Origin: Promethearchaeota archaeon
Lineage (GTDB): Archaea; Asgardarchaeota; Lokiarchaeia; Sigyniarchaeales; SOKP01
Assembly: GCA_019058365.1 (NCBI GenBank)
Contig: JAHPZE010000021.1
Coordinates: 1-64,000, forward strand
Direction of reading: 5' to 3'
DNA length: 64,000 bases
Shown here: positions 1 to 64,000 of the stretch, in pieces
How positions within the stretch are numbered: position 1 is the stretch's first letter
Layout of the letters: each line of letters starts with the position of its first letter
Notes under the pieces: generated by a model
Told to the model about the DNA's origin: nothing
Seen by the model: the letters and a program-made list of their open reading frames with translations, nothing else
Databases searched by the model: none
Translations under genes and position numbers: made by a program

Positions 1-205
1 AACCAAGATACCGAAATATTTAAAACCCATCACTGGGTTTTGTAACTACCCAAAATAAATGAATATAGATTTTCTTGGATCTGTAAATGGGGAGTCAGAT
101 TAAAAGATGCCTTAATAGTTAGTAAAGGATAATGTGAACAAATAACTTATGCTTTAAATTAGAATTTTTCAGATCTCTAACTGGGAGTATTATAAGAAAA
201 AAGAG

Positions 206-350
206 AAAAAATCGGAAAACATGATAATCAAAATCAAAAAGAGGAGACAGTATTTATCTAATAACAGGGTTAAGGGTTGAGGTATTTAGCCGATTCAACG
301 GCATTAGGTATAAGAATATATTTTAGTATCATGATTATCCGATCTTTTTT
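206..350. repeat. Imperfect ~30-bp inverted repeat (206-234 / 320-350) with internal stems; candidate structured RNA or MITE-like relic
   Basis: AAAAAATCGGAAAACATGATAATCAAAAT aligns with the reverse complement of 320-350, AAAAAAGATCGGATAATCATGATACTAAAAT. Inner pairings are 255-262/303-310 and 289-292/299-302. Confidence 0.5.
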
Positions 351-546
351 TGTTTTACATCATTTAATATTCATCAAAAACTAGTATTTAAGGATTTCCT
401 TTTTTTCTCATGACAAAATTGACTTTAATGTTAAGGCTCAATATTAGCTAATCTTAAAGAATTATAATTATTTTTGCAATTTTAATAACGATTTGATAAG
501 ATCTTTAAAAATAATTCTATTCTTACGACTTTTTTATATTTTATGA

Positions 547-1374
547 TTATTGGTAATGTAATTTTTTCTGAATTTTATTAATAATTCTGTGATTTAATTC
601 AATTTTTTTTTCTTTTGTTAATTCTAAAAGTGTTTGCAAAATCAAGGACAATCCATATTTTTGTTTAAAACGTGTAATGATTGAGTTGAGTATTTTCTTG
701 TGATTTGTTTCCTTTTTTAAATTTCTCTTGTAAAAACTAATAATTTGACTTTTGATTACTCGTTTTATGCTTTTGTCGTAGAATCTAGCTAGTTTAAACT
801 CATTAAATTCTACGCATAGTAAATTCCAACTTGGAATTTTGGTATAATTAACATTTTTGATATAATAACCCTCATATTTTGTTCGGAAAATTTTTCGGTT
901 TTTTTTATTTGAAGAATCAGAGAAATGTAAAGCAAAAGGAACAGAGATTGTAGTTTTATCTTCATAAAAGTTAAAATTAACATAATATACTCTTCCACCA
1001 TACATCCTATGTAAAAAATTTTCAACTGGTCCAATCTTTATATTTTTTTTATCTTGAGGAAATTTTGGTGAAGCAATGCAAGAACCATTTCCATAGAGGA
1101 TCCATAAAACATATATTTCATTCTTGTTATAATGTTCAGTCCGAGCAATTATTTCTTTTACTGAAATTTTTGAATTCTGGACTTCTATAACAATTTGCTC
1201 CCCTGAATTTAACCTAAAATAAACATCTGCTCTTCTCTTATTAATATATTTTTCAAGTGATTTCTCTCTAACATTTTTGTTATTTTCGGAAATAAATTTG
1301 AAAAATAATTTTTTAATTGCTTTATGATAAAAAGATTCCGATTTAGTGTTATGAGTGGACAAAAGATTAGACAT
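547..1374 (-). CDS. Competence protein CoiA-like PD-(D/E)xK nuclease
   Basis: ES-x2-H-x3-K motif, then RRADVYF...IVIEVQNSKI...RTEHY...VLWIL, typical of the CoiA nuclease domain. No N-terminal Zn finger is visible. Confidence 0.7.
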   Translation of the reverse strand: MSNLLSTHNTKSESFYHKAIKKLFFKFISENNKNVREKSLEKYINKRRADVYFRLNSGEQIVIEVQNSKISVKEIIARTEHYNKNEIYVLWILYGNGSCIASPKFPQDKKNIKIGPVENFLHRMYGGRVYYVNFNFYEDKTTISVPFALHFSDSSNKKNRKIFRTKYEGYYIKNVNYTKIPSWNLLCVEFNEFKLARFYDKSIKRVIKSQIISFYKRNLKKETNHKKILNSIITRFKQKYGLSLILQTLLELTKEKKIELNHRIINKIQKKLHYQ

Positions 1375-1516
1375 TTCATTTACCCATGTGATATTTTATC
1401 TTTATCTTGGTTAAGAAAAAAATATCTCTAAAAATAAATGGAAACGGGTAAAAGGATTAATAAATTTCATTAAAGGTATTAATTGTAATGCTAAGATAAA
1501 ATTATATTTGATAATT

Positions 1517-2710
1517 TCATGCTTTCCCTAAATTTGGTAGAAATTTCTCATTAGAGATTTCTATTAGACTTTTTGTATAATCTATAATTTGTTTCGCAAC
1601 TTCTGGATGTGAAAGCATTTGAACTTCTACTTTTTCTCCTCTATCCCACAATAAATAAGGAGTTTCTTCAAAGGGGACACTTTTTTTAACTTCTTGTATC
1701 CAACTATCTGGTAATTCATTTTTTAACTCTACATCAAGCATTCTTGCTAAAAAAATAGTCCATGCTCTTGGAACTACTGTCATTAGATAACCACCACCTC
1801 CTACCGCTAACCATTTGTTTTGGCAATACTCACGAGCAGAGGTTTTAAGTGTTTGAGCAATGTCTCTATAAACTGCTAAAGAAAAGCCCATTTGAGTTAA
1901 AGGGTCATCATAATATGTATCAACACCGAGTTGTGTTATTAAAATATCAGGGGCATATGTTTCTAATAATTTTGGTGCGGTTTTTCTGAATAAATTTTTA
2001 AATGGTTTGTTAAATGTTCCAGGAAGCAACGGAAAGTTAATAGAGAAACCTTTTCCTTTTCCCTCTCCAATCTCATTAATACTTCCTGTTCCTGGAAAGA
2101 GAAATCTTCCATCTTGGTGATAAGATATTGTTAAAACATTGGGATCATCATAAAATAACCATTGAACACCATCTCCATGGTGACAATCAATATCCAAATA
2201 AGCAATTCTAATATCTTCTTTTAATTTTTTTAAATGTTTAATTGCAACTCCAATATCATTGAAAATACAAAATCCTGAAGCTTTATCCTTCATAGCATGG
2301 TGTAACCCACCTGCTGGATTAAAAGAAATTTTAAATTCTTCATTGCTCCAAACCGTTTCTGCTGCTATAATAGTCGCTCCACACACTAAAGCAGATGCTT
2401 CATACATTCCTTTAAATATTGGATTATCTCCCGGACCCAATCCATATCGATAGGAAACCACACTTTTATCTTCGGGATTTTCACTTAATTTTTTAACAAC
2501 TTCTACATATTGTGGCGAATGCACTCTTTCAATTTCTTGTTGTGTGGCGAGTCGTGGGCTCATAATTGTAAGCCTTTCATGATTTAAGAGGTTCAATTTT
2601 TCCATCAGACTATAGGTTAATTTAAGTCTTAAGGGCCTTAAAGGGTGATCTTTGCCAAAATTGTATTTCTGATACTCCTCAGTATAAATTAAACCAACTT
2701 TATCAACCAT
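1517..2710 (-). CDS. acuC: Zn-dependent deacetylase, histone deacetylase/AcuC family
   Basis: HPLRP, GGLHHA, SGFCIFND, DIDCHHGDG, FPGTG, GVDT..DDPL and GGGGY motifs. Confidence 0.9.
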   Translation of the reverse strand: MVDKVGLIYTEEYQKYNFGKDHPLRPLRLKLTYSLMEKLNLLNHERLTIMSPRLATQQEIERVHSPQYVEVVKKLSENPEDKSVVSYRYGLGPGDNPIFKGMYEASALVCGATIIAAETVWSNEEFKISFNPAGGLHHAMKDKASGFCIFNDIGVAIKHLKKLKEDIRIAYLDIDCHHGDGVQWLFYDDPNVLTISYHQDGRFLFPGTGSINEIGEGKGKGFSINFPLLPGTFNKPFKNLFRKTAPKLLETYAPDILITQLGVDTYYDDPLTQMGFSLAVYRDIAQTLKTSAREYCQNKWLAVGGGGYLMTVVPRAWTIFLARMLDVELKNELPDSWIQEVKKSVPFEETPYLLWDRGEKVEVQMLSHPEVAKQIIDYTKSLIEISNEKFLPNLGKA

Positions 2711-2906
2711 AATTGTTATATAAATTAAAATTCCTTTTAATTTTATTATTGTATATTACAAATCTCTTTTATTATTCTAGGTAATAGTTGATAAGTTGTA
2801 AAAAAAAGTAGTAATAAATATGAGAACTTGTATTATCAAAATATCATAGAAAAAAATAAATGTATTCGTAGATAGTTCATATAAAATTAGTTATCATCTT
2901 AAGAGA

Positions 2907-3461
2907 ATGAGCCAAAACTTCCGAAAATTCATCACTCGAGTCGGTCAACAATCAGAGTTTAAACCTCTCAAGAACCAATTACTTAACAATTTAAAGAAAG
3001 AGAGCGAAAATAAATATAAAAATTACCCTCGGCTTTTAGAATTAATGCAAAATTATTGGCCTCAATACAAAGAACGTTCTCGCATTTCTAATCTCTTAGT
3101 AGATCATCATGAGGAAATCTTTAGTTTTTATTTGAATACATTTTTTCATTTTCGGAAGAAGGGTTTATCATTCTCAGAACCAGAAGCTCCAACTCCAGTT
3201 GATTTCAAATTAGTATTTAAGTATCACTATAACGATAAAGAAATCGAAATTATTAAAGACGTAATAAGTCAATTAAATCTTCAAGTTAAAACAGAGTCAA
3301 TTTTAAAGAGAATCTTTATCTTTGCAATAAGTTCTTTTGGTTTTATGGTTGAGCAAATATTTGGGAGACCTTTTGCATTTCAATTTTTTGATATATCCGC
3401 AAATCCTCTTCCTAATGATGAATGGGAAGTAGTAGCGATAATTTCTGGAAGAGAACAATAA
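2907..3461 (+). CDS. Hypothetical protein (184 aa)
   Basis: ATG-start ORF filling the space between two minus-strand genes; no motif recognised. Confidence 0.7.
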   Translation: MSQNFRKFITRVGQQSEFKPLKNQLLNNLKKESENKYKNYPRLLELMQNYWPQYKERSRISNLLVDHHEEIFSFYLNTFFHFRKKGLSFSEPEAPTPVDFKLVFKYHYNDKEIEIIKDVISQLNLQVKTESILKRIFIFAISSFGFMVEQIFGRPFAFQFFDISANPLPNDEWEVVAIISGREQ

Positions 3462-3489
3462 AAAATACAATACAATATTAAAATGCAAT

Positions 3490-3918
3490 TTAATCTTTAC
3501 TAAGAAATGAGCTTAAATCCATCAGATCATCCCCTCGTTTCACCTGTATCTTAGATTTTATCCCTTTAACTTTCCGTTCTAAATATATAATTGCATCTAA
3601 AGGGATTTTTCTTGGAACTCCTCCTTGCTTTTGAATTATTGCAAGTAAATAATCAATACTTTGTACCACATCTGGGCTAATTAATTCATTATAAATGGCT
3701 TGATAGACATTTGGCTCATTGTTCTTAATATTATTTAAATAATTATAAGCGTCTGGAGCTAGAACAACTCTTAAGACATAATCTATTTTTTCAGAAACAG
3801 AAACAATTCTTTCTTGAGCTGCTTCTTTTATCTTTTTAGCGTCCATTATTGCCTTCATTTTTCTCATACGAATTTTCTCAAGCTCATGCTGATCAAAATT
3901 AGGGTCTTTTTGATTCAT
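3490..3918 (-). CDS. PDCD5/TFAR19-like double-stranded DNA-binding protein
   Basis: ELEKIRMRKM...VLRVVLAPDAYNYLNNIK...P...AIYNELI follows the PDCD5 pattern ELxxIRxxR...LRxILTPEARxRLxxI...P. Confidence 0.65.
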   Translation of the reverse strand: MNQKDPNFDQHELEKIRMRKMKAIMDAKKIKEAAQERIVSVSEKIDYVLRVVLAPDAYNYLNNIKNNEPNVYQAIYNELISPDVVQSIDYLLAIIQKQGGVPRKIPLDAIIYLERKVKGIKSKIQVKRGDDLMDLSSFLSKD

Positions 3919-3969
3919 ATAATTATTTTCTCATCATTTATGTATTTTTCATTCGAATATTAAATATTA

Positions 3970-4123
3970 TGGTCCCTCCCCCCGGAATCTAGTGGGATTC
4001 GATCCAAATCCATATTTCGAGCCGGGGACCGCTCGGTTTCGGCTGACGTAACTTCATTAGCTACAAGCTTTAGTACGCGATATTATCTACAGCCGAGCAC
4101 TCTAACCACTGAGTTAGGGAGGG
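3970..4123 (-). tRNA. tRNA-Tyr(GUA) with two introns (about 4038-4086 at position 37/38 and about 3987-4015 in the T-loop), CCA encoded
   Basis: Minus strand: acceptor CCCTCCC/GGGAGGG-A-CCA; D arm ACTC-AGTGGTTA-GAGT; anticodon stem CTCGG/CCGAG with CT-GTA-G; T stem CCCGG/CCGGG. C1-G72 is the archaeal/eukaryotic Tyr identity pair. Confidence 0.92.
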
Positions 4124-4157
4124 GTTATTTTTTAAATTAAGTAATGTAATTATAGAA

Positions 4158-4171
4158 TTTATATATTTTTT
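4158..4171 (-). promoter_or_regulatory. Putative BRE/TATA promoter of the tRNA-Tyr gene
   Basis: Minus-strand AAAAAATATATAAA about 35-48 nt upstream of the tRNA 5' end. The AT-rich background weakens the call. Confidence 0.35.
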
Positions 4172-4403
4172 ACGTTTTTTTGAATTAGGATTAGAGTTAA
4201 CAAATTTATACAAGATATAATAGTGATTTTTTATTTAACAAAACTTAAAAATTACTTATATTATAAGAATATTAACCCAAAAATTCTACAACTAAAAATC
4301 GTAAAATACTTTTGTTGTGAAAAATTTTTAATATATTAATCTATAATTTTATAACATTAAACTAATATAACAATTACAATTTAAATGCAAAATTAAAAGA
4401 TGG

Positions 4404-4922
4404 GTGATAATCATCAGAGAAGAAACAGACTATACTGAGGCAATCGAGTCATATAAAAACGAACCCCTCATAATTTTAGAACCATGGGGTAGAAGTATTG
4501 ATCATTTAAGACTTACCATCATTGGGAAAAAAGGAACTCCTTATGCTGATGGTAAGTTTGTATTTGAAATCAAGTTTCCTGAAAACTACCCATTTGCTCC
4601 TCCCTACGCATATGCTGTCACTTTAATGTGGCATCCTAATATTGATTCTTCAATTCCTCCTGGAAAATTAAATATATGTTTAGATTTAATTAATCCAGAT
4701 CTTGTAGGCAAAGTTGACGCTAGTACTGGTGCATCAGGTTGGACTCCAAGTAAGACACTTACAAATATTATAGAAGCATTAAAAGGGATGATGCATGTTG
4801 AACCTCCCTTCTTTAATCCTGGAGATCCATTAAATCATGAAGCAGGTGAACAGTATTTTAGAGCACAGAAAAAGTTTGAGGCTAAAGCAAAATCATGGAC
4901 AGAAAAGTATGCAAAAGACTAG
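4404..4922 (+). CDS. Ubiquitin-conjugating enzyme E2-like protein (true start uncertain)
   Basis: G..GTPYADGKF, FPENYPFAPP, HPNI, catalytic ICLDLI, W-TP, NPGDPLNHEA and AKSWTEKYA form the complete UBC signature. Confidence 0.95.
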   Translation: MIIIREETDYTEAIESYKNEPLIILEPWGRSIDHLRLTIIGKKGTPYADGKFVFEIKFPENYPFAPPYAYAVTLMWHPNIDSSIPPGKLNICLDLINPDLVGKVDASTGASGWTPSKTLTNIIEALKGMMHVEPPFFNPGDPLNHEAGEQYFRAQKKFEAKAKSWTEKYAKD

Positions 4923-5042
4923 GAGATTAACCAAATCGTCAATCCCGAGCCTTCCTTTAATTAATTTTTATCTTTCATTTTTGATTTTTATGTTTTAGGG
5001 ATTTTAACCCAAAAAATTTATCAAATTCTCTAACAGATTATT

Positions 5043-5660
5043 ATGAATATTTCATTTGCAAACAAAAAAATCATAATTTTCGACTTAGATGGCACAGTAG
5101 TAAGATTATCAGCGGATTGGGATACTTTAAGAGATATTTTAATTGAAAGGTATAAGGAACATTATAATGAAGATTGTAATATTGAAAGAATTTCTACTTG
5201 TCTTAATGAAGTTGTTCAAAAGCAAGATGAAGCAATTTTGAGCAACTTTTTTGATTTGATTCGAGAATTTGAGCTTAAAAACATAAAAGATACTCAACTT
5301 ATTGAAGAAACTATTTTTTTTATTAATAATAAAGAATTATTTGGTGTTAAAAAAGAAGCGAAGTTTGCCATTCTCTCTCTTAATACAAGAAATACTATTA
5401 AATGGGCTTTAGAACTCGCAAATATAGTTAATAAGATAGAATATATTGTCGGTAGAGAAGATGTAAGGAAATGGAAACCCTCTCCTAAAGGTCTATTAAA
5501 GATTCAAAAATACTTTAAAATAAAGAAGGAAGAAATGATATATTTTGGGGATTTAGAACATGATATATTAACTGGGAAAAATGCTGGTATTGAATCCTAC
5601 TATATAGACGATTTAATAGAACTTGTAAATAAAACAAAAAGCAAAATAAAACAAAAATAA
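5043..5660 (+). CDS. HAD-superfamily hydrolase (phosphoglycolate phosphatase-like)
   Basis: FDLDGT motif I, KPSP, GDLEHD..GKNAG. Confidence 0.88.
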   Translation: MNISFANKKIIIFDLDGTVVRLSADWDTLRDILIERYKEHYNEDCNIERISTCLNEVVQKQDEAILSNFFDLIREFELKNIKDTQLIEETIFFINNKELFGVKKEAKFAILSLNTRNTIKWALELANIVNKIEYIVGREDVRKWKPSPKGLLKIQKYFKIKKEEMIYFGDLEHDILTGKNAGIESYYIDDLIELVNKTKSKIKQK

Positions 5661-5680
5661 AATAAATACTTCGAATAATC

Positions 5681-6235
5681 CTATACTTTTATAAAATTAA
5701 AGAGCTCCTCTTTTCTCTCAGAAAATTTAAATAAGTTGGTGCTGGTAATTTTGCTTATAATTACGTCATCTTTGAAATGATGGTCATCTACAGAAAGTGA
5801 CCCATTTTTTTTTAAAACACGGTGTAATTCTTCCAAGACACTCTTTGGATCTGAAAGATTATGGTAAATATCTAATAATAAAACAACGTCAATAGAATTT
5901 TCATCTAAATTTGTATTACAGTTAGTTAAAATTGTCTCAATATTATTTATTCCCTTTTTTCTTGCTCTGTTTTTAACTTCATTGATCGCTAAAGTATTAA
6001 TATCAGCAGCATATACTTTTCCTAAGTCGCCGACAACCTGTGCTGCCGCAATTGAGTAACTACCTGGACCACAGCCATAATCTAGTACAATACTTCCCTC
6101 TTTAATTTTAGTTTTTCTAATTTTATCAAGAGGAGGATACTCTTTGTCACGTTTTTCAAAATGTTTTACCATAAACTTAAAATGTGATTTACTCATTGGG
6201 CTATCTTTCTTTAACTTTTCTGGAATCAACAACAC
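5681..6235 (-). CDS. Class I SAM-dependent methyltransferase (start uncertain)
   Basis: VLDYGCGPG motif I, VYAADI, SIDVV, ELHRVLKKNG. Confidence 0.88.
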   Translation of the reverse strand: MLLIPEKLKKDSPMSKSHFKFMVKHFEKRDKEYPPLDKIRKTKIKEGSIVLDYGCGPGSYSIAAAQVVGDLGKVYAADINTLAINEVKNRARKKGINNIETILTNCNTNLDENSIDVVLLLDIYHNLSDPKSVLEELHRVLKKNGSLSVDDHHFKDDVIISKITSTNLFKFSERKEELFNFIKV

Positions 6236-6275
6236 CTTTTCTTCAGATATAAATTTATAATTAAAAAATTGAATT

Positions 6276-7865
6276 TCACATAAAAGAGATTATAACATTA
6301 TATTTTTTAATTTCTGACTCTGCTAAAGCTTTTCCTAGTGGAGTTAAAGATATAATATCATTGCTCTTTATTTTCAATGAAGTTAATTTAATATCGGGGT
6401 CTCTCAGTGAAGGCATATACGGATTCCAATAAATCTCTTTAGTCATTGGATTGGTTATCATCCATAAATCTGGATCTAACCCAAATCCTGTTACTTTCAT
6501 GGCTTTAAAGATATAACCCACATCCGCATCAAATGGAACAACAATTTGTACATTCTCTTCTCCTTCTATTTTCCCACAAGCTAGACAATCTTCTCTTTTA
6601 ATGATGTTTAGATGATCGAATTGGCCATATATTCCGTTATAATTTAAATATGGAGGATCCATAGGAGGGCCTATATTTCTCCCTTTAACTCTAAATAGCA
6701 ATTTTAATGCTTCTTGAGATTGTATACTAGCAATAACAGAGCTTACAGTTTGTATAGCTGCAATTTTATTACCTAGTATATTTTCCATTTCTTCGAATTT
6801 GTAATCAGGTCCAAATGTGTCTTCAATATTTTTTTTCCATTCTTTAATTTCTTCTTCTGTTAGAGTTTCTCTCTTTTCAGAAGAAAGATTTTCATTAAAT
6901 ACTCTTTCTCGCAGTTTCCTTAATTCTTCTTGAGCTAATTCTCTTAGCTTTATCACTTCATCGTTTAAATTCAAATCGGGTTTATGTCCATATTTTTTTT
7001 CAAACTCTACTTCCGCCTTTATTACACAGTGATTCCTATTGCGTGGTAAACCTTTTAATGTACATGCAGCAACGAGTTTATCATCGGCAGGAGGTATTGG
7101 CACTAAGCATCTATAACAGGGAGTTTGATCTAATAATTTTGGAGCATATTTCCAATCAAACACCATTTCTATTTCTTTTCGAATTTTATTGATAATAGGC
7201 GTTATTTTATCAGCTTTTATTGTCTCAATTTCTTCTTCTAATTCTTCAATTCTTTTTTGAGCCTGAAAATATTCGGGATATTCAATTTCAGATATTTCCC
7301 AAAGCTTTGCTTCAACTAAATTGTCAATTTCTCTGTCTCTATTCTTATATTGTACACCTGAACCTTCAGGAATTATAATTTGACAATGTGATTCAAATCC
7401 CACCGTTCCAGCTTCGACCATTGGTTTTTTTAATCTTAAACATATCTTATTTAAATCCAATCTCGCGTTAAAATTATCTAAAGCTGCGATTATAACATCA
7501 GATTCTTCATAAACGGACATTGGTAATTTCTGGAGTTTTTCGAAGTAAAAATCAACTTTAAGGTAAGGATTCATTTCCTTCAATCTTTCGGCAGCAACTT
7601 CAGCTTTAGGACGACCTTCATCCCCAGGCTTAAAGAGCATTTGTCGTGATAAATTAGAAGTTTCAATTGTATCTAGATCAACAAGGATCAACTTACCAAT
7701 TCCCATTAGAGCAAAATCTTTAGCTATTTCGCAACCAAGGGCGCCTATACCAATAATCATGATTGTTCCATTATCTATTGTCTCTTGATCCCAGCCTTCA
7801 ATTAATTGTTGTCTAGCATACATACGGGACTTAACAATATCATCTGTTTTTTCAGTCATTTTCAA
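6276..7865 (-). CDS. Ubiquitin-like activating enzyme E1 (UBA2/UBA3-type; likely start ATG at 7859)
   Basis: YARQ, GIGALG, DLDTIETSNLSRQ, KAEVA and ALDN adenylation motifs; Zn ligands CYRC and CLAC; catalytic ACTLKGLPRNRNHC; C-terminal UFD-like domain. Confidence 0.93.
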   Translation of the reverse strand: MKMTEKTDDIVKSRMYARQQLIEGWDQETIDNGTIMIIGIGALGCEIAKDFALMGIGKLILVDLDTIETSNLSRQMLFKPGDEGRPKAEVAAERLKEMNPYLKVDFYFEKLQKLPMSVYEESDVIIAALDNFNARLDLNKICLRLKKPMVEAGTVGFESHCQIIIPEGSGVQYKNRDREIDNLVEAKLWEISEIEYPEYFQAQKRIEELEEEIETIKADKITPIINKIRKEIEMVFDWKYAPKLLDQTPCYRCLVPIPPADDKLVAACTLKGLPRNRNHCVIKAEVEFEKKYGHKPDLNLNDEVIKLRELAQEELRKLRERVFNENLSSEKRETLTEEEIKEWKKNIEDTFGPDYKFEEMENILGNKIAAIQTVSSVIASIQSQEALKLLFRVKGRNIGPPMDPPYLNYNGIYGQFDHLNIIKREDCLACGKIEGEENVQIVVPFDADVGYIFKAMKVTGFGLDPDLWMITNPMTKEIYWNPYMPSLRDPDIKLTSLKIKSNDIISLTPLGKALAESEIKKYNVIISFM

Positions 7866-7994
7866 AAACGCTATTTTTTATTATTATAATATTTATATTT
7901 CAAGATCTAAATTTAAATTCTTTTAGTCGTTTATTACAAATAATAAGAAAATAATTTAGATAAATAGTTAATATTGTTTTTTAGAGGATAATTT

Positions 7995-10900
7995 TTAACC
8001 TTTTTTCTTTTTTGCAGTTTCTTTAATCATTCTTTTAAGATTATCAACTTCTTCCCTTTCTTTGGCTTTCCGCAGTTCTTCTTGGAATTTGCTTCTTTGT
8101 TTTTCCTTTTTTCCAATTTCCTCTATAAGTTCTTGTTTGATTTTTAGTAAATCTCCCATCTCTTTACGAAACTCTTTTGCTTCATCTTTAATCTTCTTTC
8201 TTTTCTGTTTTTCAACTGATTTTTGTTCTTGTCTCTTCTTTTCAATTAGACCTATTACCTCATCTGATAATTCACCAACCTCTCCAATCATATTCTTTAA
8301 TTTTGCTTCTTCATCTTTTCTACGGCTATCTTCTAAAGCTCTTTGCTTATCTAATTGATCTTGAATAGATTGCATCCTAAGTTCCTCTTTTTTAACTCTT
8401 TCTTCTAATAGTTTTGCATTTTTAATTTCGGTTTCAATATATTTTACTTCTTCATCCCATCCAATTTCCTTGAACTTCATTATTGCAGAGTTAAAATTTT
8501 GATATGCCTTTTCAAAATTATGATAGGATGACCATTTTTTGCCTTCATCAATAAGTTTTAATCCATCATCTCTTAATTTATCAACTTGTCGCCTTTTCAG
8601 AATTGCATTTCTATATTGCTTTTCTTGCTTTCGTTTTAACTTTTCTTGTTCTAACCGTCTTTTTTTCACTTCTTCTTGAAATACTGCATATTCATTTTGC
8701 CTTTGTAGGTGAGCTTGTTCTTCTAATCTTTTCTTTTCAAAAAAATTCGCCTGTTCTTGTTGTAAATCTTTTATCAGAGCATTTAAGTTTTTTATCTCTG
8801 GTTCCCAACCAATATTTTCTTCTAAAATATGCCTTGCTTGAATATACAGAGATATTGATTTATTATAGTTGGGAATACGATGCTTCAGGTACTTTCCAGC
8901 TTCTTCTAACAGAGAATATGCTGATTCTCTTACACTCATTTGCTCTTGGATCATTTTTTCTCGTTCTTTCAGTGCTGATTGTCGAGCTTCTCTTTTTTCT
9001 TTTTCTTGCCTCTTTCTTTCTTCAATAAGGGCTTTTAAAGCTTTTTCTTCTTCTAATCGCTCTAATTCTTTTTGATACTTTAAGCCTTCTTCTTCTTCCT
9101 TTTGATGTTTTATTTTTTTTATTTTAAATATAGTATTATTTATAGAATCAGTTGGAAATTGTAATTCATTCAAAATATTTCCCGCCCTTCTATAACAAAC
9201 TATTGCATTATCATAATTTTGTTCTTTTAGAAAGCGTTCTCCTTCATCTAAAATCTTAAATGCTTGTTCTTTTCTTTCTTCTAACTTTGACTTTAGTTGT
9301 TCCATTTTTAAAATTTCTAATTCTTTTGTTTTCAAACGTTCTTTTTCAATCTGTAAACTTTCCGCTACTTTTTGATGAATATTCCACTCTTTTCGTTCTC
9401 TTTGAATGCTTTGTGTTAATTCTTTTTGTTTTGTCAGTTGATGTTCTCGTTTTTTCTCTTGAACTTTAAGAATTAATTCTCTTATTGAATCTGTTGGGAA
9501 CGCAATTTCACTTAAAATTAATTCCGCTGCATGATAATATTCCAAAGATTTATCATATTGCGATTGATTCATAAATATTTCAGCATCTTCAAGAAGATTA
9601 AAAGCTTCTTCCTTCCTTTTTTCCATGTATACCTGAATTTCTCTTCTTTTTTCTAATTCTGCTTGTCTAACTTTCATTTTCATCTCGTTTATTCTTACAC
9701 CCTCTGCAATTTTCTTTTGAAATCTACGTTCTTCTTGTTCTTCTTGAAATTGTAACTCTAGACTTTTTTGTTTAGCAATCAATTTCTCTTTATTTTTCTC
9801 TTGAATTTTATAAATCATTTCCCTAATTGCGTCAGTTGGGAATCCAATTTCATTTAAGAATAACTCTGCTTGACGATATTTTTCAATTGCTTGAGGATAT
9901 TGCTGGTTGTTAAAATATTTTTCTCCTTTATCCATTAAATCAAAAGCTTCCACTTTACGTTTTTCCATTATTTGTATTAACTTTTCCCGTTTTTGCATCT
10001 CTATCTCTTTAACTTTTAACCTTTTTTGTTCTCTCTGCATGTCTTCAGAAATTTTTTGCTGAAATTGTAATTCCTCTTTTTGTTGCTTTTTTAATAATTC
10101 AATTTCTAATTCTTTCTTTCTTTCAATTTCTCTTTTCCTAATTTCAATGGTTTTAACTGTATCTTGGAGCAATTTTAAATAATCACTTGTCCATCCTATT
10201 TCAGTCAGAAGTTTTATTGCATTTTGATAGTTCTGTAAGGCATTATGATAATTTTGTTGACCAAGTAATGTATAGCCATTATTTATTAATTTAAAGGCTT
10301 CTTGTTGCGTAGTTAAAGTTTGTGTAGTAATCAACTGTTTTGCTTGGATTAATGATTTTTGTTCTAGTACTTTTTCTTGCTCTATCTTCCTCAAATCATT
10401 TATCTTTTCCATAAATGCGTCAGTTTCTTTTTCCGTTTCTAAAGCTTCCTGAATAGCTTTCTGTTTTAATAGATCTTTTTCTCTTTTTTTGTATTCAATC
10501 TCTTGAATTGCTTTATTTATGATTGGAATTTCATCAATCCATTGAATTTCCGCAAAAATGTTAGCTACATCATGATAAACTTCAATAGCTTCATCAGATT
10601 TACCTTGTGAAAGTAAATCTTGAGATTTTTCTAATAACTTAAATGCATCTTCTTTTCTTTTCTCACGATAAGCAATTTCTTTTTCTATTTCTCTAAGTTT
10701 AATCTCTTGCTTCTTTAGTTCTTCTCTTTGTATTTTCATCTCATCGATAAGTCTTTGTTGAAATAGTTGTTCTTCTTTTTCCTCTTCTAAAGCAGTTTTT
10801 AAATCTTGCTGCTTTTTTAATTCCATCTCACGTTTCTTATTTTCAATAGTTATAATTGAATTTTGTATTAATTCAATTTCACTTTCCCATTGAATTTCTT

Positions 10901-13900
10901 TAAAGATTTGAGCTGCAGTTCGATATAATACAATTGCATCATCAAACTTTCCTTTGTCGATTTGCTTTTGAGCTTCCTCTAATTTATTAAATGCTTGTTC
11001 CTTTTTCTGTTCATAAATTTTCTGTAATTCTTCTTGTTTTAATAGTTCAGCTTGTTTTTCTTTCATTTTATGTTGTTCTAATTTTATTTTTTCTAAAACC
11101 TGTTGTTGAAATAGCAGTTCTTCTTGTTCTCTTCTTGATTTTATTTCTAATTCTTTAAATTTATTTAAATCTTCTTCTCTTTTTTTCTCTTGAATCTTTT
11201 GAATCATTTCTTTAATAACTGTAGATGGAAAATTTATTTCATTTAATATCAATTCAGCTTGATGATATCTATCGATTGATTTATCGTATTCCCCTTTATT
11301 TAATAATGTTTCAGCGTCATCCATTATCTTAAAAGCCTCTAGCTTGCGATTCTCCATACTTCTTGCGAGATCTTCTCTCTTTTGCAATTCAATTTCTTTG
11401 GATTTAAATTTCTCTCGCTCTACCTGCATATATTCACTGATTTTCTTCTGAAACACATCATCCTCTTTTTGACGTTTTAATGAAGCCTCAAATTCTAATT
11501 GTTTTTCTTTTTCGCTCTCTTTTTTCTTTATGTTAATTGTTTGAATTGTATCATGCAATAATTTTAAATATCCTTCTCCCCAGCCAATATCCTTTAAAAG
11601 CTCTATTGCTTTTCTATAATTGTTTATTGCTTCATCAAAATTTTCAGCTTCTAGTAGAATGTCTCCATCTTCAATTAATCTAAATCCTTCTTGCTGTTCT
11701 GTTAAGTTTTGAGCAGAAATGCGCTTTTGTTGTTCCATTAAATCTTTTTCTTTCAAAAAATCCGTTTTTTCTCTCTCTCTTTGATATCTAATTCGATCAA
11801 TAAATGCTTTATCTTCAGTTTCTTTTTTAATTGCCTTTTGAAGGAGCTTTTGTTTACTTAATTCATTCTCTCTTTTTTTATTTTCAATACCATTGATTGC
11901 TTCTTGGATCACTGAAATTTCATCAGTCCATTGAATCTGAGCGAACATATTTGCCACGTTATAATATATTTCAAGTGCATCATCAAATTTTCTGTGCGAA
12001 ACAAAATCTTGAGCCTTTTCTAGTAAATCGAATGCCTCCTTCTTCTTTTCTTCACGATAGGAAAGCTCTTTTTCTCTTTCTCTTAAAACAATTTCTCTTT
12101 CCATAAATTTTTCGCGTTGAGTCTTCATTTCTTTTGTGATGAGTTCTTGAAATATCTTTTCTCGTTTTTCACGTTTTAATTCAGCTTGCAATTTTAACTG
12201 ATTCTGCAATTCTGCTTCTCTTTTCCTATTTTCAATTTCTACAATAGAATTTTGGATTAGAGTGATTTCATTTTGCCATTCAATGTCCGCAAAAAAGTTT
12301 ATAGCATATTGGAGGATCTCAATTGCATCGTCAAAATTATTTTGCTTTACATTTTCTTGTGCCTCTTCTAGTAATTTAAAACCTGCTTCTCTTTTTTCCT
12401 CACGATATTGTGATTCCTTTTCACGTTCCACTAACTCAATCTCTTTTGTTTTTAGTTTTTCACGTTCTTGTTGTAAATATTTTGAAATTTGTTTTTGGAA
12501 TGTTTCCTCACTTTTTTCTCTCTCAATAGCATCTTGCAGTTTTTTTTGTTTTTCGATGTTTTGCTGTCTTTGTAAATCTTCAACTTCTCTTATCGAATCC
12601 TCAATTAATGGAATTTCTTCTGTCCATTGAATTTCAGCAAATATATTTGCTGCATTTTGATATGCTAGAACTGTATCTTCATAGTTGCCTTTTTTTAAGG
12701 ACTCAATCGCAGAATCCAAAAATTCAAACGCAATATTTTTGCGATGTTCAAAAAACTTAATTTCTTTTTCAGTATCTTTTACAATAATTTCTTTCTTTTT
12801 TAAACGATCTCGCTCTTTATTTAAAAGAATAGCAATTTGCTTTTGAAAATCTAATTCTTCTCGTCTTCTTTCTTCTACTTTCTTCTGTTCTTCATATTTT
12901 TTTGTAAGCCGACTATGCTTCAGATTTTCTATATTTGAAATTGTGTTCTTGATCATTGATTTATAAACCTCCCAACCAGAGCCTAAATCTGTGAGTATTT
13001 CTAAAGCCTGGTTGTATTCTTTTATGGCATCATCAAAATTTTTTTCTTTTAATATTTCATCTGCTTTATCTAATATTATGAAAAGATTTTCTTCTTCCAA
13101 TACTTCATCGCTTCTTTTTGCTTCAAACTCCTTTCTCTTTGTATCTAATTCTTTTGCTGATTGGACTATCTGCTCTTTTTGCTTTTTATAAATTGAGTCT
13201 TGAAGAATCATTAAATCCTTTTGTCTTCTCTCTTTTAAATAATCAGCTGCAAGTTCTCTTTTTTGCTTACTTTTTATTCCATCAATTAAACTTATAATAG
13301 GCTGGACATATGAATCCCATTCTATTGATTTAAGAAGTTGAACTGCCTCATCTAATTTTTCAATTGCTGAATCATATCTTTTTTCCCTTTCAAGTCTGTT
13401 TCCAATATCTATCAGATTAAATGCTTTCATCTGAATTTGTTCATCATGCTGTTTCTTCACTTCAAATTCAATCAATTTTTCCTTTTTCATTTCTGCTTCT
13501 TTTTCTGAAACAATTTTTTGGTCCTCAATGTTACTTGTTAACTGCAGCGCTTCTTGCTTTTGCCGAACTTGAAGAGACTCATAATATTTTTTATCTGTTT
13601 TAAGTTTTTCAATTAATAATTGAATATTTTGAGTCTGAGCATCCCATCCGATAGATTTTAGTAATTCAATAGCTCTTTCATAATTCATTATCGCATTATC
13701 GAATTTCTTATCTTTTTCAAATATTTTAGCAGCATCAATATGGGCAAAAGCTTGATTTTGTATATCTTCTTCATGTTTTTTTTGTACTTGGAATTTGTTA
13801 ATAATTTCTCCTTTTTCAACACTGCTCTTTTGTCCAAACATACCAACAACTTGAGGTTTCTCGTCTGATAATACAGTAGGAATCTGTTGTTTCAAGTCCA

Positions 13901-14378
13901 CTTCCTGTTCTTGAGGGTGCTGAACAGCTTTTTGCTGTTTTAAATCTCTTGTTAGTTTATGAATTTTCAATTTTATATTCTCTAATTGAGTTTCAGACCA
14001 TCCTGCTTGAACTAATAGCTTTACTGCAGACAAATATTGTTGGATAGCATCTTCAAAGAAACCATCAAATTCCAGTTTCTTTGCGCCTTCTAATAAAATA
14101 AAAGCTTGATCTTGCAATTGTTCAATTTGAGCTTGAGTTTGAACTCGCTGATATAATGTCTCTTTTTGGATAAAATCCTTTAACTCACCAATCCTATCAT
14201 AAATCTCTTGGATTCTATGAATCAAAAACCCACTCTGCTTAAGAAGATCGGCTGCTTTTTGATAATTTGAAATAGCATTTTCTACATCTTTCTCTACTTC
14301 AAAATTTTGAGCAAGTTCTAAAAATTTTATAGCTTCTTGCGCTAATTCTTCTGGTTTTTGCAATTTTACCGAAGCCAC
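7995..14378 (-). CDS. Giant helical repeat protein (2127 aa): 18 MIT/TPR-like units joined by E/K/R/Q-rich helical linkers
   Basis: Recurring AF-x-LLE-x-A...(F/Y)D-x-AI-x2-Y-x2-A...EI-x-(W/F) motif, roughly every 115 aa. No TM segment or signal peptide is visible. Confidence 0.85.
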   Translation of the reverse strand: MASVKLQKPEELAQEAIKFLELAQNFEVEKDVENAISNYQKAADLLKQSGFLIHRIQEIYDRIGELKDFIQKETLYQRVQTQAQIEQLQDQAFILLEGAKKLEFDGFFEDAIQQYLSAVKLLVQAGWSETQLENIKLKIHKLTRDLKQQKAVQHPQEQEVDLKQQIPTVLSDEKPQVVGMFGQKSSVEKGEIINKFQVQKKHEEDIQNQAFAHIDAAKIFEKDKKFDNAIMNYERAIELLKSIGWDAQTQNIQLLIEKLKTDKKYYESLQVRQKQEALQLTSNIEDQKIVSEKEAEMKKEKLIEFEVKKQHDEQIQMKAFNLIDIGNRLEREKRYDSAIEKLDEAVQLLKSIEWDSYVQPIISLIDGIKSKQKRELAADYLKERRQKDLMILQDSIYKKQKEQIVQSAKELDTKRKEFEAKRSDEVLEEENLFIILDKADEILKEKNFDDAIKEYNQALEILTDLGSGWEVYKSMIKNTISNIENLKHSRLTKKYEEQKKVEERRREELDFQKQIAILLNKERDRLKKKEIIVKDTEKEIKFFEHRKNIAFEFLDSAIESLKKGNYEDTVLAYQNAANIFAEIQWTEEIPLIEDSIREVEDLQRQQNIEKQKKLQDAIEREKSEETFQKQISKYLQQEREKLKTKEIELVEREKESQYREEKREAGFKLLEEAQENVKQNNFDDAIEILQYAINFFADIEWQNEITLIQNSIVEIENRKREAELQNQLKLQAELKREKREKIFQELITKEMKTQREKFMEREIVLREREKELSYREEKKKEAFDLLEKAQDFVSHRKFDDALEIYYNVANMFAQIQWTDEISVIQEAINGIENKKRENELSKQKLLQKAIKKETEDKAFIDRIRYQREREKTDFLKEKDLMEQQKRISAQNLTEQQEGFRLIEDGDILLEAENFDEAINNYRKAIELLKDIGWGEGYLKLLHDTIQTINIKKKESEKEKQLEFEASLKRQKEDDVFQKKISEYMQVEREKFKSKEIELQKREDLARSMENRKLEAFKIMDDAETLLNKGEYDKSIDRYHQAELILNEINFPSTVIKEMIQKIQEKKREEDLNKFKELEIKSRREQEELLFQQQVLEKIKLEQHKMKEKQAELLKQEELQKIYEQKKEQAFNKLEEAQKQIDKGKFDDAIVLYRTAAQIFKEIQWESEIELIQNSIITIENKKREMELKKQQDLKTALEEEKEEQLFQQRLIDEMKIQREELKKQEIKLREIEKEIAYREKRKEDAFKLLEKSQDLLSQGKSDEAIEVYHDVANIFAEIQWIDEIPIINKAIQEIEYKKREKDLLKQKAIQEALETEKETDAFMEKINDLRKIEQEKVLEQKSLIQAKQLITTQTLTTQQEAFKLINNGYTLLGQQNYHNALQNYQNAIKLLTEIGWTSDYLKLLQDTVKTIEIRKREIERKKELEIELLKKQQKEELQFQQKISEDMQREQKRLKVKEIEMQKREKLIQIMEKRKVEAFDLMDKGEKYFNNQQYPQAIEKYRQAELFLNEIGFPTDAIREMIYKIQEKNKEKLIAKQKSLELQFQEEQEERRFQKKIAEGVRINEMKMKVRQAELEKRREIQVYMEKRKEEAFNLLEDAEIFMNQSQYDKSLEYYHAAELILSEIAFPTDSIRELILKVQEKKREHQLTKQKELTQSIQRERKEWNIHQKVAESLQIEKERLKTKELEILKMEQLKSKLEERKEQAFKILDEGERFLKEQNYDNAIVCYRRAGNILNELQFPTDSINNTIFKIKKIKHQKEEEEGLKYQKELERLEEEKALKALIEERKRQEKEKREARQSALKEREKMIQEQMSVRESAYSLLEEAGKYLKHRIPNYNKSISLYIQARHILEENIGWEPEIKNLNALIKDLQQEQANFFEKKRLEEQAHLQRQNEYAVFQEEVKKRRLEQEKLKRKQEKQYRNAILKRRQVDKLRDDGLKLIDEGKKWSSYHNFEKAYQNFNSAIMKFKEIGWDEEVKYIETEIKNAKLLEERVKKEELRMQSIQDQLDKQRALEDSRRKDEEAKLKNMIGEVGELSDEVIGLIEKKRQEQKSVEKQKRKKIKDEAKEFRKEMGDLLKIKQELIEEIGKKEKQRSKFQEELRKAKEREEVDNLKRMIKETAKKKKG

Positions 14379-14568
14379 CTAATTGTAATTTGAAATTAAA
14401 AATGTAAACACTTTTCTTACTTTACTTTAACCAACTAAGTAATTAAACTTTTTATATTATGATTATTATTTTAACTAATTTAGTGAAAACGATACGCAAT
14501 TTTGAATTTACCATAATATTGAAATCAAATTTTTAAATAGAAATTATATACATAATTGAACCTAAAAT

Positions 14569-16524
14569 ATGGAAGCAAAAAACGGAAATATTATTATTGA
14601 TTTTGAACCAATTTCAAGAAGAGTGCTTTTTTCAGATGATTACTCGCTTTATGAAATTCTTTCAGAATTAAACGTGCCAATAAGTTCGATATGTGGAGGT
14701 TTAGGGACCTGTGGAAAATGTAAGGTCCTAATTCAACGGGGTAAGGAGTATTTGAATAATCCCACTCCTTCTGAAAAAAAATTTTTAAGTAATAATGAAA
14801 TTGAAGATGGATGGCGTCTCGCTTGTCAAACAAAAATTGATATTAAAAAAAAAACATATCTTGAAACACTTCAAGTCCCACAATTTCGCGTATTTTTGCC
14901 CCGTGAACTTTTACTTGAAGATTTTAACATTTTAGTGTCAGGGATCAGTAAGGGAATTGAAATTAGACCAGCTATTACAAAGATTTTCATTGAAGTAAAA
15001 AAATCATCATTAAAGGAACCAATTGCAGATTTTGAAAGGATTGAATCAGCTCTTTTGTCTAAAAGTACGAATTTGAATAGAAATGATGAAATTAAGATAG
15101 ATTTTAACGTTCTAAATGATATTCCGACTCTTCTAAGAGAAAATCAATACAAAATCACTTTAGTTTTATGGAATAATACTAATATTATCACTTGTGAGCC
15201 AGGTAATACTCTTGAAGAGAATTTTGGAATCGCTTTTGATATTGGGACTACCACAATTGTGGGGTATCTGATGAATTTGAATAACGGAAAAATTTATGCG
15301 GTTGATTCAAAATTGAATAGTCAAACTGCATATGGAGAGGATTTAATAACACGTTTAACATTTATAAAAGATAATCAAAAAAATCTTCAGAAATTAAATT
15401 CTGCCGTAATAAATGATTTAAATGAAATAATTGCAAACGTATGTAATAAAGCAAATATTAAACCTTCTCAAATCTATGAAGCTAGTGTTGTAGGAAATTC
15501 TGTTATGCATCACATTTTTTTAGGATTAAACCCTGTTAATATAGGTTTAAGTCCATTTATTCCAGTCATTCAAAAAAATTTGAATATTAAAGCAAAAAAT
15601 TTAAATCTTAATATTTTAAAAAACGGAAATGTGTATACATCTCCATTAATTGCTGGTTTTGTTGGAGCCGATACTATAGGCGTTATTCTCTCGTCGCGTG
15701 TCTTTAATGAAAAAGAGCTTACTTTAGCTATTGATATAGGTACTAATGGCGAAATCATTGTAGGGAATCGTAAGATTCTGGCAGTAGGATCATGTGCTGC
15801 AGGTTCTGCTTTGGAAGGGGCTCATATTGCTGATGGAATGAGAGCTGCGGCAGGTGCAATTGATAAAATTAAAATTGATCCCAAGAATTTGGATGTATCC
15901 TATACTACAATCAAACATAAGAAACCAATAGGGATATGTGGCTCTGGATTGGTTGATGTAATAGCAGAGATGTTGAAATCTAAAATAATTACAAGAAGTG
16001 GTAATTTCAATAAAGAAATTATTAATCATGAAAGATTTATTAAAAACGATAAAAATGTAGAATTTATTGTGGCTAAAAATGAAGAAACATCTTTAGATAA
16101 GGACATAACGATTAGCCAAAACGATGTGAGACAAATCCAAATGGCAAAAGCTGCATTTTATGCTGGCGCAAAGATTATTCTGAATAATTTAAAGCGTAAT
16201 TTAAAAATTGAACAAGTCTTTTTAGCAGGCGCTTTTGGAAATTATATTAATGCTTATAATGCAAAATTTATAGGCATGATTCCAGATATTCATGATGATA
16301 ACATTTTTCAGATAGGCAATGCTGCTGGAATAGGAGCACAACACTGTTTATTGAATAAAGATTTGCGAAATAAAGCACAAACATTATTAAAGAAAATTCA
16401 ATACATTGAAATTGCAGTAGATAAAAGCTTTCAAAAAGAATACGCTGAGGCAATGTACTTTCCTCATTTAAATCTTGATTATTTTCCAAGCTTAAAAGAA
16501 TATAAAGTAATCCCCAAAAGGTAA
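14569..16524 (+). CDS. ASKHA-domain reductive activator of corrinoid proteins (RACo/RamA-like) with N-terminal [2Fe-2S] ferredoxin
   Basis: CGGLGTCGKC...RLACQ; DIGTTT; GFVGAD; DIGTNGE; GICGSG; LAGAFG; GNAA. Confidence 0.92.
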   Translation: MEAKNGNIIIDFEPISRRVLFSDDYSLYEILSELNVPISSICGGLGTCGKCKVLIQRGKEYLNNPTPSEKKFLSNNEIEDGWRLACQTKIDIKKKTYLETLQVPQFRVFLPRELLLEDFNILVSGISKGIEIRPAITKIFIEVKKSSLKEPIADFERIESALLSKSTNLNRNDEIKIDFNVLNDIPTLLRENQYKITLVLWNNTNIITCEPGNTLEENFGIAFDIGTTTIVGYLMNLNNGKIYAVDSKLNSQTAYGEDLITRLTFIKDNQKNLQKLNSAVINDLNEIIANVCNKANIKPSQIYEASVVGNSVMHHIFLGLNPVNIGLSPFIPVIQKNLNIKAKNLNLNILKNGNVYTSPLIAGFVGADTIGVILSSRVFNEKELTLAIDIGTNGEIIVGNRKILAVGSCAAGSALEGAHIADGMRAAAGAIDKIKIDPKNLDVSYTTIKHKKPIGICGSGLVDVIAEMLKSKIITRSGNFNKEIINHERFIKNDKNVEFIVAKNEETSLDKDITISQNDVRQIQMAKAAFYAGAKIILNNLKRNLKIEQVFLAGAFGNYINAYNAKFIGMIPDIHDDNIFQIGNAAGIGAQHCLLNKDLRNKAQTLLKKIQYIEIAVDKSFQKEYAEAMYFPHLNLDYFPSLKEYKVIPKR

Positions 16525-16768
16525 AATTTGGTCATCAGAATTTCCCTACTTAATTTTATTTGTTTTTATGTGATTTTAAAACCATAGAAATGAATAAAAA
16601 TCATTATTACTTTATGTAAAAATATTTAAATTTAGAATTTATTTTATCTTTAATTTAGTCTATATTAATAAATTAAATAAATTCTTAAATACCATTTATA
16701 ATATTTATTTATATACACAATTAAAAAAAAAATTAAAAGATTGTAAAAACCGACGTGAGTGAAGCTTT

Positions 16769-17293
16769 ATGTCAAGTTTTAAACTAAAAGTATTATTAAC
16801 TGGCGCCGCTGCTGTGGGAAAGACTAGTCTTGTTCAGAGATTCATCAAAAACAGGTTCCAAGCAAATTATAAATTAACTGTTGGCGTAGATATTTTAACT
16901 AAAGATGTAGAATTCAGACAAGGTGAAATAGCAACACTTTCTATATGGGATATTGGAGGACAACAGAGGTTTGAGTTTATCCGTAGTACATTTTACAAAG
17001 GAGCAGCTGGAGCTTTATTAGTCTTTGACTTAACTCGAGAACAGACATACACGGAAACAAGGAAATGGCTTACGGAGATTCGTCAATTCGCCGGTGAGAA
17101 CATTCCATTTGTTTTGATTGGGAATAAAGCAGATTTAATGGAAGATGTTGGCGTAGTAATTGATCGAGATGAAGCCCGTTCATTTGCAGAAAATGAGGGG
17201 AGTATTTATATAGAAACTTCTGCTAAGACTGGGATTAATGTTGATGAATCTTTTACAGAGTTAACCCGTCGAATAATTGACTCAAGAACTTAA
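16769..17293 (+). CDS. Rab-like small GTPase
   Basis: G1 GAAAVGKT, G3 WDIGGQ, G4 NKAD, G5 SAK. RabF-like motifs TVGVD, LSIWD, RFEFI, FYKGA, LVFDLT. Confidence 0.93.
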   Translation: MSSFKLKVLLTGAAAVGKTSLVQRFIKNRFQANYKLTVGVDILTKDVEFRQGEIATLSIWDIGGQQRFEFIRSTFYKGAAGALLVFDLTREQTYTETRKWLTEIRQFAGENIPFVLIGNKADLMEDVGVVIDRDEARSFAENEGSIYIETSAKTGINVDESFTELTRRIIDSRT

Positions 17294-17408
17294 GCTTTAA
17301 GAATAAATTTATTTACCTAAATTCTAATTTAGTAATTTGATTAGAAGTTCTGTTTCTTAAAAATAAAAGTCGTTTTCTTCAACTTTTTTTAAAGATGTAT
17401 TGAAGGTC

Positions 17409-18824
17409 TTAATTTGGACCTTCAAATTCCTTGTAAAGATCATCATGAATTATTTTTATTGCATCCTCTAATTTAGCTCTCTCAATAACTATTGACAAAT
17501 TTAACTCATCATGACTTTGTGAAATTGCTTTGACTTGTATGTTTTTTTTATCTAATGCGTTGAATATCTCTACCTTTGTCCTCGTTTCAAGTATTTTAAG
17601 ACCTGTGATATTAATTACAGAAACATGCTCCCACTTAATTTTGAAAAATTCTGAAAAGAATTTTGAACTTTTCAAAGCGGCAATTGCGCGCTCTGAGTCT
17701 AATTCACTTATTATGAAGGAAGTACTTATTTCAGAGGAACTTTGAGCCACTAATGAAACGCTAATTCTATTTTTACTCATAACTCTGAATATTTTAGCAA
17801 GAACACCGGGTATATCAACCATGCTTCCAGAAATGATGGTTATGATTGTAACAAATTCAACAGCAGAAATCCCTTTAATATGTTCCTTATCAGTTATTTC
17901 TGAAATTTGTGTGAAGCTCTTTTCTAAAGGTTTTTCAAAGTTTCTTATTTCTAAAGGTATTTTGTCTTTTTCAATAGCTTCCAAACATTTGGGATGAAGG
18001 ATTTTAGCTCCAAAACTAGCAATATGTTTAGCTTCATTATAATCTAAATTTTTTATAAGAGAAGAGTTGGGCACAAATTTGGGATTTATCGCTAATAATC
18101 CATCAACATTTTTCCATAAAATAACTCTAATATTTTTATCATTTCCGATATCATACAGAGCTCGTGCTATAATAGTTGCTGTATAGTCAGATCCCCCTCT
18201 CCCTAAAGTGGTGATATAGCCAATTTTATTTCTACCAATAAAGCCAGTTAAACACACTATTGTATTTTTATTCGGATTTTCTAATAATGGAACTAACATT
18301 CTTTTTATTCGGGAATTTGTTAAATCATACAATGGATAAGCATTATTAAACTCATCATTAGTTATAATTAATCTATTTGCAGGAATATATACAGAATCAA
18401 TCTCATTACTTAGAAGAAATTGATCTAATATATATGTAGATAAAATTTCTCCAAAACTTAATACAAAGTCTTTATAATAAGGTTCTAATCCAAATTCTTT
18501 AATATCTGCAAAAGTATCCTCTAATTCACTTAATCTATCATCGATCCAATCCCTTGCTTTAATATAATGCTCAGAATCTTCAGTGAATATTTGTTCAATT
18601 ATATCAATATGTCTCTTTTCTATTAATGCTATGTTATTATCTGTATCTTTATCCTTTTCTAACATATTTGCAGTTTTTAAAAGTAAATCTGTTATACCAG
18701 TCAAAGCGGAGACAACATATACTTTCTTTACTTTCTCATAAATATTTGTAATATTGAGAATTTTATTAAACGAATCTTTATCGTTTAAACAAGAACCTCC
18801 GAATTTCATAACGATTATCGGCAT
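17409..18824 (-). CDS. lysC: Aspartate kinase with C-terminal ACT domains
   Basis: VMKFGGS, VVSA, SFGEILS, TTLGRGGSDYTA, FGAKILHP, two ACT repeats. Confidence 0.93.
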   Translation of the reverse strand: MPIIVMKFGGSCLNDKDSFNKILNITNIYEKVKKVYVVSALTGITDLLLKTANMLEKDKDTDNNIALIEKRHIDIIEQIFTEDSEHYIKARDWIDDRLSELEDTFADIKEFGLEPYYKDFVLSFGEILSTYILDQFLLSNEIDSVYIPANRLIITNDEFNNAYPLYDLTNSRIKRMLVPLLENPNKNTIVCLTGFIGRNKIGYITTLGRGGSDYTATIIARALYDIGNDKNIRVILWKNVDGLLAINPKFVPNSSLIKNLDYNEAKHIASFGAKILHPKCLEAIEKDKIPLEIRNFEKPLEKSFTQISEITDKEHIKGISAVEFVTIITIISGSMVDIPGVLAKIFRVMSKNRISVSLVAQSSSEISTSFIISELDSERAIAALKSSKFFSEFFKIKWEHVSVINITGLKILETRTKVEIFNALDKKNIQVKAISQSHDELNLSIVIERAKLEDAIKIIHDDLYKEFEGPN

Positions 18825-18955
18825 TTTATTTACTTCTCTTTTTTAAGATAATAGTTCTTCTGAATATGAATAATTAATTATATTTTATTAGTAAATTTTA
18901 TTCATCTAAGTAGTGTTAAACAAAAATAAAATCAGATTTTAAATTTATAATTAAA

Positions 18956-19828
18956 ATGATCGATCTTCATCTACATTCATCTGCATCTGACGGTTCAGAT
19001 ACTCCTTCACAATTAATAGAACACGCGCTAAAGTTTAAGCTAAAGGCGATTGCTATTACAGATCATGATACAATAGGAGGAATAGAGGAATTCTTGTCAT
19101 ATGGAGAATTAAAGCAGATCATTGTAATTCCTGGTATAGAAGTTTCAATTAGACATGATCCTTTAAGGGAATTAATAGATGTTCATATTATAGGTTTGAA
19201 TATAGATTATTCTTCTACAAAATTGATCAATTCGATTAATGAACAGATTAAAGGACGATTAGAGCAAAAAAAAGCAATTTGTAGACGATTAAGGGATGAA
19301 TTTGGCTATAATATCTCGTTTGAAGACGTAAAAGCTATTGCTGGAAGCAAGATTATTGGACGCCCTCACATTGTAGAAATGTTAAGAAAAAATAACCCTA
19401 GAAAAGTTGAAGGAAAATCTACAAATGAATTATTCAAACTCATAAGTATTGGTGGCGCTGCTTATGTTAATAGAAAAGTTGAGTTAAACCTTGAAGAATC
19501 TATTGAGTTAATTAAATCTGCTGGCGGAATTCCCATTTTAGCACATCCAGGAATTTATAAAATTTCAGATTGGATAGAATTTATAAAATTTTGTATTGAA
19601 GCAGGGATTGAAGGTATTGAAGTGGAATACACATATGCAAAAAATAGACCCTATTATGAGACAGATAAAGCAGATTGGGCTCAGAATTACTTTCCTGATT
19701 ACTTTCGGAAAATTGCGAATGATTTTAATCTTATTAAATCAGGAGGTTCAGATTATCATGGCGGTAAAAAGCATATTATGATGGGAGAAGCAAAAGTTCC
19801 TGATAGTTATTTAAAGAAATTTATTTAA
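18956..19828 (+). CDS. PHP-domain metal-dependent phosphoesterase (TrpH/YciV-like)
   Basis: DLHLHS..SDG, ITDHDT, GRPH, LAHP, GGSDYHG. Confidence 0.9.
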   Translation: MIDLHLHSSASDGSDTPSQLIEHALKFKLKAIAITDHDTIGGIEEFLSYGELKQIIVIPGIEVSIRHDPLRELIDVHIIGLNIDYSSTKLINSINEQIKGRLEQKKAICRRLRDEFGYNISFEDVKAIAGSKIIGRPHIVEMLRKNNPRKVEGKSTNELFKLISIGGAAYVNRKVELNLEESIELIKSAGGIPILAHPGIYKISDWIEFIKFCIEAGIEGIEVEYTYAKNRPYYETDKADWAQNYFPDYFRKIANDFNLIKSGGSDYHGGKKHIMMGEAKVPDSYLKKFI

Positions 19829-19848
19829 TCTCTATTGCTTTCAATTTC

Positions 19849-20070
19849 TCAGATCTTTTTCTCAATCTTATCAGTCAGAAACCCAAAATAAATAATAGAA
19901 ATTCCATTAACAATGATATAAGTTCGAACAATTAATCCACTTGTATCAAAATAAATATCCAAATCTGGAGCAATTAAAACTTGAGTTGACAGAACTAAAT
20001 AACTATCTATTATAATAATTAATATCAAACTTAGGAATAGTGCTATAGATAGAATCTCGCTCTTTTTCAT
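19849..20070 (-). pseudogene. Truncated MFS transporter (first two TM helices only)
   Basis: TM1-loop-TM2 ending in GFLTDKIEKK, which resembles MFS motif A (GxLxDRxGRR). The stop lies ~20 nt from the convergent PHP gene. Confidence 0.6.
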
Positions 20071-20114
20071 TTTAATAGGCTCTAAGTATAAAAATAATTT
20101 AAATTCTATTGAGC

Positions 20115-22052
20115 CTAATCATTTAAAAGATTCTGCAATTCTTGAATTTGGCCATCAATTTTGTTCATTAATAAATCTATTTTCTCTTTCTTTTCTTGAA
20201 GTTCTTCTGATGTGATTTCCCCAGTGAGTTCCTTCATATCAAGATCTAATAACATCTTAGAAATATCTGCTTTCTTAATTTTCAATTCCAATAACGATTT
20301 TTTTAATTCTTCTATCTGTTTTATATCTAAAACTGTAGGTTTTTGTTCAACTTGGTTAGGAATCGGAGGAGTTATTACTGCTTTGGATTCAAGTGTAATT
20401 TTTGATTTTGGAGGAGTTATTACTGCTTTGGGTTCAAGTGTAGTTTTTAGTGTTGGAGGAGTTTTAGACGGAGTTGGACTTATACTTGTCTTTTTTTCCA
20501 TTAATTTTAACGGCGATACTGATACAAGAGTTTTTGGCTCATCCGCATTTTCTACTAGACTAACCGGAGACATTTTCAATTTATCTTTTGCATCTTTTGG
20601 GACAAAATTTACTGATTTTGGTCTAGATTTTACCATAAAATCTTCTGGATTTAGTGTTAAACCAATTCCCTCTGGTTTTATTTCGGACTCTTTTGGTGGT
20701 TCAATTTCTTTAACCTTTTGAGTATTTACTTCAGTTACTTTTTCTTTATCATATAAAGTTGAAATTTCTGAAGGTCTTTTAATTTTGGGTGGTCCTATTG
20801 GTTTTTGTTCAGTTGGTAATTTTTGGGGAGTATTTAATGATTGCTCTTGGGGAGGTAATTGGGGAGGCAATTTGGGAGGCAATGGGGGCTCTGGTATTGC
20901 TGGAGTTGGAGGAGAATGCGCTTTTTCTAATTCCTTAAGTTTTTTATCCATTGTTGGAGGTTTTTGTTCTACAGGCTCAATAGATGTTGCCGGTGTGGGT
21001 TGTGGAGCGCCCACTGTATCTAACATATCTTTAATTTTTTGTGATTTATCAAAGAATTCTCTACCTAACGAATCATCTCCTAATTCTAAACATAAATCAC
21101 TAATTTTGTCAAATAAAAATGCTGCTTTATTAAAATCAGCGTCTTTAAGGGCTCTTACTGCTTCTTCAGTTAATTTATCTCTCTCAAGCAATGGCTTCAA
21201 GAGAGGTGAGACTTCTGCACTCATTTCTAAAATATCAGCAATTATTTGAATCATTTTATCTCGATTTTTAGGTTCTAATGCAATCATTGAGTATGCTTTT
21301 AATCCAAGTATTTTTTCAATTTGAACGGGATTCAAAGCTTCTTTTAAATCTTGTTTATTCCCTATTACTGCAGATTGAGCGTTAGGTGCTTGTTCTTTTA
21401 TTAATTCTAAAAAATATTTGCTCTTTTCAATGTTTTCTAATGAAGAGTCAGTAATTAAAAGAACCGCATCACTTCCCTTGATAAAATTGTTCCATAAATA
21501 ACTAAATTGCTCTTGTCCAGCGAAATCCCATAAATGAAAGTGTAATTTTCCAATTTTTATAGTGGCAATATCTCCCGTAATGGTTGGTATATGTTGCATG
21601 GGAATTTCATCAGCTTTGATTAATTTCGTGATAGTAGTTTTTCCTACTCCCGAAAAACCTATTAGAGATATTTTAGGTCGTAAATTTCTATGGATTGCAT
21701 CTATTGTAGGATCAAAAACTTCAAATGTTTTTGCATCAAAACGATGCTGTAATATATCTTCAAATAAACTTAAAAATTCAGTTCTACATTTTTCCAATTC
21801 TTTTTTTATATTTTCAAATTTATCAGTCAAACCTGTTACAAATAAAAAAATAAGCTTAGTATCGTTATCTGTGATGTAAGATATTCTAAATTTATAATAA
21901 TCGTGAAATGCTATCTTGGATTCAGTTTTAATCAAAGCTTCATTAATGATATCTTCAACTAGAAGATTTAATACTTCTTGTTTTAGGGCTTTTCCAAAAT
22001 GTCTATAATATAAAAGTTCATTGCTTCTGTACACAAATACCTGTCTTAAAAT
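20115..22052 (-). CDS. Multidomain small GTPase: longin-like N-domain, Arf-like G domain, MIT-like helical bundle, Pro-rich linker and C-terminal coiled coil (ORF track start 22034; possible ATT start 22052)
   Basis: GFSGVGKT, IPTI, LWDFAGQ, LW..F, NKQDL. The N-terminal beta-hairpin/helix pattern (LIFLFVTG..D) is longin-like. Confidence 0.88.
   Translation of the reverse strand: MLRQVFVYRSNELLYYRHFGKALKQEVLNLLVEDIINEALIKTESKIAFHDYYKFRISYITDNDTKLIFLFVTGLTDKFENIKKELEKCRTEFLSLFEDILQHRFDAKTFEVFDPTIDAIHRNLRPKISLIGFSGVGKTTITKLIKADEIPMQHIPTITGDIATIKIGKLHFHLWDFAGQEQFSYLWNNFIKGSDAVLLITDSSLENIEKSKYFLELIKEQAPNAQSAVIGNKQDLKEALNPVQIEKILGLKAYSMIALEPKNRDKMIQIIADILEMSAEVSPLLKPLLERDKLTEEAVRALKDADFNKAAFLFDKISDLCLELGDDSLGREFFDKSQKIKDMLDTVGAPQPTPATSIEPVEQKPPTMDKKLKELEKAHSPPTPAIPEPPLPPKLPPQLPPQEQSLNTPQKLPTEQKPIGPPKIKRPSEISTLYDKEKVTEVNTQKVKEIEPPKESEIKPEGIGLTLNPEDFMVKSRPKSVNFVPKDAKDKLKMSPVSLVENADEPKTLVSVSPLKLMEKKTSISPTPSKTPPTLKTTLEPKAVITPPKSKITLESKAVITPPIPNQVEQKPTVLDIKQIEELKKSLLELKIKKADISKMLLDLDMKELTGEITSEELQEKKEKIDLLMNKIDGQIQELQNLLND
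20365..20448. repeat. Intragenic tandem repeat, period 45 bp (two copies)
   Basis: GGAGGAGTTATTACTGCTTTGG(A/G)TTCAAGTGTA starts at 20365 and at 20410; it encodes K(T/I)TLE(P/S)KAVITPP twice. Confidence 0.9.
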
Positions 22053-22092
22053 AATCGTTCACCATGATTTATAAAATTATACTTAATACAAC

Positions 22093-22587
22093 TTAACTTG
22101 AAATGTGTTTAACTAAATCCTTTATAATTGAATATTTATCTTTTCTAATTTTTTCGTCTTCTAAGGTTTCTTCAATTTTTGAGATTTCTTTTGAAAAGTC
22201 AAAAACTGAAAAACTTTTAACTTCCTCTTCTGTTGTTATATTTACACTCAACTTCTTTAAAAAAACACTAACACTTGGCATAAACTTTGCTAAATTTACA
22301 TTTAAATCTAATTTTGAGATAAGGATTAATTCCTTGCTAAATGTAAACAGATAATTGTACTTTTCTGATTCTAACGCGAAGGAGTTTATCTTATTTAAAC
22401 TTAGTGCATTCGCAATTTCTTTAGAATTGGAAATTAAGGATAATATCCCATGGGGAATAATTCTTCCTTTCGCAAACTCCTTGATTAACGATCCCAATAT
22501 AATTCCATACTTATTTGCTATAGCACATTCAGCATTTAAGTCAGACTTTAATTGAGAGATTATTTCCTCATATTTAACTTGACTCAT
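22093..22587 (-). CDS. Roadblock/LC7-like domain protein
   Basis: Helix, then CAIANKYGIILGS hairpin, helix, three strands and helix: roadblock topology. It lies directly upstream of the GTPase. Confidence 0.65.
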   Translation of the reverse strand: MSQVKYEEIISQLKSDLNAECAIANKYGIILGSLIKEFAKGRIIPHGILSLISNSKEIANALSLNKINSFALESEKYNYLFTFSKELILISKLDLNVNLAKFMPSVSVFLKKLSVNITTEEEVKSFSVFDFSKEISKIEETLEDEKIRKDKYSIIKDLVKHISS

Positions 22588-22700
22588 ATTTAAGGGAAAA
22601 TGTTTTTACATAAATAATGAAAAACTATTTATTTATATTTGTTTAGTTATTAGAAACATAATATTACTAAAATTGTAACAATTTTGCTTATTAATTTGAT

Positions 22701-23486
22701 TTGAAAACTTACAAAACGCGTTTTTTGGAAAAAGAATCTGATATTACAATTATATCTGAATCAAAGAAGGCAATTATACGTGCGAAAAAGAGTTTTTATT
22801 TCCACCGAAAGAATTTAGAGAAATATGTACTAAAAGATAACCAGTTTCTAAATTCTTTTTCTCCACTTAAAATAAATACAAATTTTAAAATCATTAAAAT
22901 TATGGCTGAAGTAGCAGAGATATGTGATGTAGGACCTATGGCTGCGGTAGCTGGGGCGTTGGCAGATTTAATGCTTGAAACAATGAAATCTAAAGATCCT
23001 GATTATATACCTTCCAAAATTGCTTTAGTTGAAAATGGAGGAGAAATTGCAATTGATTCCAAAAAACCAATAACTATCGCATTATATGCAGGCGAAAATG
23101 AATTGAATCTTAATTTAGGTTTTTTAGTTAAAGAAAGCGATTGTCCTCTGGGGATTGGAACAAGCTCCGCAACAGTGGGTCATGCAATTAGCTTAGGACA
23201 AGCCGATGCGGTTACAATCTTTGCAAAAAATGCTGCTCTAGCAGATGCAGCAGCAACAAAAATATGCAATTTAGTTAAAGGAATAGATATTGAGAAATCC
23301 ATAAAAAAGGGATTAGATGCTGTAGATGATATTGACGGGCTCATAGGTGCATTTATATCTAGAGAAAATAAAGTTGGTCAGACAGGAAAACTCCCTCAAC
23401 TAGTAAAGATTGAAGGAGATAAACAAAAAATTTTGAATGAAAAGCAGGACATTGAATTTCCAGGTGACTATGAGATATTTAAATAA
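22701..23486 (+). CDS. UPF0280 family (ApbE-like) protein
   Basis: VGPMAAVAGALAD, VENGGEIA, TSSATVGHAISLGQADAVT, LADAAAT. Confidence 0.9.
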   Translation: MKTYKTRFLEKESDITIISESKKAIIRAKKSFYFHRKNLEKYVLKDNQFLNSFSPLKINTNFKIIKIMAEVAEICDVGPMAAVAGALADLMLETMKSKDPDYIPSKIALVENGGEIAIDSKKPITIALYAGENELNLNLGFLVKESDCPLGIGTSSATVGHAISLGQADAVTIFAKNAALADAAATKICNLVKGIDIEKSIKKGLDAVDDIDGLIGAFISRENKVGQTGKLPQLVKIEGDKQKILNEKQDIEFPGDYEIFK

Positions 23487-25731
23487 CCCAAAATAGAGGA
23501 ACTTCTATACCATTTTCAGTTTTTGATGAACATATTTTATTTAAATAATTTAGAGTATAGTATTCTTCTGTTTCCTCGGGTGTTAAATGGCCAAATAAGT
23601 TAAAACCTTTATCTATTACATAATCGTTTTCAAAAATTAAATAAACATCAGAATTATATTTTTCTTTAAAATATCTTAAAAGATTTATCCCACTTTCATT
23701 TATATGATTTTTAGGTGGAAATAAATCAATTTTACTGGGTAATATATAGATACTCCCATTGTATAGAAGAGCTTCATCTTTATCATAAAAGGGATAATCA
23801 TAGTAATCAATTACATACCCCCACCCAAATTCAGAAAAAATAATATTTTCATTAGAAGTATTATTTGAATACCATTGGAGAGTGCTTACCTCTCTATGTT
23901 TCATATTGAATATCTCAATACTTACAAATTCATTAAAGTAAGTTGTAAATAGTGAAAATGTAATAACTAATAAAATAACCAGTTTAATATGTAAAAATTG
24001 AATTGAATTCAACTTTATAAGCTTGTAAATATATGAGATAAATCCAATAACAATTATAGGAGGGATAAGATATAATATTCTTTCCCAAACCATTATCTTG
24101 ATTAGGAATATGTTAAGAATAAAACCTACTCCTAATAATATAATAAAAAAGGCACCCCAAATAAATAAAACTTTACCTTTAGGCTTTTTTTGAAATATAA
24201 TTAAACCCCAGAATGCAAAAGCACTGAATAATATGATTTCAGAAATGTTTAAAACGTTTATGGTTTCAAAATTAAACCAGATTATATTTACTATTAGCAT
24301 TACAATTGTTAATAAAATTATTATACTAAAAATAAGCGGAATTATTACTTTATCTTCAATTCTCTTATAAATTGGGTTTGTTTTTCCCGTTATTGTTGAT
24401 TTATATCTTCCTTTTGTAAAATTAATAGATTTTTGTATCTTCCAGAAAAGAAATGCTCCTGCTAAGATTCCTGCTATGCCAATTGCTATAATAAAATACC
24501 AGGAGATATTAATTGGAATAAAATGACCAACATAATCTCTCCCTATACCTAAATAATTCAAGATTAATAAAAATCCAAATAACCCAACAACTAAAAAGAA
24601 GTCTATTCCTCGTGTACGATCTTTTAAAAAATAAATAAAGTACAACCATATAAATGAAAATAAGAAAATGGTGGCAGTAATTACGTGAGTAAGAAACGCA
24701 CTTATAAAAATTAATGCAACTAAAGTGTAAGTAAAATAAATATCTTTGAAAATTGTACTCTTCTCTGGACGTTCTAATTGAATTAAATTCTGTATTCTTA
24801 TATATAAAAGGAAAAATACCATTAAACACATGATTAAGGTTAAACCAGAAGGCCAATACTGAATCATCATTATAGAAAATCCTAATGAAGAGAATTCTAA
24901 GATGAAAATGCCAAATAACGTTAAATTTTGATTTTTAAAAATCCTCATAGAGATGTTATAACATATTAAACCTGATAAGAAAATTGTATAAAATAAGAAA
25001 TATCGTGGAATAAGGATATGATCCACACCCGAAAAAAACGTGATAACCGCTTCAATTATGTTTAAACCCATCCCCCCCTCGTAATTTTCAAGGGGTAGAA
25101 AATTAAATTCCGTAATTATTTTACTATTAAAAATGTGTTTCCATGGATCTGTACCTGCAAAATAACTCACCCTTACAACATTTAAAATACATATGAGAAA
25201 TAAAAAAATGATGAGTAATAACCCACTCAAGGGAATTCGATTTTTAATGTATCGATATAATGAAAACTCTCTAACATTTCTATTGTATTCATCTAAAGAT
25301 TTTTCAGATTTAAAAAATCCTATTGTCCCTGCTTTAACTTCGCGGTATATGATATATAAAATAATTAATAAATAACATGTTATTAATAGAATAAAGAAAA
25401 AAAATCCTGTAATGGGGATTCCAAGGAAATTACCTATATATCCTGAAAGAATATAGAAAACTGCATTTAGTACTATTGTTAAACTAAGTTTTTCTAAAAA
25501 ATTTAAATCCTTATTTTTTAGTATTATATAAAAAATCGGATATGAGGGTAAAAATAATAGAATAAAAATTGTACTTAACAAGGTAATGGGTTGAAAAATT
25601 ATTAATGAAAAACCTAATAAATTTAGAAAAACACATAATATAGAAAATACCGATAACAGAAAGAAGATTATATTAATTTTCTCTTTTAAATAAAAAAGAA
25701 CTCTATAGAATTCAAATTTAATATCTTTCAT
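23479..25731 (-). CDS. Polytopic membrane protein, putative GT-C-fold glycosyltransferase (paralog 1)
   Basis: Many TM helices, loop motif GTDPWKH, C-terminal soluble domain LQWYSNNT...IIFSE. Confidence 0.7.
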   Translation of the reverse strand: MKDIKFEFYRVLFYLKEKINIIFFLLSVFSILCVFLNLLGFSLIIFQPITLLSTIFILLFLPSYPIFYIILKNKDLNFLEKLSLTIVLNAVFYILSGYIGNFLGIPITGFFFFILLITCYLLIILYIIYREVKAGTIGFFKSEKSLDEYNRNVREFSLYRYIKNRIPLSGLLLIIFLFLICILNVVRVSYFAGTDPWKHIFNSKIITEFNFLPLENYEGGMGLNIIEAVITFFSGVDHILIPRYFLFYTIFLSGLICYNISMRIFKNQNLTLFGIFILEFSSLGFSIMMIQYWPSGLTLIMCLMVFFLLYIRIQNLIQLERPEKSTIFKDIYFTYTLVALIFISAFLTHVITATIFLFSFIWLYFIYFLKDRTRGIDFFLVVGLFGFLLILNYLGIGRDYVGHFIPINISWYFIIAIGIAGILAGAFLFWKIQKSINFTKGRYKSTITGKTNPIYKRIEDKVIIPLIFSIIILLTIVMLIVNIIWFNFETINVLNISEIILFSAFAFWGLIIFQKKPKGKVLFIWGAFFIILLGVGFILNIFLIKIMVWERILYLIPPIIVIGFISYIYKLIKLNSIQFLHIKLVILLVITFSLFTTYFNEFVSIEIFNMKHREVSTLQWYSNNTSNENIIFSEFGWGYVIDYYDYPFYDKDEALLYNGSIYILPSKIDLFPPKNHINESGINLLRYFKEKYNSDVYLIFENDYVIDKGFNLFGHLTPEETEEYYTLNYLNKICSSKTENGIEVPLFWVI

Positions 25732-25759
25732 AGCTTACCCGGTTTTATTATCTTTATAA

Positions 25760-26722
25760 TTACTCTAAATTTTCAAGCTGCCATTCATAAGTCTTTATTA
25801 ATCCCTCGTCTATATTGACTTTAGGATTAAACAGTAGCACTCTTTGGGCTTTTTCTATTTTGGAATGCGTAACTTGCACATCTCCTCTTTGTTTTTCAAG
25901 ATACTGAACATCTATAGGTTTCTGTGCTATTTCATATATTTTATCAACCAATTGATTTATAGTAATTGGATTAGAGCCTCCCAGATTGAATATCTCACCC
26001 GAAGATTGATTGCTTTCTGCCGCTAAAATTAAGCCGTCAATAATGTCTGATATAAATGTAAAATCTCTAATCTGTTCTCCATCACCAAATATTATTATTG
26101 GTTTATTGTGCAAAACATTATTAATAAATATCCAAATTGCCATATCAGGCCTGCCTCTTGGTCCATAAACTGTATAAAACCTAAGAGAAGTTACTGGCAA
26201 TTCAAACTCTCGAAAATAATAATCTGCGTAATTTTCACAGGATAATTTCGAAACTGCATAGGGAGATATTGGATTTTTTGGATGATTTTCATCAACAGGA
26301 GTATAAAGTGGATTTCCATATACAGAAGACGAGGAACCAAAAACTACCTTTTTAACATTCATATTTAGTGCATTTTCAAAGATATTCACTGTACTGATAA
26401 TATTATTATTTGTAACTTCAGCAGCATTTTTAATAGAATAACGAACTCCCGGTATGGCTGCTAAATGAAAAATAATATCGATATCATAATCAATACTTGT
26501 GAGAATTGAATTATCTACCAAGTCTCCTTTTATTAATTCATAATCTTTATTGGTTTCATAATTTTTTGTGATTTCTGAAACGATTTTTTCATTTTCAGAA
26601 TATGGACTACTAAAATTATCTAAAATTAATGGAAAATTATCATTTTCAATTAATCTTTCAAAAAGATGAGAACCTATGAAACCTGCTCCACCAGTAATTA
26701 ATACATTCTGATTTTTTATCAT
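25760..26722 (-). CDS. NAD-dependent epimerase (UDP-glucuronate 4-epimerase-like)
   Basis: TGGAGFIG, HLAAIPGVRYS, SSSSVYG, YAVSK, RFYTVYGPRGRPDMA. Confidence 0.88.
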   Translation of the reverse strand: MIKNQNVLITGGAGFIGSHLFERLIENDNFPLILDNFSSPYSENEKIVSEITKNYETNKDYELIKGDLVDNSILTSIDYDIDIIFHLAAIPGVRYSIKNAAEVTNNNIISTVNIFENALNMNVKKVVFGSSSSVYGNPLYTPVDENHPKNPISPYAVSKLSCENYADYYFREFELPVTSLRFYTVYGPRGRPDMAIWIFINNVLHNKPIIIFGDGEQIRDFTFISDIIDGLILAAESNQSSGEIFNLGGSNPITINQLVDKIYEIAQKPIDVQYLEKQRGDVQVTHSKIEKAQRVLLFNPKVNIDEGLIKTYEWQLENLE

Positions 26723-26856
26723 TAAAATTTGATTAATTTTTTTTAAATTAGTTAAAAATTGTACTAATTAAAAGTTTATTCTCAATTGATTTATTCTTCA
26801 TAATTTAGAATTTAATGTAAGAAAAAGATAAAATGCTTTAAAAACTATTGAATTTC

Positions 26857-27828
26857 TCAATTTACGTTTAGATCTACGTTATAGTTTTTCCGATACCATA
26901 AGAAGTAATCTCGAAGACCATCTTCTTGATTAAATTTTGCTTCAAAACCAATTAATTTTTTTGCTTTTGACATATCTCCATAACTATGTAGTATATCACC
27001 AGGTCTCGGATCAGTATATTCAATTTTAAGATTTTCCTTATTAGTTAGTTTTAACATAAGTTTTGCGAGATTTGTCATTGTAATTGGAGATCCGCATGCA
27101 ATATTCAAGATTTCACCACCTATATCATGTTCTGCTGCCAATAAGTTTGCTTGAACAACATCCTTAACATAAGTAAAATCTCTTATATTTTCACCATCTC
27201 CAAATATAATCAAATCTTCATTTCTAATAATTCTACCTATCCATATTGCAATTACTCCACTATAAGGAGAATCTCTTTGCCTTGGACCATAAATATTAAA
27301 ATACCTTAAACATGAGCCATTCAATCCATAAACATGATGATATGATTGGATATATGCTTCACAAGCTAGCTTTGATACCCCATAAGGTGATAATGGTAAT
27401 CTCCGCATATCTTCTCTTTTAGGTAAAGTGGGAGAATCGCCATACACAGAAGCACTTGAAGCAAATATAATCTTTTGGATATCTTTTTTTCTAGCTGCGT
27501 TTAATAAATTTAGAATACCATTTACATTAAAATCATTACACGAGGATGGCATTTTTACTGATTGAGGTACGCTAACAAAGGAAGCTTCATGATAGATAAT
27601 ATCGATATCCTTAAATATATCTAAAAGAAAGTTAAGATCTCTTACATCCCCCTTAATAAATTCAAAATTCTTATTCTTTAACGCATCTTCCAAATTATCT
27701 AATCTTCCACTAAAAAGATTATCAATACCAATTACCTCAGCTCCTAATTCGAGTAATTTATCAGTTAGATTACTGCCGATAAACCCAGCAGCACCAGTAA
27801 CAACAATTCGCTTCCCCTTAAAAGACAT
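26857..27828 (-). CDS. NAD-dependent epimerase (WbpP/TviC-like UDP-HexNAc 4-epimerase)
   Basis: TGAAGFIG, SVPQS, YGVSK, LRYFNIYGPRQ..SPYSGVI, RPGDI.HS. Confidence 0.88.
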   Translation of the reverse strand: MSFKGKRIVVTGAAGFIGSNLTDKLLELGAEVIGIDNLFSGRLDNLEDALKNKNFEFIKGDVRDLNFLLDIFKDIDIIYHEASFVSVPQSVKMPSSCNDFNVNGILNLLNAARKKDIQKIIFASSASVYGDSPTLPKREDMRRLPLSPYGVSKLACEAYIQSYHHVYGLNGSCLRYFNIYGPRQRDSPYSGVIAIWIGRIIRNEDLIIFGDGENIRDFTYVKDVVQANLLAAEHDIGGEILNIACGSPITMTNLAKLMLKLTNKENLKIEYTDPRPGDILHSYGDMSKAKKLIGFEAKFNQEDGLRDYFLWYRKNYNVDLNVN

Positions 27829-27859
27829 ACTGATACCATTCTTTTTTTAATTATAAAGT

Positions 27860-28954
27860 TTATAATACTTTGTTTTTAATTATTTCTACTATTCTTTGAG
27901 ATGTTTTCCCATCCCACTTCTCTATCTCTTGTCCTTTCTTATATGAATCTGATAAAATCTTATCTACATACATTTTTAATTTATTAAAATCATTTCCAAT
28001 TAAGGTATTAGTCCCTTTTTCAATTGTTATGGGTCTCTCCGTATTTTGTCGTAATGTCAGAATAGGAATTTTAAGATAAGAGGCTTCTTCTTGAATTCCG
28101 CCAGAATCTGTTAAAATAAATTTAGCGTTCATCATCAAATTTAAGAATTCCAAGTAACCTAATGGTTCTGTAAGAATTATATTTGGTTTTTTGAGTTGTT
28201 CGTCTAGATTAAAATTTTTCAGATTTTTTTGAGTTCTTGGATGTATAGGAAAGATAATTTTAATTTTGGATTGGATATAATTTAAAGTTTTTATAACTCT
28301 TTCGAGATCTTTCTTAGTATCTACATTTGAAGCTCTATGAATAGTAATTAATCCATAAGAATCACGGATTAATCCTAATCCTTTATAATAATTGTTTTCT
28401 CGAGCTAGCTTTGAGTTTGTAAGTAAATTGTCGATCATTATATTTCCAACGAAAAATATTTTACTAGAATCAATACCTTCATTTTTTAAATTAAATAAAC
28501 CACTCTCTTCAGTTACAAATAAATAATCTGCCAAATGATCTGTTAATTTTCGGTTTATTTCTTCAGGCATTTTTTTATCAAAACTTCTTAATCCTGCTTC
28601 AACATGAGCTACTTCTATAAGTAATTTTTTAGCAACTAAGGCACAGGCTATAGTTGAATTAACATCTCCAACTACGATAATTAATTTCGGTTTTTCTTTT
28701 AAAATCACCTTCTCAAACTCAATCATGATTTTTGCTGTTTGAAAGGCATGGGACCCTGACCCAACATTAAGAAAATAATCTGGTTTCGATATTCCTAAAT
28801 TATCAAAAAAGATTTTTGACATGTTATAGTCATAATGTTGCCCAGTATGAATTAACTTAAATTTAATTTTTTGTCTTTCCAATTCCCTTATCAAAGGAGC
28901 GATTTTCATAAAATTTGGTCTTGCTCCCCCGATAATAAATATATTGCTATTCAT
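27860..28954 (-). CDS. wecB: UDP-N-acetylglucosamine 2-epimerase (non-hydrolysing)
   Basis: GARPNFMK, HTGQHYD, HVEAGLRS, MPEEINR, TDSGGIQEE, NTERP. Confidence 0.93.
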   Translation of the reverse strand: MNSNIFIIGGARPNFMKIAPLIRELERQKIKFKLIHTGQHYDYNMSKIFFDNLGISKPDYFLNVGSGSHAFQTAKIMIEFEKVILKEKPKLIIVVGDVNSTIACALVAKKLLIEVAHVEAGLRSFDKKMPEEINRKLTDHLADYLFVTEESGLFNLKNEGIDSSKIFFVGNIMIDNLLTNSKLARENNYYKGLGLIRDSYGLITIHRASNVDTKKDLERVIKTLNYIQSKIKIIFPIHPRTQKNLKNFNLDEQLKKPNIILTEPLGYLEFLNLMMNAKFILTDSGGIQEEASYLKIPILTLRQNTERPITIEKGTNTLIGNDFNKLKMYVDKILSDSYKKGQEIEKWDGKTSQRIVEIIKNKVL

Positions 28955-29104
28955 TTTTTAACTTAAATGAAAATTTAATCAATAAATTTTATAGTTAATA
29001 ATAATTGGGTTATTATATCTTTTTTTATTCCACAAATTCTCTTTAAATGATATGGAATAAGGAGAAATAAATAAGAATACGATAAATTTAGTGGAAATTA
29101 CAAT

Positions 29105-30244
29105 TTATTTTATAGAACTTATATTTTTCACTACTTGTGTTCTAAAAAATTCTTTATTATGTGTTTTCAAATGTCGATTTCTTAAGATTTGAGCATTCTT
29201 GCAATACTTATCATAATTATGAGCAATTTCAATAATCTTTTCAGCTATTATTTTTGGATCTGAAAAGTCTTCTAAAACAAGTTCAGTATAGGGATTAAAT
29301 AATGATTTTATATTTCCCGCCTTATTTGTTAAAATGACTTTCCCCTTAATAATTCCCTCAAGCATTTTAATAGGAACTGTTGAGGGACATATATTATTAA
29401 CCATCGGAAGAATTAACACATGCTCAGTATCGATTATTTTTGAGACCATTTGGTGTGGTTGAGATCCTAAAAATTGAAAATTATCATTAAGATTAAGATT
29501 GTTTACTTTATTTTGAATTTCCGCTCTAGTAGGACCATCCCCTACTAATTTTATTATGATTGGAAATCCCTTATCTTTTAATATTTTAGCAGCATCTATT
29601 AACGGAGCAAGTTTATCATACTTATGAAATCTTCCCGTATAACCAACTATTAAAGGTTTGCCATCATTGAAATTATAGGTTAACTCTCTTGTTGTTAAAA
29701 AATAATTCTGAACATAATAAGGTGCAATTACTATTTTTAAAGAATCCCCTCCATACTTTGCAACAATCTTTTCTGCTTGTTTATTCTCAACAAAGATAAG
29801 ATCAGCGCTATGAACAAGAAATTTCTCAAATTGAAATTCTAATTTCAGTAAAATTTTAGTTAGAACGCTAAACTTAGGTTTGTAAGAGGGATTTTTATAA
29901 AAAGCACTTCTTTCAATAGTGGAAAATGGAGTACATCCCATATTGAGGATAAATTTGTGTTTCATTACTTTTTTTAAAAAAATAGGAATAAATCCTGGGC
30001 GAGTAGCTCTTATAACAAATACTTGATGCGGTTTTAGTGATAACTTTACTAGTTTCAGAATCATTTTTAAAGAATTCAAAAAACTCAGTGAACTATCTTC
30101 ATTTCTATTTGGAAACACCTTAATAATATTGAAACTTGAGGGAATTGAGATAATAAATTTGTTATCATTAATACAACCCCCATAAGAAAGATCGCTCAAA
30201 TTTGAATGAGTACAGTAATAAATATTTTGTGCTCTATCTTTCAT
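29105..30244 (-). CDS. Glycosyltransferase family 4
   Basis: YTGRF..YDK, VGDGP, PIKMLEG; GT-B C-terminal domain. Confidence 0.8.
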   Translation of the reverse strand: MKDRAQNIYYCTHSNLSDLSYGGCINDNKFIISIPSSFNIIKVFPNRNEDSSLSFLNSLKMILKLVKLSLKPHQVFVIRATRPGFIPIFLKKVMKHKFILNMGCTPFSTIERSAFYKNPSYKPKFSVLTKILLKLEFQFEKFLVHSADLIFVENKQAEKIVAKYGGDSLKIVIAPYYVQNYFLTTRELTYNFNDGKPLIVGYTGRFHKYDKLAPLIDAAKILKDKGFPIIIKLVGDGPTRAEIQNKVNNLNLNDNFQFLGSQPHQMVSKIIDTEHVLILPMVNNICPSTVPIKMLEGIIKGKVILTNKAGNIKSLFNPYTELVLEDFSDPKIIAEKIIEIAHNYDKYCKNAQILRNRHLKTHNKEFFRTQVVKNISSIK

Positions 30245-30595
30245 AACTCCTTCCTAAAAAATTTTATACAGATTCAGTCTCATTTTTAAGGATATAAATT
30301 ATAACATTGGTTTAAATAAAAAAATTTGTAAAAGTCTTAAAAACCCTACGTTTTAAAGTAAAAGGTTAAATTTTTGAATTTTCTTTATGATTTAAATTTT
30401 AAACTGATATATTTAATTAATTTGACGCAACCATTCCATTATTTGAATAATTTCAGAGTTTTGAATTAATTAGGTGTGAATACAAAAATAGAATTTGTTT
30501 TTAACTTTAATAAATTTAGGGAAAATTAACCAAAAACCATTGAGTCAGGTAGATGAAATTTGAGATAATAATTAAGAATTTAAAATCCTTTAATA

Positions 30596-31276
30596 CTACT
30601 TTATTTTTCTTATTGCGAAACTTAATTTTCTATCAGTTTCATGGGTTAAATAAATAAATTCCCAATCAAATTTTATACAAAATTGGTTTACAGCTTTTAC
30701 CACGCCATATGCTAGTGCTTTATTAATATTTCCTTGACAATAATCATGACCCGCTATTATTCCACCATCTTTTACTTTCATTCGACATAATTCCAGCTCT
30801 TTTATTGTTTGCTTGTAAGAATGTGTTGTATCGATATATACCCAGTCAAAATAACCATTCTCAAATTTCTTTAATTCTTTCTCGGATGTACCTCTTATTA
30901 TAATAACTCTTCCAGCATCTATTTCTTTTTGAAATCTTTTTCTAACATAATGCATTTTATTCTTATCAAATCTTTCTGAATCCCATATATCTATCAAATA
31001 TAGCTTTTTTGGATGTGTCAAAGAAATAATTTTATTTGAAAAATCTCCTTTATCAACGCCTAGTTCGGTAATAATACCATTTTTTGGGAGAAATTTTAAC
31101 AATATCTCTCTATTAAGGACTACTTTGAGATCTTTAATATTTTTTTGATTTAATCTTACTTGGTTTTCAAAATTTGTATCAGAAATAACTTTACTTCTAC
31201 GTATTATTATATTAAATCCAAACAAGTGTACTACTTTTTGGATAATAGAATAGCTTTTTTTAAGTACTTTTAACAT
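30596..31276 (-). CDS. Class I SAM methyltransferase (Methyltransf_24-like, glycan-modifying)
   Basis: ELGVDKG, LIDIW, FDWVYIDTTHSY, GGIIAGHDY. Confidence 0.85.
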   Translation of the reverse strand: MLKVLKKSYSIIQKVVHLFGFNIIIRRSKVISDTNFENQVRLNQKNIKDLKVVLNREILLKFLPKNGIITELGVDKGDFSNKIISLTHPKKLYLIDIWDSERFDKNKMHYVRKRFQKEIDAGRVIIIRGTSEKELKKFENGYFDWVYIDTTHSYKQTIKELELCRMKVKDGGIIAGHDYCQGNINKALAYGVVKAVNQFCIKFDWEFIYLTHETDRKLSFAIRKIK

Positions 31277-31408
31277 AATTATTTTATTTATTTTTTTGGT
31301 TTAAATTTAACTAATTTTTCCTCTCTCATTCCTGTCTTCTATGAGATTAAACCAAAGTTTTATTGACAATATCAATTAGAGATAGAAAATTTTAGCTTTT
31401 TAAGTAAC

Positions 31409-32920
31409 TCAAGTGTTTAATGTTTGTTTTTTTTTAAAAAATCGGTTAATGAATTCAATAAGAAATTCTCTCCTAAATATCAATATCAAGCAAAAATATG
31501 CAATAATTCCTATTGAAATATGATAAAATGATTGAAATAAATATGATGAAGTCCAGTAAACCATACCTCCTAATAGACTTATAAATAAAGCAGAAACACT
31601 AAATAATAGAAATATTCCAAAAGATTTTATATATTCTGTAAAACAAGGCCCTAATACCTTCTTTATTAAAAAATGGTAGAAAAAGTAAAAGAGGAGGAAG
31701 TTAGAAAGTAAAAAAGAAAATGCTACCCCATTAATTCCCCCAAAATAAATCCCAAGTAATATTATAAAAGGCTGAATTATTGCTACGAGTGCATTCCATA
31801 AGAATCCCAACCTTGCATATCCTTTTGCAAGTAAAAGAGAACCTATTGGATTACCGATGCATCTAAATAAACCTACCACTGAAAGAATTTGTACTAAAAG
31901 TATCGAAGGATTCCATTGTAAGCCATACAATAAAGGAACAAAGTAGGGTGCAATCAAGATTAACAAGATGTATATCGGAAAGTTGATGGAACTAACGATA
32001 CTTATCAGATTAAAATATTTTTCTTTCAGCATTTTTGTATTATTTTGCATTTTAGAAAAGTATGGAAAGGATACCCGGGTAAAAATTGGGTTAATTAAGG
32101 TAATCGGATATAAAACAAGATTATATGCAATAGTGTAATAACCTAAAGAAACAGTTCCCAAAAACTTCCCAATTAAAATTTTATCAATATTAGAGTTAAA
32201 TAAATTTAAAGAACGTTCACCCATTTGATATAAACCAAACGATAAAAAATTGTTAATTTCTGAAAAATTGAATTCAAATGTTGGTTTCCAGATTTTTAAT
32301 CCAATAAATAACAACAGAGAAGATTTCACTATACTTCTTAATATATATCCTAATACGACTGACATGACACCCCAACCATAATATGCTAATATTATTGAAA
32401 TTACAACTAAAAGTGTTGAAGTTATAAGTTCAATTATTGCAATAGATTTAAATACCAGCTCTTTCCTTAGCAAAGTCTCAAATTGTTGACCTACTGGAAT
32501 GATGAGAAATATTATTGCGGTTATTCTTATGAGAGATGTTAATTCGGGTTTATTATAAAAAATGGAGATTAATGGTGATAATAAATTAAGAATCAAGAAT
32601 ATTAAAAAACCGATTATAAATGTTATCCAAAATAATGTAGATATTTGTCGTTTAGATACATTCTGATAATGTATTACCGCCCCAGAAACACCAACATCCG
32701 AATATGCAATTCCGAATCCAAGAACAATTAAAATCAACCCCATAATACCATATTCTTCAGGTGTGAATAATCGGGCAAGAATTATCATCATAATAAATTG
32801 AATCATTGCGGAATATGTTAGTGAGATTGAATTCCATCGAATTCCTGCATCAGCTATGTGATCCATCATTTTAAAATCAATATCTTCACCCTTATCGAGA
32901 ACATTTTTATCATCATTCAT
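31409..32920 (-). CDS. wzx: Wzx/MOP-family polysaccharide flippase (WzxC-like)
   Basis: ILARLFTPEEYG, D.G...A.I, NIDKILIGKFLG...LGYY..AY, NPIFTRVSFP; polytopic membrane protein. Confidence 0.9.
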   Translation of the reverse strand: MNDDKNVLDKGEDIDFKMMDHIADAGIRWNSISLTYSAMIQFIMMIILARLFTPEEYGIMGLILIVLGFGIAYSDVGVSGAVIHYQNVSKRQISTLFWITFIIGFLIFLILNLLSPLISIFYNKPELTSLIRITAIIFLIIPVGQQFETLLRKELVFKSIAIIELITSTLLVVISIILAYYGWGVMSVVLGYILRSIVKSSLLLFIGLKIWKPTFEFNFSEINNFLSFGLYQMGERSLNLFNSNIDKILIGKFLGTVSLGYYTIAYNLVLYPITLINPIFTRVSFPYFSKMQNNTKMLKEKYFNLISIVSSINFPIYILLILIAPYFVPLLYGLQWNPSILLVQILSVVGLFRCIGNPIGSLLLAKGYARLGFLWNALVAIIQPFIILLGIYFGGINGVAFSFLLSNFLLFYFFYHFLIKKVLGPCFTEYIKSFGIFLLFSVSALFISLLGGMVYWTSSYLFQSFYHISIGIIAYFCLILIFRREFLIEFINRFFKKKQTLNT

Positions 32921-33104
32921 AAAATCAACACTTGGGATGAAATGAATATAAAACGAAGGTAAGTTAGTTTTTAAACTTTACATAAAACTTAAAATTTAAT
33001 CGTTAAATACCTAAATAAATTTATTTAATTAAAGTTATTGATATAAAATTTTCAAGGAAAAAGGTTTATTTAGTATATTTCGCAAAATACAATAGGTAAT
33101 ATAA

Positions 33105-34112
33105 ATGGGGAAAGAAAAAATTTTATTATTCCATAAAGTTAATAGAAGTTTTATAGAAAAAGATTATCAAATCTTAAGCGAGAAATATAATATTAAAAAA
33201 ATAATGATTAATTTTAAAAATATTAAAAATTCTTTAAATTTAATAAAAGCCTTTATTTATATTTTTAATTATTCAATAGTATTTTTCTGGTTTGCTAGCC
33301 CAATTTTCCTTCCCTTTGTAATTCTTTCTAAGATATTGGGTAAGAAAAGGATTGTTGTAGCAGGAGGCTACGATGTAGCTTATGCTAAATATAAAACATA
33401 TAAATATGGATTGAGAAATCGACTTTTTCAGAAATATATAGTATCCTTAATTTTAAACAATTCAACAGCCGTATTTCCAGTTTCAAATTATACTAAAAAG
33501 GAAGTGTTGAGTTTTTCTAAACCAAAAAACATTAAAACAATATATAACGGGATAAATATAGAGAATTTTAACAAAATTAAAGGAATAGAAAAAGAAAATA
33601 TAGTTATAACCGTTGCCTCAGATATAGGAAACCAATATTATAAAAAAGGTTTAGGAACTTTTGTAGATATTGCTAAAAAAATGCCAAAAACTAAATTTTT
33701 CCTAATTGGTAAATGTAATACAAAACATAAACTTGTCAAAAGAATATTAAAAAGTAAACCTAAGAATTTAACTCTATTAGATTTTATAAATCAAGATGTT
33801 TTAATAAAATTATATTCAAAAGCAAAAGTTTATGCACAATTATCTCTTCATGAAAGTTTCGGGTTAGCTTTAGCTGAGGCGATGTTATGTGAGTGTGTTC
33901 CAGTAATCGCAAACACAAGTGCATTGCCTGAAGTTGTAGGTAAAGTGGGGTATACTATAAAATATAACGATGTAGAGGAGTCTATTAAAAAGATTACTGA
34001 GGCATTGAATTCTTCAAAAGAGCGTCAAAAACAAGCAAGAGAGAGAATAATCAAAAACTTCTCTTTAACAAGGAGGAAACAAGAAATATTGAGGTTCATA
34101 AACAATTTATGA
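33105..34112 (+). CDS. Glycosyltransferase family 4
   Basis: GYD, VS.YT, IYNGI, KKG, ESFGLALAEAM (E-x7-E). Confidence 0.9.
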   Translation: MGKEKILLFHKVNRSFIEKDYQILSEKYNIKKIMINFKNIKNSLNLIKAFIYIFNYSIVFFWFASPIFLPFVILSKILGKKRIVVAGGYDVAYAKYKTYKYGLRNRLFQKYIVSLILNNSTAVFPVSNYTKKEVLSFSKPKNIKTIYNGINIENFNKIKGIEKENIVITVASDIGNQYYKKGLGTFVDIAKKMPKTKFFLIGKCNTKHKLVKRILKSKPKNLTLLDFINQDVLIKLYSKAKVYAQLSLHESFGLALAEAMLCECVPVIANTSALPEVVGKVGYTIKYNDVEESIKKITEALNSSKERQKQARERIIKNFSLTRRKQEILRFINNL

Positions 34113-34297
34113 GATAAAAGAGATATAAAGCCGCTAAAAAGATTCTCAAAAGTTATAATAAAATCGATTTTTATGGTATAGCTCCATCAAACCCTTATTT
34201 AAAGTACTCAAAAATTAATTTCACAAAAACCTCAATTTGGACAATTATAAAGATATAACAGAAAAAAGGGTCTCAATTTTTTAATTAATATATATTA

Positions 34298-35134
34298 TCA
34301 TTTAAAAAAAATCCTTTTGATCTTCTTAAACAAATATAATATTATACATAGAGAGAGCATAGGAATTAATTTTCTTAAGATTATATATGAAGATCCGAAT
34401 TCACGCGATGCTAAATTAATCGGAACTTCCTCAATTTTATAACCAAGTAAAGCAGCTTGTAATATTAATTCTGTTGTAAATGCATATCCATTAAATCTAA
34501 TATTTTCAAAGATTTTTTCAGTCTTTCTACGAAGTGCTCTAAAACCACATTGATTATTTTTTACTTTTTGTCCAAAAAAAAGAAGTATTATTACTTCCAA
34601 TAATGCTTCTCCGAGCCTTGTAGCTATAGGTAATTTATAATTGAAGGTTCCTTTATATCTCGATCCAATAGTGATATCAGCATCTCCATTAAAAATAGGT
34701 TTTAATAAATTTATTATATCTTCTGCTCTATGCTGGCCATCTGAATCCATTGTGATTAAAATGTCCCCTTTACTATGGCGAATACCCGTAAGAAGCGCTT
34801 TTCCATATCCCTGATTAAATTTATGCTCTACAATATGAATTCCTTCATTATGCTTAATCTTTTTCATCTCATTTAAACTTGAATCTGTGGAATGATCATC
34901 AACTACAATTACTTCAATCAATTCACATTTTGGGAGATTTTCTAATACATATTTAATAGTATTTTCTTCATTATAAACAGGGAGAATAATAGAAATAAAC
35001 ATTTGATTGTTTTCATTTTTATATTTTTTTAAATAGTCGTAAAGTAATTTAAAGTTATCATTTTTTCTCGAGTTCTTCTTATCTCGACTTTCCAATAAGG
35101 AGCTTTTTTCTATGTCTAAGGATGGAGTTGTCAA
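34298..35134 (-). CDS. Glycosyltransferase family 2 (DPM1-like polyprenol-phosphate glycosyltransferase)
   Basis: PVYNEE, VDDHSTD, NQGYG, DSDGQH, GSRY, QCGFRA. Confidence 0.9.
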   Translation of the reverse strand: MTTPSLDIEKSSLLESRDKKNSRKNDNFKLLYDYLKKYKNENNQMFISIILPVYNEENTIKYVLENLPKCELIEVIVVDDHSTDSSLNEMKKIKHNEGIHIVEHKFNQGYGKALLTGIRHSKGDILITMDSDGQHRAEDIINLLKPIFNGDADITIGSRYKGTFNYKLPIATRLGEALLEVIILLFFGQKVKNNQCGFRALRRKTEKIFENIRFNGYAFTTELILQAALLGYKIEEVPINLASREFGSSYIILRKLIPMLSLCIILYLFKKIKRIFFK

Positions 35135-35374
35135 AATATTTGCTATTTTTGAAGAGTTGCAATTTTCAATATTTCGATATTAATATTAATTTGATTATAT
35201 TTAATTTTAATTTTTTGGATTCATAGAAACCTAGAAAACAAAAAATAATTTAAGATTTTTCTTAAAAAGCCTCAAGTTTCATTAATCTACTCCAGGAATA
35301 AATTCAAAATACCAAAGTATTAATTTTATAATTCCACATTTAAAATTAGATGTAGTAATTTTGGTGATATAATT

Positions 35375-36517
35375 ATAAACATCGTATTTGTGGCTCCATT
35401 TTTTAATGAAAAACCAAATAGAAAATCAAGCTTAATTTTATTGGTTAAAGAATTATCAAAATACGTTGATATAACTATTATATCATCAAAAGTCGAAGGA
35501 ACTAAGAGTAAAGAAATTTTAAACTCTAATTTACGAATTTATAGGTTTACACCGACAATTTATTTACCAAAATTACCTTATACCTTTGATTTTTTATTAA
35601 TTAAAAAAATCATCAAAATTTTAAAAAAACAGAAAATTGATATAATAATTGGATATAGCCTCCAATTTTTTTCATGCTTTTCAGCAGCAATAGTAGCTAA
35701 GATACTCAGAATTCCTTTTATTTGCCGAATAGTAGGAGCAAGTAGTACTACTAATAAGAATGGGATCGAAATTCTCTCAAAATTATATGATAAAACTTTT
35801 GCAAAAATAACGTTAAAACTAGCCAATAAAATATTAGTACAAACTAAAAGTATGATCTCTAGACCCCTAAAATTAAGAGCACCTCTTCAAAAAATTTCTA
35901 TTGTTGAGGATGGAATTGATTTTGCACGATTTTCTGGAATTACTGACACAGAAGCGCTTAGAAAAAGATTGAAAATACAAAAATCGGAAATTGTTATCAC
36001 ATTTATTAGCAGAATTTTTGAATTAAAGGGTATTGAGGATTTAATAGTTGTTTCAAAACAAATCTTGAATGAGTATGAAAATGTAGTTTTTCTTATTGCT
36101 GGAAAAGGATCTTTAGAAAAAAAATTAGAGAATGAGGCTAAAATGACAAAAAATCTTGTTTACTTAGGATTTAGAAAGGATGTTCCTAATCTTCTAGCTA
36201 TTAGTGACATATATGTATTACCTTCCTATAGTGAAGGTTTATCTCCAGCAATATTAGAAGCTATGGCAAGTGGTTTACCGGTTGTTACAACAAACGTAGG
36301 TTCAAATCCGGATATCAATATAAATGGAAAGTATGGGAATTTAATAAATCCCGGTGATCAATCTCAGCTAAAAAAAAATATTATCAATCTTATTCAAAAT
36401 GAATCATTACGAAAAGAAATGGGTATTTTAAATAAAAAAAATATCCAAGAAAATTTTGATTTGAAAATAACAACCTTAAAATTCTTAGGAGAAATTAAAA
36501 AGCTTCTTGTAATTTAA
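35375..36517 (+). CDS. Glycosyltransferase family 4 (ORF track start 35390; possible ATA start 35375)
   Basis: SRIFELKG, GFRKDV, SEGLSPAILEAMASGLPVV. The N-terminal beta strand NIVFVAP extends upstream of the GTG. Confidence 0.9.
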   Translation: MNIVFVAPFFNEKPNRKSSLILLVKELSKYVDITIISSKVEGTKSKEILNSNLRIYRFTPTIYLPKLPYTFDFLLIKKIIKILKKQKIDIIIGYSLQFFSCFSAAIVAKILRIPFICRIVGASSTTNKNGIEILSKLYDKTFAKITLKLANKILVQTKSMISRPLKLRAPLQKISIVEDGIDFARFSGITDTEALRKRLKIQKSEIVITFISRIFELKGIEDLIVVSKQILNEYENVVFLIAGKGSLEKKLENEAKMTKNLVYLGFRKDVPNLLAISDIYVLPSYSEGLSPAILEAMASGLPVVTTNVGSNPDININGKYGNLINPGDQSQLKKNIINLIQNESLRKEMGILNKKNIQENFDLKITTLKFLGEIKKLLVI

Positions 36518-36534
36518 AAAACTCTATTATTTAG

Positions 36535-37806
36535 TTGCCTGAACAGATAAAAATGAAGAATCGAAATGTTATTTTGGGAATTGATGGAATACCTTTTGAA
36601 TTAATGAGATCACTATCAGATAAAGGTGTTATGCCAAATTTTAAAGAGCTAAAGAATTCATATTATTTTAAAGAGATGAAATCATCGATACCCCATATAT
36701 CATCTGTTTCATGGAGTTCAATTATAACTGGAACAAATCCTGGAGAACATGGAATTTTTGGATTCTCCGAATTAATACCAGGGACATATAGTCTTAGCTA
36801 TCCAAATTTTAATGCTCTAAAAAGTAAAGCCTTTTGGCATCAAGAAAGTGAAAAAAGACATATCATCATTAATGTTCCGGCAACTTATCCAGCAAAAATT
36901 CTTAACGGTATCCATATAGCTGGATTTGTAGCATTGGATTTAGAAAAAGCAGTATACCCAAAAACATGTATTCCTAGTCTAAAAAAATTAGAATATGTCA
37001 TTGACATTGATTCAAGTCTAGCTCATAAACAGTCTAAAGATATTTTATTCGATGAGCTTATGAGAGTTTTAGAAATAAGAAAAAAGACTTATCAATTCTT
37101 TTGGAATAAACTTAATTGGAATAATTTTATGGTTGTAATTACAAGTTCAGACAGATTTGGACATTTCTTATGGAATACATATGCAAATACTGATAATAAA
37201 TTACATTCGAGAGCTTTACAATTCTTTCAAAAAATAGATGATTTTATCGGCGATATTAAAGATAAATTAAAAGAAAATGATAATTTTATTATATTATCTG
37301 ATCATGGAATGGAAGAAACAAAACAAAACATGAATTTAAATACGTACCTAGAACAAGAAGGTTTTCTTAAACTTTCTGATAAACATAAAAATTATAACCG
37401 CATCGCAAAAGGCACAAAAGCTTTTGTATTAGATCCAGGACGAGTTTATCTTAATAAAAAAGGGCGTTATCCTAACGGTTCAATATCTAACTTAGAAGAA
37501 AAAGACATAATTGAAGAACTAAAAAAGATATTTTATGATTTAAAATATCAAAACCAAAGAGTAATTAGAACAATTCATGAAAAGAATGATATATATAGTG
37601 GAGTTAATATTGATAAAGCACCTGATTTAGTAGTTTTAGAAAACTCCGGATTTTGTCCAAAAGGCGGAATTGGAAAAAATGTCATTTTTGAACAAGATAA
37701 TCTATCTGGAATGCATAATGATAGTGCTTTTCTTTTTATTAATAAAGAAATTAATTTAGAATTACCAAAAGTTCAAGATGTAGTAGGTTTATTAGGAGGA
37801 AATTAA
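36535..37806 (+). CDS. Alkaline phosphatase superfamily / type I phosphodiesterase-like protein (likely start at MKNRNV)
   Basis: LGIDG, WSSIITGTNPGEHGIFGF, DRFGH, SDHG, APDL, SGMH. Confidence 0.85.
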   Translation: MPEQIKMKNRNVILGIDGIPFELMRSLSDKGVMPNFKELKNSYYFKEMKSSIPHISSVSWSSIITGTNPGEHGIFGFSELIPGTYSLSYPNFNALKSKAFWHQESEKRHIIINVPATYPAKILNGIHIAGFVALDLEKAVYPKTCIPSLKKLEYVIDIDSSLAHKQSKDILFDELMRVLEIRKKTYQFFWNKLNWNNFMVVITSSDRFGHFLWNTYANTDNKLHSRALQFFQKIDDFIGDIKDKLKENDNFIILSDHGMEETKQNMNLNTYLEQEGFLKLSDKHKNYNRIAKGTKAFVLDPGRVYLNKKGRYPNGSISNLEEKDIIEELKKIFYDLKYQNQRVIRTIHEKNDIYSGVNIDKAPDLVVLENSGFCPKGGIGKNVIFEQDNLSGMHNDSAFLFINKEINLELPKVQDVVGLLGGN

Positions 37807-37807
37807 A

Positions 37808-39325
37808 ATGGATAACATACATAATTCCGATAAAACTTGTTGGAATTGCCCCGCAGCTAAATTAATGGGAAACATTGATTTTAGAGCTTGTGGTCAAGCA
37901 CGTGAATTTAAAAGTGGTTCAGATGAGGAAGGAGAGATTGTAATAGAATGTCGGAGGCGACCTGAATTAGGATATTTTGAACCAAATATCACATTTGAGC
38001 AATGTCCAGAGTGGATTGCTTCTGAATATGGATATCTTCTAAAAAATATGAAAGTAATGATTCTAGGAATTGATGGGTATTTAGGATGGACCTTGGCATT
38101 AAAATTAGGAAAATTGGGATTTCAAATCAGCGGTCTTGATAATTACACTCGCCGTGATTGTGTAATGGAAAAGGGTGCACATACAATTATACCTATAGAG
38201 AGAATGACACAACGATTAAAACTGGCGAGTGATATTTTTGGAATAAATATTAATTTCCGAAAAATTGATTTGCTTGACGCACCGAAGGTCAGAGAATTTT
38301 TAGAAGAAGTTAAACCAGAAGCTATAGTTCATTATGGTGAAATTCCAAGTGCTCCATACAGTATGGCTGATTCTGAACATGCTGTTAGGGTACAAGAAAA
38401 CAATGTAATAGGAACTTTGAAACTTTTGTGGATCATAAAAGATGTTATACCAGAGACTTGCCTAATTAAATTAGGGACCATGGGTGAGTATGGTTCCCCT
38501 TTAACTGGAAGACCTCTCTTTGAAGGCTTATTCCCTGCAGATGCTATTATTAAATGGGACGAACGTGAATGGAGTTTGGGGGGAGAGACAACACCCAGAG
38601 ATCCAGTTAGTTTTTATCATGCAAGTAAGGTTCAAGATACCTTTAATGTATTAGAAGCCTGTAAATATTGGTGGTTACGTTCATATGATGTTATGCAAGG
38701 TGTTATTTATGGGGTTTATACAGAAGAATTGGTTGTAGACAAGAGACTAAGGACGAGATATGATATAGATGAGTGGTTTGGTACAGTTATAAATAGATTT
38801 GTGGCACAAGCAGTAGCAGGAATACCATTGACAATTTATGGGCAAGGTGAACAAATAAGAGGATTTATAGCGCTAAATGATGCGATGCAATGCATGATTA
38901 GATTAATAGTTTCTCCACCGGAACCAGGACAATATGATGTAGTTAATCAAGTTTCTGGATTATACAAAATAAACGACTTAGCAGAAGCTGTTGCTAAAAT
39001 CGGTAATACAAAATTTAACTTGAATGTAACGATACAAAGAATTGAAAATCCTAGAGTAGAAGCAGACAATCATCCACTGGAAGTAGTTTCTAGAAAATTA
39101 CCTCGTTTTTTTGGATTTACCCCTCAAATACATTTAGAAGAAGAAATTGAGAGAATGATTGAAGTTTTACTAGAAGAAGAAATAAAAAATCGGATTGATT
39201 TGAAAAAACATACAATTTTACCTGTGACTACGTGGCAAGGAGAAAAGAGAAAAATGCAAGAGTTAGAAAAGTACGAACCCGGGACAAAAGAATCTAAAGG
39301 TTATAAACCAATATTTGACACATAA
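37808..39325 (+). CDS. sqdB: UDP-sulfoquinovose synthase (SqdB/SQD1/Agl3) with N-terminal Cys-rich extension
   Basis: GIDGYLGW, SAPYSM, NNVIGTL, KLGTMGEYG, SFYHASKV.D, QGVIYG, FGTVINRF, PLTIYG.G.Q.RG, ENPRVE. Confidence 0.9.
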   Translation: MDNIHNSDKTCWNCPAAKLMGNIDFRACGQAREFKSGSDEEGEIVIECRRRPELGYFEPNITFEQCPEWIASEYGYLLKNMKVMILGIDGYLGWTLALKLGKLGFQISGLDNYTRRDCVMEKGAHTIIPIERMTQRLKLASDIFGININFRKIDLLDAPKVREFLEEVKPEAIVHYGEIPSAPYSMADSEHAVRVQENNVIGTLKLLWIIKDVIPETCLIKLGTMGEYGSPLTGRPLFEGLFPADAIIKWDEREWSLGGETTPRDPVSFYHASKVQDTFNVLEACKYWWLRSYDVMQGVIYGVYTEELVVDKRLRTRYDIDEWFGTVINRFVAQAVAGIPLTIYGQGEQIRGFIALNDAMQCMIRLIVSPPEPGQYDVVNQVSGLYKINDLAEAVAKIGNTKFNLNVTIQRIENPRVEADNHPLEVVSRKLPRFFGFTPQIHLEEEIERMIEVLLEEEIKNRIDLKKHTILPVTTWQGEKRKMQELEKYEPGTKESKGYKPIFDT

Positions 39326-39327
39326 TT

Positions 39328-39642
39328 ATGGAAGTTACAGATAAAAGTTTCGAACAAGAAATCATTAAATCAGAAATCCCCGTATTAATCGAATTTTGGG
39401 CATCTTGGTGCGTCCCCTGCAAAGCAGTGGAATATTTGTTAAAAGAATTGGATAAAGAATACGATGGAAAAATTAAGATTGCCAAATTAAATATCGATAG
39501 ACAGAGAAATACTCCAAAAAAATATGGATTAACAGGCGTTCCGACATTTGCTACCTTTTTAGACGGTGAAATTAAAGAAATGATTGTAGGAGCTCAGACG
39601 AAACAAAATTTAACTAAAATGATTGACAATGTACTGAGATAA
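39328..39642 (+). CDS. trxA: Thioredoxin (WCVPC)
   Basis: PVLIEFWASWCVPCK, GVPT cis-Pro loop, VGA. Confidence 0.9.
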   Translation: MEVTDKSFEQEIIKSEIPVLIEFWASWCVPCKAVEYLLKELDKEYDGKIKIAKLNIDRQRNTPKKYGLTGVPTFATFLDGEIKEMIVGAQTKQNLTKMIDNVLR

Positions 39643-39893
39643 CCAAAGTCTTTATAAAAGACAAATCCAGTTTTACATGTCCGTTTTAAGTGAAATCATC
39701 TTTAACAAAACAATTTTTTTTGATATAATAAAGAATTTCAATTTTTTACAATAATGGAAAGACCTACTTCTCGTCTCTAAGACCATTAGATTTTTATATG
39801 TGAAAATAATCATTTACAATAATTAAAAAAGACGAAAAAAATATAAGGAAATGTAATAATTAATAAGATTAGATCATTAAAAGTAACTTTACC

Positions 39894-41573
39894 ATGAGAG
39901 CGAACCAACTTAATTTTAAAGAAAGTATATGGAGAACTGTTAAGCTTAATTCAGATAATGATATATTTGAAAGTGAAAAATCTAGTACTCCTTTAATCTC
40001 CGTGATAATACCCATATTTAATGAAGAAAAGACAATCAGAAATGTCATTGAAAGAATACCCAATCATCAACGGTATGAAATTATTTTAGTAGATGACGGT
40101 TCAACTGATAATAGCTTAAAAAAAATTCTAGAGATTAATAACCGCGAGATTAAGATAATCAAACATGAAAATAATCAAGGGTATGGAGCTGCGGTTTTAT
40201 CTGGTTTTAAGCATGCTGCTGGCGATATCATAGTCACAATGGATTCAGATGGACAACATAATCCTGAAGAAATCTCTGCTTTAATTAAACCAATTTTTAG
40301 TGATAAAGCCGATATAACAGTTGGATCAAGATACTTGGGTAATGCCAATTATAAAATCCCTCTTTATATACGTATAGGAGAGTATTTTGTTAGGATCTGC
40401 TTAAGATCATTGTATAGGCAAAGAGTTTATAATAATCAAAGTGGATTTAGAGCATTTAATTATTCAAGCTTAAATATATTTAAGAAGATGAAACAAACCA
40501 CATTTGGATTTTGCACTGAAACACTATTCGAAGCTGCTTACAATAGATTAAGAATTTCTGAAGTTCCAGTTAATATGAATGGTAGAAAATATGGAAATTC
40601 AAATATAAATTTATTTAAGGTTCTTATATCAATTTCTTCTTGTGTTCTAAATTATTTGTTGAAAAGATTCAAACTAACCAGATTTTTTTCAAACCGAATT
40701 ATAATGCACCTTCCATTATTGGAGCAAGATAGTTTAAATAACCAAAATATATTAGATGGCCACTTTTACAAACGCAATATACATGATAATATTATCAGTT
40801 TGAAAGATAATTATATCTATCCAAATTTGAAAATAGGAATCGTTATTCCTGCTTTTAATGAAGAATTAAATTTGGATAAAGTCCTCTCAAAAATACCTAA
40901 AAATTTATCTAATAAATTAGAATTAATAGTTGTAGATGACGGATCAACTGATAATACTCAAGGAATAGCCCTTACTCATAAATCAATTGTTTTATGTCAT
41001 AATAAAAATAAAGGTTATGGAGCTGCGGTCAAAACTGGATTGAAATATTGCAAGAATAAAAAGTATGATATTACAATAATTCTTGATGGAGATGGTCAAC
41101 ATAATCCAAAATGTTTATCTCAATTTATAGATTCTATTATATTAGAAAACTTTGATTTTGCTATTGGAAATCGATATTATTTTCCTTATAAAATGAAAGT
41201 ATCTAAAAAATTATGTTCAAAAATTATTAGCGCAATTTATTTGATTTTTTTCTCCAAAAGGATACATGATCCAACAAATGGATATAGAGCATTGTCATAT
41301 AAAACTTTGAAGGATTTAAACTTAGAATCAAATTATTCAATATCTCAAGAAATGTTATTAAAATTAGTACCAGAGTATAGTTTTAAAGAAATTCCAGTTA
41401 AAATAGACCAAAGAAAAAACGGTCATTCATTTGTAAAATTAAGACAATACTTTATCAAGATGTTCCTTATTGTTTTAAAATATTATGTATTCCCAAAAGT
41501 GAGAAAAATTTCTAGAAAAATCTTTAGTGAAGAAACAAGAAAAATAGTCGGTGTACACATCTTAAAGACTTAG
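39894..41573 (+). CDS. Tandem two-domain GT2 (both domains DPM1-like)
   Basis: Two complete motif sets: P.FNEE / VDDGSTD / N.GYG / D.DGQH / G.RY / G(F/Y)RA. Confidence 0.88.
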   Translation: MRANQLNFKESIWRTVKLNSDNDIFESEKSSTPLISVIIPIFNEEKTIRNVIERIPNHQRYEIILVDDGSTDNSLKKILEINNREIKIIKHENNQGYGAAVLSGFKHAAGDIIVTMDSDGQHNPEEISALIKPIFSDKADITVGSRYLGNANYKIPLYIRIGEYFVRICLRSLYRQRVYNNQSGFRAFNYSSLNIFKKMKQTTFGFCTETLFEAAYNRLRISEVPVNMNGRKYGNSNINLFKVLISISSCVLNYLLKRFKLTRFFSNRIIMHLPLLEQDSLNNQNILDGHFYKRNIHDNIISLKDNYIYPNLKIGIVIPAFNEELNLDKVLSKIPKNLSNKLELIVVDDGSTDNTQGIALTHKSIVLCHNKNKGYGAAVKTGLKYCKNKKYDITIILDGDGQHNPKCLSQFIDSIILENFDFAIGNRYYFPYKMKVSKKLCSKIISAIYLIFFSKRIHDPTNGYRALSYKTLKDLNLESNYSISQEMLLKLVPEYSFKEIPVKIDQRKNGHSFVKLRQYFIKMFLIVLKYYVFPKVRKISRKIFSEETRKIVGVHILKT

Positions 41574-41620
41574 AATTTTAAAGATATAAAGATTTTAATA
41601 AAGAAACTAAAAATTTCAAT

Positions 41621-42886
41621 TTATTTTAACACGTTTACTTTTTCTAAATTTCTTATATAAAATATAATGAAAGTAAATATTATTGTTAAAGAATGTACAA
41701 GAACTGTACTATAAAACACTCCAATAAACCCAAATAAATTTATGAATAAAAAATCTAGCCCTACATTAAAGACACCACCAATTGCAGTCAAATAAAACGT
41801 TAATTTTCCAAAACCCGTAGGAACTACAAAAGCTTGTATTAATATGACACCAAAAATCTTAAAAGGTATGAGGTATAGTAGAACATTCCAAATTATTAGA
41901 ATATTTTCATTATAGTATTCAGGAAATAAAATAGTTATTATAAATGGGAAAAAAAAAACCGATAAAAAGCTAATAATAAATCCCAGTATAAATATATAGG
42001 GCAGTTTGTTTAAATATTTTTTTATTAATGCAAATCTCTTTTTTGTAGCCATTTGGGTAATACTGGGAGCTAATATCTGTCCCAAAATAATAAATGGTAC
42101 AAAAATGAAATTAAAAATGCTATTAACTATTCTATAATAACTAATTTCAATAATAAAACCATAAGATTCTAAAATTAAAATATCTATATTAGTATATAAA
42201 AAATATGCCAAATTGGCAAAACCTATTACAAATGCGTAATTTAAAACTTTTTTTGCTAATTTTTTATCAAAAATATAATTTTTCTCATGTATAGATTTAA
42301 ATAATAAAATGAATAAAGTTAAATAGTAAATACCATGAAAGCTTAAAGCACCAATTATATCAAATAAAGTTATTAAAAAAAATGAAATTGGTAAAACAAT
42401 TATACCACTTGAAATTGATATAAATGACAATTTTTTAAAATTTTTTAATCCTCTATAAATACCATCAAATACATTAACTAAACTTATTAAAAAGATAAGC
42501 GGGATGAAAATAAGAATAAACTCAAAAATTTTCGTAAAAAAAAGTATGCTTAATAAATATAAAACAACTGATACTGCAGATGAAAATATGATGCACAATA
42601 TAAATGTTGAAAATATAATATCTTTAACCTTTTGAGGGGAAATAGTTTCATACTCTACGATGAATCTGCTAACAGAAGCACTAAGCCCAAATTCTCCAAA
42701 GATTATAAAAATTCCAATTACTGCCATTAAATAACTATAATCCCCAAATTGTATCGGAGTTAATAATCTAGCAACAATATAAAGAATTATAAATTCTAAT
42801 CCCATTTTTCCAAATGTTTGAATTGATCTCCATAGATAATTTTCTCCATGATTTTTATATATCTTAAATAAATTGATTTTTACCAT
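41621..42886 (-). CDS. Second Wzx-type oligosaccharide flippase
   Basis: VARLLTPIQFGDYS, EFGL..SVSRFI, YTNIDILIL; about 12 TM helices. Confidence 0.85.
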   Translation of the reverse strand: MVKINLFKIYKNHGENYLWRSIQTFGKMGLEFIILYIVARLLTPIQFGDYSYLMAVIGIFIIFGEFGLSASVSRFIVEYETISPQKVKDIIFSTFILCIIFSSAVSVVLYLLSILFFTKIFEFILIFIPLIFLISLVNVFDGIYRGLKNFKKLSFISISSGIIVLPISFFLITLFDIIGALSFHGIYYLTLFILLFKSIHEKNYIFDKKLAKKVLNYAFVIGFANLAYFLYTNIDILILESYGFIIEISYYRIVNSIFNFIFVPFIILGQILAPSITQMATKKRFALIKKYLNKLPYIFILGFIISFLSVFFFPFIITILFPEYYNENILIIWNVLLYLIPFKIFGVILIQAFVVPTGFGKLTFYLTAIGGVFNVGLDFLFINLFGFIGVFYSTVLVHSLTIIFTFIIFYIRNLEKVNVLK

Positions 42887-43159
42887 TTTTTATTTTCAAT
42901 TAAAATCTTGTTAAATCTTTAAAATACAAATATTATACATTGTTAGTATAAATTTTTTTCATCTTTTTTATTTTGACTTTTTTTTCTCTGCTTGTTTTTA
43001 AGAAACATGTCATAATAAAAAAAGATACAAAAGAAATTATATTTATTAAATAATTATGTTTATTAAATAGATTTAAAATGAGATTTTACATTTTAAATCT
43101 ATGAAAAAAATTTTCATAATTATAAAAATAGGTTTAACTCCTTTATTTAAGTAAATATA

Positions 43160-44071
43160 ATGAGCAGAAAAAAAGATTTATTTTCTTTTTCGATTTTAAT
43201 GGCAAGTTATAATAATGCAAAATACATAGAAACTGCCATAAAAAGTGTTATTTCACAAACTTATGAGAATTGGGAATTAATTATCGTAGATGATTGTTCA
43301 CCAGATAATTCAAATGAAATAATAACTAATTATCTAAATGATAAAAGAATTAAGCTTATACACCATAATTGTAATCAAGGGTACGGGGGCGCTTTAAAAA
43401 CAGCAATAAATAATTCTAAAAATGAAATTATTGGAATACTTGATGCAGATGATAAATTACATAAAAAAGCTTTAGAAATAATTGTAAATATTTATATTGA
43501 TTCTCCTAATTATGGATTTATTTATAGTACGATGTGGAAGTGCGACTCCAATTTAACTAATTGTAAAATTGATAAAGATATTAAAGAAATTATTCCAGCA
43601 AAGACTTTTATTTTTCATCCATATATTTCCCATTTTAAAACATTTAGAAAAAAAGACTATGATAAAACCCTAGGCTTTGAAATTACACAAAAAAGAAGTG
43701 TAGATAAGGATATTATATATAAACTCGAAGAAGTTACAAGGTTTAAATTCGTAAATATTCCTCTATATTACTATAGACAACATGATCAAGGAATCTCTCA
43801 AGGAAATAATGCAAATAAAGCAAAAGGATATGAATATATCGCAAAATATAAAACCTATATCAGAAGAATGAATAAAAGTATTCCTAATTATAAGAAAAAT
43901 GAGATAATTTTAGAATATTTCAAAATTACTTTTCACCCAATTATAAGAACTTTTATTAAATTCATACAAATGCTAAAAATTAAAAAATTAATCATTGTAT
44001 TACTTGATAGATTTCCAAATGTATCAAGAAAGAATTCCTTTTTAATTGCTATTCAAAAATTAATTAACTAA
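43160..44071 (+). CDS. Glycosyltransferase family 2
   Basis: SYN, SVISQTYENWELIIVDDCSPD, LDADD, LYYYRQH. Confidence 0.9.
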   Translation: MSRKKDLFSFSILMASYNNAKYIETAIKSVISQTYENWELIIVDDCSPDNSNEIITNYLNDKRIKLIHHNCNQGYGGALKTAINNSKNEIIGILDADDKLHKKALEIIVNIYIDSPNYGFIYSTMWKCDSNLTNCKIDKDIKEIIPAKTFIFHPYISHFKTFRKKDYDKTLGFEITQKRSVDKDIIYKLEEVTRFKFVNIPLYYYRQHDQGISQGNNANKAKGYEYIAKYKTYIRRMNKSIPNYKKNEIILEYFKITFHPIIRTFIKFIQMLKIKKLIIVLLDRFPNVSRKNSFLIAIQKLIN

Positions 44072-44097
44072 ATTTTAAATAAATTTAAATTAGAATT

Positions 44098-44883
44098 TTA
44101 TCTTTTAATCTCCAAATTAAGATTCTCATTCTCTTTAATTCTTCTAAAAATAGCGACAATATGTAGACACTTCGATTCATCTGTATAAAAATAGTTCCTT
44201 TTAATTAATGAAAATAATTTCTTTTTAAGAAAACTAAAACCTAATAGATCTAAAATCAGATAAAATTTTTTTAATAAATTACTTATGAATGTTTCATTGT
44301 ATAAAAAAAAGAAATTTTGTATTTTGAAATACTTTTTAAAAAGCTCTATTAATTCGTGTTTATTATAATGTCGATAATGTTTTGGTTGAATTTTTAGATT
44401 TTTTGAAGGAACTGAAACAAATAATAATCCTTTTATGGATATTAATTCACTGATTTTATGTATTAACTCATTTAAGTCTTGATCCGAAAAATGTTCAATA
44501 ACTTCCATTAGGATTCCTATATCAAAACTCTTACTTTTAAAATTTAGAATATTCTCGACGAAAAATCTTGATTTTTCATATTCATTAAAAGCTTCTGCAA
44601 AAGAAATCGCTTTTTTGTCTTTATCAATACCAATGATTCTTTTAATATTATTGTAAAATTGTTGATTTCTACAAAGTTCATGAATTAATTTCCCATCCCC
44701 ACATCCGATATCAATTATAGACCCTGGTCGCAGTTTAAAAATTCTGTTTTTAATTAAATCTAAATAAGTGAAATATTCAAATCCGTAAGAAAAATTTTTA
44801 AAATTTAAATAATCATTTTTTATTTCTATCAAATAATGATAAGGAAATGAATACTGATCTTCTTGAATTTTATCTTTGTTCAT
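44098..44883 (-). CDS. Class I SAM methyltransferase
   Basis: IIDIGCGDG, GID, FD...MEVIEH, SVP, HYRHY. Confidence 0.87.
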   Translation of the reverse strand: MNKDKIQEDQYSFPYHYLIEIKNDYLNFKNFSYGFEYFTYLDLIKNRIFKLRPGSIIDIGCGDGKLIHELCRNQQFYNNIKRIIGIDKDKKAISFAEAFNEYEKSRFFVENILNFKSKSFDIGILMEVIEHFSDQDLNELIHKISELISIKGLLFVSVPSKNLKIQPKHYRHYNKHELIELFKKYFKIQNFFFLYNETFISNLLKKFYLILDLLGFSFLKKKLFSLIKRNYFYTDESKCLHIVAIFRRIKENENLNLEIKR

Positions 44884-45285
44884 ATAATATCAATACTCTT
44901 TATAGTTTACTACTTTTAAATCTATAGAAATTTATTAAAATGTAATATTTATTAACTTATTGAATATAATATAAAAATAATTAATTTCAGATTCAAATCA
45001 AGCTTTCCTAAAATATTAATTTTATTTGTTGTTTATAATTTAAGTTTATTATAAATTTAACTTTCATAGTTATCTAATTCATGAGAATCTTTCCAATTTT
45101 AAATTATTTTAGATGAATTATTATTGCTCTTAAAATGTTTTAAAGATCCTTATGGGTTAACAATTAATATTTCTTAAGTATAAATAAATGCTTGATAAAA
45201 ATATAAAATTGCAAATTGATTCAAAAAATAAACGTAAACTAAAAAATATTATAAATATTAAAAAGTAATAAAATTATAATTATTA

Positions 45286-46365
45286 TTGAGTATGAACCTA
45301 TATATTAAGAGCTTAAAGAATGGTATCAATATAGGTAAAAACCTTTTTATAGATACAATAAGAAAATGGAGTAATATTCCAAAAATTCGGTGCATAAGAT
45401 ATACAACAACATGGGAATGTAATAGTAAATGTGACAGTTGTTTTATTTGGAAAATAAATTCGAAAAAAGATGAATTAATGACTCTAGAAGAATTAGATCG
45501 ATTTACCAGTTCTGAACTTCTTAAAGATGTTAGAAGAATTATAATCTCGGGAGGTGAGCCCTTTTTACTTGAAGATTTACCGGAACGACTTCAAATCTTG
45601 CATGAGAATTGTCCAAAGGCTTATTTCGGTATGACAGCAAATGGTTTAACTCCTGATAGGATATTACGATTGGTAAAAAGAATCTTTGAATTATCTCCTG
45701 ATATTTGTATTAGAAATTTAGGATTAAGTTTGAATGGTCCCCCAGAAATCCATAATAGATCTCGAGGAATAGAAAATGCATTTGAGAAGACAATGAAAAC
45801 CTATGAATTAATCAAAGAATATCTTCCAGTAAGGTTTAGCTTCACTTTTTTACCATATAATATAGATCAATATAAATGGATAAAAAGTTTTGCTAAAGAG
45901 AAGAGAACAGATGCTTATATTTGTTGGACAGTTATTAGTAATAGATTCTTTGATAGAAACTTCTTAGGTGATTTAACTATTAAAGAATTTTATCAAAAAT
46001 TGAGACCTATGTTGAATAAAGAAGTAAAAAGAATTAGAGAAAAATATTTATTTAATTCATTTATTGAAGAAAGGCATTTAGATTGTACTGCATTTAGAGA
46101 TTTTTTTCATGTAGATCCCTATGGAAATATTTATCCTTGTAATTTTAATTTATCTGAGGATCGAATTCTTGGAAATGTTAAAGAAACTGATTTTGTTGAA
46201 ATTTGGACAAGGAAAAAAAGAACAGAAATTATCAATGATATTAAATCTGGAAAATGTTTATATCCCAATGGAGTTTGTGGTGATTCTGATATAAATTATT
46301 CAGTATCCCATACAGGAATGCACTGTATTTTGCTTTGGTATTTATCCTCTAATGGTAAAATCTAA
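45286..46365 (+). CDS. Radical SAM protein with SPASM/twitch domain
   Basis: CNSKCDSC, SGGEP, C-x12-GNIYPC, further C-terminal Cys. Confidence 0.9.
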   Translation: MSMNLYIKSLKNGINIGKNLFIDTIRKWSNIPKIRCIRYTTTWECNSKCDSCFIWKINSKKDELMTLEELDRFTSSELLKDVRRIIISGGEPFLLEDLPERLQILHENCPKAYFGMTANGLTPDRILRLVKRIFELSPDICIRNLGLSLNGPPEIHNRSRGIENAFEKTMKTYELIKEYLPVRFSFTFLPYNIDQYKWIKSFAKEKRTDAYICWTVISNRFFDRNFLGDLTIKEFYQKLRPMLNKEVKRIREKYLFNSFIEERHLDCTAFRDFFHVDPYGNIYPCNFNLSEDRILGNVKETDFVEIWTRKKRTEIINDIKSGKCLYPNGVCGDSDINYSVSHTGMHCILLWYLSSNGKI

Positions 46366-46489
46366 ATTCCATTTTGTTACAAACCTAGATATGTCTTTTT
46401 TATATATAATTTTTAAAAACTTAAAAAACAATTAATTAAGAATTAATTGAAGATATTAATTTTAAAGATTAGTAATGTCTTACTGAGAT

Positions 46490-46864
46490 ATTGTAACTAG
46501 TATTCTCAATATATATCTTCCGTATAACTTTTTAGGCATATAAAATTGCCTTAACATTGATGTTATAATTGCCTTTTAGCATTTTTACCGATTGAGGGGC
46601 GATCTTAAACGCAGTGAGGTGATAGACCATACTGACATCCTTAAAACAATCTAGTAAGAAATTTAAATCTCGAATATCACCCTTTTGAAATTATAATTTG
46701 TTATGTTTAAAATCTTCATCTAAGGTTTCTAATCTTCTATTAAATAAATTGCCCATACCAACCATTTCAACACCTTTTCCCAACAAACTATCTGTTGGGG
46801 TGCTTCCAATTAACCCCACTATCACTGTGACAATCATTTTCTTTTCTTTAAAATTCTCTGACAT
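46490..46864 (-). pseudogene. Decayed N-terminal copy of a WbpP-like NAD-dependent epimerase (3' limit approximate)
   Basis: Minus frame reads MSENFKEKKMIVTVIVGLIGS...NLF..RL...*FQKGDIRDLNFLLDCFKD...YH...PQSVKM...*, with in-frame stops. It is colinear with the 26857-27828 protein. Confidence 0.85.
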
Positions 46865-47018
46865 ATCACATGTTAACTTTTAGGACAATTGAATTGATTT
46901 AAAATTTATTAATTATTTCTTTTATTCATTGAATATAGAGATATAATAAATAACTATTCTTATTAAAATATTTTAATAAATTAAATAATTTTATAAATAT
47001 AATTCTAAAATACTATAA

Positions 47019-50000
47019 ATGAAAAATTTTAAATCAATGAAATTAAATAAATTTCAAATTTTTTCAATAATTTTATTTGTTTCTTTATTTATAATTCTTT
47101 ATTTCAATTTTATAATAAATTTATATATTCTTCCTAACAATTTAGAGATTCCTTTTATTTCTTTAATTGGATTTGCTATTATTATTATTGGGATTTTCTA
47201 TCTCTTTCTTGACATAAACAATAATCACACTTGTAAAAGATTTATTATTAGATTTAAATTTATTAACGAAAATGGCATAAAATCACTATTTTTAATTTTT
47301 ATGATTATAGGTTACTTTATTCCTCCAATAACTTTTTCAGAAGTAATAATTGATTGGAGTCAAATTGGATATTCAAATTATATTAGAGTGGTCTTAACTT
47401 TAATTGGAAGTGCTTTTCTTCCAGGTGCTTCTATTTATTCAATTATTTTTCCAAAAAACCAGTTTCCAAATAAATTTAAAGTTGAATCCTTTTTGTTTAA
47501 AATTACACTTTATCCCATTTTATCTTTTACATTATTAGGGACTTTCACATTATTATTTGATTTTATTGGATTAAATAGAGAATTATATTCAATAATGATC
47601 TTTCTCTTCATAATATTTTTATTTATTTTTGATCTCTTAAATCAGAAATATAAAAACAATACTAAATCTTACTTATATAAAAATACGATTGATATTTCAA
47701 AAAGTACGGTTTTTATTTTATTAATCTCAATAGGAGTTATAATATGTGCTCTTGGTGTTCATTTATCAACTGTATATTTAATCCCTGGAGATAGTTGGAG
47801 AGGTATTAATTACTCTTATTTTGTTTGTCGAGATAACGGAGGAATCTTTAACAAATTTTGTGGTAGTGATTACACAGTTTATTGGGGGTATATATCATAT
47901 AGTTTAAGTGTATTATGTGGTATTCCCTATATTAATATAAATGTTTTATTGATAATTTTTGAATATTTATTTGTCACATCATCTTATCTTTTTATGAAAG
48001 GTTTACTAGGAAATTTAAAAGAAAAATACATCTTATTATCAACTATTGTTTGTATAACATTTTCTGGACTTTTTTATGTATTCAACTCCTACTTAGGAAG
48101 AAATAATTTATCAGCTTTAATTTTTGATGGAATTCTTAACTTTCGATATAAAAGTTTTGCTCATGTTTCATTAATATTGGCATTAGCACTTTTTGTGGTT
48201 ATTAGTAAAAATTCAAAAAAGTCTAAAATTAAATCTCTATTAAAAAATGAAAATTCTTCCGCAATAATTTTAATCGCTTTTTTAATTGCCCAAAGTTTCA
48301 TAATTTACTTCCTTCCTTTTATCGCAAGTTTATCATTTTTAATATCATATTCTATATTTTCATATAATAAATCTCAAACCTTTCGATTATTACTCAGCTT
48401 TATACTATATTTCATTGTAATTTTTATTATCTTAGATATTATGTCAATCTTCTTTTTCAGTTGGATTTCAAGATCGCTAATATTCTTATTTATTGGCTTA
48501 CCTTTGGTTTTTAATGAAGAATTATTAATTCTCAATACTCTTTTCTTATACTTCGCTTTTTTTTGTTTGGGTGCATTTTGTTATTTGTTAAATAAAAAGG
48601 ATCTAAATCACATCTCGGTTAGATTTAAATGTTATTATAAAATTAAATCAGCTTATTTATTCATAATTTTCATCAGTCTTTTTTCAATATTAATTGGGAT
48701 TCAAGTAATTTTTAATATTCTCTTAAATTTTGATCAGAATTTTCTTACCTTCCTCTTAGACACTATTTTTTTTCCATTAGGAATTATTGGGATTTTGGGC
48801 ATTTATTTTAGTTATTATACATTTTTAAAAGACAAAAAATTATTTTATGTTTTACTATTCTGGAGTTGTCTTGCTTACCTAATAGCTTCATTAATAATAT
48901 TTCAAAATTGGATTGAATTATTTCCTTTATCACCTCAAGAGATACCTGATGAACAATATCATAATATGGTGTATTGGTTTAGCAGAAATTGGTATTATGC
49001 AATATATCCTTTATCAATTTTTTTTTCTATAGGTATACTAAGTTTAAAAAAAATTATTAAACAAAAAAGTTGGATTAAGCCAAGGAAGAACCTCAGATTA
49101 ATAAATTGTTTGACTTATAGTTCAATTATTATTTTTTTCTCTCTTTCAAATACCATAATAGCTGCAACTGAATGGAATAATTGGTATTCTGTAACGGATG
49201 ATGAAGCTCAAATGATGGGATGGATCTCAAATAATATACCTATTGGATCTTATATATTAGCCGATTCTAATAGATATAACCCATTAGACGATATAATACA
49301 TTGCACTAACTATATTCGAGATTTTACTACTGAGCTTTATGATGCATTAGGTTTTGATAAATATAATTTATGCTATTATAATCAGAAATATATAAATTGG
49401 AGTGTTTTTTATATCTATGATGCAAAATGTGAAGTAGAAAATATTGAAGATTTAAATGGACAAAATAATACTTTAAAATTTATTGACAATAATAGCAATG
49501 GTAGCACACAATTAAATATCAAGTTTGGTGACTCACAAACAAATGGATATATAAATTTTTCATTTAAAATATCAAATAAAGAATTTAATAATTTTAATAT
49601 AAATTTAACATCACACCAAAATGATAAAAGCGTGTCAATAATTCTAAAAATGGATACGATATACTGCTTTAATGGTACAAAATATCAAAATATAACTAAT
49701 ATTGATAATGATGTATGGTATAATTTAAAAATATTGTTTGAAACTACTAATAACAATTATGATGGATTGGATAAATATCAATGGAATTTAATTATTGATG
49801 GAACCAAATATGGTCAATTTAATTTTATAGAAAACATAACAAAAATAGATGAAATTAAATTTACAACGGGTAAGAATGTTTATAATCATAACTCTTATTT
49901 AACTAATATGTCCTTCTCTTGGGCAGAAAAAGTTACTGATATTGAGTCATTAGTATCAAAAATTCCCATAATAATCAAACATTTAATTCAAAATAATATT

Positions 50001-50126
50001 AGTTATTTTATTCTATCTGAATCTTTTGAAGAGAGATTTAAAGCTGAGGAATTAACATTATCTTTTTACAGAAACAAACTTTTTGAATATGGTAATATTG
50101 GTTTTTATTATGCAGACGAAATTTAA
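47019..50126 (+). CDS. Polytopic membrane protein, putative GT-C fold, with inserted beta-rich domain (paralog 2)
   Basis: FLPG, GDSW, YWGYIS, WFSRNWYY, WISNNIP; Asn-rich beta-sandwich-like segment (WYNLKILFE...W.LIIDG). Confidence 0.72.
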   Translation: MKNFKSMKLNKFQIFSIILFVSLFIILYFNFIINLYILPNNLEIPFISLIGFAIIIIGIFYLFLDINNNHTCKRFIIRFKFINENGIKSLFLIFMIIGYFIPPITFSEVIIDWSQIGYSNYIRVVLTLIGSAFLPGASIYSIIFPKNQFPNKFKVESFLFKITLYPILSFTLLGTFTLLFDFIGLNRELYSIMIFLFIIFLFIFDLLNQKYKNNTKSYLYKNTIDISKSTVFILLISIGVIICALGVHLSTVYLIPGDSWRGINYSYFVCRDNGGIFNKFCGSDYTVYWGYISYSLSVLCGIPYININVLLIIFEYLFVTSSYLFMKGLLGNLKEKYILLSTIVCITFSGLFYVFNSYLGRNNLSALIFDGILNFRYKSFAHVSLILALALFVVISKNSKKSKIKSLLKNENSSAIILIAFLIAQSFIIYFLPFIASLSFLISYSIFSYNKSQTFRLLLSFILYFIVIFIILDIMSIFFFSWISRSLIFLFIGLPLVFNEELLILNTLFLYFAFFCLGAFCYLLNKKDLNHISVRFKCYYKIKSAYLFIIFISLFSILIGIQVIFNILLNFDQNFLTFLLDTIFFPLGIIGILGIYFSYYTFLKDKKLFYVLLFWSCLAYLIASLIIFQNWIELFPLSPQEIPDEQYHNMVYWFSRNWYYAIYPLSIFFSIGILSLKKIIKQKSWIKPRKNLRLINCLTYSSIIIFFSLSNTIIAATEWNNWYSVTDDEAQMMGWISNNIPIGSYILADSNRYNPLDDIIHCTNYIRDFTTELYDALGFDKYNLCYYNQKYINWSVFYIYDAKCEVENIEDLNGQNNTLKFIDNNSNGSTQLNIKFGDSQTNGYINFSFKISNKEFNNFNINLTSHQNDKSVSIILKMDTIYCFNGTKYQNITNIDNDVWYNLKILFETTNNNYDGLDKYQWNLIIDGTKYGQFNFIENITKIDEIKFTTGKNVYNHNSYLTNMSFSWAEKVTDIESLVSKIPIIIKHLIQNNISYFILSESFEERFKAEELTLSFYRNKLFEYGNIGFYYADEI

Positions 50127-50141
50127 TATTATTTTATCCGA

Positions 50142-51254
50142 TTAATATAACCCTTTTAATTTTTTATATATACTATAAAGTTTCTTAGCATGTGAATCCC
50201 AATTAAAATTGTTAAGTATAAATTTTCTATTAATTTTTCCTCCAATTTTAATTTCCTCTGGATTGTTAAGATAATAAATAATGGCATTATGTAATTGAGA
50301 TTTATTATTTTTTTCAATTAATATACTCCCAATATCCAATGCTAATTCTGGCATACCCCCAACTTTGGTTAAAATTACTGGTAACTCCATACTCATTGCT
50401 TCCAATACAGAAATAGGCAATCCCTCCGTTAGAGAAGGTAATATAAAAAGATCAGCTTTAAGTAAATAATCAAAAAGCATTTCATGATTAACCCATCCTT
50501 TTAAACTAATAAAATCCATTAATTCTAATTTTTTAATTAATTTAATAATTTGATTTTTTAGAGGACCTATACCAATTAAAGTTAGATGAAAATTAATATT
50601 ATTATCTTTCAATTCTTTACATGTTTCAACAATTAATTTGTGGCATTTTTCATAAGAAAATCTACCTATATTTAAAATATATAATTTATTATCCTTTGAG
50701 AAAAAATTTTTCCCTTTAGGATTAAATTTTTCAAAATCAACACCATCATATAATGTTACTACCTTATCTTTAGGAAATCTAAACCTTAAACAATCATCTC
50801 TCATTGCTTTACTTACTGTTAGAATTAAATTATTTAATTTACTTGCGATTATTAAATAAATTTTACTCTTTAAATTATTATATGGAAGAAAATTTATGTC
50901 AGTTCCTCGACCATGAAGAATTGATGGTATTCTAAAGATTTTACCAAATAAACCCATAAATATTGATGGGAAAACATAGACAGAATGCAGTATTGTAGGT
51001 TTAAATTTTGTAAAAATCTTAATCATGTTTTTAAAAAAGGCAAAACTTAATATTCTACTTTTCTTCTCAACCCAAATAACATTTTTATCATACCTAGTTA
51101 TTCTATTATGTTTGCAGGCAAAATTATAAACTAAAAATTCTACACTTGGAAAATTTTTAATTATAGATTTTATTTCTTCTGTATAATATGTTTCACTTTC
51201 TTTATATTTAAAAAAAGAGGCAAAGAATAAAACTCTCATTCGAAATTCAACCAT
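50142..51254 (-). CDS. Glycosyltransferase family 4
   Basis: HGRGTD, IGRF..EK, TEGLPISVLEAM, VGGMPE. Confidence 0.9.
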   Translation of the reverse strand: MVEFRMRVLFFASFFKYKESETYYTEEIKSIIKNFPSVEFLVYNFACKHNRITRYDKNVIWVEKKSRILSFAFFKNMIKIFTKFKPTILHSVYVFPSIFMGLFGKIFRIPSILHGRGTDINFLPYNNLKSKIYLIIASKLNNLILTVSKAMRDDCLRFRFPKDKVVTLYDGVDFEKFNPKGKNFFSKDNKLYILNIGRFSYEKCHKLIVETCKELKDNNINFHLTLIGIGPLKNQIIKLIKKLELMDFISLKGWVNHEMLFDYLLKADLFILPSLTEGLPISVLEAMSMELPVILTKVGGMPELALDIGSILIEKNNKSQLHNAIIYYLNNPEEIKIGGKINRKFILNNFNWDSHAKKLYSIYKKLKGLY

Positions 51255-51670
51255 TTAATCCCTTATCTATAAATTAAACATTTTTTTATTAGTTATAGCT
51301 AAAATGTAATTATTAATTAATTTATAATATTTTTACCATCATAATTAGTAAAGAAATTTAATTTTATCCCTTTTTTTTTAATTAATATTTTATACTCATT
51401 ATACAAAGAAAAAAGGCTTTCGAATATTAAAACATCAAGATATTTTGAAAATTGATTATAAATTACATCATACCACTCCCTTTCTAAAAAATTCTGCAGG
51501 GGTCTAAGAAAATAACATCTCTCTATACCAACATTCTTTTTTTTGTTCTAATTTTTAATTTTCCTAAAATAATTGAAATAGAAGGCGTTTTAAGTAGTAA
51601 GAGAAAAATTATTTTAATAATATCTTCTCAGCAAATAAAAGTATATAATCTGATTTGTTTATTATCTGCT

Positions 51671-52399
51671 TTAACGGTTTATTCCTAACAGTTTCTCTGT
51701 CTCTCTTAGATGTTCTTCTGAATTTATATTTGTGTATACGTCACATATATCAAATATTTTCACTAAATAGCCATCATCAACAGCACATTGGATCAAATCT
51801 GGAAGTTCTCTTTCCCCTCTTTCAGGGTGTATTGGCGTTCTTTCGATATAAGCTAATAATTTATTTTTAAATATACAATGTCCTGTTCCCTGCCAATTGT
51901 TTAGGGCTCTTTTAGGCTTTTCTATCAATCTGAAAACTCTATTATTTTCATCATTTAGTACGGTGTATGTTCTACTTATCTTCTCTTTGTCTTCTTGGGA
52001 TGTAACACCACACATTGCAAAAACATCTCCGTGGTTAAACTCCTCTAACATTTCTTGATGTCTACTGTTTACCAACACCTCGTCTCCTAACAACAAAAAG
52101 AAATCATCATTATTAAGAGCATTCTTAGAGCATTCAATAGCATGTACTAATCCTTTTTGTTCCCATTGAATTATATATCTTATCCTAATTCCTTTGTAGC
52201 TTGTTCCATATCTATTTATAATGTCTTCTGCTCTGTATCCAACAACAAGAATAATTTCATTTAAATCGAGTTCAGCGGCTCTATCAAGGTTATACTCTAA
52301 AACAGGTTTTCCTCCTAATTCAAGCATACATTTATTTAAAGATTCTGTTATAGAACCTAACCTTTCTCCTCTTCCTGCTGCTAATATCAAGGCTTTCAA
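51671..52399 (-). CDS. Sugar-1-phosphate nucleotidyltransferase (RmlA-like)
   Basis: LAAGRGERL, K, Q...GL..A, LGD, EKP, RGERELPD. Confidence 0.9.
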   Translation of the reverse strand: MKALILAAGRGERLGSITESLNKCMLELGGKPVLEYNLDRAAELDLNEIILVVGYRAEDIINRYGTSYKGIRIRYIIQWEQKGLVHAIECSKNALNNDDFFLLLGDEVLVNSRHQEMLEEFNHGDVFAMCGVTSQEDKEKISRTYTVLNDENNRVFRLIEKPKRALNNWQGTGHCIFKNKLLAYIERTPIHPERGERELPDLIQCAVDDGYLVKIFDICDVYTNINSEEHLRETEKLLGINR

Positions 52400-52401
52400 A
52401 A

Positions 52402-53445
52402 TTATCCGCCGAATATCTCTATATTATATTTCACCCAATTTATTAACTTAGTAACCCCAGTTTGATTAGAAACTTTAGGTTCCCATCCCAACTCGTTTTT
52501 TGCTTTTAATATGTCACAAACAAAATACCATAAATCTCCTAATCTTTGAGGTCCGTATGAAATGTTCTGTTCGATATCTGTTATTTCACTAATTATTTTT
52601 AAGCACTCTCCTAACGATATGATTGTTTTCACTCCTCCACCAATATTATAAATCCCTGGTTTTTTATTTTTATAGAAAGCATCAAATGCTTCAACAGCGT
52701 CAGAAACATAAAGAATATCTCTAACTTGTTTATCAGTACCAAAAATTTTTATAGGTAATCTAAGTAAGGTTCTTATTACAAAATTAGCTACCCACCCATG
52801 ATCTTCTCCTCCAAATTGGTTCGGTCCATACATCCCAGTTAAACGAAATGTTGCAGCTTCCAACCCATAAGTATCAATATAGGTTTGAACATAAATTTCA
52901 GCAGATCTTTTCGAAGCATGAAGTGGTGTCAAGTTTCCTTCCATAATAGGATAATTTTCATCAATTGATTGTGGTTCTCTTAAAAACCTAGTTTCTCCTT
53001 CTTTTATTGTCCTATTTATTTTGTTACCATATATATGGATACTGGAGCAATTAACTATAGGGATACTATAATTTCTAGCAGCTTCTAATACATTTAAAGT
53101 ACCAAGGACATTAGTGGTAAAATCTAATTCAATATCTTCAATACTGATTGTCATTGCTGGTTGTGCAGCGGTGTGAATTATATAATCACAATCTTTACTT
53201 AATTCAAACAGTTCTTGCTTATTCCTTATATCACCCTTAATTAAAGAAACACCCAATTCTTTTAAAAGGTTCCAATTATAATATCGCGCACCTTCTACGG
53301 CATATCCAGTCCTCCTCAATTCATATTTTGTCAAACTATCTATGGAAACAACCTCAGCTCCTTTCTTAATATAATACTCACATACATGAGATCCTAAAAA
53401 TCCACATCCTCCAGTTACTAGCACTTTCATATTATTTTCCTTCAT
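52402..53445 (-). CDS. NAD-dependent epimerase/dehydratase, CDP-paratose 2-epimerase (RfbE)-like, atypical active site
   Basis: TGGCGFLG, HTAAQPA, YGPNQFGGEDHGWV, KQVRDIL, NIGGG, R.GD; LHASK stands in place of YxxxK. Confidence 0.85.
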   Translation of the reverse strand: MKENNMKVLVTGGCGFLGSHVCEYYIKKGAEVVSIDSLTKYELRRTGYAVEGARYYNWNLLKELGVSLIKGDIRNKQELFELSKDCDYIIHTAAQPAMTISIEDIELDFTTNVLGTLNVLEAARNYSIPIVNCSSIHIYGNKINRTIKEGETRFLREPQSIDENYPIMEGNLTPLHASKRSAEIYVQTYIDTYGLEAATFRLTGMYGPNQFGGEDHGWVANFVIRTLLRLPIKIFGTDKQVRDILYVSDAVEAFDAFYKNKKPGIYNIGGGVKTIISLGECLKIISEITDIEQNISYGPQRLGDLWYFVCDILKAKNELGWEPKVSNQTGVTKLINWVKYNIEIFGG

Positions 53446-54550
53446 TCATTGCTTTATAAAAAAATTTAATCATACTTTCACAGAATTTCTCCCAACTTAA
53501 ATTATTTTTTACCCATGTTTGTCCTCTTTTTGCCATTTTATAATATTTATTGGGGTATTTAAAAATATCATAGATGGCTTCATCATAGTTTTTTGTAACA
53601 ATCCCAATACTTTCCCCCTCTATAATGCTGGATGCGGTCATTTCTTTAGAAACAATTACAGGTTTATTTGCACATAATGCCTCAAAAACAGATAACCATC
53701 CTCCTTGGGACTTAATTGGATGTAATAAAACATGACAAGTATGGTAAAGGTCTCTTACATGAATCTGATCTAAATGCCCTGTAAAAAGTACAATATTATC
53801 CAAATTTCTTTTTTTTATATATTTCTCTAAGATCGATTTATAGATAGGTTCTTCAAATCCAGTTAAAATTAATTTTATATTGGGAATCTTATTTTTTAGC
53901 TTCTCTATTGCTTTTATGCTTTCAATCTGATTTTTAAATGGTGTTATCATGCCAACATGTAATACGATAAAATTTTTAAATAGATCATACTTTTCTAAAG
54001 CTTTTTTTCTATCTCCATTTGAAAAAAAGTCGTAATCTATTCCATAATAAATAATTTCGGGCTTGGAATGATATATTCTCTCAAATCTTTTTGCATTAAA
54101 TTCGTCAGCCACAACAGTATATTTTATAAAGTATTTAGACACAAATTTCTCCAAAAATAATAATGACTTATTTTTTAAATATGAAAGTATTGATTTTCTA
54201 AGTTTCTGAATTAAATATAATACAGGTTCATTGCACATCCAAACTACAGGTCTACAATAAGGAAAAACTGAAAGCTCCGCTGGATAATTATGTGGATTTA
54301 ATACATGAAAATCTTTAATATTGTCGCGAACTCCTTTATGTAAAGCAATAAATTCTCCAAAAAGATTCTTAGAACTTGTTCGAATAATTATTTCCGTATT
54401 ATCTAAATCTTTTGCCATCTCAGGTAACATGGATGTTGTTAATATAGCATTTTCAATTCCTTTTTTTGTCATATAATTTGCGAGTCTTACTATTAATAAC
54501 TCAGCTCCGCCATATACATATACCCCATGATGAATAATTAAAACCCTCAT
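53432..54550 (-). CDS. Glycosyltransferase family 4
   Basis: YGGAE, KNQ, WLSVFEAL...KPVI; overlaps the start of the downstream epimerase ORF. Confidence 0.87.
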   Translation of the reverse strand: MRVLIIHHGVYVYGGAELLIVRLANYMTKKGIENAILTTSMLPEMAKDLDNTEIIIRTSSKNLFGEFIALHKGVRDNIKDFHVLNPHNYPAELSVFPYCRPVVWMCNEPVLYLIQKLRKSILSYLKNKSLLFLEKFVSKYFIKYTVVADEFNAKRFERIYHSKPEIIYYGIDYDFFSNGDRKKALEKYDLFKNFIVLHVGMITPFKNQIESIKAIEKLKNKIPNIKLILTGFEEPIYKSILEKYIKKRNLDNIVLFTGHLDQIHVRDLYHTCHVLLHPIKSQGGWLSVFEALCANKPVIVSKEMTASSIIEGESIGIVTKNYDEAIYDIFKYPNKYYKMAKRGQTWVKNNLSWEKFCESMIKFFYKAMNEGK

Positions 54551-54582
54551 AGTTCATCTTATCTTTCTTAAGAGATTATTTA

Positions 54583-54678
54583 TTACAAAATATTATCAAT
54601 ATCTTCACGATTACGATCAAATTTGGCAACAAGTAAACCGATAAATCCAGCTCCTCCTGTTATTAAAACTTTTGTCAT
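54583..54678 (-). pseudogene. 31-codon remnant of an NAD-dependent epimerase N-terminus
   Basis: MTKVLITGGAGFIGLLVAKFDRNREDIDNIL*: an intact Rossmann motif followed by a stop. Confidence 0.8.
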
Positions 54679-54876
54679 CAAAATCACAATTCAATAATTT
54701 AAATTAATATAAGATCGATACTAACATAAATAAATTTTTTTAATCTCTTTTTAATACTTGAATTTCCCTATTATAGTTGAATTTAGTTAAGAAAAATCAA
54801 ACATTTTTTATATCAATTCTTAAAGAAACAAATACTTTTAGCCATTTATTAAATATCCTCTACTAACTTTAGATTA

Positions 54877-56118
54877 TCAAGAATTAGAATCATTCATTGA
54901 ATTAGTTAATTTTCGATATTTTAATTCTAAATTTTTTAAGGTTTCTTTCCAATTATAGTCTTTCTTTAGCAAATTTTCAATATTATGTTTGAATTGTTCA
55001 ATTTTATTGGGATTATTCTTTAATTTAATAATTTTACTTATCATTTTCATTATAAAATTTTTATTTCTTTCGTCTATTATATATCCATGAATCTTGTTTC
55101 TAAACTCTAAACCTAAAATCGCCTTTTTTGTAGTTATCATAGGAATCCTGGCTGATAAATAATCAATCATTTTGATTCTTACGCCAGAACCTTTAAAGAT
55201 TGGAACTAGTGCAATATCAGCAGAATATAAAAATTCATTTAAATTTTCAATAAAACCTAAAAATCGCAAATTATGTCTCTCTTCAAATTGGGGTAATCTT
55301 CCAGCAATTAAAAATAAGATCTCATCATCTTTAATCTTAGGAACAATAATATCTTTTATAAAGTGAATTGCTTCTCTATTGGGAATATTATTATAATATG
55401 AACCATGGAAAATAACTATAAATTTATCTCTACTGATATTTAAATTATTTCTAGCTTTCTTTTTATCTAATCTATTTTTAAAAATCTGTATTTTATAACC
55501 CATTTTATTGATTAAGATTTTATTTTCTGGGATGTTATAAATTTCAATAAATTTTTCTTTATCATCCCTACTTATTGCATTGATATTTTCTACATTTTTC
55601 ACAACTCTTTTCTCAAGAAAATAAATATATTTTATATAAAAATTTCTTAAAAATTTTGGAATTTTATGATATTGAGTAGCCACTTCTTGGCAAAAAATCG
55701 ATTCAACATTGTAGGCATTATATGATATTGGAATTTTTGTAATTAATTTCAGTATATTTACTCCAAAAGGGTAATCAAAATGAATTAAATCTATTTTATA
55801 TTTTTTTAAAATTTTTATTACTTTTGTAATAAAGAATGGATTAAAATCTAAAAAATTGCTAAGATTATTTCCAAAAACGCTAAGTATTCTATAATAATGA
55901 CAGATTATTTTTTTTTTTAACTCAATATTTTCTTTTTTCTTATCTTTGAGCGGTTGTAATACAATTACGTTAAAATCGCTGAGGTCATAGAAGTAAATTA
56001 AATTTTTATACATTCTATAAAATGAAGGAGTATTGTCAACAAAATAATTATCAAAATTTGATATAAACAAGATATTTATTTTCTTTCTATTTTTACTATT
56101 ATCCAAATTCTTATTCAT
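54877..56118 (-). CDS. Glycosyltransferase family 4
   Basis: YNVES, PNREA, ADIALVPI..GSGVRIKMIDY. Confidence 0.87.
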   Translation of the reverse strand: MNKNLDNSKNRKKINILFISNFDNYFVDNTPSFYRMYKNLIYFYDLSDFNVIVLQPLKDKKKENIELKKKIICHYYRILSVFGNNLSNFLDFNPFFITKVIKILKKYKIDLIHFDYPFGVNILKLITKIPISYNAYNVESIFCQEVATQYHKIPKFLRNFYIKYIYFLEKRVVKNVENINAISRDDKEKFIEIYNIPENKILINKMGYKIQIFKNRLDKKKARNNLNISRDKFIVIFHGSYYNNIPNREAIHFIKDIIVPKIKDDEILFLIAGRLPQFEERHNLRFLGFIENLNEFLYSADIALVPIFKGSGVRIKMIDYLSARIPMITTKKAILGLEFRNKIHGYIIDERNKNFIMKMISKIIKLKNNPNKIEQFKHNIENLLKKDYNWKETLKNLELKYRKLTNSMNDSNS

Positions 56119-56211
56119 AGAAAATCAATAACATTTTTTTGTAGAATTGATATATAGAAAATTAAAATAATGCAAATTCAATTTTACTTATCAACAACAT
56201 TAAGAATATAT

Positions 56212-57396
56212 TTATTTTTGAGATATTTTATTGAAAATATTTTCAAGAATTTTGAAACTTTTCTCGAAAGAAAAATTTTCTTTTACATGGATTCTTGCAT
56301 TTTTAGAAAAATATTCATGAAGTTTTTTATCATAAATGAGTTTTAGAGCATTTTTAGCAAAAGAATTAATATCATCTTTCTTAATAATAAATCCAGTTTT
56401 ATTATCAATAATAGTCTCTGAAGGACCTCCTTCAAATGCTATTACAGGAGTTCCATTTTTCATAGATTCTAAGGGAATTAATCCATATGCTTCATCTTTA
56501 GCAGTATAGAGCGTGAGAGTAGCTTGTTTATAACAGAAATCTAACAGATCTTGTTTAATAAAACCTGAAAAAATAATTTTATTGTGTTCAATTTGGAATT
56601 TCTTAATCAATTTTTCAATTTTGATTTTATTGACTTTTCTTATACTCCCTCCAATTACTAGAATTGCATTGGGAACATTCTTTAAAATTTTATTAAAAAT
56701 AATAATTAATTCTTCAGCTCCCTTCATGTAATGAGTAAGTCCTAAATTTAAAAGAAGTGCATTATCTTTTTTAAGAAAATCCAATTTTTCTAAAAATTTT
56801 GAATTATTCGAATTCAATAAATTATTATCGATTCTTGTACCAATATAATGTAAATAACTATCTCTATTGTATATTCTCTTTATTTTATTCATAGTAAATT
56901 TACTTATACTGATAATCTCATCTGCATCTTGACTTCCTTTAATATCATATTTTTTAAATAATATTCTGAGAAAAAAACTCATTATTTCGTAATAAAAAGA
57001 TGAACTAGAATAATAATTTTTATCATGTAGAAATCTGAATGGCTCAAAACAGTAATAAATATGTTTTTTATTTGGATGATTCTTTAATTCACTGCAAAAA
57101 TAATTTGCTGGAAATTGTAATGAAATCAATAGATCGTAATCAATTTTTCTTAATATTTTTAAATAGTTCTCTTTTATTTTTTTAAATTTCACCCAAAATA
57201 AAGGATTTTTTGGCAAAAGGTCTCCTAATTCAATAATAATAATTTTTTTATCAAGAAAATAATTATTTTTATCGATTTTTTGAGCAATTATAGTAACTAA
57301 ATGACCTACTTCTGAGAATTTGTTAGCATAATCCATTAAAAACTTTCCAGCACCATTAAATACAGATAAATGAGTTGTAACGAATGTAAGATTCAT
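56212..57396 (-). CDS. Glycosyltransferase family 4
   Basis: NGAG, IS.FT, KG, EAYGLIPLESM..GTPVI, GGPSETI. Confidence 0.88.
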   Translation of the reverse strand: MNLTFVTTHLSVFNGAGKFLMDYANKFSEVGHLVTIIAQKIDKNNYFLDKKIIIIELGDLLPKNPLFWVKFKKIKENYLKILRKIDYDLLISLQFPANYFCSELKNHPNKKHIYYCFEPFRFLHDKNYYSSSSFYYEIMSFFLRILFKKYDIKGSQDADEIISISKFTMNKIKRIYNRDSYLHYIGTRIDNNLLNSNNSKFLEKLDFLKKDNALLLNLGLTHYMKGAEELIIIFNKILKNVPNAILVIGGSIRKVNKIKIEKLIKKFQIEHNKIIFSGFIKQDLLDFCYKQATLTLYTAKDEAYGLIPLESMKNGTPVIAFEGGPSETIIDNKTGFIIKKDDINSFAKNALKLIYDKKLHEYFSKNARIHVKENFSFEKSFKILENIFNKISQK

Positions 57397-57862
57397 TTAT
57401 TCTCATCAATTCATATTATTTATAATTTTTAACAGTCACTTAGAATAATTTCTATTAAATAGTAAAGTAACTCTCTGGTAAAAAAATTTTCTTTTTAGGA
57501 AAGTCACCAATTTAAAGGATTTATATCTTATTTGACATCAAAAGCTTAGGATATCCGTAGTACCTTACTCTATAAAAATTCACGAGAGAAATAAATTAAT
57601 ATATGTAATATTAAACTATTTAATACTATTATTTTAATCTGATTTGAGTATATTTTCATTTAATATTTTGAAAATCTTAGATTAATTGAAGATTTACTTA
57701 TTTATTGAAAAAAAACTAATTTTTTTTAATTATAACAATTTTTAAATAATCTAATAATTTTTAATAATCGTTAAAGCAAATTATGATTCTCCTACTCAAT
57801 ATAAGGCTTTTTAAGTAATAATTTAAACAAATATTTATTTAAAAATGATTTTTTTTTATAAT

Positions 57863-58885
57863 TTAATGGTGGTAAAAATAAAACAGCATTTTAGCAAAAT
57901 AATTTAAAATTTTGAATTTTAAAGAATTTAAATTAGTTTCATTAAATATTCCATCCATTTCATAATACCTATCGAATAAATCATTTTCATTTTTTTTATT
58001 TTTAATAATTTTGAAATAGTTTTGGAAAAAAAATTTATAAATCTTATACCTTTCTCTAAAAAAATCTTTACTTATTGAAAAAATAATATGAATAGGCTCA
58101 AATAATAAATGCGATAATAACATTTTTTTTTTTTTTTTAGAATGCTCCAGACATAATAATATCCTATTACGTTCATGATAATAATATTTAAATTTATTTA
58201 ACTTATATTCCTCATCTGACCTTAAATGGTAAAGATGAATTGAATTATCTACATATTGTTTTATTCCAAATTTCATGGCTCTTATAGAAAAATCAATATC
58301 TTCTTTATACATAAAATATGATTCATCAAATCCATTAAGTTTTTCGTAGTATTTCTTCTTTATAATAAAACAACACCCTGAACTTATCATAGTTCTTCGA
58401 ATTTTGTTAGTTTTTGAAATGTCAATATTTCCAAAGCCAAGAAAATTAATTTTTCTTCTTGAATATTCAATAATTCCATTATAATTACAGATTCTTGGAC
58501 CGACAATAATTTTATCTGTATTATTTTTTTTTTTAAGAAAAAAAAATGAATTTATCATTTTCTTTAGAAAATTTGGAGTTGTTTCGACATCAGGATTTGA
58601 TATTAGGATAAATTCAGACTTTGTTTTATTAACTCCTATGTTATTACCCTTTGCATACCCTGGATCTCCAAAATATTCGAATATTTTTATTTTTTCTCTT
58701 TTAATGTTATTACTTTTAAGTAATGTGGAAATGTCATTAAATTCTTTTTTACCCCAAAGAATCAAAATTATTTCATAGTTTTCATAATCTTGATTTGTGT
58801 ATGACTTCATGCATCTAATGAATTTTTCTTCAGGATAATAATATTCTACAATTATGATAGATATAAAAGGTTCTTTTTCAGTCAA
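57863..58885 (-). CDS. Glycosyltransferase family 2 (rhamnosyltransferase/WbbL-like)
   Basis: GYAKGNN, NPD, SGCC, GFDESYFMYKEDIDFS.R, RNR. Confidence 0.88.
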   Translation of the reverse strand: MTEKEPFISIIIVEYYYPEEKFIRCMKSYTNQDYENYEIILILWGKKEFNDISTLLKSNNIKREKIKIFEYFGDPGYAKGNNIGVNKTKSEFILISNPDVETTPNFLKKMINSFFFLKKKNNTDKIIVGPRICNYNGIIEYSRRKINFLGFGNIDISKTNKIRRTMISSGCCFIIKKKYYEKLNGFDESYFMYKEDIDFSIRAMKFGIKQYVDNSIHLYHLRSDEEYKLNKFKYYYHERNRILLCLEHSKKKKKMLLSHLLFEPIHIIFSISKDFFRERYKIYKFFFQNYFKIIKNKKNENDLFDRYYEMDGIFNETNLNSLKFKILNYFAKMLFYFYHH

Positions 58886-59654
58886 TTTAATTTTTCAATG
58901 ATAATATTTTACTTAGATATTAATTTTAATTCTAAAATAGTAAAAAAATCTTTTAAATCTCTAAATATTTTCAATATTTCTCTTTCTTATGTATTTAATA
59001 TATATACTTACTATTAATTCCCTTTTAAATCTTAATTTAAAGCATTTATTTCATTATCCTTTCTAGATTATACAGATGACTTTAATATTTTTGCAATGCA
59101 ATGTAGCAAATAATTTTACAAATTGATAATAAAATTAAATATCAAATAATTAAATTAATTTTATTTCTCTTTCCATATAAAAACTATTATTTATATTTAT
59201 TTAAAGCTAAAATTGAGGCTGTTAAATCGTAATCACTATTTAATTTTTAAAGTCTATTATTTTATTTTTAATTTTAATAGAATGACAATAATTAAAAAAA
59301 TTGTACTCTAATAATTTTCTGAGAATTATTTAACATCTCTAACTCTTACTTTAGTAACTATAACCCCAGCACTTCAGTGGTCATATACTTTTAGAGAAAA
59401 CTCAGTAAATATAAATAAATATTTTCTTTTTATATTTTAGAGTCCTATTTTCAAATATTTTTAAATAATATTTTATGAATTTCAAAAACTAAAAGAAACT
59501 TAACTTCTCTTAATATAAATTTAATAAATAAGATAGAAGAAAATACAAAAAAAAAATTTAAACAATTATGAAAAAATTATTAAAAACCATTAATTTTTAA
59601 CTTCAATTTAGTAAGTTAACAATTTTTTAATATAATAAGATAAAACTGTTAAAG

Positions 59655-62168
59655 TTGATTAATGGTCGCTTTATAAAAAATATTTTTTTAATTTCTATTT
59701 TTTCTCTTTATTTTATGAGTTTCATTTTTTTTAAGGATATATTCTTCAATTTAATTGGATGGGAAATTTCAATTATATTGCTCTTAGGCTTTAGTGTAAT
59801 AATACTTGTATTTTTCATATTTATTAATTTAAATCATCATAAAGGTAACAAAACGCTATTTCAAATCCGATTTTTATCAGAAAATTCTATCAAATTTCTA
59901 ATTTTAATATTCTTTATGATAAATATTTTTATCTCAACTAACTTAGGCTCTAAATCAATAATATTATGGAAAAATCTAAACTTTTTAAATTATTTTAAAG
60001 CAATAATTACTATTATTGTGTGTGCTTACTTACCTGGAGCAAGCTTATTTAAAATATTTTTTCCCGATGATATTTTAAGTGAAAAATTTGGCATTGAACC
60101 AATGATATTAAAATTAACTTTTTATCCTCTCCTCTCTTTTGGTTTTCTAGGAATTTCTGTTTTATTTTTTGATCAGCTTGGATTTAACATTGTACAAATT
60201 GAGATAAATTTAGTCATAACAATTTTAGCCCTATTTTTTGTTGATATTATATTCCAAGTAAAACGTTCTAATGCGATAAATTTAAAATTGATTAATGTAA
60301 ATATTTCAAGATATAGTTTTATTATACTCTTACTAGCTTTCGGAATTTCCATAATTTCGATAGGATTTTCATTTGGATTGGAATATCTTATTTCAGGAGA
60401 TCCTTGGGACGCAATAAAATTTGCTAATCAAATTGGAGATCCTAATAAGAGTCCTCTTTTTCTTGAGAGTTATCCAAACTTTTGGGGCTACATTTCTTTT
60501 GGTTTAAGTGTTTTGAGTAGTGCACCAATTATTAATATTAATACCTTATTAGCACCCTTTAGTTATTTATTTATTACTTCTATATATCTCTTTATGAAAT
60601 CTATTTTATTCAATTTTAAAATTAAATATGCTGTGTTTTCAACAGTATTAATGTCAATTTTTTCAGGAATATTTATATATCCTCTTGTCTCATCATTAAT
60701 TTTTGTGAGTGAGTACTACTTTATTTATAAAAGTTATTCATATTTCCTATTTTTTAATAGTTTAGCATTATTTATTGCGGCTACTAATAATAAATCCTAT
60801 AAGAGTTTAAAAATTGGGAAGTTTTTTAAAACTACGGAATTTAAAATGATTTTTTTTGCATCATTCTTTTTAATATTAAGCTTAATGACTTATATGTTCC
60901 CCTTATTGATAAGTATTATTTTTTTATTAATATATTGTTTGTTCTCGGATAGTAATAGAAAGTTCCTGAATTTCAATTATTTAATTCTTCTTACATTAAT
61001 GATAGCTGGTTTTTTATTAGTCTTTGATGTTTTCTTAAATTTTTATCTTAGTTATAATATAATTGAATGGCTCAATTTATTTTTTACTCGTAGTAATGAG
61101 TTCACAAAAATCAGTATTTTTATTAGACCATTATTAATTTATCCAGTATTTTTACTGTTTATCTTCATTATATACATTTTAAATAAGGTTTTTTTTAAAG
61201 AAATTGCGGAAAAAAATGAAAAGAGTAAAATGAAATTTAATAAATCTAAATTATATAAAATAGTTTTAGTTACATTAACAATTTTTTTTTTGATAGAACT
61301 GTTTTTTGGTATTTTTGAGTTAATTTTTTTAGACGTTAATTTAAGTGATAATTTTTTCTTCTTTTTGATTTTAGATAAATTTTTTTTGAATATTGGACTT
61401 ATTGGAATTTCTGGTATTTATCTATCTTATTATTGTTTTAAAAAAAATAAAAATCTATACTTCAATTTACTTTTCTGGATTCTTATTTCATATATTTTCG
61501 CACTTTTAATAATTTTTCTCGAAATGATTATTAATTTCCCTTTATCACCAGAAAGTATTCCAGAAAGCAATAATCAATATATGATTCATTGGTTCAATAG
61601 AATTTGGTTCTATTCAATTCCACCCTTATGTATTTTTGCTTGTATTGGAATATTTGAATTTATTAAGAAAATCAGAAAAATCGAGTTTTTTCAGAGAAGA
61701 AATAAATCGTTTAAAATCTTAATAAAGAATTTATCTTTAATTAGTATTTTATATCTTTCTTTTTCAGGAATTATTATAACAGGAGTAATCTATGGGAATA
61801 AAAATTTTAGATATTCTAATAATCAAATTAAGACTCTCGAGTGGGTTTCAGAAAATATCCCAATTCATAAAGGGGTAGTTGTAGGTGATAATTTTTTTAT
61901 GGGGGTTGGTGTGGATTCAATAACTTTTGTTAGACAATATTTTTTTTATGATATTTTTGAAGAAGATTTTAATGAAACTCAGTGTATAGAACAAATCGAA
62001 TATTTAAAAAATGAAACAATTCAATATGCGGTAATCTCGCAGTTCTTTATATCTTATTATCTTAACAAATCAGATTTTACTAATAATATTTTAATTCCTC
62101 AGTTTTACAACATTACTTTGTATCAGGAAGGAGGTCTATCAGTACATTATGCCCCATATTTTGATTAA
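59655..62168 (+). CDS. Polytopic membrane protein, putative GT-C fold (paralog 3)
   Basis: YLPG, GDPW, FWGYIS, WFNRIWFY, WVSENIP; colinear with 47019-50126 but lacking the beta insert. Confidence 0.72.
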   Translation: MINGRFIKNIFLISIFSLYFMSFIFFKDIFFNLIGWEISIILLLGFSVIILVFFIFINLNHHKGNKTLFQIRFLSENSIKFLILIFFMINIFISTNLGSKSIILWKNLNFLNYFKAIITIIVCAYLPGASLFKIFFPDDILSEKFGIEPMILKLTFYPLLSFGFLGISVLFFDQLGFNIVQIEINLVITILALFFVDIIFQVKRSNAINLKLINVNISRYSFIILLLAFGISIISIGFSFGLEYLISGDPWDAIKFANQIGDPNKSPLFLESYPNFWGYISFGLSVLSSAPIININTLLAPFSYLFITSIYLFMKSILFNFKIKYAVFSTVLMSIFSGIFIYPLVSSLIFVSEYYFIYKSYSYFLFFNSLALFIAATNNKSYKSLKIGKFFKTTEFKMIFFASFFLILSLMTYMFPLLISIIFLLIYCLFSDSNRKFLNFNYLILLTLMIAGFLLVFDVFLNFYLSYNIIEWLNLFFTRSNEFTKISIFIRPLLIYPVFLLFIFIIYILNKVFFKEIAEKNEKSKMKFNKSKLYKIVLVTLTIFFLIELFFGIFELIFLDVNLSDNFFFFLILDKFFLNIGLIGISGIYLSYYCFKKNKNLYFNLLFWILISYIFALLIIFLEMIINFPLSPESIPESNNQYMIHWFNRIWFYSIPPLCIFACIGIFEFIKKIRKIEFFQRRNKSFKILIKNLSLISILYLSFSGIIITGVIYGNKNFRYSNNQIKTLEWVSENIPIHKGVVVGDNFFMGVGVDSITFVRQYFFYDIFEEDFNETQCIEQIEYLKNETIQYAVISQFFISYYLNKSDFTNNILIPQFYNITLYQEGGLSVHYAPYFD

Positions 62169-62185
62169 GCTTTTAATTCGAAAGA

Positions 62186-62833
62186 TCAGTTTAATGATTT
62201 TCCCGGCCCAAAAGGCCGTAATCTAGCAATTCTACGTTCAATTCCCGCAATATCCGAGACACCATGGAATCTATATCTAAGGGTGTTTATAGAAATAACA
62301 AAGCCTATAATTGTTATTTTTTCAATAGTCTGATTTACAAATTCTATGGAATAGTAGTTAAAAGAATTTAGATGCAATTTTCGGGTTAACGAGTTCTTTC
62401 CATTCACTTTTTTGACTCTTGCTATCAATTCATCATCAGAAATATTTATAATTTCATAATTCCAATGCCTAAAATCACCCACAGCAGTATAATCTGTATT
62501 TCCAAAGCTATTTTCAATATAAATTTTTGAAATCGGAAAGAGTGATTTTTTCTTTTTGATTTTACCGATTATGTTATTAGTTTTATCTTTTAAATATTGT
62601 CTTTTATAAAAAGAACTTTTCTTATCTTCAATTACAATAATTTTATTGTTAATTAAATCCTGAATTTTTAACTTTTTATTTGGATTAAAGAAAGGTATGA
62701 ATATTTTACCAATAATTTGGCCTAATTCATTTATAATATCTTCGCTTCCAAAATTTTCGAATTGCTTTTTTAAAATAGCGAAGTTATAATCAGCTCGAGA
62801 TTTTTCTTTTAAAATCATGCTTGATTTCCTCAA
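62186..62833 (-). CDS. LURP1/tubby-like (scramblase-fold) protein
   Basis: IGKIKKK...Y...GDF..WNYEI...IARV.K...YSIE, then a hydrophobic terminal helix: LURP-one-like beta-barrel pattern. Confidence 0.6.
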   Translation of the reverse strand: MRKSSMILKEKSRADYNFAILKKQFENFGSEDIINELGQIIGKIFIPFFNPNKKLKIQDLINNKIIVIEDKKSSFYKRQYLKDKTNNIIGKIKKKKSLFPISKIYIENSFGNTDYTAVGDFRHWNYEIINISDDELIARVKKVNGKNSLTRKLHLNSFNYYSIEFVNQTIEKITIIGFVISINTLRYRFHGVSDIAGIERRIARLRPFGPGKSLN

Positions 62834-62967
62834 CGAAATTTCGGAATTCTTGCCAATTGTGTACTTTTAATTTTGATAAATCTTTTGAAACAATTATATA
62901 AACATTTGATCATAATAATTTTAATTTAAGATCTTTAAACCAACATGAGTTAAGAATAATTCTAGAT

Positions 62968-64000
62968 ATGAAAATATTAATAATCAATTTACCAAGATTT
63001 CAAGGGTCCTCGGTTACTCGTGAGGGACGTTGCGAATTTGTGTGTAATTACCGTGTCGACACACCAGCAACATTATTAATAATAGCTTCTTTATTAAGAA
63101 ACCAAAGATATCAGATCGATTTCATAGATGCTAATGCTCGAAATTTAGATTATTCATTTATACGAAATTTATTAAAAAATAAGAATCCCGATTGTGTAAT
63201 ATTTACTTTTAATTCTTGGATAATTGATTACGATTTAAGAATTTGCGAGATTGCAAAAAATATAAATCCAAACTGTAAAACAATAGGGTATTCTTGGTTT
63301 GCGAAGAACCATTCAATGGAAATTTTATCAAGATTTACAAATTTAGATATTCAAATAATTGAAGATCCGTTTTCTATGATTGAAAGTTTAATAGACTGTT
63401 TAACTAAAAGAGGAAATCTCGGGAAAATTGGAGGATTTGCGTATAGAGATAATAATAATGAAATAAGAATAAATAGAAAATTGAACTATGAAAAAGACTT
63501 TAGAGAATTACCCTTACCATCATATAACTTAATAGAATCCTTTAAACCTTATTATTTATATACTCCTTTATTAAAGCCATATGCATTAGTTTATGCTGGT
63601 AAAGGGTGCCCCTATAGCTGTGTTTATTGCCCTGATGCTAATACAAAATATAGTGGGCGCTCAGCAAAAGATATTGTGGAAGAATTAAAAGTTTTAAAAA
63701 AGTTAGGAAAAATAAAATACGTTTGGTTTTATGACCAAGTTTTTACTATCAATCGAAAGCGAATAATCGAGTTCTGTAAAAAGTTGATTAAGGAAAATCT
63801 TAAAATTAATTGGTTTTGTGATACAAGAGCAGATTTGGTTGATCTAAACCTCTTAAAAATAATGAAAGCAGCGGGTTGTATAGGGGTTGCTTACGGTATA
63901 GAATCAGGATCTCAAAAAATTTTAAATAATATGAAAAAATCAATCACAATTTCTCAAGCAGTTAAGGCTTTAAACTGGACTAGAAAAGCAAGAATCCCCC
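62968..64000 (+). CDS. B12-binding radical SAM protein (class B/HpnJ-like), truncated by window end
   Basis: Not in the ORF track. Reads MKILIINLPRF...TREGRC, IDANA, LPLP, KGCPYSCVYC, TRAD, MKAAGC, GIESGSQ. Confidence 0.88.
   Translation, partial: MKILIINLPRFQGSSVTREGRCEFVCNYRVDTPATLLIIASLLRNQRYQIDFIDANARNLDYSFIRNLLKNKNPDCVIFTFNSWIIDYDLRICEIAKNINPNCKTIGYSWFAKNHSMEILSRFTNLDIQIIEDPFSMIESLIDCLTKRGNLGKIGGFAYRDNNNEIRINRKLNYEKDFRELPLPSYNLIESFKPYYLYTPLLKPYALVYAGKGCPYSCVYCPDANTKYSGRSAKDIVEELKVLKKLGKIKYVWFYDQVFTINRKRIIEFCKKLIKENLKINWFCDTRADLVDLNLLKIMKAAGCIGVAYGIESGSQKILNNMKKSITISQAVKALNWTRKARIP

Follow-up and report, generated by a model that had tools for sequence, protein, structure and literature searches.

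A divergent roadblock gene paired with a longin-ArfL GTPase gene in Lokiarchaeia

In MglA-MglB, the gene of the roadblock protein MglB adjoins that of the small GTPase MglA. The C-terminal helix of MglB acts on MglA and drives nucleotide exchange (PMC6785124), and in Asgard archaea an operon of a roadblock, a Rab-like GTPase and a DENN protein has been proposed to form a regulator module (Liu et al., bioRxiv 10.1101/2020.10.19.343400). Roadblock and longin dimers are established GTPase platforms according to the searchable passages of Tran et al. 2024 (PMC10933270), which also state that Asgard gene order rarely tells which regulator serves which GTPase and that GTPase genes of the cultured Asgard archaeon MK-D1 as a rule share no operon with a roadblock gene. 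Longin fusions have been on record since 2016 for ArfL, a GTPase group published as Asgard-only, separate from Arf/ArfR and not ancestral to Arf; this is stated in the part of PMC4917890 that summarises Klinger et al. 2016.

We analysed a 64,000-nt stretch of the Promethearchaeota archaeon contig JAHPZE010000021.1 (the window), in which a preliminary description had pointed to a roadblock-like gene upstream of a GTPase gene. By the names of its closest homologs, the source genome belongs to Lokiarchaeia. The locus resembles MglA-MglB (of Myxococcus and Thermus) in that a small GTPase is encoded beside a roadblock protein of about 160 aa, which seems to extend into a further helix at its C-terminus. 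It differs in the GTPase itself, which is of the ArfL group, reportedly lacks the Switch I Arg and comprises, besides its G domain, a longin domain, a helical bundle, a linker and a C-terminal hairpin. With the roadblock-Rab-like GTPase-DENN operon it shares a conserved Asgard joining of a roadblock and a small GTPase, but it involves another GTPase group, has no DENN protein and, in the genomes searched, turned up in Lokiarchaeia alone. Longin, roadblock and Ras-superfamily G-domain folds also make up TRAPP, Mon1-Ccz1, Ragulator-Rag and SRX-SRbeta; however, there is no one-to-one orthology with these eukaryotic platforms, the locus here specifies no lipid anchor or amphipathic N-helix, and in Rags the roadblock lies C-terminal to the G domain. 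Since the MK-D1 ortholog of the GTPase (WP_147664160.1) already appears as 'LGX' (longin-GTPase-X) in the searchable part of Tran et al. and is classed as 'ArfL, tree' in Table S3 of Vargova et al. (bioRxiv 10.1101/2024.02.28.582541), the GTPase is a known, uncharacterised family member, and it is the pairing and the anatomy of the tail that vary the known theme of a roadblock plus a GTPase. The pairing is undescribed in the searchable literature, where the passages on longin-ArfL fusions make no mention of the upstream roadblock and do not dissect the 'X' part, and it is an exception to the statement of Tran et al. on operons.

Gene layout and the start of the GTPase gene

Both ORFs lie on the minus strand of the window, the GTPase ORF at 20115-22034 if a GTG start is taken (Table 1). 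Alignment of orthologs shifts this start 18 nt upstream to an ATT at 22052, yielding a protein of 645 aa and a gap of 40 nt from the roadblock stop codon, in agreement with the spacing of about 40 bp given at the outset. At the aligned position, ATT, ATA or ATC (ATH) is found in 49 of the 54 orthologs of family f1 and ATG in 8 of 9 outgroup orthologs, so that the start goes from ATG in families f2/f4 to ATH in f1. No in-frame ATG, GTG or TTG alternative occurs further upstream in 44 of the 49 ATH-start orthologs, and one f1 ortholog (L059) has an in-frame stop immediately before its ATT. Moreover, GGTGR stands exactly 6 nt before the start in 40/54 f1 GTPase orthologs. In most database entries of the GTPase family the N-terminus is truncated or the start mis-called.

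Table 1. Features of the roadblock-GTPase locus, in window coordinates.
Feature	Position	Strand	Remark
Divergent roadblock protein	22093-22587	-	164 aa; profile matches PDB 7yh1/9jue
Shine-Dalgarno-like GGTGA	22059-22063	-	6 nt before ATT start
Putative non-canonical ATT start codon of GTPase gene	22050-22052	-	ortholog alignment
Longin domain, aa 1-123	21684-22052	-	AF2 topology and structural matches
ArfL-group small GTPase domain, aa 124-278	21219-21683	-	Pfam Arf and invariant motifs
Three-helix bundle, TPR/MIT-like, aa 286-346	21015-21197	-	AF2; HMM
Disordered Pro/Lys/Glu/Ser/Thr-rich linker, aa 347-576	20325-21014	-	pLDDT mostly <50
Conserved 35-aa island in linker, NPEDFMVK core	20562-20666	-	identity vs flanks
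C-terminal helical hairpin with GEI turn, aa 577-644	20115-20324	-	pLDDT about 90

Genome-wide in the source genome, ATH accounts for 33 of the 93 start codons at a GGTGR spacing of 6 (ATG for 19) and for 5-18 of 80-100 at other GGTGR spacings, with housekeeping-type genes (e.g., probable uL15) among the examples. In this lineage, initiation at codons other than AUG looks widespread; a literature search on the subject returned nothing specific.

Anatomy of the two proteins

Single-sequence searches of Pfam, NCBIfam and PDB yielded no match for the upstream protein, and an AF2 model from a shallow alignment reached a pLDDT of 39.6. A profile of its family (41 sequences), in turn, matched the PDB roadblocks 7yh1 (E 2.7e-4) and 9jue (E 0.005) as well as other roadblock-like ORFs of the source genome (E down to 1.7e-8), and language-model features place the protein with Robl_LC7 clusters in a protein atlas. 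Judged by these profile matches, the 164-aa protein is a divergent roadblock, homologous over its core, as the preliminary description had read it. Beyond this core (about aa 1-113), residues 125-164 make up a conserved C-terminal tail that is specific to the family and ends in an amphipathic helix (hydrophobic moment about 0.5); column conservation is 73% in the terminal segment vs. 62% in the core, and an HMM of the tail matches this gene alone within the source genome. The tail recalls the MglB C-terminal helix by analogy only, and its amphipathic helix may work like that helix. The roadblock having no Pfam match and the GTPase start being mis-called in databases may explain why the pair was overlooked.

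The AF2 model of the GTPase (94-sequence alignment; full-length pTM 0.47) is ordered in the longin domain, G domain, bundle and C-terminal hairpin and disordered in the linker, and thereby agrees with the domain order proposed earlier. The N-terminal domain of about 120 aa has the topology b1-b2-a1-b3-b4-b5-a2-a3 (pLDDT 80-90), and the best structural matches of aa 1-125, at Z 13.5-14.4, include Vamp7 (Z 14.4; rmsd 2.8 over 116 aligned residues of its longin), Sec22 (Z 14.2) and synbindin (Z 14.0), with TRAPP subunits and SRX at Z 11.8-14. Since these are SNARE and TRAPP longins, the assignment of a longin domain of the GTPase's own holds. Candidacy as a longin SNARE was rejected, the C-terminus being a helix-turn-helix hairpin with a hydrophilic end and having no continuous SNARE helix or membrane anchor; likewise, no SNARE-motif family was among the 25 commonest Pfam matches of hairpin members.

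The G domain carries G1 (GxxGxGKT), G2 (T157), G3 (DxxGQ with Q180) and G4 (NKQD) and an atypical G5, and the G1-G4 motifs and Gln180 are invariant across 34 diverse orthologs. Across the order its identity is 83%, vs. 14% for the linker. The protein is 61% identical to WP_147664160.1 over aa 1-348, with the same synteny and the same hairpin, and by this orthology with a member placed in the published tree it belongs to the ArfL group. Membership of the Arf family or ArfR was rejected on the N-terminus, which is a longin domain and not an amphipathic helix before the G domain, and on switch II, with an invariant DFAGQ here vs. DVGGQ in Arf1. Rag/Gtr was rejected as well, in that a helical bundle and not a roadblock follows the G domain and the Pfam Arf profile (E 1.5e-21) beats Gtr1_RagA (E 1.5e-5).

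The bundle consists of three helices (pLDDT 80-93) and is common to the tail-less paralogs described below, its HMM matching both of those in the source genome. It had been called MIT-like and compared to the repeat of a giant protein encoded nearby. Three helices are indeed present, but the MIT match (E 0.056, in 1/9 bundles) is sub-threshold and weak TPR-type matches are more frequent. The comparison stands in so far as hhalign aligns bundle and repeat at P 92%; a specific kinship was rejected, as the repeat HMM places many TPR proteins ahead and misses the GTPase even at E<=10, which makes the likeness a generic TPR/MIT-level one. The giant protein itself (2127 aa; 7995-14378, minus strand) comprises at least 15 repeats, each of an MIT/TPR-like three-helix unit and a charged coiled coil, and has relatives on two other contigs of the source genome (C44, 1110 aa; C18, 1053 aa).

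The linker was described as a Pro-rich stretch of about 230 aa, and both its length (230 aa) and its composition (19% Pro) are as stated. Polyproline is not, with a longest Pro run of 2. Orthologous linkers range in length between 96 and 356 aa, with a Pro content of 6-28%. In family f1, about 14% identity outside the 35-aa island compares with a mean of 54% within it; the island, which was not found in f2/f4 orthologs, is a candidate short binding motif on this conservation.

At the C-terminus, the GEITSEEL coiled coil of the preliminary description corresponds to a hairpin with the GEIT sequence at its turn, conserved at 50%. The suggested SHOCT/CdvA likeness came out weak and sub-threshold: this protein's hairpin scores 12.3 bits with SHOCT against a cut-off of 27 and gives no CdvA match, and hairpin members match SHOCT in 15/34 cases (best E 0.0035) and CdvA in 13/34 (best E 3e-5), about as often as they weakly match the lipoate ligase, TbpB and GvpG profiles. 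A hairpin profile found 91 matches in 1.84 billion proteins; all those of 180 aa or more, to which family assignment was applied, carry it C-terminally in the longin-ArfL GTPase family or are fragments of such proteins. Among matches of that length, the hairpin with its GEI turn is, by this profile search, family-specific. No usable match to it was obtained in the protein atlas or PDB, fold-search lists being filled by longin and G domains and barely probing bundle and hairpin.

Pairing, neighbours and paralogs

Co-occurrence and synteny had been named as a check on the pair, and both speak for it. The roadblock gene is present in 117 of the 151 genomes of the class, including 38 of the 40 high-quality ones, and nearly always as a single copy. 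Among 70 loci examined, one ended at a contig edge; in 64 of the 69 decidable ones, spread across Lokiarchaeia and including MK-D1, the GTPase gene directly follows the roadblock gene in the same orientation (10/10 in f2/f4). In the remaining five, from genomes of two genera, both genes are retained apart from each other, the GTPase staying beside a PHP gene and the roadblock beside a UPF0280 gene. Therefore, the adjacency that had been called a self-contained operon is real, but that term is too strong.

As a control, other neighbours were followed in the f1 loci and proved syntenic too (UPF0280 gene 30/40, aspartokinase about 18/40, PHP about 16/40), so that part of the pairing signal is general gene-order conservation; moreover, since the sampled genomes are kin and mostly of one family, the synteny counts are not independent. 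At the MK-D1 and G055 loci, compared over 16-20 kb, the pair alone is retained of the window's genes. The giant gene, 5.7 kb from the pair in the window, was not found in these two regions, and its distance falls beyond the 6 kb spanned by the f1 ortholog loci. Further neighbours are the UPF0280/PRK04334-type gene (22701-23486, plus strand), divergent from the roadblock gene and beside it in 30/40 loci, split genomes included, and, close to the pair in at least 6 f1 loci, a gene for a Rab-like (RasL-type) GTPase of 174 aa that lacks a CAAX end (16769-17293, plus strand). In an RNA run of MK-D1 (contigs only), coverage is even over the locus and flanking DNA and hence shows neither transcription nor co-transcription, and a sigma-70 promoter/terminator scan, a model unsuited to archaea, remained at chance level.

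Among 121 genomes of the phylum, in a search of limited sensitivity, the longin-G-bundle core was found in Lokiarchaeia only, except that a single further family has a longin-G relative of reduced length. The source genome has two tail-less paralogs of the GTPase (54-57% identity). Both of these longin-ArfL-bundle genes, L078 (C36:45336-47405) and L079 (C33:8497-10540), lie directly downstream of a Gtr1/RagA-type GTPase gene (Pfam E 1.8e-22 and 5e-20, respectively). The combination of a Rag-type gene and a tail-less paralog recurs in genomes G102 and G028 (L088, L090), other tail-less paralogs standing alone; a Rag-ArfL gene pair is possible from these neighbours. The idea that all longin-ArfL paralogs lie behind a roadblock-bearing gene was rejected, as one subgroup only follows a Rag-type gene, and the C-terminus of the Rag-type gene showed no match to the roadblock described here. 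Further longin-GTPase paralogs of the source genome (C16:214124-215713, 530 aa, degenerate; C21:41667-42578, 303 aa, longin-G only) resemble MK-D1 WP_162306730 and WP_147664152. Elsewhere, a tandem of two full-length longin-ArfL genes occurs in genome G112 (L073, on contig C11), where the roadblock gene is separate, and G028, G102 and G112 each encode a further, diverged paralog of 697 aa close to the roadblock, in opposite orientation.

A proposed two-gene GTPase module and its alternatives

The reading we favor, at roughly even chances on sequence and gene order, is a two-gene unit in which an ArfL GTPase switch would be served by a cognate roadblock platform and a linker would tether the hairpin to a partner. 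It is based on the domain anatomy, the near-invariant G motifs, the near single-copy status and the adjacency across the order. The G domain would cycle between GTP and GDP; with the catalytic Gln kept and the Switch I Arg reportedly absent, it probably needs a GAP, as the searchable passages of PMC10933270 propose may be the case for MK-D1 longin GTPases lacking this Arg. A role of the roadblock as regulator of the GTPase is plausible by analogy: either as an MglB-like homodimer or together with the longin of the GTPase, it would form a platform setting the nucleotide state, presumably as GAP and/or GEF. The bundle would belong to the longin-ArfL core as a constant element, and the linker would be a length-tolerant spacer that presents the hairpin, along with the f1 island, to a specific partner, the output being a protein-protein tether and not a polyproline signal. 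A complex prediction with aa 1-348 and one roadblock copy scored 0.00, which is uninformative either way. The more elaborate version, in which the roadblock and the GTPase's longin form a mixed GAP/GEF platform and the tether delivers the hairpin to a membrane or cytoskeletal target, we consider rather unlikely.

Alternatively, the two genes might be co-located and perhaps co-expressed without being cognate, a longin homodimer of the GTPase's own regulating it and the roadblock serving other GTPases or a scaffold. The five split genomes and the syntenic but unrelated f1 neighbours are in keeping with this, as are the source genome's 60 GTPase-like matches, its several further roadblock-like ORFs and the published AF2 models which, in the searchable part of their source, suggest that some longin GTPases homodimerise alone. 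The tail-less paralogs, which have no adjacent standalone roadblock gene, count against the favored reading. However, the pair outlasts every other neighbour in family f2, and both genes are near single-copy with matching distributions, leaving this explanation doubtful though a serious one. Distinctly less probable is a latch in cis, in which the flexible linker would let the hairpin fold back and lock the longin or G domain in an autoinhibited state, to be opened by the roadblock or GTP. Longin SNAREs, whose longins are the closest structural matches here, close on their own C-terminal helix in an analogous way, and the hairpin was seen only in fusion with this longin-GTPase, its conservation persisting behind a linker of free length; yet paralogs lacking linker or hairpin are common, the full-length model gives no sign of a fixed arrangement, and a SNARE motif or membrane anchor is missing.

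The coupling to cytoskeletal or ESCRT partners through polyproline ligands that was originally proposed, in which the linker would recruit profilin or ESCRT/SH3-type proteins while bundle and hairpin connect to actin or ESCRT-III, fares worst, and we hold it to be very improbable. It could draw on the linker containing the 5th most Pro-rich 60-mer among the 2833 ORFs of the source genome, on frequent PxxP motifs, on the TPR/MIT-like bundle and on the weak CdvA and SHOCT matches of hairpin members. Against it, Pro falls to 6-7% in some of the variable linkers of orthologs, runs of Pro are as short as noted above, and the ESCRT- and profilin-type motifs looked for are not conserved among orthologs (P(S/T)AP 1/35, PPxY 0/35, YPxL 0/35, MIM2-like 6/35, PPPPP 4/35). 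Loki profilins, moreover, reportedly do not bind polyproline (PMC8410842), the neighbours examined included no recognisable ESCRT or actin gene, and hairpin matches to the lipoate ligase, TbpB and GvpG profiles are about as frequent as those to CdvA.

For the origin of eukaryotes the bearing of the two-gene unit is limited, because eukaryotes have inherited no descendant of ArfL and the pair turned up in Lokiarchaeia alone. If true, the mixed-platform reading would provide a two-gene prokaryotic counterpart of TRAPP/Ragulator-type control and tethering in a cultured Asgard archaeon. Small GTPases and roadblock/longin proteins number in the dozens in Asgard genomes, and the conserved, near single-copy pair in cultured MK-D1 offers a ready test case for an Asgard roadblock acting as GAP/GEF on a longin-fused GTPase.
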